64,000 nucleotides of DNA from Octopus bimaculoides (GCF_001194135.2 NC_068984.1:22023530-22087529), one strand, 5' to 3'. Positions 1-64,000 are shown, numbered from the stretch's first letter. Notes: generated by a model from the letters alone, not told the origin. Numbers and translations: made by a program.

Positions 1-177
1 GCTTGGAACACCCAGAATTATCGTATAAAGTATCTTCAAGTTACATCAGAAATTTATAACATGTTCATGACATGACGTACACACACACCCCCCACACATA
101 CATTGGTGTGTGTATGTATGGTGTTCAGTGAAGGGAAAATATAATCTAAGGACAGAAGATACGTTTCAGATATAACA

Positions 178-330
178 TACAGGCGTGGCTGTGTGGTAAG
201 AAGCTTACTTCCCAATCATATGGTTCCGGGTTCAGTCCGGTGCGTGGTACTTTGGACAATTGTCTTCTACTATAGCTTCGATCCAACCAAGTAGATTTGG
301 TAGACGGAAACTGAAAGAAGCGCGTAGTAT
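178..330 (+). mobile_element. SINE family A (tRNA-like head), 5' part
   Basis: GGCGTGGCTGTGTGGTAAGAAGCT...GGTTCAGTCC...GGTAGACGGAAACTGAAAGAAGC; homologous to copies at 49715-50205 and 59563-59985. Confidence 0.85.
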
Positions 331-822
331 ATATATATGTATATATATATATATATAGATATATATATATATATATATTCAAGGTGAATATGGTAGTTAA
401 GTTTAGGCATGGTATTATACATACAATTTCAAAATAAGGTGTTAAAATCAAAATAAGCAACAAGGATATCCAAAGTTAATGCGGTACGATCGTTTCATGC
501 GATGTGAACATTACATCAAATGTAAAATGCAGAGCAATCTTCAGCCGCAAAAAGATATAGAAATTTACTGAAATTTCATTTCAACAGAAATTTCATTTCT
601 CCAAGTAGAAAGGAAGAATGCAAAAAAACCATTTTGACTTAGCCAGACCATAGTCCTCCTTCAAACCCAGAAGAATTAACAAGTGAGACAGAGACAGGCA
701 GAAGCAAGAAAAATGCCGCTGTTACTTGAATACTATACAAATATGTCTTTAAAAAACACTTTTCTTTTAAATTTACCAAAATTTAATTTTTCAATAATTT
801 TTCAAAAATCTATTATTCATAT

Positions 823-864
823 TTACTGTTGAAAAGATCTCAAGGATCGAAACCGGTTCTGTAA
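823..864 (+). ncRNA. Minimal type-I hammerhead ribozyme motif, variant core UUGAAAA (U3/A8)
   Basis: Helix I TTACTG(823-828)/CTGTAA(859-864), 5 of 6 pairs; core TTGAAAA 829-835; helix II GATC-tcaag-GATC 836-848; GAAA 849-852; self-complementary ACCGGT helix III; GUU triplet 856-858. Confidence 0.55.
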
Positions 865-1636
865 TGTTCTTTATAAAAGTATTTTAGCATTTTCTACTTT
901 GTCTTTTTTCCATATATATNNNNNNNNNNNNNNNNNNNNNNNNNNNNNNNNNNNNNNNNNNNNNNNNNNNNNNNNNNNNNNNNNNNNNNNNNNNNNNNNN
1001 NNNNNNNNNNNNNNNNNNNNNNNNNNNNNNNNNNNNNNNNNNNNNNNNNNNNNNNNNNNNNNNNNNNNNNNNNNNNNNNNNNNNNNNNNNNNNNNNNNNN
1101 NNNNNNNNNNNNNNNNNNNNNNNNNNNNNNNNNNNNNNNNNNNNNNNNNNNNNNNNNNNNNNNNNNNNNNNNNNNNNNNNNNNNNNNNNNNNNNNNNNNN
1201 NNNNNNNNNNNNNNNNNNNNNNNNNNNNNNNNNNNNNNNNNNNNNNNNNNNNNNNNNNNNNNNNNNNNNNNNNNNNNNNNNNNNNNNNNNNNNNNNNNNN
1301 NNNNNNNNNNNNNNNNNNNNNNNNNNNNNNNNNNNNNNNNNNNNNNNNNNNNNNNNNNNNNNNNNNNNNNNNNNNNNNNNNNNNNNNNNNNNNNNNNNNN
1401 NNNNNNNNNNNNNNNNNNNNNNNNNNNNNNNNNNNNNNNNNNNNNNNNNNNNNNNNNNNNNNNNNNNNNNNNNNNNNNNNNNNNNNNNNNNNNNNNNNNN
1501 NNNNNNNNNNNNNNNNNNNNNNNNNNNNNNNNNNNNNNNNNNNNNNNNNNNNNNNNNNNNNNNNNNNNNNNNNNNNNNNNNNNNNNNNNNNNNNNNNNNN
1601 NNNNNNNNNNNNNNNNNNNNNNNNNNNNNNNNNATA

Positions 1637-1780
1637 TTTCGACCAAAGATTCGTCCAGGCCATGTCTAACTTAATAGCAAGCAAAATCTGATAGGATTAT
1701 CTAAATCGTTTTTAAGTCAAGTTTTCTGGTATCATGGTCCCATCGAGTCGCGAGTTCTTGTTGAGTGAGTTGTATCCAGG
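1637..1780 (-). mobile_element. 3' tail fragment of the CR1-group LINE
   Basis: Aligns by eye to 16915-17050 (CCAAAGATT..GCCATGTCTAACTTAATAGCA..TGATAGGATTATCTAAATC..GAGTTCTTGTTG..GTTGTATCCAG). Confidence 0.85.
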
Positions 1781-1821
1781 TATATACATACATACATACA
1801 TACATACATACATACATACAT

Positions 1822-1868
<47 letters not shown>

Positions 1869-2456
1869 CGCACACCTATACACACACAAACACACACATC
1901 CTCACATTCACACAGATATATATAAACATCTATGTGGATGCATATTTACATGAACATATAATTTGACATCGGGTTAATTATATAATTACGTATTACTTAA
2001 AAGTACACATGTACACACAAGCAAACACACAGTCACACTCCTAGATACACGCATGTATATGCACACGCGCACATCCAGAAATATTTACATAAACACACTC
2101 ATGCATCTCGCCTAATAAAAAACATGTGTTCCACATTTGTTGAAAGATGGGGAAGTATGAGAATGTGATCTAAATACTTGCACACATACGTGTACCGTTG
2201 GCTTCAGGTGAGTACCCACACATATATGTATAGATGTGTATATGTGTGCTAGTGTGTATGTGAGTGTGTGAGGGAGAGAGGAAGAGAGATTCAAATCTGT
2301 AGAAAGCAATTTTGTTTTCTATGAAGTTTCATAAGAAATTGCTTTCGCTTACAAGACTTAAAACAAGTGACTAAATTTAGATTTGTACCAGACAGACATT
2401 GGCAAGCCAGAATGAAATGTGGCTTTTCAGACAGTGGTCTATATCTCAGCAATTAC

Positions 2457-2498
<42 letters not shown>

Positions 2499-2702
2499 TG
2501 TGTGACTGTGTATATATATATGCAAATACACGCATATTCATATAGTCATATATAATGCAATTCGTGAAGATATGTTGCTTTTCGGAGTGTCTACATACAC
2601 ACGTAGATACACGCGAGACACACGTTACGTGCGGGTTTACTCAGCAGTTTATACACACACTTAAATATATACATACACACACACATATATATATAAGGTT
2701 AC

Positions 2703-2737
<35 letters not shown>

Positions 2738-2785
2738 AGCCTAGCTTCCTGTCTATCTGCATATATATACATACATACTTACACA

Positions 2786-2864
<79 letters not shown>

Positions 2865-2910
2865 GCACGGAGATTATATATACGTGTGTAAATTATGTGT
2901 TCACACACAT

Positions 2911-2941
<31 letters not shown>

Positions 2942-4246
2942 AGTGTGTGTTTATGTGTGTGTGTGCGAACATATAATTTACATACGTATATATAATCTCA
3001 GTGTATCAACATATATAATTTCAGTCATGTATGTATACGTACACTCACACACATATACAACCATAAATACGTCAGTAAGTAGTTAACCCTTCAAACTACC
3101 AATTTTGCTTCCAGACAAATTAAGCATGAAGCCGTAGATGTAAGCACATCCATGCATACATAAATACCATTGGATATAACTATGATACATACTATACAAG
3201 GCTACAAATATAATCATATTCCAAAGAACATGCACACATATGTACGAATAATTTTATCTATCTATATATCTATCTATATATGCACACTCATATGCCTATG
3301 CACGCATATTTATATGCATATATTTTTTTATAAATTATTCATTTACTGCTTGTATGACCAACTACGTAATAATTACATCCAAAAGTACTTATACACTACA
3401 TAATCCTCTTCATCATTAAAATGATTGCCAGCACAGCTTTTATCATCATCAGCACCTTCCCCCTTCTCCTCCTCCCCTCCTCATCATAATCATTATCATC
3501 AATAAAGCCACTACAGCCCGCACTATCAACGCTACTCCACCGTCACTGCTACCTTGACAACCGCTCTCATCATCCTCATCATCATCCTCATCATTATCAT
3601 CGCTTATCTTCCACATTATTCTCTTTACTATTGAACACCCACTTCCTGTAGATAACTTCAGTTAATGGTAGTTAAGTTAAATGTTAAGGGCTAAAGATGT
3701 AATTGTTAAGTCTCAGGTCAGCTCACTGCACAGACATGATTAAAAGTATTCTATCTGAGACCATCTCGTCTCATCACCGCTTTTCTATTTAAAACCTGTA
3801 GAACTTGATGAGCTTAAAATTAGGCTATATTTCTACATGTTCTTTATCTATGGACCCCTTTGAGTTCTATTTTGTTCTGGCGGAAATCCATAGCTATTCG
3901 ATGGTTAAAAACTAGTTTTATAGATATTTCTCTCCAAATTCCTACACATTAACTTGCGTAGGTTGAACCATGTGAAATGTTAGAGAAAGAAACCTAGCTG
4001 TTTCTTAGAATACTTACATCTAAAGCCAAACTTTCTTAGATGCCCTTAAATTACTTGTGTCGATACCCAGTTTGCTATTTTGTTACATGGAACCCCAAAA
4101 TCTTATATGGACTCTTACTGGCTATATGAACCACGGTTGAAAATGACTAATGTAGAGGATTGCTTGTTGGCTTGTTTAGGGTTAAAATGTACTTTATTTA
4201 CTTTATTTACATTTGACAGATATTTGTCCTCATCTTGTTTGTTTTT

Positions 4247-4292
4247 AACACAACGTTTTGGCTGATATACCCTCCATCCTTCATCAGGTGTC
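4247..4292 (-). ncRNA. Decayed paralogue of the 4503 hammerhead
   Basis: Reverse complement: GACAC-CTGATGA-A-GGATG..CAGCC-AAAAC-GTT-GTGTT. Catalytic G12 is changed to A, so probably inactive. Confidence 0.7.
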
Positions 4293-4502
4293 ATGGCGAA
4301 ATTTCGAACCTGGGTTCTCATTCCTAAGGTATTTTTCGATGTTGTTGTTATTATTATTATTATTATTATTATTCAGGTCATTGCCTGGATTCGAACTCGG
4401 AATCTTGGGGTTAGTAGCCCATGCTGTTAACCACTACGTCATAATAATAATAACATCGAAAAGTACATTAGGAATGAGAACCCAGGTTCGAAATTTCCGC
4501 AA

Positions 4503-4548
4503 GACACCTGATGAAGGCTGGAGGATATATCAACCGAAACGTTGTGTT
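4503..4548 (+). ncRNA. Minimal type-I hammerhead ribozyme (dimer-type helix III)
   Basis: Helix I GACAC(4503-07)/GTGTT(4544-48); CTGATGA 4508-14 plus one extra A; helix II GGCTG/CAACC with one mismatch; GAAA-C-GUU with loopless palindromic ACGT; predicted cleavage after 4543. Confidence 0.8.
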
Positions 4549-4849
4549 AAAACAAACAGGATGAGGACAAATATCCGTCAAATGTAAATAATGTAAATAA
4601 TGCAAATAAGGTACCTAATTCCTCATCTCTTAAATATAGAACTGTGTTAAAATTGTACTATTTCTGTGTTCTCGATAACGTCTGTATATATAAAAAATAA
4701 ATGTCTCTAATGTAGGCTCACTATTTTGTGGAAAACTTTTTGTGCATTGTTTAACCAGTCATATGATTCGTATAGATTTGACCAGGGAATAACGAATACA
4801 TCAGCAGTAAACAATGATAACAATAACACAGACAACAGAAACAGCCCAA

Positions 4850-5060
4850 CAGAAGAGTTTTTACGTGGTCAATTGACTTGCTAGAAATAGTAACTAAATC
4901 TTTTTCGTATGACTCCCGACTGTTTCTTGAAGAGTTTAAATACATCAAATTATGTAGTCTGAGACAAGATACATCTGAGTTAATTGCGGAATAGTCACGG
5001 TGGGAACGCCTTTGAACATCTTTTCTATCAGATTTTTGCTTAGGGCTAAAGAATAATACA
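4850..5060 (+). mobile_element. Degenerate dispersed repeat family F (SINE-like)
   Basis: GGTCAATTGACTTGCTAGAAATAGTAACTAAATCT...GGGCTAAA tail shared with 34320-34510. Confidence 0.55.
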
Positions 5061-5726
5061 AACAGCATCAACATAGTCAGCAAAAAATAAACGGCAACAA
5101 AAACAACACTAAAGCAACAAAAAGAAAATTAACAGAAGAAGAAAAAGAAGAAGAAGACGAAGAAGAAGAAGGACAACAACAAGGACAACAACAACAACAA
5201 TGGTGCAAACTAAAGTAAATCGATGTATCTGCGAGGTTAACAGTGTACTTTGTTTCACTGTAAGATTTTCATTGTCTGCGATTTTAGCTGAAATTTTTGT
5301 TTCTTTCTTCCGGTTGTCATGACGGCGTGGATGTAAAGAATGGAGATGACTTGCCAATGGGACAGCAGAATAATCTCTGTGTGTGTGTGTGTGTGTGTGT
5401 GAAGAAAGCTTGTGAAAAGGAAAAAAGATGGCGAATGAAAACGTGTGAAAATAAAAAAAGAACGTGAATAACATTCAAATAGACATTTTTAGAGAATGTC
5501 AGACAGAAGAATTGAGAAAGAGAGATACAGGGCCATTGAGAAAGGGATACAGAGAAGAGCATGATAGGAAGAAAGAAACAAAGAAGTGAGAGAGAAGTAA
5601 ATAACGATGTTTATGTAAAGGTGCAAATGAGAGAGAAACAGGGAGAAAAAGCAGAGCTGAAGGTAGATCAAAGAAAGTGAAGTGGAGTGAATATGCGAGC
5701 GTGCAATAAACGAGAATTTATTATTA

Positions 5727-5832
5727 ATCACAACAATTGTTTCGACACGTATAGCATCGATCCCTCACGGGCAGAACATTCAACAACTGGTTCAGAAACA
5801 TCTGTTGGTGCAGATGTGTCTCATCGGGTGAT
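5727..5832 (-). ncRNA. Hammerhead ribozyme with 67-nt insertion in stem II (apparently intact)
   Basis: Reverse complement: ATCAC-CCGATGA-GACAC-[67 nt]-GTGTC-GAAA-CAATTG-T-T-GTGAT. Perfect 5-bp helices I and II, palindromic ACAATTGT helix III, GUU triplet 5734-5732. Confidence 0.8.
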
Positions 5833-5994
5833 AAATAGACACAACGCGTTAAAATAATATAATTCTGTAATGTATATTTTTATTTCGTAGAAAGAAAAGC
5901 GGTAAAACGAAGGAAATATCTTCATTTACATAGGAAATCAAAAATAAAATCACAGATACAGGAAATAAATGAACACACAATACAGTATGTTTGA

Positions 5995-6700
5995 ACCAAG
6001 ATCGCTGGAAAATTGTTTGCCGCTTTGGGCAAATGTTTTCCTAAATCTAATCGATATCATGCTAACTTTAATCAGCACACCGTGAACGTTCACTACGCTA
6101 ACTCTACTAATTTAGAGCAGCTTATGCATTGCATAAACAATAGTAAAATGCTACAAAGTTTAATAACCCAACTCCTGGATCTAGCGAACATATGCATCTA
6201 TACACCAACAAAAGAGATGTAAACCGCAATGAAAAACATCAATTACGGCCAAATTGTAATAGTAGAAATGCTTATGATACAGCTAACACGGTAAAGATGT
6301 CGGAAAATGGAGTCGGAACTGACTTATATACAAATAAATATGATGAATGATCATGCAAAGAAAAATCAAAATGCCCATTGATGAACCTCTTTGTATGAGT
6401 ACAAATCTTGTATATAAGTGTACAGTACACACAAGGGAGGGGCGTATGTTTACACTGAGCAGACGGCTGATTTATTTAAGAATCGCTATCGTAACCATGT
6501 CACCAGCTTTAAGACAATCAATAAGAGACATTCAACATCTTTGACCGATTTTGTATGGCGACTGAAGGAGGATAAAATTAAGTAAAGCATAACTTGGTCC
6601 ATAGTAAGGCACGCGAAACTATACAATATCATTTTCAGAAGATGCCATTTCTGCTCCGAGGAATCCTTGTCTATTCTCTGGACTAATGAGATGATCATTA
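5995..6700 (+). pseudogene. Decayed PLE RT C-terminus/linker and GIY-YIG endonuclease (frameshifts, stops)
   Basis: Stitched translation: TKIAGKLFAALGKCFPKSNRYHANFNQHTVNVHYANSTNL... *SCKEKSKCP-DEPLCMSTNLVYKCTVHTREG-VYTEQTADLFKNRYRNHVTSFKTINKRHSTSLTDFVWRLKEDKIK*SITWSIVRHAKLYNIIFRRCHFCSEESLSIL. Matches the remembered PLE pattern FP..H..FN..TVKVSY / CxC..CP...C...+VY....Y+G.T...FK.RY.NH..SF...T.LS..+W.LK...I.W.I...C.LC.EE. Confidence 0.85.
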
Positions 6701-7158
6701 ATGGAATTTTTGAAAGACTCTCAAGACGCATATAAATGTACGTTCGCAGATGCAATGGGAATGTATTTGAGTAACAGTTCACTTAATTTACTTTAAGGTA
6801 TGAATAAATAAAGTTTAGTTTTAACCTCCCCATTTTAATAAACAACAAAGTGCTATTTAACTCGCTTTATGATCATGAGCGCACCAAACCACACGTGTGC
6901 GTTTGCTTACATTTTCGCGGATACTCGTATTAGAGAGTGTACACGTGCCATGCAGCTTGTGCGAGGGCGTTCATATTTGTTAACGGTTATTTTAAATACT
7001 TTTCTCGCTGTATTGTGTGTTCGTTTCTTTTCTGCATCTGTGATTTTATTTTTGATCTTCGATGTAAATGAAGATATTTCCTTCGTTTTGTCGCTTTCCT
7101 TTCTACGAAATGAGAAAATACATCGGGGAACTATTATTTTAACAAGTTGTATCTATTT

Positions 7159-7264
7159 ATCACGCGATAAGACACATCTCCACCGCCGGATGCTTCTGAA
7201 CCAGTTGTTGAATGTACCACCCATGAGGGATCGATGATCGACATGTCGAAGCAATTGTCTTGAT
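7159..7264 (+). ncRNA. Decayed copy of the 5727 hammerhead
   Basis: ATCAC-GCGATAA-GACAC-[insert]-ATGTC-GAAG-CAATT-GTC-TTGAT; core positions are mutated. Confidence 0.7.
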
Positions 7265-10199
7265 TAATTATAAATTCTCGTATATTCTATCTTCCGTGTT
7301 TCATTTACCATATAGATGACGATCACTGTGAAAGTGATTGTGCTTTACCAGTAAGCTACGAGGTGTAAACCATTCGTTTTATTATCCAATACATACATAA
7401 TGCATACATACATACATACATAAAAACATAAACACACACACACACACACACACTAATATGTACACACAAACACAGACAAACCCAATTCTATGTTTGTTCT
7501 TTTACACTATTAAACTCTCTGAACCAATGTTTACCTCAACAAAGATTCAAATATACATTACTTCGATTAACATTTAGATGTTGTTCGAAATGGTAGCCAA
7601 TGAACAGCTGCGTTCTACTTGCGAAATATTTACCGTGTAACTTCTTCATGCGAGTTCCTTCCGCCGAAATATGGCATGCCACCATCGTCAAATAGTTAAA
7701 TGCACATGGATTCCTTGATGCGATTTTATGAAGTTGTTTTAACACTTTTCTATATTTATCATAATGTCTGATGTTGCAGTCGTAAAAATCCTAACATTTT
7801 TTTACTGTCTATGGAGAATTTGGATGTCTTATTCTTTAAATTGAACCGGTTGAAATATGTTGCGATGATCAAGACATGTGTTCCTACATCCTCTATTAAT
7901 AATAATGTCACTTCTTTAAGACACAGTTTGAGTTATACAGAGTTAGTTTTGCTTTAAGAAGAAAATAATGCAAAGCGATTTTCGTTCATTTTGTTTGTCG
8001 GAGTCGTACCTTGATTCGTTCCAAACGTTGGTCATTCATAAGTGGTTTTGTGCTTGCGGTCAAGTATTTTGCGATTATTACTGTCTATATGTCGAAGTTT
8101 GCCGATAGCAGGAATTCGGATTTCTGAAACTCGACCTGTCTTAAAAATAGAGTTGTTTTCCCACAAAAGAAAAAGTTATTTAGCAAAAAATGTGAAAGAA
8201 GAAATGATAGATAAAATAGCTAGCTAGATAAGGTAGTAAGTGAGTAAGAGTATTAACCGAGAGAGTGTTACTCAGAAAGGTAAACTAGCAGGAGCAAGAA
8301 ATAGAGATTAGATAAGCAAATTGGATAAAGCCAAATATTAGTACGACCAGAGAGGGAGAGAGAGAAAGAGAGAGACACTCACACACCAAGTGAGAGAGAA
8401 AGAGAGACAGAGAGACAGAGAGACACAGAGAAATGTTGAGAGTTTACGAGTAACTGGGAGGATGGGGGAAAGCTACAGAAAAGCGAATAGAATAAATTTT
8501 TGAGTTATAGGGAAAGAAAATATCAGAGGATGCTTTTTTTTTTGATAAATAGATAGATAGACAAAGGCACAATAGAAGGAATGATTAGAAATGGAAAGAT
8601 AAAATGTAGCTGAAAATCAGAGAGAGAGAGAAAGAAAGAGAGAGAAAGAAACAGAGAGAAAGAAAGAGAGAAAGTGAGGTATACAGAGTCAATGTAGTAG
8701 GAGAGAAAAAAGAGGGACAGAGAAATATACACTGTTACAAATATAATACATAAGGACTATAGGATACAAAAAACAATGAAATTGAAGAATTGGAACTACA
8801 GGAAGGAGAGAGGGAGAGAGAGAGCGAGCGGAGAGAGAAGGATATTGAAGTAGTTGAGGTCAAAATGCCACAAAATATATCGAGAAAATAGTTGTGCCAG
8901 AATTAACGGTACAACATGAAAATGGCTTCCCTTTCAAAACATCAGCCATTTAGCTTATTTGGTTTCTCCTGGCCTTTCCAGTTTCAGGTCAATCGCACCC
9001 TTCTTTCTCTCTCTGACCATCTACTTTGTATCTTTCCGTAGACACTAGCTCAATATCATTCTTTATCGCGTTTGATGTATCTATATTTTTCTATCTTTCT
9101 TAGCCTTTCGTCTTTACGTTTGCGTTTTCTCCTTTCTTATGTATATTTAATCTATTTCTATCTAACTGTTTTACATTTTCGGTTATTTATTCCGTACACA
9201 TCTTACAAAATCTTTGAACTTTTTATGCCCATTCCTACCTCTCTCACGTCTGTTTACCTGTCTATTTACCTGCGAGTCTGTGTGTTTGTCTTTTACAATT
9301 CTCAATTTTCTCGTCTTACCTTATCTATTTTCAATATATGTCTTCTATCCATAAATTTACTTCGGCTATTTCGGTGGTTATTAAACATTTTTATTATTGA
9401 AGGTATGCACACTTCTGTGCTTATGAGAGTTGAAAACAACTCATGGCGTGATGTCAAGACCAAAGACTGGATTTATGAGCATAATCTACCCATCATTACA
9501 AGTGTTGTTCAACACAGCGAATGTACTGAACATCATGGCATATTGGACGATGTACTTTGAAGACTATCGCACTAGATGAAAGAGAGAACCTACCAAAGAT
9601 AATGAGGGCCAGAGATTTCTAGAATGAGGCAGTGAAAGGTTTCTCGGTCAGAGCCACTTGACGGAGAAGCACCTTTCAAAAATATATATAAAACCGTGCA
9701 CAGATATATAACAATTTATTATGTAGATACTTACCAAATTCACTCACATTCAGTTGTAGAACATACACGAACACTCTTACATACACACAGATATAAGCGC
9801 ATAGAAATGAGGAGTCGTACACGTCACACAGTTCGTGCTATAATGCACACAGAGATATACTACAAACGCTTACAGCGCTTTAGTTATTATCTAGTACCTG
9901 TAAATAGATATCCTTGATGCAATGTATATAAAAAGATAACTTTAAAGAAAAGATAATACAATGCTAAGTTTGGAACACAATAATTTTATTAAAATGATGG
10001 ATTGTTATGGTAATATTACATATTATACATAAGCACAATTATACACAAACACAAAGACATACGCACAACACAACCAAATAACACACTCAGCATGCACATT
10101 CGTTTATACATATAAAACAATAAACAACAGTTAAAGAAACATGTAAACTAATCAAATTGATTTATTTATTCAAATATACAGAATACGCATATAATTCCG

Positions 10200-10372
10200 G
10201 AGGAGGGGTTTAATCGATCACATCGACCCCAGTGTTCAACTGGTACTTATTGTATCGAATTCAAGGGGATGAAAGGCAAAGTCGACTGTGGGCGGAATTT
10301 GAACGCAGGACGTAAGGACGAACGAAATACTGCTAACAATTTTGTCGAGTGTGCTAACGATTCTGCCAGATA
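10200..10372 (-). mobile_element. SINE family B
   Basis: Reverse complement of ..GCAGAATCGTTAGCAC..GTTCAAATTCCGCC..GTCGACTTTGCCTTTCATCC..GTACCAGTTG..CTGGGGTCGATG. Confidence 0.85.
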
Positions 10373-10850
10373 TTATGATCAAATCTGAATAATGTAGACA
10401 AAATTTTTAATTGAAATAAAAATCAAGAAAAACATGAAATACATATGTTCTAAACAGTGAATCTCGAAGTGCATTACGCTCTAAATATATGTAAATATTG
10501 AGCAACCGACGCCATTTTCTAGCTAAAAGAGTTTTCAACCCAACGTTTATATGCTATTATTTATAACTTTATGTGTTTAAAGATCCATTATTACAATGTG
10601 TTTGTTTGTTTGTTTGTTTGTTTGTGTTTGTTTGTGTTTGTTTGTTTGTTTCTGCGTGCGTGCGTGCGTGCGTGCGTATACAGTCTCAACAAAGTGGACA
10701 ATCTGACACTTTGATCTCACTACCATCCTTATTCTTGTACAATTTTAATAAGCATGTACTATATTAAAATGTATTGAATAATCTTCTACTTTAATGTGAA
10801 CATGATTTTGTATATAGCTTTACATAAAAACAAACACTAGTATACGTATA

Positions 10851-11063
10851 TGAGGGGGTGCTGGGAAGTTCCTGTGGGTGAAAGAAAATACAGGTGGAAC
10901 AGATAATTATGATTTTATTCAACATGTTCTCCTCTCAGATTCACACACCTATTGCAGCGGTCCTTCAGCTTTTCTAAACCCTGTAAAAGAACTTGGAATG
11001 TTGGGACTCCAGTCGGGCATTTAGCGATACCCTTAAAGCCAGGAACTTTTCAGCACCCCCTCG
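10851..11063. mobile_element. Tc1/mariner-type MITE
   Basis: TIRs TGAGGGGGTGCTGGGAAGTTCCTG / CAGGAACTTTTCAGCACCCCCTCG, flanked by TA at 10849-50 and 11064-65; no ORF. Confidence 0.85.
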
Positions 11064-11189
11064 TATGTGTGTATCTATCTATCGATCGATCTGTGTGTGT
11101 GTGTGTGTGTGTGCGCGTGTGTTATGCATTTATGCATGTGTGTATGTATATATGTTTGTATAAATGATGTATGTATCAATGTGTGTATC

Positions 11190-11335
11190 TAGGGGTTGCA
11201 TTGCCAAATGATTAAGATGTTCACTTTAAAAACACAAGACTTCGTGTTCGATCCTGTGGCAAAGTGCCTTTTAGTATAGTGTCCAGTTGACTAAACTTTT
11301 GTAAGTGGAATCGAGTAAGCGGAAACTGTGTGTAT
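11190..11335 (+). mobile_element. Highly degenerate SINE family A-like copy
   Basis: tRNA-like head (GTTCGATCC) followed by GGCAAAGTGCCTTT..TATAG..GTGGAAT..CGGAAACTG. Confidence 0.45.
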
Positions 11336-37783: not shown

Positions 37784-38677
37784 ATGTATTTAGTATTGTA
37801 TTTCATAGGTTCGAAGCGAATCTAAAAGTAAGTCATAGACGAAAACAAGGATTCCGAATGTGTTTAAATCTAGTGGGACAATTTCAAGATAAAAGGGTAT
37901 TTTATATACTCCAAAATGCCCTTTTATCACAAAGAATAAAATGGGAAGTAAAACCTTAAATGACACCCACAATAAGAAGCAAAATAACTTCGGGCTGTAA
38001 AACAGAAGGTAGGTTTAGACCTTATGTGCGCGCCCAAACGCGCATAAATACCCACAAGTAACCATATGTACTACTACTGTGCATTCTTCTTTACTCTCAG
38101 GAACAAGAATGCATATCTCGATTGCTTTATAATGTCTAAATTGTAGTATTATTCTCTTAAAATTCTTAACTACCAAACGCACACACACATACACATATAT
38201 ACACACGCTGCATGTATGTGTGCGCGCTTGTCTGTGTATACATATCTATTTTGTATCTCTGTATCTCGAGAGGATCATTATACCAATAATAAACACTTAC
38301 TGGTTGTATTTCTCTTGTTTGTTATTCGTTAATTGGTTAAATATTGAACCAATTAACTAATAGTAAATAAGTGAAATAAAACCAGTGCGTGTGTTTATTA
38401 TTGGCATAATGACCCTCTCGAGGTACAGCAAAATCTGTTTCAACGCACAAGTTCACATTAATAATTTTGTGCATCAAAAACAAAAATGCATTATATATAT
38501 NNNNNNNNNNNNNNNNNNNNNNNNNNNNNNNNNNNNNNNNNNNNNNNNNNNNNNNNNNNNNNNNNNNNNNNNNNNNNNNNNNNNNNNNNNNNNNNNNNNN
38601 NNNNNNNNNNNNNNNNNNNNNNNNNNNNNNNNNNNNNNNNNNNNNNNNNNNNNNNNNNNNNNNNNNNNNNNNNNNNN

Positions 38678-38746
<69 letters not shown>

Positions 38747-41568
38747 CCAGAATATCCTTACCAGTGTAAATAGCTATAGAAATATTTTGTTTAGGTTCTT
38801 CTATGCAACGTACATTTCGTATTTAGTCTATTTTCTGCTCAATGTTTCCACCAGTATATATTATCGATCATTTTCAGGTGTGCTATTCTTACTTACATCT
38901 ATTTTAGATTGCTAAGTACTTCGAATAGGGCAGGTTTAATGATCTTATCCATTATACGACAACATTCATTAAAGTTTGGCATATCCAAACTCATTTCTAT
39001 CAACCATATTGTGTGGTTGTCTTCTTTGATATACTAATTAGATTTTCAGTAAGAGATACATGAACTGCGTCTTTGATTTCGCACTGTGTTTAAAATGGCA
39101 TTTGTCGCTAATGGAAATCTCAAGCCCTACAGTCAGGCACTTTCCTTTTACCCACCTTATATACATTTAGCTCGTCTACATTTCATGATGTTGTTCACAG
39201 ACTTTAATATCCTTCTATTCTGATTATATTCTCACCCCTTTGCACTTTTATAAAACCTCCATTAAGTAAATATATTACGTTATAACATTAATTCTTAAAC
39301 TTGTATCATGCCTCTATTAGTTTTACAATGGCCAAACACTTGTTGAATGTAGTATTCCTCTTAAACTTATCATCGTGTTTTGTATATACGCTCTCAGAAA
39401 GATTGTCATCGTAGATTTTGGTTTTATGCGCATCAGATACAACGTAGATTATTTTTCATCTCATATTAGAAATATTTGTTACCAGATATAAATTCTTCCC
39501 GTGACATATATTCTATCCCATTCTTGAATATCTAATGCACTTATATATGGATTATAGTCATAAGATATTTCAATTCTTAACACTACATCGTTAGTGAACC
39601 ACAAAATTAAAACCGAACAAACAATGCAATGACATAGAAATAAGTGAATTATTGTAAGCATACAAATTAATGTATGTATGCAAAGAATAACGTACATAGA
39701 AGATATGATTTAAGAATATTATTGATACGATCAAATATTCAAAAGATAGACATCGATCTCTCTGGAGTCATACGTGTAAAACAATTGGTCAGTGCTTTCA
39801 GTGCTTTTACACACATACCCTCTGTCTGTTTGTTTGTTTCTCTCTCACTCTCACACACACACATTCCAGTAAAGAGCTTCCCAACCATTATGTATTCAGG
39901 ATGATATTAACTAATGCATAGTATAAAAGTTATTATTGATAAGTACATTTCATGTGGGGTTTAACCGTGTGTTAAGAAACAAACATATACTATTCTTTTC
40001 TTCGTGTTACTTGTTTCAGTTATTGGAGGGTGACCAATCTGGAGCACCGCTTCGAAAGGTGTATATTGATTGTATATGAAAGGGATTTCTGCACATTTTC
40101 TCATCAAATATATTCACATAGCTTTGACATGTTTGGAGTTATGGTACAATCACGTACCAAAAAGGCCGCGTAGTGAACCTCAACTCCAAATTAAGCGGTC
40201 GCAAAACGTGGACTTCTCAATCGCAGATTGAGTTAAATCACGACAAAGAAAAAAAATTCTTGCTGGACTGGAAACTGCATATTTGTATCCTGATCTGTGC
40301 CTGTGTATCATTGATCTCATTAGTAGGCATTGATATTTTTTCGAGTCACGTGTAAATCAAATTTAACCACGGAAGCTATATTTGACTTTATCTAATTACA
40401 ACTATGGCTGAAATTCAATCGAAGTTTGGTTGATCACGATCGTCTTTATATAATTATATTCATATACGGAATCCTTGTCTTGTTCAATGCTATTCTAGGC
40501 AGCTGACTTTCTACATATTCTGTTGTTCTATATTAATTTCATTCATTAGTGAATATGAAAGTGTCCTGCCACTCTATATTTTTTATATTGTTCTTATATT
40601 TCTTTGCTGTTTCTTGTTTGAGGAAACTCTCTTTCGATTTTCAGACAAACTGAACTCTTTTGGGGGCCTCTAACTTTAAGCCGTTGCAGTGCATGTCATA
40701 TTGTGACTGAGACACTACTGTTTGGAGTTCGTAGCAATATCATTCCAGAGGTACTTCCTGTGGGGACTACCGTCTCTTTTTTCATATTTAGAACAGCATT
40801 ATCCAATATACCACCATTTCTTAAGACGGTCAGGGTGTCATTTAATGGAGATATGGTTGTTGTTTTGCAGTGTGAACATATTCTTGTTGGTATGTCGGCG
40901 AAAATGCTGCGGAGTGTCACAATTATGGTGATATGGTGTCTTTCATGAATAGTTTGGGTGTTTTTGATTGCAATTCTTCCTCTAACTTCCCACTTCGATT
41001 GTTAACTTATAAATATAAACTTGTCTCCAAAATTTTACTGATATCATCGAAGGCCATTTATGGTTTCTTACCTTAAAACAAAGCTACATCGTATCAAGGC
41101 AAGGAACCACACTATGTAACTAGTACAAATCGACCTTCGAAACAGATAAAGTCAAATCAAACTACAGATTGTTTAAACTTATAAGTTGAAAAATGTAAAC
41201 ACTGCAATGCCTGATGTCTGGCAATTTACTCATTTCCACTTTCACTTCTGTCTCACAAATTTGTTGTCTTCTCTCTGTCTCTGGTTACGACTACCTCAAC
41301 TCACCCATTTCTTGTCCTTTTGTCACCTATATTGTATTCACATCCTCAGCTCCTGGCCTAATGAATTTGCTGGACCCTTTCTCATCAGAACAATAACTCA
41401 TTGTATCTCTCTGTACTCGTCGTCGTCAACTGCTTAAGTGAGACGTTAAAGTCGTCAATCTCAACGCTTTCGAGGGGCCTGGAAAGTACATGAACAGAAC
41501 ACTTTCCTCCAGTCTAAAGCGTGAAACCAGCTTATATATGTTGTGTGCGTGTATGTGAAGGGAGAGAC

Positions 41569-41610
<42 letters not shown>

Positions 41611-42129
41611 AGAGAGAGAGAAACAGAGAGACAGACACATAGACTGCTAGACAGTTATATCAAATCATGAAGTTCTTTGATAAATAAGATAACACCTAAA
41701 AATAAATACAATTCTGCACCATTATGTCACCTGCACTTGGCTTCTGAAACATTAAAATTAATGAACGTGCGACTATCATAGGAATTCTGATTTTGACATT
41801 CCGAGTTGTAAATAGTCACTGCTATTTTTAACTCATAGAAAATACTATTCTGAATCGCCCTAAATAGCATTGTAACACAGATACATACTGGAAACTACTG
41901 TGCTCTATATTGTATTGTAGTTAAGTCAATACTGGACAGTTTAATTTGGGGAGGAGGATTTAATTTCAGTTAAGAAACATGATTTCAATATTCATAACAA
42001 GAAACTAACTCTGGAATCTTCTACAAAAAAACCCCCAAATATCTGTCAAACTGGATATAAACACGGCATTGAGTGGCGATATACATACATTACATTACAT
42101 ACATATACATATAAGCCACCAAAAAAAGG

Positions 42130-42372
42130 AAAAGGTCCTTCCAGAGCTATAGGCTCATATGACCGGTTTCTCGGATTCTGCAGCGTATATATTCCTGCCC
42201 CCCACTGGACAGGATGATGGTCTGTCTCAGGGATTACTCGTTTTTGCCAGCTGAATGGATTGAAGCAACTTGGAATACCGTTTTGCTCAAGAAGAAAACA
42301 CATCGCCCGGTCATGGAATCGAAACGACAATCTTGCGATCATGAGTGCAACAACTTAACAACTAATCCATGC
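42130..42372 (-). mobile_element. SINE family C
   Basis: tRNA-like head on the minus strand (GAATCGAAAC..CTTGCGATCATGAGTGCAAC on +); central GCCAGCTGAATGGATTGAAGCAAC..TTTTGCTCAAGAAGAAAAC. Confidence 0.75.
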
Positions 42373-42434
42373 TCCTACACATACACAGACGTGCGCGCTC
42401 ACGCACACATGCATACATACATACATACACACAC

Positions 42435-42476
<42 letters not shown>

Positions 42477-42771
42477 CAAACCATATTTTGCTTCATCTTA
42501 GGACATACCATAATACCTAACTACAAACGTTTATATTTAGATCTCCCTTGCTAAATCTGACGACAGCCAACTCTAACTAACTGTATGTGTCGTTATATTT
42601 AGCTACAACCTGCTATATCCAGCTGAATATAATAAAGATAATAATGATAAAGAAAAAATTATAATTACTTTCGTTTCACTTTGCGTTTCGAGAATGGGAA
42701 TATCATTTTACAGAACCGACTGTTGTTCGGTGGCGTTCGCAAAATTTTGGGTTAGAGACACTTTTAAATGT

Positions 42772-42800
42772 ACTTACCTGAAAATAAAAGAAAAAAAAAT
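42772..42800 (-). other. Candidate recursive splice site (3'ss immediately followed by 5'ss)
   Basis: Minus strand: TTTTTTTTTCTTTTATTTTCAG|GTAAGTAC, junction 42778/42777, with a CTCAC branch-point-like motif ~40 nt upstream. Confidence 0.5.
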
Positions 42801-44098
42801 GCATAAGTAATAGTGAGAGACGAATATAAACAGAAATCAATACACAGAGTAAGAGAAAATAATTACACGGAAAGGTAATTGGGTGAGTAAATTAGATGGG
42901 TAAATAGATATACTGTAAGAGATATGGTTGTAAGAACGTAGATGAAAAGCCAACTAATTTAGGTGGCTATGAATAAATAATATAATGACTCAAGGTGCTA
43001 GCAAAAAAAAAGAACCTGTTACGAAGAATCGAAACGAAAACGAAAATCAAAACCAAAAATAAGTAAAGCCAAAACAGAGACTACTGCTGACTGTAATGTT
43101 GTAGCTTTCCAAATTTTAAGAGACAAATGTTTAGAACATAAACGAGAGAAAAAATAGTTACTTGATTGATGTCATGTCTCTGCTGTATATAGTTAATTTT
43201 AGAACTCTCTTGTTATACATATCACGTTTTAGCAATTTTGTTGTACATTCCAACCTTATAACGATGAACGATTAAATATTGTTTTCTAATAGAGAAAGGT
43301 GAATAGTCAATCTGATGACGACTATTAATTTAATTTTCGGGCAGAAATTTGTGAGAAAAATGTCCACATGTACAAGGCGTGTTTTCTGTATCCAACAATT
43401 CAAAAACATCTAAGTTTATTTGATATATGAAATTCATGAACATCATCAGTTTGTATTTTTATAGCCTGCTGATGATGATTGATTTATGTAGTTAACGTCT
43501 GGGTGTTAACAGGTAGACATACACATTTATTGCTTCCAAAATACACAGTCAATTACTTACATATGTTATGGTGTAAGAGACGTAAATAGAATTTAGAAAA
43601 TAATTAAACTGTAAGCGTAGTGCGGCTACGTCCAGGAGAATTTAATAAAATTGAAGCATAGTTTGGGATTCATTATATTCTAGTAAATGTGATATAAATC
43701 TTCCTTTGGATGGGCAACTCTCCAGAACGGTAACATTTCCATAATACTTCTAACCATTTCTCAACAATTAGTGAACTGAAGAAGATGGAATGAAACATCC
43801 TGGGACAACGAAACACCTTCAGAAGACAGGAACATAGTTCTTACTAGCTGACTTCAATAAATTGTCGGGTCAATTTTATTTCAGCTGATACTAAATTGAG
43901 AGCGTGGTGAGGGGCACCAGTTCTACTTTGAGGATGGTAGATTTAACCCGTATTTCGATTCAACATTATTATCTGAAAGCCTTTCGCAAAGTCCACTCTC
44001 TTGGAGACATTCAGGTACACTCACCCGTCATCTCTTCATTCATACCATATAAGTGTGTGTGTGTGTGTGTTTGTGCATATAAAGTAGTACAAAAAAAG

Positions 44099-44139
<41 letters not shown>

Positions 44140-44974
44140 TATATNNNNNNNNNNNNNNNNNNNNNNNNNNNNNNNNNNNNNNNNNNNNNNNNNNNNNNNN
44201 NNNNNNNNNNNNNNNNNNNNNNNNNNNNNNNNNNNNNNNNNNNNNNNNNNNNNNNNNNNNNNNNNNNNNNNNNNNNNNNNNNNNNNNNNNNNNNNNNNNN
44301 NNNNNNNNNNNNNNNNNNNNNNNNNNNNNNNNNNNNNNNNNNNNNNNNNNNNNNNNNNNNNNNNNNNNNNNNNNNNNNNNNNNNNNNNNNNNNNNNNNNN
44401 NNNNNNNNNNNNNNNNNNNNNNNNNNNNNNNNNNNNNNNNNNNNNNNNNNNNNNNNNNNNNNNNNNNNNNNNNNNNNNNNATATATATATATATATACAT
44501 ATATATATAGACAGCTGCGATAATTTCTCCTTACCTTATAGTTGAGTTCTTTCAAGTGATAAGAAATTTCATTAGAAATGTTTTTCATCCATTTCATCCG
44601 ATTTACATCCTGATTCACTTTGAATGGAGGTCAATGAAAGCCAACTTGTACTTGCCAGCACTATTAAGCAAATACCTCAGCCTCATTTATAGAAGTCATC
44701 TGACTCAGCAATCTTCAAATTCAGTTTGCGTAAACAGGACTATCCCAGCCATAACTTGATATGTTCATGTGTTTGTTTTATGTGATTTTTGCTCTGGGTC
44801 GTTTAGCTCTCTTTTCATACTTGTCGCAGCTCTGAATAATCTAAAGTGTTGCTAAATATCACTTTGTGGTATTATGCATCTGAATAGATTTGTCGGAATG
44901 TGTTGCGTTCAGCATATAGTTTGAATTGTAATCTGCTGGGGAAATTATGAGTGCAATTGGTACACACACACACG

Positions 44975-45040
<66 letters not shown>

Positions 45041-45369
45041 NNNNNNNNNNNNNNNNNNNNNNNNNNNNNNNNNNNNNNNNNNNNNNNNNNNNNNNNNNNN
45101 NNNNNNNNNNNNNNNNNNNNNNNNNNNNNNNNNNNNNNNNNNNNNNNNNNNNNNNNNNNNNNNNNNNNNNNNNNNNNNNNNNNNNNNNNNNNNNCCTCCA
45201 TTGGTCTATGTTGTCTAAATACATGCCACTGGCCAGCCTGAATTATTTCTCTTAGCACATTTTTTCAAATGCGTATCAATAATGAGTGACAAATGAAAAT
45301 TAATAGAATTTAATACAGTTTATTATAAAATGATGTAATACGTATTTTTGTAATATAATTTATAAAGAA

Positions 45370-45797
45370 ATTGGCAGAAATGTTAGCACGCCGGGCAAAA
45401 TGCTTGGCGGTTTTTCGTTTGTCTTTACGTTCTGGGTTCAAATTCCGTAGACGTCGACTTTGATTTCCATCCTTTCGGGGTCGATAAATTAAGTACCAGT
45501 TGCGTACTGGGGTCAATCTAATCGACTGTCCCCCTTCCCAAACGTTTCGGGCTTTATGCCTAGAGTAGAATAGAATATAATTAGTAAAGGAATTGGCAGA
45601 AAAGTTAGCACGCCGGACGAAATGCTTAGCGGTTTTTCGTCTGTCTTTATGTTCTGAGTTCAAATTCCGCAGAGGTCGACTGTTCATCCTTTAGGGGTCG
45701 ATAAATTAAGTACCAGCTGCTTACTGGAGTCGATCTAACCGACTAGCCCTCCCTCCCCAAGCGTTTCGAGCCTTGTGCCTAGAGTAGATAAGAATAT
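45370..45797 (+). mobile_element. Tandem pair of SINE family B
   Basis: Two ~220-bp units, TTGGCAGAAA..GTTAGCACGCCGG..GCCTAGAGTAGA. Confidence 0.92.
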
Positions 45798-46084
45798 AAT
45801 TTACAAAGACACCTTATAAAAATACTTCTAGCACTAAGTGTAAGAACGCACAACCAACGAAATTTAAAAGAAATTTTGCAACACAACACAAAATAGAGAA
45901 ATGGTCCATTTCATCAGTTCTTGATCGACAACAGAAAAAAGAAAGTCCTAGAGACACTAAAGCATACTTAGAAGCTCTCGAGTGTAATGCATAATTAAAA
46001 CTATTATTTGTCTTTACTGATCTCATTATACCAAATTGTTTCTATTATTTCAATTTCGTCTGTGGTTGTCCCCTCATCAGCACT

Positions 46085-46245
46085 TGATAACTGCTGTTTG
46101 GTTTCCTTACGTCCCCGTAACTTAGCGGTTCGGCAAACAGACGAATTGAATAAGTACTAGGCTTAACAAGTAAGTGGTGGTGTCGATTTGTTCGACTAAA
46201 ACTCTTCAAGGCGGTACTCCAGCAAGGCCGCAGTCAGATGAGTGA

Positions 46246-46250
<5 letters not shown>
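46085..46250 (+). mobile_element. SINE family A, 3' half
   Basis: GTCCCCGTAACTTAGCGGTTCGGCAAA..AATAAGTACTAGGCTT..GTCGATTTGTTCGACTAAA..CTTCAAGGCGGT.CTCCAGCA.GGCCGCAGTC. Confidence 0.85.
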
Positions 46251-46286
<36 letters not shown>

Positions 46287-46544
46287 NNNNNNNNNNTATA
46301 TGTATATGGGAATCTAGAAGCAAATAAAGCTAGGAATATTAGCATGTAAATATTGGGTTAAAAACGCTTTTGATACAAAATATCGAAGGTTATCCATGAG
46401 ACTCGAACCCAGATCTCCTGCAATCGTAACAGGCGCTCTATCATTCGACGAAAAGAAATGCTTCCGAATTTGTCAATCCATTTTAGAAACTTCTTTCTTC
46501 CCAGCGTCATAAGAATGTGAAATGTTTCTTTTCTACGAGCTGTG

Positions 46545-46579
<35 letters not shown>

Positions 46580-47645
46580 AGATATCATTGTAATTAAGCA
46601 TACGAATGTATGCACTTCTGTCTCTGGAAATCATACGTGCAGCAAATGTTACATTAATAAAGCAACCGGCGCAACACACTACTACCAACTTCTCCTTCTA
46701 CACCAGTTTTGCTTCAGAAGCTATAAAACGAATTCAACATATAGTGAGGCGACCTAAAGCAATAATCAGGCATATGTAAGGTGTCAGTACTCGTAGCTGT
46801 CATAATGAAGATGGCAGTGGTGATTGTGGCAGAGGTATTGGTGGTCATAGTGAAAGTAGTGATGATTGTCTCGGTGGAAGGGGCGGTAAGTACTAGAGAG
46901 TGGTATCATTTAAACAGACCGACGTTTAACAATGCAATCGATTCTTGATTTAACACGCTTTCGTTTTGGATGTTTCACAGATATTGGAATGACGTCAGGC
47001 ATAGATAGATAGACTTGCTGAAGACAAATAATTTTCAGTACGTATTGCTATGGTGATAGTGACATAGTTGACCTTCTAGCAAGAAATCACACACACACAC
47101 ACACGCATGCATACACATGCACGTACACACACATGCATGCGTGAGCAAATACACGCATAGACACATACACACATACACATACACAGACGTCCGCATATAT
47201 TTACACGAATTTACGAATATATATTCTCTAGTAATAAAGGCGCAAACACATGCAAATATACAGACACATCACTACGAAGCAGACACACAAACACACTCAT
47301 ATGGTGTGTATGTGTGTGTACAAGTGTGTGTGTGCATGTGTGTTTATGGGTGTGTGTGTGTTGATGTGCGCATCTATTTATATGCGTACATATATATATA
47401 TATACAGTAGCAAATAAGATATATACATTTAACACATTCTGAGAAAAAGAAATTGTGTATGTGTATGTGTGTGAGTGAGAGAGAGCGAGAGAGAAAGAAA
47501 GCAAGCAAGAAAGAAAGACAGAGATGAAGAGAATAGATACACATTCCAGGAATTAGAGGCACAAATAGTGGTAAATAAAAACACAAATACACAAAAATAC
47601 TCATGATCAACATCATGTTCAAATACACTCCGCACGCATATTTAC

Positions 47646-47694
<49 letters not shown>

Positions 47695-48878
47695 GCTGCA
47701 TGTGTGGAATCTTTGACATAGTGTAATCTATAGTGGAACATCATATATTGTGTCAGGCTTCTCAGCTCTCTCATTTGGTCTCAGGCAAATATTAGCTTAT
47801 GTTCAATGTTATTGCCTCACCGAATCTGCTTGTTCGATCTACTTGGTTAGCGAGAACAATTGCATGTATTCTCTTCGCAAACTTGAAAAGAAAATAATAG
47901 AAAAACCCTACATAATCGAGTAAGTGATACAGTTTACAGTCTGTTCTGGCGGTTGATTTATTTTTGCTTTGGGTGCCGGAGATGGCTGCTGAATGGTAGC
48001 TGTAAAGAAGTAAATCTCCTGGTGAGCGGTATACCCGATTCGTTTTTCGATTTCTGTTTATAGACAATACACTTAGCTTATGTTGTTATCACCTTTAGAA
48101 AAAAAGCTACGAAGCTAAACAAATTTAATTCTCCGTGCTATACATTTTAGATTTCCTCATCACTATAAGTAATAGTTATATCGTTGCTGTTGGGTTATTG
48201 TATTATATACATGATGGTACCAAATAATGCTACCTGTCGTGTTTTTTCCCATTTGCTCGAATTCCACCTGTTTTTATAATGGCATTTATATATCCCTGTC
48301 TCACTGAAGTACGTTGTTGCAATATAATGGGTTCTAGTCAACAGACTCTACGGCTCTTCTCTCTTTCGAATAGGGGATTTGATCTTAAGTAAACAACTTG
48401 TGATTCGGCGTGGCATTTATGGCAAAGCTCGTGTGGTTGTTTACCCAAGACATCCAGAAATATCTTTCACTGGTACAGGTGCAGCGACTATTCGGCGAGG
48501 ACGGAGGGGTGTAATCATTTTAAGCATTATGTTAGATACCAATCTAATGAGGCGGCTTCTAAGTGGTCACATGACATACTAGAAACAAGAGCTACATATT
48601 CTTCAAATCACTTTATATGTTTTAAATGTTAGACAGTACATATACAGAGTAACCATAATGTCTGGGTACATAGGCGAAAATGCATAATTTCAATAATTTT
48701 ATACAATTAAATTAATGAAAATCACCTTCACCATGGTTTCTACCATTAGTGATGCAAAGTTCGATGCAGTTACTTCACATTTCTATCATTCTGAGAACGT
48801 TCATTCATCCAGATTTATAGTCAACCTGTATAATATAGCTCAACATATTCCTGAAACAAAAGGAATGAGTTTAATTAT

Positions 48879-49264
48879 TTGTTGTTGGCACTCCGTCGCT
48901 TACGACGTCGAGGATTCCAGTTGATCCGATCAACGGAACAGCCTGCTCGTGAAATTAACGTGCAAGTGGCTGAGCACTCCACAGACACGTGTACCCTTAA
49001 CGTAGTTCTCGGGGATATTCAGCGTGACACAGTGTGACAAGGCTGACCCTTTCAATTACAGGCACAACAGAAACAGGAAGTTAGAGTGAGAGAAAGTTGG
49101 GGTGAAAGAGTACAGCAGGATTCGCCACCATACCCTGCCGGAGCCTCGTGGAGCTTTAGGTGTTTTGGCTCAATAAACACTCACAACGCCTGGTCTGGGA
49201 ATCGAAACCGCGATCTTGTGACCGGGAGTCCGCTGCCCTAACCACTGGACCATTGCACCTCCAC
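48879..49264 (-). mobile_element. Full-length SINE family D with a 12-bp target-site duplication
   Basis: GAGTTTAATTAT at 48867-48878 and at 49265-49276; (AAC)n-type tail; tRNA-like head at the right end. Confidence 0.93.
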
Positions 49265-49714
49265 GAGTTTAATTATAATCTGGGGCTAAACAACAACAAC
49301 CAGTATTAAAAAATCAATCACTTTACAATACCAGAAATAGCAGCAGATCCCCTTCAAATCGCACCATATAGTGTTAAAAAAGGGATTGGTAAGATTGAAA
49401 ATTTATTTGAATAAAAAACGGAATTATTAATTCTAGAACAATTTTGCTTGATCAAGACTGTCGCCTCTACACGAAGTAACCAATTCCTGATTAAGGTTTG
49501 CATGTGATGTACTCTACGCAATAATTAAAATCATAATCTCTTTGGTACAATCAAATAATAAACGTGTTGAAATTCTTGCGGGTATTACGATATTTTCATT
49601 TTGTAAAGTGGCGAAAAGAACTAATTTTAGAAAGGGTGAGATAGGTTGTATCTTCCTCTTTGAAAATTTAATCTACATCGGTGAAAAACTCTGGCCGATA
49701 TTTTCTTTTATTCT

Positions 49715-49991
49715 TTTATTCTTTTACTTGTTTCAGTCATTTTGACTGCGGCCATGCTGGATCACGGCCTTTAGCCGAAGAAATCGACCCCAGGACTTAT
49801 TCCTTGTAAGTCAAGTACTTATTCTATCGGTCACTTTTGCCGAACCACTGATACAGGGACCCAAGCACACCAACATCGGTTGTCAAGTGGTGGTGTGGGG
49901 GGACAAACAGACACACAAATACATACATACATACATACACACACACACGCACACGCACACACACATATATATATACACACACACGCACACG

Positions 49992-50062
<71 letters not shown>

Positions 50063-50205
50063 GACGGGCTTCTTTCAGTTTCCGTCTAGCAAATCCACTC
50101 ACAAGTCTTATAGAAGATACTTGCCCAAGGTGCAACGCAGTGGGACTTAACCCGGAGCCATATGGTTAGGAAGCAAGCTTCTTACCACACAGCCACTCCT
50201 GAGCC
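49715..50205 (-). mobile_element. Full-length SINE family A with internal (CA)/(TA) microsatellite
   Basis: Head GGAAGCAAGCTTCTTACCACACAGCCACTCC at 50168-50200; tail TTTTACTTGTTTCAGTCATTTTGACTGCGGCCATGCTGG. Confidence 0.92.
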
Positions 50206-50879
50206 TATGTACATTCACTTATTTTATTATTTTTTTTTAATATTAAAATTATTTCGAGAGGCAAATATTTTCAAAATGTCTCGTTGGGATTTCGGCTTAA
50301 TTAATAGTTTGAAGGTCAACCTTTTTGTTAGACCAGCTGGGAGAAGAAGTGGGGCTAAATTAATTGAAATTAAATAAAAGCTAGCATTGAATCTGCTACC
50401 ATTGCGTTGCTATGTGTAACTTTATTAGAATATGTTCACGAGAAATTCTTTTGAATCAAGGCAAAATAGATTTAGAAAAAAAGGGAAAAACACCAAACAG
50501 ATTGTATGAAAAAGGGGAAATTTGGAAGGAGAAATTATCGAGTAAGATTAAACAATAACATTTTTAAAATAATAAAATAGAACAAAATTGAGAATAATGT
50601 CGTTCTATTAATAGTAAATGAACACTGAATTAGAAATAAACAAGTTAAATAGTCCTATTAAAGAAAAATTACAATCGATGGAACGTATTTTTGGTAGCAA
50701 CAAGTAGAACAAAATATGCTAACGTTTCTTGTGAATTGGAAAGAAAGACGTTGAAAAAAATGTTCATTTTGAACAAAATGAACAATTGTATTAAATGTCG
50801 AGAACAGAATAGTTAAAGTTATAATTAACTGAATATAGTTAGCATAAAGGCAAAACATGTTAAATTTAAAATAATAATA

Positions 50880-51355
50880 ATCCTTTCTGCTTAAGGCACA
50901 AAGCCTGAAAACTGCGGTGGGGACTAGTCAAATTCATCGACCCCAGTGTTTCACTTGTACTTTATTTATCGAAAGGATGAAGGCAAAGTCAACCATGGAG
51001 GAATTTGAAAAATAAACTTGGCTTCGGTGGGACATGAACTCGCAGCACAAAGATCTGTAACGAATGCCACCAAGCAGACTATCAATGCTCCAACTACTCT
51101 GCCAGCTCACCGCCTTAATAATAACAATAATAACAATGACAATTCTTTGTAATACCGTCACAGGCCTGAAACTTTGAGGGAAGGGGATTTTGATTACGTC
51201 AACTCCAGTACTTGGCTGGTACGCATTTTATCGACCAAGAAAAAGAAAAGTGAAGTTGATCACGGCGGTATTTGAACTTAGAAAACAAAAAAGCCGGAAA
51301 AATGCCACAGGCACTTTTTGTTCGACGCGCTAATATTCTGCCAGTTCACCTCTTT
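50880..51355 (-). mobile_element. Tandem pair of SINE family B (degenerate)
   Basis: Two units, each AGGCACAA/AGGCCTGAAA..ATCGAC..AAAGT..GAATTTGAAC..CTGCCAG.TCACC. Confidence 0.75.
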
Positions 51356-53139
51356 ATAATAATAATAATAATAATAATATATATATATATATATATAGAA
51401 AGCTCGTAAAAAAATAGCAACAATTTCTATATTTTAGCTTTCGTATATATCGTTCTTACCTTAATTTATATTTGAATCGTTTCCAAATAATATAAATAAT
51501 TTAGTCCTGATATATCAAAATGTTGAATATCCATTAAAGAAAAGAAAAGAAAAAAAAACATGGTAATGTTACCAAAATCAAGATATGTTATTTCTTTCTA
51601 CCATATATAGACCATATATATATACATTGAAATTCGTTGAAACCAAAATGATTGCGTTATTAAATATTTCAGTTTGCTCTATAAGAAACAGTGTATCTTC
51701 AACAAAGCAAATAACCAGCAATTTGCATTCTTATACACTGTGGATAGTTCACTCCGTTGTGACACTAGTTCCACTTAAATGCGCTCAGTTGGATAATTCT
51801 GAGTGAACTGAAGAAAGATGTATTGCAGGAGTGCTTGTTAGAATTATTCTTTCTGGTCGAATTTGCTTAGCTGGTTAACAGTACTGCGTATCTGGAAGGA
51901 TAATGTTGCCGCCACAGCTGGTTTCAGCTGCAATAGTGTAAAAGAAAGTCATTCGATCTGACGTATAACTTCCTTTTGCAGTGTATTTGTTAATTATAAT
52001 GGACGAATGGCAGTTGTACAGAAGGAATTCATTAAGGTGATAACAGTTGGCTAGTATGTTCTGTCTCTTACTCAAGGTCTTGAATATCTTAGACAAATAA
52101 AGTTTGTAGTTTTGTGCTTTGTCAATGTAAGGGGTTGATTTGTTTCGATGTTCATATATGTAATTCGAGAGTTTCCGAACAAAGTGGGACATGTGGCGGA
52201 CTTATTTGTGTATCAAATATTATTAATCTTAACCTCTTATAGTCAGGTGATACGTTATAAGCACTGCTGAATCTGAAAAATGTACCCGCCAAACTAAGTG
52301 CTTTCTCACACATGTCTGCGGTTAAAACTCTCAGCAGCAATATCATCTTTCAGCTATGCAACAACAACCAGCTACTGGACATCAACCATTGCAATTCGTG
52401 CTACTAACGCTCCTAGAATACGTCTGTTTCTTACAAATCTGTTCACCTGTGATTTCCTGATCAACCGCACATTACTCGGAACTTCTAGTAACAATGATGT
52501 TCCATCAACTCTTTCCTAATAAACATAAAATCTAAATAATACATTAAATACTATTTTCTTTCGTTTGAAAGCCACACAGAACAACTATACTTCTTTACAA
52601 TGAAATCGTACACATCCTCCCATTCTCTGAGATTTATTATGTCTTCTATATTTAATTGGAGCAGCAACGAGTTCACTGAACAGAGCTGAAGGCTGTTTAG
52701 AATATACTATAAAGTGAAGTGAGTATCTATTCAAGCGACACTTACAAGTGATTTTGAATTAATACATCCGATTCTTATAATATTTCGCTTGAGAAAGCCT
52801 TTCTGTTGAAACCTTGTAGAATCGATTAGAAATGAAAATGACAACTTCAAGAAGGAATTAGTAAAATTCGTTTAAAGAAGTTAAGTAGGTCTCCTTTCTA
52901 ACTATTTATAAAGGCTGAAAAATCGATACTAGAATGCTTACAACAACAACTTTTAGTATCTGGATTGGATGAAATGGAGTTTTCCAATTTTTTTTACCTC
53001 TGAGTCATCTTAAAATTTAAGTTGAATTCAGTTAACTGCGAATAATTATGCACACGTGTGCATATGTAGATATGAACTAAAAGCGTGTAAGGCAGACGTC
53101 TCTTTTAAAAGGCTCCAATGTGCGAGGTGGTAGTGCATG

Positions 53140-53300
53140 GAATATACAATCCAAGTAGTAAACCACAACAGCATTTGAACTCAGAACAGAAAGATCCAGA
53201 AGAAACCTTGACCCGACATTCTTACAGCCCCGCCATTCTACTGTACTAGATTAGATCTTTTTTATCAACCCCGACAGAAGGAAAAGTTGACTTCTGCAGG
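53140..53300 (-). mobile_element. Degenerate SINE family B fragments
   Basis: ATTTGAACTCAGAA and ATCAACCCCGACAGAAGGAAAAGTTGACTTCTGCAGGATTTGAACTC. Confidence 0.5.
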
Positions 53301-53484
53301 ATTTGAACTCAGGAGCAGAGAAAATCATAATGAAATACCACGTGGCATTCTGTTCGAAGCTCCAAAATCTCCGCCAATTTGCAGCCTTTAAAAAATTACA
53401 CAGTAAGAATATGATATATTTCCAGCATATGAGCAGATGTGGCAATTCAAATGAACAGATTTCACAGTATATTATGAATAGAAG

Positions 53485-53858
53485 GTGGCGAATGCTTAGC
53501 GGCATTTCGTCTGTCTTTACGTTCTGAGTTCAAATTCCGCCGAGGTCGACTTTGCCTTTCATCCTTTCGGGGTCGATAAATTAAGTACCAGTTGCGTACT
53601 GGGGTCGATCTAATCGACTGACTCCCTCCTCAAGACTTTCGGGCCTTGTGCCTAGAGTAGAAGAGAAACGTTAGCACACCGGGCGAAGTGCTTAGCGGTA
53701 TTTCGTGTCATTACATTCGAAATTCAAATTCCGCCGAGGTCGACTTTTTTTTCATCCTCTTGGGGTCGATAAATTAAGCACCAGTCGTGTACTGGGTCCG
53801 ATCTAATAGACTGGCCTCCTCCCCCAAAATTTCGAGCCTTGTGCCTAGAGCAGAACAC
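53485..53858 (+). mobile_element. Tandem pair of SINE family B
   Basis: Units 53485-53668 and 53669-53858, the first very close to the family consensus seen in this window. Confidence 0.93.
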
Positions 53859-54235
53859 AATATATATGAATAGATGTTGCATAGGGAATATTTTCACTAT
53901 ATTTCCATTCACTAGATACATTTCTGTGGATTGATTTTCCATCTATTTCTCTGATGAACATTCATTTGCTCGACTAATAGTAAACTTCATCGTGAATTAA
54001 TATATAGTTTGTTAGGTGTCTCACAGTCAAGTATATTTTTTACCTCTGCCCAGGTCGAACTTATTCCATGTAACGTTTTTATCTATGTTACACTTTATGT
54101 TCTCGATTTACACTAAGTGAACCAAATAATTATAACGCGGTCGGTTTTATTTTGGGAGCGTTGGCTTTTGGTATATACATAGTTTTGAGTCTGCGGAGTT
54201 ACTGGAATTGCTATTCTAAAGTTTAATATTTTGCC

Positions 54236-54430
54236 TTTTACTTGATTCAGTCACTGGATAGAGGCCAGGCTGGGATACCGTCACGAAAGCTTGAGTCGAG
54301 CAAATCGACCAGAGTACATGTGATATTTTTACTATTTAGTCAGTGTTTTTTGCTGAAGCGCTAGATTACGAGGACGTGAAGAAAACAACACCGATTGACA
54401 AGCGGTGTGGGGAGTCAACAATCTCAGAAA
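54236..54430 (-). mobile_element. SINE family A, 3' half (degenerate)
   Basis: TTTTACTTGATTCAGTCACTGG..GGCCAGGCTGG..GTCGAGCAAATCGACC..ACACCGATTGACAAGCGG. Confidence 0.7.
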
Positions 54431-55378
54431 AGACACACATATTTATAGCGAGAGAGAGAGAGAGGGGGAAGGAGAAGAGAGAGTGTGGGAGAGAAAGTGG
54501 GAGGGAAACCACCTGACTTTATATACAGTATCTTTGTGAGCAGAAGCAGGGCGATAAGGTGGATTAACTTCAATCCTGTGTTGGCATGTCATTAGTAAAT
54601 GAAGACTATCATACAATGCCGACAGAAATATTACTTATAAACTCACTATTACTTACAGTTTAATTAAATTGGCCAGACTGATTTGCATATAAACTCATTG
54701 TTGGCAACTAGTTCGTTTAGTAGATTATTGGTGCGTTAATAGTGTCTTGCTTAAATTCTATACTGTACTACAAATATCTAATACATTATTTTGAGTCAAA
54801 GCACTCTTAATGCACCAATAATTTATTAAACAAACTAGCTGCCAAGAACGTGTTGTATATGCAAACATAACAGGTTTGATGTAGTTGTTTGAGACACAAA
54901 AGAAAAATTATGAACAGTTACAAAGGCCAGCTGCCTGTAGATATGAACATATTTTTGAAAATCAATGAGTATAAGGATATTTATGTACAACTGCCTCGAA
55001 ATCTATAACTTCTCTACCCAAACAATAAATTGATATGTGGCCATATATTATCGGTGAACTCGATAATGTTACTAACTGTCTAAATGGAGAAAAGAATCTT
55101 AAAAATCCTAATAAGTAATATTGGTAACTAGGTAACCGCTTTGACCAGCCAACATAAAGATTGAAAATACAGTCAAGTAGAACACTAATAATAAGTATTT
55201 CCTAAAATTCAATACTCTTCAGCATTTGTGTTACTTAAACTCTGAGGAGACATATCTGAGTCTTTGCCAGAAGCGAGAATTTTTATGAGAAGAAATTATA
55301 AAATTATAAAGGAAAAATAACACAATTGTATACACAATTACAAACACGTACATATGTATGTATATATTTATGGATGTG

Positions 55379-55466
<88 letters not shown>

Positions 55467-56663
55467 ATAGAAATATGTTACAAAAAGAAAATAGGAGCTA
55501 TATATATATACATACACACNNNNNNNNNNNNNNNNNNNNNNNNNNNNNNNNNNNNNNNNNNNNNNNNNNNNNNNNNNNNNNNNNNNNNNNNNNNNNNNNN
55601 NNNNNNNNNNNNNNNNNNNNNNNNNNNNNNNNNNNNNNNNNNNNNNNNNNNNNNNNNNNNNNNNNNNNNNNNNNNNNNNNNNNNNNNNNNNNNNNNNNNN
55701 NNNNNNNNNNNNNNNNNNNNNNNNNNNNNNNNNNNNNNNNNNNNNNNNNNNNNNNNNNNNNNNNNNNNNNNNNNNNNNNNNNNNNNNNNNNNNNNNNNNN
55801 NNNNNNNNNNNNNNNNNNNNNNNNNNNNNNNNNNNNNNNNNNNNNNNNNNNNNNNNNNNNNNNNNNNNNNNNNNNNNNNNNNNNNNNNNNNNNNNNNNNN
55901 NNNNNNNNNNNNNNNNNNNNNNNNNNNNNNNNNNNNNNNNNNNNNNNNNNNNNNNNNNNNNNNNNNNNNNNNNNNNNNNNNNNNNNNNNNNNNNNNNNNN
56001 NNNNNNNNNNNNNNNNNNNNNNNNNNNNNNNNNNNNNNNNNNNNNNNNNNNNNNNNNNNNNNNNNNNNNNNNNNNNNNNNNNNNNNNNNNNNNNNNNNNN
56101 NNNNNNNNNNNNNNNNNNNNNNNNNNNNNNNNNNNNNNNNNNNNNNNNNNNNNNNNNNNNNNNNNNNNNNNNNNNNNNNNNNNTATATATATATACATGC
56201 ACGTAAAGAAAAGATAAGTTTCGTGAATGCCTTTACTTCATTTGAAACAGAAATGAATATCGAAGCTTACAGCTACTTAGGAAAACGCAATGAAGAAATA
56301 CTTCTACACAGTTTCATTTATAAAGCTTCATTGATCCAAGGCTATGATAGAAAACACTTACCCAGTGTGACTGGCAATGAGATCGAAACTCGAAACTAAA
56401 ACTATGTGAACGTGAAATGAGCTTCTTAATCACCGAACCATTCCTTGTATATGATGCCTGACTTAAATAAAAATTAAATTCTTGCTGTAATTTAAATCGA
56501 TTACTTTACTTAAACTGTGCCTACTAGTTGAAAAATGCTGAATTTATAGTTTTATTGTGATACAGAGAAGACGATATATGGTACGCAATCAGACTTCGAG
56601 TTCTTGACAACCATTGCTGAATGACGAAAAATAATAGTGTAATATATATATATATATATATAT

Positions 56664-56697
<34 letters not shown>

Positions 56698-56700
56698 GAG

Positions 56701-56845
56701 GCAAGTAAGAAAATGGAGAGGATTTACAATTGACAAACATCAGCCAGTAAGCATTCAATTATATCAATGTTAAATGATTATAAACATGTGTGAGTGATAC
56801 AAATTAATGAATTAAATAAGTCAATAACTGCATAAACAGATATAT

Positions 56846-56937
<92 letters not shown>

Positions 56938-57103
56938 ATATATATATATATATATATAAACAAATGAATAATAATAGATGAGTGGCCATTCATAAATGTG
57001 CATCACTCACACATATGTTTATAATCATTTAATAAATCGATATGATTGAATGTTTACTGGCTGATGTTTGTCGATTGTATATCCTCTCCATTTTCTTATT
57101 TGC
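56701..57103. repeat. Inverted repeat, ~115-bp arms around a (CA)n(TA)n spacer
   Basis: 56701-56812 versus the reverse complement of 56988-57103, roughly 85-90% identical by eye. Confidence 0.9.
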
Positions 57104-58436
57104 GTTATAAATCCTGGGTAAATTCCTTATTTACCTACACCCATACCTAATACTCAATTGCGATATTGCCATGCAACAGTAAGCACTTGGTTATAAGTAA
57201 TTAGGTTCACATCCAGTAATATATTGGATATTTAATATCCCTTAAGCGGTTTCTTAACCTTTAACTCACACAGAAATATATATATATATATAAAACACGA
57301 CTTGGTGAACGAATGAATGTAGCGCTCAACAAAACACATTTAGAAGGATTTATATTTTATAAGTGCAGCTTGACTCAGCTCCACCTGAGACAAAATTATA
57401 TATACACACATATACAGATACATACGAGTAAACAGACGACTGTATGAGGATTGTATACATATATTAGCAGAGGTCATTGGAATATAAATAGTTTAGATCA
57501 GTATAAGATTTCTATTTATTAAGCATCACACTACTGAAATATGTCACTATCTGGAGCAGCATCAATTACAAACAACCATACATTATACATATTCTCCCTA
57601 CCGTATAAAATCAGATCTATTCATTACATAAGTTACAATATTTTAGCCAGCTCAGAGACGTGACACATTTTATCGCTATTATCCGCATCAGCAGAATCAT
57701 ATGAATTACACCAGTATCTATATTTCTCCTCCTCTCTCTATTTCTTAGACATTTTCCAATGTATCTATGTGTCTGTCTGACCATCTGTCTATCCTCCTAC
57801 TTATGCTAATATTTCTCTCTCTTAATCGCTCTTACCCTTACTTTGTGGCAATAATAAAATATCTATAGCTCTATAACTTTTGAATGTTTTTATGTGCATG
57901 TAAGTATATATGTATGTGTGCATGTGTGTTTGTATCGAGATAGCTAGAGAAATTTCACACACACACACAAAAACGCATGTTTTTATATAAAACAATTGTT
58001 GTTTATATAATGTGTATTTTTGAGCATCTCTTCTATATTTTTGTTTTATGTTAATACCCTAACCTACGCATATACACACAATGACGCACATATACGTGTA
58101 CTAACATAAACATATACCTTTCTATACAAATCCATGTCTTTATATGTGTTATGTGTGTAATACTTTGTTTCAATTCCGTTCCTTTTCTATCTCACACTCA
58201 CATGTATGGCCATAGCTATCATTTGGCTACAAAGATTACGTTGTTCTTTTTCTGGCATGCTAAATCCACTCCATACCTTTTTCTTAATTTCTTGAAATTA
58301 TGTCCCATTTTTCTCAGAAGACAAAAATAATTATTGCTACATATTTTCTGTTCTTTTCCAAGATAAGGAGAAACTTAACACACACACACACACACACGCG
58401 CGCGTATATATTTGTGCTCACGTATATATATATGTG

Positions 58437-58476
<40 letters not shown>

Positions 58477-59562
58477 NNNNNNNNNNNNNNNNNNNNNNNN
58501 NNNNNNNNNNNNNNNNNNNNNNNNNNNNNNNNNNNNNNNNNNNNNNNNNNNNNNNNNNNNNNNNNNNNNNNNNNNNNNNNNNNNNNNNNNNNNNNNNNNN
58601 NNNNNNNNNNNNNNNNNNNNNNNNNNNNNNNNNNNNTGTGTGTGTGTGTGTGTAAGGGATGATGCATATTATCCGGTTGGGATCATATAATTTAGTCTCA
58701 TAGAACTTCCTTTAATCTCACCTGTTTGCTAACCCAATCAAGAGTGAAAGAGAAACAACTTACATTAGTTTCACTTCTCCTAACTTACATACCTTTTGCT
58801 TCTTTATTTCATAAAATTGGCTATGCAGCTTTACAAAGATGAAGAAGCTGCGTGTTGGACAAAGACACAATGATAATGGAATGAAAATAAATGTTTGGTG
58901 GGAGAAGCAGACAACGCCCGCCGATTGTTACTTCCCGAACGCATTGTTCTCTTTTTTTTTTCCAACAAAACAAAATGAGATATTGAACCTCTTACCAGGG
59001 TTCAAAGAATGGACGCAATCCACCTTACATACTTTTTGCTTCTTGACGGCCAACTACTACAATTATTATAACGTGACAGCAAACAAATACGCTAATCAAT
59101 TACGTTAGAGTAATTGTGAGCGACCATATGATGGCATTGACTACTCTTTCAGAGATGCGTCAACGTGACCATTCGATGTGATACAAACAATGTCTATTCT
59201 CCGGCCACATCTCGTCTTCTTTGAAAAAAAAGAGGTGGGCAAGTTTTGTAATGTGGTCTGTGACGAACTATGTAAGGAAGAAAGTTTGTGGTTAGAATGA
59301 CCGTGATTATAATTCTACATGATTAGGTCTGCTTTGGGGCTTAACATCAAAAACAAGAAACCCTGTGGTGATCTATTTGATTTATAAAGTTGTAATACAA
59401 GTGAAGAATATTTATCTTAAGTAAATATCTTGCCGATGAGAGAAAAAGAAGAAAAATGGCATTGCATGGTTGGCATGGAATCTTTTAGTAAGAATCGAGA
59501 ATTGGAAGAGAAATAAAGACCAATAGGTTAATTTAAGCCAAGAAATTCAGCATATATTTAAG

Positions 59563-59985
59563 GGCAGGCGTGGCTGTGTAATAAGAAGCTTGCTTCCCAA
59601 CCACATTATTCCGGTTTCAATCTACTGCATGGGACCTTGGGCAAATATCTTTTACTATAGCCTCGGGCTGACCAAAGCCTTGTGAGTAGATCTGGTAGAT
59701 AAAAACTGAAAGAAGTCAGGCGTGGATATATATGAGTGTGTGTGTGTGGGGGGGGGGAATGCATATGCGTGTCTTTGTGTTTCTGTTTGTCTCCCACAAA
59801 CACTTGACAACACTCTTGGCTTGTTTACGTCCTCTTAACTAAGCAGTTCCGCAAAAGAGCCGATGGAATAAGTACAGGTCTTTAAACAAAAAAGAATGAA
59901 GCAGATTCTTTCAGCTAAAAATTCTCCAAGGCGGTGTCCCAGCATGACCGCGGTCTGAAAACTGGAACAAGTAAAAGGTAAAAGA
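59563..59985 (+). mobile_element. Full-length SINE family A
   Basis: GGCAGGCGTGGCTGTGT..AAGAAGCTTGCTTCCCAACC..CCTTGGGCAA..CCTCGGGCTGACCAAAGCCTTGTGAGT..CCAGCATGACCGC..ACAAGTAAAAG. Confidence 0.9.
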
Positions 59986-60146
59986 TCTGACAGAAGAATA
60001 TTTGGAGAAGTGGCGAAAGAAAAAGAGAAAATATAGGCAAAAGAAAAGAAAAGAGGGAAAAAAATAATAAAAATGATATATATCAGTATCTCAGTAGGTT
60101 CATGTCTATGCATGTGTATGCACGTGGGTGCACCATGTGTATATTG

Positions 60147-60320
60147 TGTGTGTGTGTGTGTATGTGTGTGTGTATGTGTGTGTATGTGTGTGTATGTGTG
60201 TGTATGTGTGTGTATGTGTGTGTATGTGTGTGTATGTATGTGTGTGTATGTATGTGTGTGTATGTATGTGTGTGTATGTATGTGTGTGTATGTATGTATG
60301 TGTGTGTATGTGTGTGTGAG
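60147..60320. repeat. (GTGTGTGTAT)n / (GTAT) compound microsatellite
   Basis: Direct reading. Confidence 0.9.
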
Positions 60321-61171
60321 TATGCAGTTTGTTAAGGCAATGAATTTGAGAGATAATAGCCCTTTAATTGCATCTAATGTACAGCTTGGTGGTAGTGCAG
60401 TAGCACACGAAAGTGTGGCAAATCTTATGGACAATTTACCGTTTAAGTGATTGCCTATTTTGTAGGAACAGAAAAACGAACCAAATGACAAACTAGATAA
60501 AAAAAAAAATAGAAAAATGTAGTTTTGGTAATGTTCCTATTGACGCTAGTGTTATAGTTACTGTTGTAGTTGATGAGACATCAGAGGAGAGGAATAATGT
60601 AAAAATGGCGTCCATATGGATCTTTTCATTGTCGTGATAGTAATGGTATTTGTGGGAATTATGTCGGAGATAGCTCTGTCGATAGTTATTGTAATGTTAA
60701 GAGAATAGCCAGCTGATAACGGCTACAGTGTTGACAATGGTGATTTTAGTGATGTAGACGGTGGCATCGTATTTGTTAATGGTCAGAAGAAATAGTAGCG
60801 ATTGCTTTAATATTGGTAGTTGAAACGTTGACTTTCACAGATGGCGGAGGTGGTAGTAGTGAAGGTGTGTGAAAGTGCTGTTGGCGGTGGTGAGATTACT
60901 TCTGATCTGTTCCCAGCAGAAGTAAAAGTGGTGGCGGTGATGACAGCAGTGGAGATACTGAGAAGGGAGGTATGTGGCCAGTCATTCTAACTCATCAATG
61001 GAGCGATAACAATACGTTGGAACGTGTCTTGGACGCGGAAAGCAACTAGTGGTGTCTAGATTAGTTCCGGGACAAAGAGAAACCTCACATTACTATTCAA
61101 ATTTTATTTTCGACCTACCTACCTACCAACCTTCATACTTACTTAAATACTTACCAATCTACAAATCTTCC

Positions 61172-61830
61172 TCTGTCTGTCTCTGTCTGTCTGTCTCTGT
61201 CTGTCTGTCTCTGTCTGTCTGTCTCTGTCTGTCTGTCTCTGTCTGTCTGTCTCTGTCTGTCTGTCTCTGTCTGTCTGTCTNNNNNNNNNNNNNNNNNNNN
61301 NNNNNNNNNNNNNNNNNNNNNNNNNNNNNNNNNNNNNNNNNNNNNNNNNNNNNNNNNNNNNNNNNNNNNNNNNNNNNNNNNNNNNNNNNNNNNNNNNNNN
61401 NNNNNNNNNNNNNNNNNNNNNNNNNNNNNNNNNNNNNNNNNNNNNNNNNNNNNNNNNNNNNNNNNNNNNNNNNNNNNNNNNNNNNNNNNNNNNNNNNNNN
61501 NNNNNNNNNNNNNNNNNNNNNNNNNNNNNNNNNNNNNNNNNNNNNNNNNNNNNNNNNNNNNNNNNNNNNNNNNNNNNNNNNNNNNNNNNNNNNNNNNNNN
61601 NNNNNNNNNNNNNNNNNNNNNNNNNNNNNNNNNNNNNNNNNNNNNNNNNNNNNNNNNNNNNNNNNNNNNNNNNNNNNNNNNNNNNNNNNCTCTCTCTCTC
61701 TCTCTCTCGCTACTCTCTCTCACTGCTCTCTCTCTCTCTCTCGCTACTCTCTCTCTCTCTCTCGCTACTCTCTGTCTCTCTCTCTACTCTCTCTCCCTCT
61801 CTCTACTCTCTCTCTCACTCTACTCTCTCT
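61172..61830. repeat. (TCTGTCTGTCTCTG)n and (CT)n/CTA arrays spanning an N-gap
   Basis: Direct reading. Confidence 0.9.
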
Positions 61831-62276
61831 CTGCGTCTTTTTCTATCTATCTACATATGTCATGTGTATACAAACATACACACACATATGTATACATACA
61901 CAAATACACATACACGTATAGACAAACATATAGATATAAGATCTTTTGTACGCTTGAATATATGTGATTATGTGCTTATATGTGTGGGCATGTGTGCGCA
62001 TATGTGAATATAGATAAGTATGTTTGTGTACGTGAGCGTGTTTGTGTACGTGAGCGTGTTTGTGTTGTGTATGTTTTGTATGTGTGCGTGAACGTGTATG
62101 TGCGTGAACGTGTATGTGCGCGCGCGAGCCTGAGTACTTGTAAGTTCCGGGCCGATGGTTTTCTACATTCCATTCTACTTCTTTATTGTCCTGAAAATTG
62201 GCATCTTCTTATAGAGTAACGCAGACATATTGAGTTAAGGTCATATATGTGCAAGTACACACAAACACAATTCGTA

Positions 62277-62342
<66 letters not shown>

Positions 62343-62973
62343 TGTATGTTTATTTATGTACANNNNNNNNNNNNNNNNNNNNNNNNNNNNNNNNNNNNNN
62401 NNNNNNNNNNNNNNNNNNNNNNNNNNNNNNNNNNNNNNNNNNNNNNNNNNNNNNNNNNNNNNNNNNNNNNNNNNNNNNNNNNNNNNNNNNNNNNNNNNNN
62501 NNNNNNNNNNNNNNNNNNNNNNNNNNNNNNNNNNNNNNNNNNNNNNNNNNNNNNNNNNNNNNNNNNNNNNNNNNNNNNNNNNNNNNNNNNNNNNNNNNNN
62601 NNNNNNNNNNNNNNNNNNNNNNNNNNNNNNNNNNNNNNNNNNNNNNNNNNNNNNNNNNNNNNNNNNNNNNNNNNNNNNNNNNNNNNNNNNNNNNNNNNNN
62701 NNNNNNNNNNNNNNNNNNNNNNNNNNNNNNNNNNNNNNNNNNNNNNNNNNNNNNNNNNNNNNNNNNNNNNNNNNNNNNNNNNNNNNNNNNNNNNNNNNNN
62801 NNNNNNNNNNNNNNNNNNNNNNNNNNNNNNNNNNNNNNNNNNNNNNNNNNNNNNNNNNNNNNNNNNNNNNNNNNNNNNNNNNNNNNNNNNNNNNNNNNNN
62901 NNNNNNNNNNNNNNNNNNNNNNNNNNNNNNNNNNNNNNNNNNNNNNNNNNNNNNNNNNNNNNNNNNNNNNNNN

Positions 62974-63012
<39 letters not shown>

Positions 63013-63589
63013 GAGAAAACTGATTTCTAAAACAGAGAGTGTGTGTGAGTGCGTGCATGCGTGTGTGCGTGTGTGTGTTTTTTGCTGTTAAAATTATGAG
63101 GAAAAATATGGCTGAGCTTGAGTTTTCAACGCTATTTTAATTTTAAAAACGTGCATAAACGACATGGTTGAAATAACGTGATGGTTAGCAAAACTTTATG
63201 ATGCATGTGTATTTGATTACTCTTTATGATATATATGCTTATTTCATTTAAATGGTAATTAAAAAGTGAATAAATATTTTGAAAAATTATACAGCCCTCT
63301 ATTAAATTTATTCTCTTCGTTGAAGTTAATAATATATATCTTTCAGTGATATACCTCTAAAGCAATTTTTTAACCATTCTATATTTCAGCATTGATAATT
63401 TAAAAATCCCGATAAAGGATGCATTATACTGTTTTAATGGGATCCGAAATAAAACTGAGAATATATTCGTGAACATTTGTAGCGTTACATATTTCTAGGA
63501 TACTGAAGTATTTTTGTTGTATAGTATTCAATCGGAACGTGCCATACGCTCTCTGCACAATTCAGGATCATAGCACATCAGTTCACTGC

Positions 63590-63872
63590 AACACAATTTT
63601 CTTTCTTCCATAGGCTCTGCTCTATTTAATATTGTCCCAAAACAAATCAAAAAGGAAAAAATTCCCATCACCTTCAAACGAAACCTGGACAAATTTCTTC
63701 AAGGGATACCAGATAAGTCACCTCTACCTGAATACACCTGACTCAACTGTCAGCTTAAATGGAAAATGATACCACAAAACGTGTCTTAAAATGATTTAAC
63801 AGATCCTATAAGATGGTGCTTTTAAGTCAGACATGACCTGGGCCAATCTTTGGCCGAAACATATCTGAGTTA
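63590..63872 (+). mobile_element. 3' tail of the CR1-group LINE
   Basis: Matches the reverse complement of 16895-17190 (CACAATTTTCTTTC..CTATTTAA..GGACAAATTTCTTCAAGG.ATAC.AGATAAG..GATACCACAAAAC..AGACATG..CCAATCTTTGG..GAAACATATCT). Confidence 0.88.
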
Positions 63873-64000
63873 TAAATCCTCATACGCTACTACTGTTAAA
63901 GCTTGTAATATTAATAATGTATATTCTAGGTTTCGACCGTCGTCTTTCAACGATTATTTACTGGATTCGGTTTAGAATTTCAGAAGGAATATCACTGAAA

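What the first reader, a model, noticed from the sequence alone, without database searches (positions are those of the whole stretch)
5711..7280. Naiad-like PLE whose terminal hammerhead has a 67-nt structured domain inserted in stem II
Seen: the 275-bp inverted arms flank a decayed GIY-YIG ORF. In the left arm (minus) the two halves of an HHR core are 77 nt apart but pair perfectly: ATCAC/GTGAT (helix I), GACAC/GTGTC (helix II) and a palindromic ACAATTGT helix III with GUU. The 67-nt insert has its own hairpins (ATCTG-caccaa-CAGAT; CCC-GTGA-GGG with a GNRA loop). The core is the CCGAUGA (U4C) variant. The right-arm copy has decayed core positions. Inference: length-limited HHR descriptor searches would miss this motif, and the insert may be a tertiary-contact or protein-binding module. 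The inverted copy being intact while the in-line copy decayed may be chance.
Basis: partly seen in the sequence, partly recalled or inferred. Interest (0 to 1): 0.82.

Follow-up and report, generated by a model that had tools for sequence, protein, structure and literature searches.

The report
Decayed Hydra-type Penelope retroelement with hammerhead relic
This is a dead, truncated copy of a known kind of jumping gene (a Penelope-like retroelement of the "Hydra" clade, not "Naiad") whose ends carry the worn-out remains of the self-cutting hammerhead RNA such elements normally have. The one unusual feature is that one stem of the hammerhead is greatly lengthened in this family.

Summary
The sequence features are real. 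The arms 5705-5985 and 7008-7286 are 281 nt and 85% complementary. A hammerhead-shaped motif lies on the minus strand at 5832->5727, and my descriptor expects 0.01 such hits per window by chance.

The interpretation needs correcting on four points.
1. The ORF is not Naiad-like. Its relatives carry a reverse transcriptase (RT) upstream and the GIY-YIG endonuclease (EN) at the C-terminus. They have a CxCX5C linker, no cysteine pair between GIY and YIG, and CxxC before the catalytic Glu. These are the published hallmarks of the Hydra clade of Penelope-like elements, where hammerheads are already known.
2. The locus is the classic Penelope insertion layout. A 5'-truncated copy (5986-~7397) abuts an inverted fragment (5705-5985). 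It is not an element with terminal inverted repeats.
3. CCGAUGA (U4C) is private to this locus. Five independent related copies give the consensus CUGAUGA...GAAAC.
4. The GNRA loop is also private to this copy.

In the consensus, helix II is 9 bp and closes a 59-nt branched insert (77-nt domain, -25.8 kcal/mol, z -3.2). A distant relative (L014) has a compact hammerhead instead. Rfam misses the motif.

There is no covariation, because all copies are neutrally decayed and none is intact. The long helix II is a modest structural variant of a known ribozyme-retroelement pairing.

The parts
5705..5985 (-). Inverted fragment of the element's 3' UTR (left arm). It lacks the last ~110 bp of the element.
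   Evidence: 281-nt inverted match to 7008-7286, 85%. It aligns to the 3' regions of L001, L004, L010, L015 and L017.
5727..5832 (-). Hammerhead relic, left arm. Helix I 5832-5828/5731-5727; core CCGAUGA 5827-5821 (U4C); helix II 5820-5816/5748-5744 (9 bp in the consensus: 5820-5812/5752-5744); GAA 5743-5741; helix III palindrome 5740-5733; predicted cut after U5732.
   Evidence: Sequence read. Descriptor hit against 0.01 expected by chance. Family consensus is canonical.
5749..5815 (-). 67-nt stretch closing helix II (59 nt plus 2 x 4 extra stem positions in the family consensus).
   Evidence: In this copy it is no more stable than shuffles. In the consensus, the 77-nt helix II domain folds at -25.8 kcal/mol, z -3.18, as a predicted three-way junction.
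5986..7397 (+). 5'-truncated direct copy of the Hydra-clade PLE: end of the RT-EN linker, EN ORF, and 3' UTR with hammerhead and tail.
   Evidence: blastn to L001 (6234-7397), L004 (6141-7250) and L011 (5987-6720 plus tail 7285-7391). tblastn of P0029 aa 306-493 onto 6007-6690, E 6e-14.
5995..6735 (+). Decayed ORF: RT-EN linker, CxCX5C, and GIY-YIG EN. Pieces: 5995-6159, 6156-6347, 6351-6395, 6398-6442, 6436-6582, 6586-6732. Three frameshifts. In-frame stops at 6348-6350 (replaces the first Cys of CxCX5C), 6396-6398 and 6583-6585. Terminal stop at 6733-6735.
   Evidence: Translations. Homologs P0001/P0002, 63-64% identity. Profile search found 2974 clusters.
7008..7286 (+). Right arm: the same 3' UTR segment, in line with the ORF.
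7159..7264 (+). Hammerhead relic, right arm. Core GCGAUAA (C3G, U4C, G8A), helix II 3' strand AUGUC, GAAG (A15.1G), helix I 3' strand UUGAU.
7287..7397 (+). 3' tail of the element beyond the arm. It is present at one end only and is followed by an (ATAC)n/(AC)n microsatellite at 7389-7452.
   Evidence: Homology to L001 1746-1853 and L011 1-108 (86%). Tandem repeat finder.

Best explanation
The locus is an old, dead insertion of a Penelope-like retroelement (PLE) of the Hydra clade, which has RT followed by a C-terminal GIY-YIG EN. The direct copy (5986-~7397) was 5'-truncated at insertion. It keeps only the end of the RT-EN linker, the EN domain and the 3' UTR. Abutting its 5' end is an inverted fragment of the same 3' UTR (5705-5985). 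This head-to-head layout is described for PLEs and produces the 'inverted arms'.

Each arm carries a relic of the family's 3'-UTR hammerhead, a type I motif. It has a short helix I (5 bp) and a 2-bp helix III capped by a palindromic AAUU loop, so two copies can pair into an 8-bp helix III and cleave as a dimer, as described for PLE hammerheads. In this family helix II is a 9-bp stem closing a 59-nt branched insert.

In active master copies the ribozyme presumably processed tandem or read-through transcripts (inferred from the literature, not shown here). In this locus neither copy should cleave. The left one has U4C, two mismatches in the extended helix II and a strongly favoured misfold. The right one has at least five core or stem hits.

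Shown: anatomy, homology, consensus, chance level. Inferred: past catalytic activity, dimer mechanism, origin of the inverted fragment at insertion.
For: Classification:
- A profile search gives 2974 related clusters. In the long ones the match is C-terminal, for example P0127 450-571 of 628 and P0029 375-493 of 516.
- Upstream in those proteins lie RT-like motifs (YRDDG, FLDV...SNHP). P0127 has weak RVT_1 and GIY-YIG Pfam hits.
- 15 of 100 relatives hit PF01541 GIY-YIG, the only recurrent family.
- CxCX4-9C occurs in 93 of 134 relatives and CxxC..E in 123 of 134. No cysteine pair was seen between GIY and YIG in the relatives inspected. This matches the Hydra description (PMC8557442 section 11).
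- The window ORF is homologous to the RT-EN linker upstream of the EN.

Layout:
- L001 has no inverted arm.
- Homology runs 110 bp past the right arm only.
- L014 shows the same head-to-head arrangement.
- The literature describes inverted 5'-truncated copies and one-sided tails.

Hammerhead:
- The chance expectation is 0.01 per window.
- The consensus of 7 copies is UAUCAC|CUGAUGA|GACACAUCU-59nt-AGAUGUGUC|GAAAC|AAUUGU|N|GUGAU.
- Position 17 is U, C or A and never G.
- The consensus helix II domain has z -3.18. The HHR-compatible fold of the consensus lies within 0.5 kcal/mol of the MFE fold.
- The helix III palindrome self-dimer is -10.4 kcal/mol.
- Relative L014 has a compact hammerhead 144 nt after its ORF stop.
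- PLE hammerhead traits in the literature are a large helix II, a 4-5 bp helix I and a palindromic helix III (PMC4209133).
Against: - No single copy is an intact hammerhead.
- Covariation is no better than shuffles: 77.2% paired against 77.7% shuffled, and 3 double changes against 2.7.
- RNAalifold does not recover the fold.
- Rfam does not score the motif.
- Only 7 copies were available, two of them from this locus, and all others from one set of sequencing runs.
- The window ORF itself has no Pfam hit.
- The structure model was poor (pLDDT 51). Its match to the I-TevI catalytic domain is not significant (E 0.39).
- RT phylogeny and the DKT/RWK motifs of the Hydra clade could not be checked.
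- No cleavage data exist for any long-helix-II PLE hammerhead.
Confidence: 0.8

Rival explanations
1. One reading: a Naiad-like PLE whose terminal hammerhead is a functional U4C-core variant with a dedicated structured module in stem II.
For: The motif geometry in the left arm is as described. Craig et al. report Naiad 'HHR_half_core' cases with the halves 35-50 nt apart, so long-spaced cores in PLEs have been suspected before.
Against: The EN is C-terminal in relatives, with no CCHH and with CxCX5C rather than CX2-5CxxC. U4C and the GNRA loop are private to this locus. The insert of this copy is not stably structured, and this copy misfolds by 9.4 kcal/mol.
Confidence: 0.04
2. The hammerhead resemblance is a coincidence in an AT-rich 3' UTR. 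The family never had a ribozyme here.
For: There is no covariation and no Rfam hit. Every copy is defective. Relatives L012, L018 and L019 show no hammerhead.
Against: The expected chance rate is 0.01 per window. The consensus is closer to the canonical motif than any single copy: CUGAUGA, a 9-bp helix II, GAAAC and a palindromic helix III. The strand and place are correct for a C-terminal-EN PLE, a class in which hammerheads are said to be universal.
Confidence: 0.08
3. It is a DNA element with 280-bp terminal inverted repeats (foldback or TIR transposon) that encodes a stand-alone GIY-YIG nuclease.
For: Symmetric 281-nt arms flank a ~1-kb core. Many database relatives are 160-260 aa 'EN-only' ORFs. 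L012 has tandem EN-only units.
Against: Other copies lack the inverted arm. Homology extends past the right arm but not the left. The ORF continues upstream into sequence homologous to the RT-EN linker of RT-bearing relatives and is cut off at the arm junction. Short ORFs are what 5' truncation and short contigs would produce.
Confidence: 0.03
4. The long helix II insert is an adaptive module (stabiliser, protein or RT binding site, or a switch that sequesters GAAA/helix III), not a tolerated passenger. This is compatible with the best explanation and concerns only the insert.
For: The consensus domain folds well (z -3.18). It is present in all 7 copies. In the window copy an 8-bp alternative pairing joins the insert (CAGUUGUU) to AACAAUUG of the core and helix III.
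Against: No compensatory changes were found in its helices. The GNRA loop is not conserved. Conservation of the insert is no higher than that of the flanks. PLE minimal hammerheads lack loop-loop tertiary contacts, so loop 2 is free to grow neutrally.
Confidence: 0.2

Closest known systems
Hydra clade of Penelope-like elements (Craig, Yushenova, Rodriguez & Arkhipova 2021, PMC8557442)
   Same: C-terminal GIY-YIG EN after the RT (seen in relatives). CxCX5C linker. No CCHH inside GIY-YIG. CxxC next to the catalytic Glu and CxH near the end. Short elements. Hammerhead in the 3' region. Microsatellite-associated ends. Inverted or tandem truncated copies.
   Different: The hammerhead is not 'canonical': helix II carries a 59-nt branched insert. 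The host looks like a cephalopod, since relative P0127 is from Argonauta hians. The original description lists molluscs only in general terms. The RT-side motifs (DKT, RWK) were not seen here.
Minimal type I hammerheads of metazoan PLEs that act as dimers (Cervera & de la Pena 2014, PMC4209133; Lunse et al. 2017, as cited in PMC6765202)
   Same: Type I topology. Helix I of 4-5 bp. Larger-than-usual helix II. G10.1-C11.1 pair. A 2-bp helix III with a palindromic loop able to form an 8-bp intermolecular helix III. Located in the terminal repeats. Pairs of motifs on opposite strands a few hundred bp or more apart.
   Different: Helix II is 9 bp plus a 59-nt branched loop, rather than 6-8 bp with a short loop. 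There is no unpaired base between A9 and G10.1. This locus carries U4C and other core hits.
Naiad PLEs (same 2021 paper)
   Same: A PLE with a GIY-YIG EN, inverted or tandem insertions and a microsatellite bias. Some Naiads have widely spaced 'half cores'.
   Different: Naiads have an N-terminal EN, CCHH, a CX2-5CxxC linker and a CxC domain before the RT. None of these is found here.
Hammerheads with long sequence inside a stem (for example the discontinuous mammalian 3'-UTR hammerhead, Martick et al. 2008, cited in PMC4209133)
   Same: The two core halves are far apart in sequence yet joined by a regular stem, so length-limited searches miss them.
   Different: In that case the two core-bearing strands lie far apart in an mRNA 3' UTR (details are from my own recollection). 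Here the extra sequence closes helix II in a retroelement 3' UTR.

Membership tests
PLE, Hydra clade | GIY-YIG EN located C-terminal to the RT in one ORF | tested here: met
   The match is C-terminal in the long relatives, with RT-like motifs upstream. Window 6007-6690 aligns to P0029 aa 306-493, that is linker plus EN. The window copy itself has lost the RT by 5' truncation.
PLE, Hydra clade | No CCHH motif (no Cys pair between GIY and YIG) | tested here: met
   Window: LVYKCTVHTREG..YVYTEQT. Relatives: VVYKATV...YIGLT, with no Cys pair in the sequences inspected.
PLE, Hydra clade | Linker Zn-finger-like motif modified to CxCX5C | tested here: met
   CSCREKLKC in P0002 and CSCKEKSKC in P0009. 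In the window the first Cys codon is TGA (6348-6350), followed by SCKEKSKC. C.C.{4,9}C occurs in 93 of 134 relatives.
PLE, Hydra clade | [quoted passage not shown] | tested here: met
   Window: RRCHFCSEE. CxxC..E occurs in 123 of 134 relatives and CxH near the C-terminus in 84 of 134. The CxH is lost in the window copy.
PLE, Hydra clade | RT-side signatures (RWK motif, DKT instead of DKG) and placement in an RT phylogeny | not testable with these tools
   No relative with a complete N-terminus was obtained (the longest were 628 and 619 aa, both N-truncated). No reference PLE RT set was available.
PLE, Hydra clade | Canonical hammerhead in the terminal repeat | tested here: inconclusive
   A hammerhead relic is present at the right place and strand, but with a 59-nt insert in helix II. 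Relative L014 has a compact one.
PLE, Hydra clade | Insertion into (TA)n | tested here: inconclusive
   The window copy ends in (ATAC)n/(AC)n. L015, L017 and L019 end in (TA)n(TG)n.
PLE, Naiad clade | N-terminal EN, then CxC domain, then RT | tested here: not met
   The EN is C-terminal in all long relatives. Sequence upstream of the window EN matches the RT-EN linker. Downstream of the EN is a non-coding 3' UTR.
PLE, Naiad clade | CCHH inside GIY-YIG and CX2-5CxxC linker | tested here: not met
Hammerhead ribozyme, type I | Core C3-U4-G5-A6-N7-G8-A9 ... G12-A13-A14, with the A15.1-U16.1 pair and H17 | tested here: inconclusive
   Window left arm: CCGAUGA (U4C), otherwise complete. Window right arm: three 5'-core hits plus A15.1G. 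The family consensus and L001/L010 have CUGAUGA/CUGAAGA and GAAAC. Position 17 is U, C or A.
Hammerhead ribozyme, type I | Three helices around the core, supported by covariation | tested here: inconclusive
   The helices pair in the left arm and perfectly in the consensus. 77% of cells are paired against 33-41% when the partners are slid, but covariation equals the shuffles.
Hammerhead ribozyme, type I | Match to curated Rfam hammerhead models | tested here: not met
   No hit at gathering score or at E<=10 in the window or the family loci. The models do not allow a 59-67 nt loop 2 together with a 2-bp helix III.
Hammerhead ribozyme, type I | Site-specific self-cleavage | not testable with these tools
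   Needs an in vitro transcription and cleavage assay.
GIY-YIG nuclease superfamily | Profile match or fold | tested here: inconclusive
   The window ORF has no Pfam hit. 15 of 100 relatives hit PF01541, best E 1.5e-5. The AF2 core shows the beta-beta-alpha-alpha-beta order, but pLDDT is 51 and the I-TevI match has E 0.39. The family profile has no PDB hit.

The most novel reading that the evidence does not exclude
A lineage of Hydra-clade Penelope elements, probably in cephalopods, evolved a working hammerhead in which helix II is a 77-nt three-way-junction domain. If so, ribozymes of this build escape all current descriptors and covariance models. They may also explain the 'missing' or 'half-core' hammerheads reported for other PLE clades such as Naiad.
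Probability: 0.2. Interest if true: 0.5.

Novelty: new variant of a known kind. Interest (0 to 1): 0.3.

Why it matters
The retroelement is an ordinary decayed copy of a described clade, and a hammerhead in its 3' region is expected. The useful points are practical.
- This family shows that PLE hammerheads can carry about 60 nt inside helix II, so length-limited descriptors and Rfam models under-count them.
- If the long helix II proves active, it would be a natural test case for how much peripheral structure a dimer-type minimal hammerhead tolerates or uses.

Tried and rejected
- Rfam at gathering score and at E<=10 on the window, the locus and the related loci gave no hammerhead, except a weak HH9-like hit in the distant relative L014.
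- Pfam on the stitched window ORF gave nothing.
- A word-indexed protein search with a spurious ORF spanning the arm, meant to fish out more arm-bearing contigs, returned only L004's own product.
- RNAalifold on the 8-row alignment recovered only one 5-bp hairpin.
- The named-structure pair count showed no covariation.
- The AF2 model of relative P0154 was too poor for a significant fold match.
- The family profile against PDB sequences gave no hit.
- The Argonauta locus L018, the tandem locus L012 and the subfamily L019 gave no hammerhead with a relaxed descriptor.
- An attempt to identify the sequencing runs through the literature hit an unrelated accession.
- The TIR-transposon reading was rejected because L001 has no inverted arm and homology is asymmetric.
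- L011's 830 bp between its tail and body could not be shown to be RT-derived.


Full report
CONTEXT. The window is AT-rich eukaryotic assembly sequence: about 35% G+C outside gaps, 15 runs of N, and dense (TA)n/(CA)n microsatellites. No Rfam family reaches its gathering score anywhere in it, and no tRNA is found.

1. THE OBSERVATION

The inverted arms are real. 5705-5985 and 7008-7286 are 281 nt and 84.7% identical in reverse complement. No other copy of the arm exists in the window.

On the minus strand of the left arm the sequence reads as follows:
- AUCAC (5832-5828)
- CCGAUGA (5827-5821)
- GACAC (5820-5816)
- 67 nt
- GUGUC (5748-5744)
- GAA (5743-5741)
- ACAAUUGU (5740-5733)
- U5732
- GUGAU (5731-5727)

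I wrote a descriptor with these requirements: helices I and II of at least 5 bp, loop 2 up to 120 nt, GAAA, helix III of at least 2 bp, and position 17 not G. It finds this one site in the window with the relaxed core C[C/U]GANGA, and none with the canonical core. One hundred dinucleotide-preserving shuffles give 0.01 hits per 57 kb on both strands. The motif is therefore not a chance pattern.

The right-arm copy (7159-7264) reads AUCAC GCGAUAA GACAC ... AUGUC GAAG CAAUUGU C UUGAU, with at least five hits in core and stems.

Two details of the observation do not hold up:
- The 67-nt insert of this copy folds no better than shuffles (-9.8 kcal/mol, z +1.2).
- The whole left-arm RNA prefers a fold in which the insert (CAGUUGUU) pairs with AACAAUUG of the core and helix III. 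The hammerhead-compatible fold is 9.4 kcal/mol worse than that MFE fold.

2. WHAT THE ORF IS

The region between the arms translates, across three frameshifts and three internal stops, into a protein whose pieces are 5995-6159, 6156-6347, 6351-6395, 6398-6442, 6436-6582 and 6586-6732. Pfam does not recognise it.

A word-indexed search found two close relatives, P0001 and P0002, at 63-64% identity. An exhaustive profile search found 2974 clusters with E<=0.001 and 557 with E<=1e-10.
- Most are 160-260 aa.
- In every long one the match lies at the C-terminal end: P0127 450-571 of 628, P0029 375-493 of 516, P0106 288-416 of 512, P0040 234-357 of 383.
- The sequence upstream in these proteins has reverse-transcriptase hallmarks (..FDI..YPSI.., YRDDGL, FLDV..Y.P..K......SNHP).
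- P0127 gives weak Pfam hits to RVT_1 (E 0.019) and GIY-YIG (E 0.0023).
- Among 100 relatives scanned one by one, 15 hit PF01541 GIY-YIG (best E 1.5e-5). No other family recurs.

The family consensus is CNCR-x4-7-CPL.G.CL...VVY.ATV......YIGLT...FK.RY.NH..SF.......TELSK.IW.LK......I.W.I...A..Y.....C.LC..EK..I......LN.RSE....CRH. Its distinguishing features are:
- a CxCX5C-type linker (93 of 134 with C.C.{4,9}C);
- no cysteine pair between GIY and YIG in the sequences inspected;
- CxxC just before the Glu (123 of 134);
- CxH near the end (84 of 134).

Craig et al. [quoted passage not shown] They state that canonical hammerheads were readily detected in it (PMC8557442 section 11). Naiads are defined by an N-terminal EN, CCHH, CX2-5CxxC and a CxC domain, and by lacking canonical hammerheads.

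In the window itself, the sequence upstream of the EN (from 6007) is homologous to the RT-EN linker of P0029 (aa 306-493, E 6e-14). For example, window CFPKSNRYHANFNQHTVNVHYANSTN corresponds to HFPPSSALYKLFNQKKVKLSYSC in P0106. The EN here therefore sat at the C-terminus of a longer ORF that is cut off at the arm junction.

The 'Naiad-like' label is wrong. The element is Hydra-type. One relative (P0127) is annotated from the octopod Argonauta hians, and the microsatellite-rich style of the window fits a cephalopod. The host was not identified.

3. WHAT THE ARMS ARE

Related contigs from one set of sequencing runs (L001-L011, L015-L017, L019) are 67-81% identical to the window copy over the element body (L011's tail segment 86%).
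- Homology between the window and L001 runs from 6234 to 7397, which is 110 bp beyond the right arm. L011 carries the same tail at 86%. The left arm has no such tail: its match ends at 5705.
- L001 has no inverted arm upstream.
- The distant relative L014 has its own head-to-head inverted truncated copy.

The arms are therefore not termini of the element. The locus is a 5'-truncated direct copy (5986-~7397) with an inverted fragment of the same 3' UTR butted against its 5' end. [quoted passage not shown] It also reports dual hammerheads on opposite strands ~100-700 bp apart. The element ends in an (ATAC)n/(AC)n microsatellite. Other copies end in (TA)n(TG)n.

4. THE HAMMERHEAD IN THE FAMILY

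Five further contigs carry the region (L015 and L016 are the same locus). This gives five independent copies in addition to the two window arms (alignment A7). By segment:

5' core:
- window left: CCGATGA
- window right: GCGATAA
- L004: CTGGTGC
- L001: CTGATGA
- L010: CTGAAGA
- L015: CTGAAAA
- L017: CGGAAGA

Helix II 5' strand: GACACATCT in five rows (four independent copies).

Helix II 3' strand:
- window left: ATACGTGTC
- window right: CGACATGTC
- L004: AGATGTGTT
- L001: AGATGTGCC
- L010: AGATTGATT
- L017: ATATGGGTC
- L015: deleted

GAA: present in all but L017.

Helix III: ACAATTGT in window left and L015, with one or two changes in window right, L010 and L017, four in L001, and cut off in L004.

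Position 17: T, C, T, A, C, A, and never G.

Helix I 3' strand: GTGAT in three independent copies.

The majority consensus is UAUCAC CUGAUGA GACACAUCU [59 nt] AGAUGUGUC GAAAC AAUUGU N GUGAU. It has a fully canonical core, a perfect 9-bp helix II, a 5-bp helix I and a palindromic helix III. The consensus being better than every copy is what neutral decay from a functional master produces.

It follows that CCGAUGA is not a 'variant core'. It is a change private to this locus, shared by both arms either because they came from one template or by later conversion. U4 is part of the conserved core; that a change there impairs catalysis is my own recollection of the mutational literature, not shown here. 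The GUGA 'GNRA' loop is likewise private, since the other copies have AUGA, GUAA or AUGC/AUGU.

The consensus helix II domain (77 nt) folds at -25.8 kcal/mol (z -3.18, 0 of 200 shuffles as good) as a long stem opening into two hairpins. The hammerhead-compatible fold of the 115-nt consensus is within 0.5 kcal/mol of its MFE. The palindrome can form an 8-bp intermolecular helix III (-10.4 kcal/mol for a 15-mer pair). This fits the dimer mode proposed and tested for PLE hammerheads (PMC4209133; review PMC6765202).

The family also matches the published PLE hammerhead traits: a helix I of 4-5 bp, a large helix II, the G10.1-C11.1 pair and palindromic 15.2-16.2 with loop 3.

The unusual feature is the length of helix II. 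The distant Hydra-type relative L014 has a compact motif, CCAC CUGAUGA GUGC-UAGAA-GCAU GAAA CCACGGGU A GUGG, 144 nt after its stop codon. In this family the motif lies about 420 nt after the stop and spans 106 nt.

I counted the named structure (helices I, II and III plus the two inner hairpins; 27 pairs) on A7.
- 77.2% of cells are paired, against 77.7% in column shuffles.
- 3 pairs have double changes, against 2.7 in shuffles.
- The covariation score is 0.143, against 0.150 in shuffles.
- Sliding the partners by 1 to 3 columns in either direction drops pairing to 33-41%. That control is biased because the structure was derived from these sequences.
- RNAalifold recovers only one 5-bp hairpin.

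With seven mutually decayed copies the test is uninformative. It neither supports nor refutes the structure. The case for a former ribozyme rests on three things: the chance level; the consensus; and the place and strand in an element class where hammerheads are the rule.

6. MECHANISM, WITH STATUS OF EACH STEP

Shown:
- the element class;
- truncation and inversion;
- the decay of the ORF and of both hammerheads;
- the family consensus.

Inferred from the literature:
- In active copies the hammerhead in the terminal repeat acts on tandem or read-through transcripts. It cleaves as a dimer through the palindromic helix III, probably slowly and perhaps with host factors.
- The inverted fragment arose during integration by the GIY-YIG EN and RT machinery.

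Unknown:
- Whether the 59-nt insert contributes anything. I put about 0.2 on it being adaptive. Minimal PLE hammerheads lack loop-loop contacts, so loop 2 can grow without cost. An alternative 8-bp pairing between the insert and the core in the window copy is noted but not conserved.

7. VERDICT

The sequence features are real, and the class-level call (a PLE with a hammerhead) is right. The clade, the status of the arms, the 'U4C variant' and the 'GNRA module' are not supported. This locus is a dead copy.

The only feature beyond the expected is a family-level expansion of helix II that hides the ribozyme from Rfam and from length-limited descriptors. That is a variant of a known kind, of moderate-to-low interest unless the consensus proves active.

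Noticed in passing
window 17675-18028 (-): A 117-aa ORF with 'NQHGFRCGRDCLTQLL...VIYLDFSKA' looks by eye like a fragment of a LINE-type reverse transcriptase. Pfam gave no hit.
   Followed up: partly
window, 15 N runs (e.g. 920-1633, 14241-14819, 21951-22873, 55520-56183): Many assembly gaps are bordered by (TA)n or (CA)n microsatellites. The gaps therefore look like unresolved simple repeats.
   Followed up: no
window 5782-5789 with 5735-5742 (minus-strand RNA): In the left-arm RNA the insert CAGUUGUU can pair over 8 bp with AACAAUUG (A13-A14 plus helix III), which would hide the core. It dominates the MFE fold of this copy but is not conserved in other copies.
   Followed up: partly
L012 4333-4869 and 6001-6537: Two identical-length 178-aa EN-only ORFs lie 1668 bp apart in a 527-kb contig. 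They look like a tandem array of truncated Hydra-type units, and no hammerhead was detected.
   Followed up: partly
L014 80-390 (-) and 397-942 (+); hammerhead 1104-1144: A distant Hydra-type relative has the same head-to-head inverted truncated copy and a compact hammerhead (HH9-like, 20.9 bits) after the ORF.
   Followed up: yes
L005-L008 about 10-122 (-) and L011 1-108 (+): The 3' tail (window 7285-7397) occurs upstream of other copies, inverted in L005-L008 and direct in L011. It is separated from the body by 400-830 bp of sequence that I could not assign.
   Followed up: partly
L019 826-1180: A more divergent subfamily has a short (~330 nt) 3' UTR ending in (TA)n and no recognisable hammerhead.
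   Followed up: partly
window 45310-45687 (-): An ORF contains an internal duplication of about 60 aa (…LRNLNSEHKDRRKTAKHFVRRANFSANSFTNYI… / …LRNLNPERKDKRKTAKHFARRANISANFFINYI…). This suggests a tandemly duplicated repeat unit. Pfam gave no hit.
   Followed up: no
window 5366-5401 and 7389-7466: (GT)n lies left of the locus and (ATAC)n/(AC)n right of it, and they form inverted matches (I4-I15). The sequence between (GT)n and the left arm (5401-5704) is purine-rich and unrelated to the element tail, so this looks like coincidence or microsatellite targeting.
   Followed up: partly
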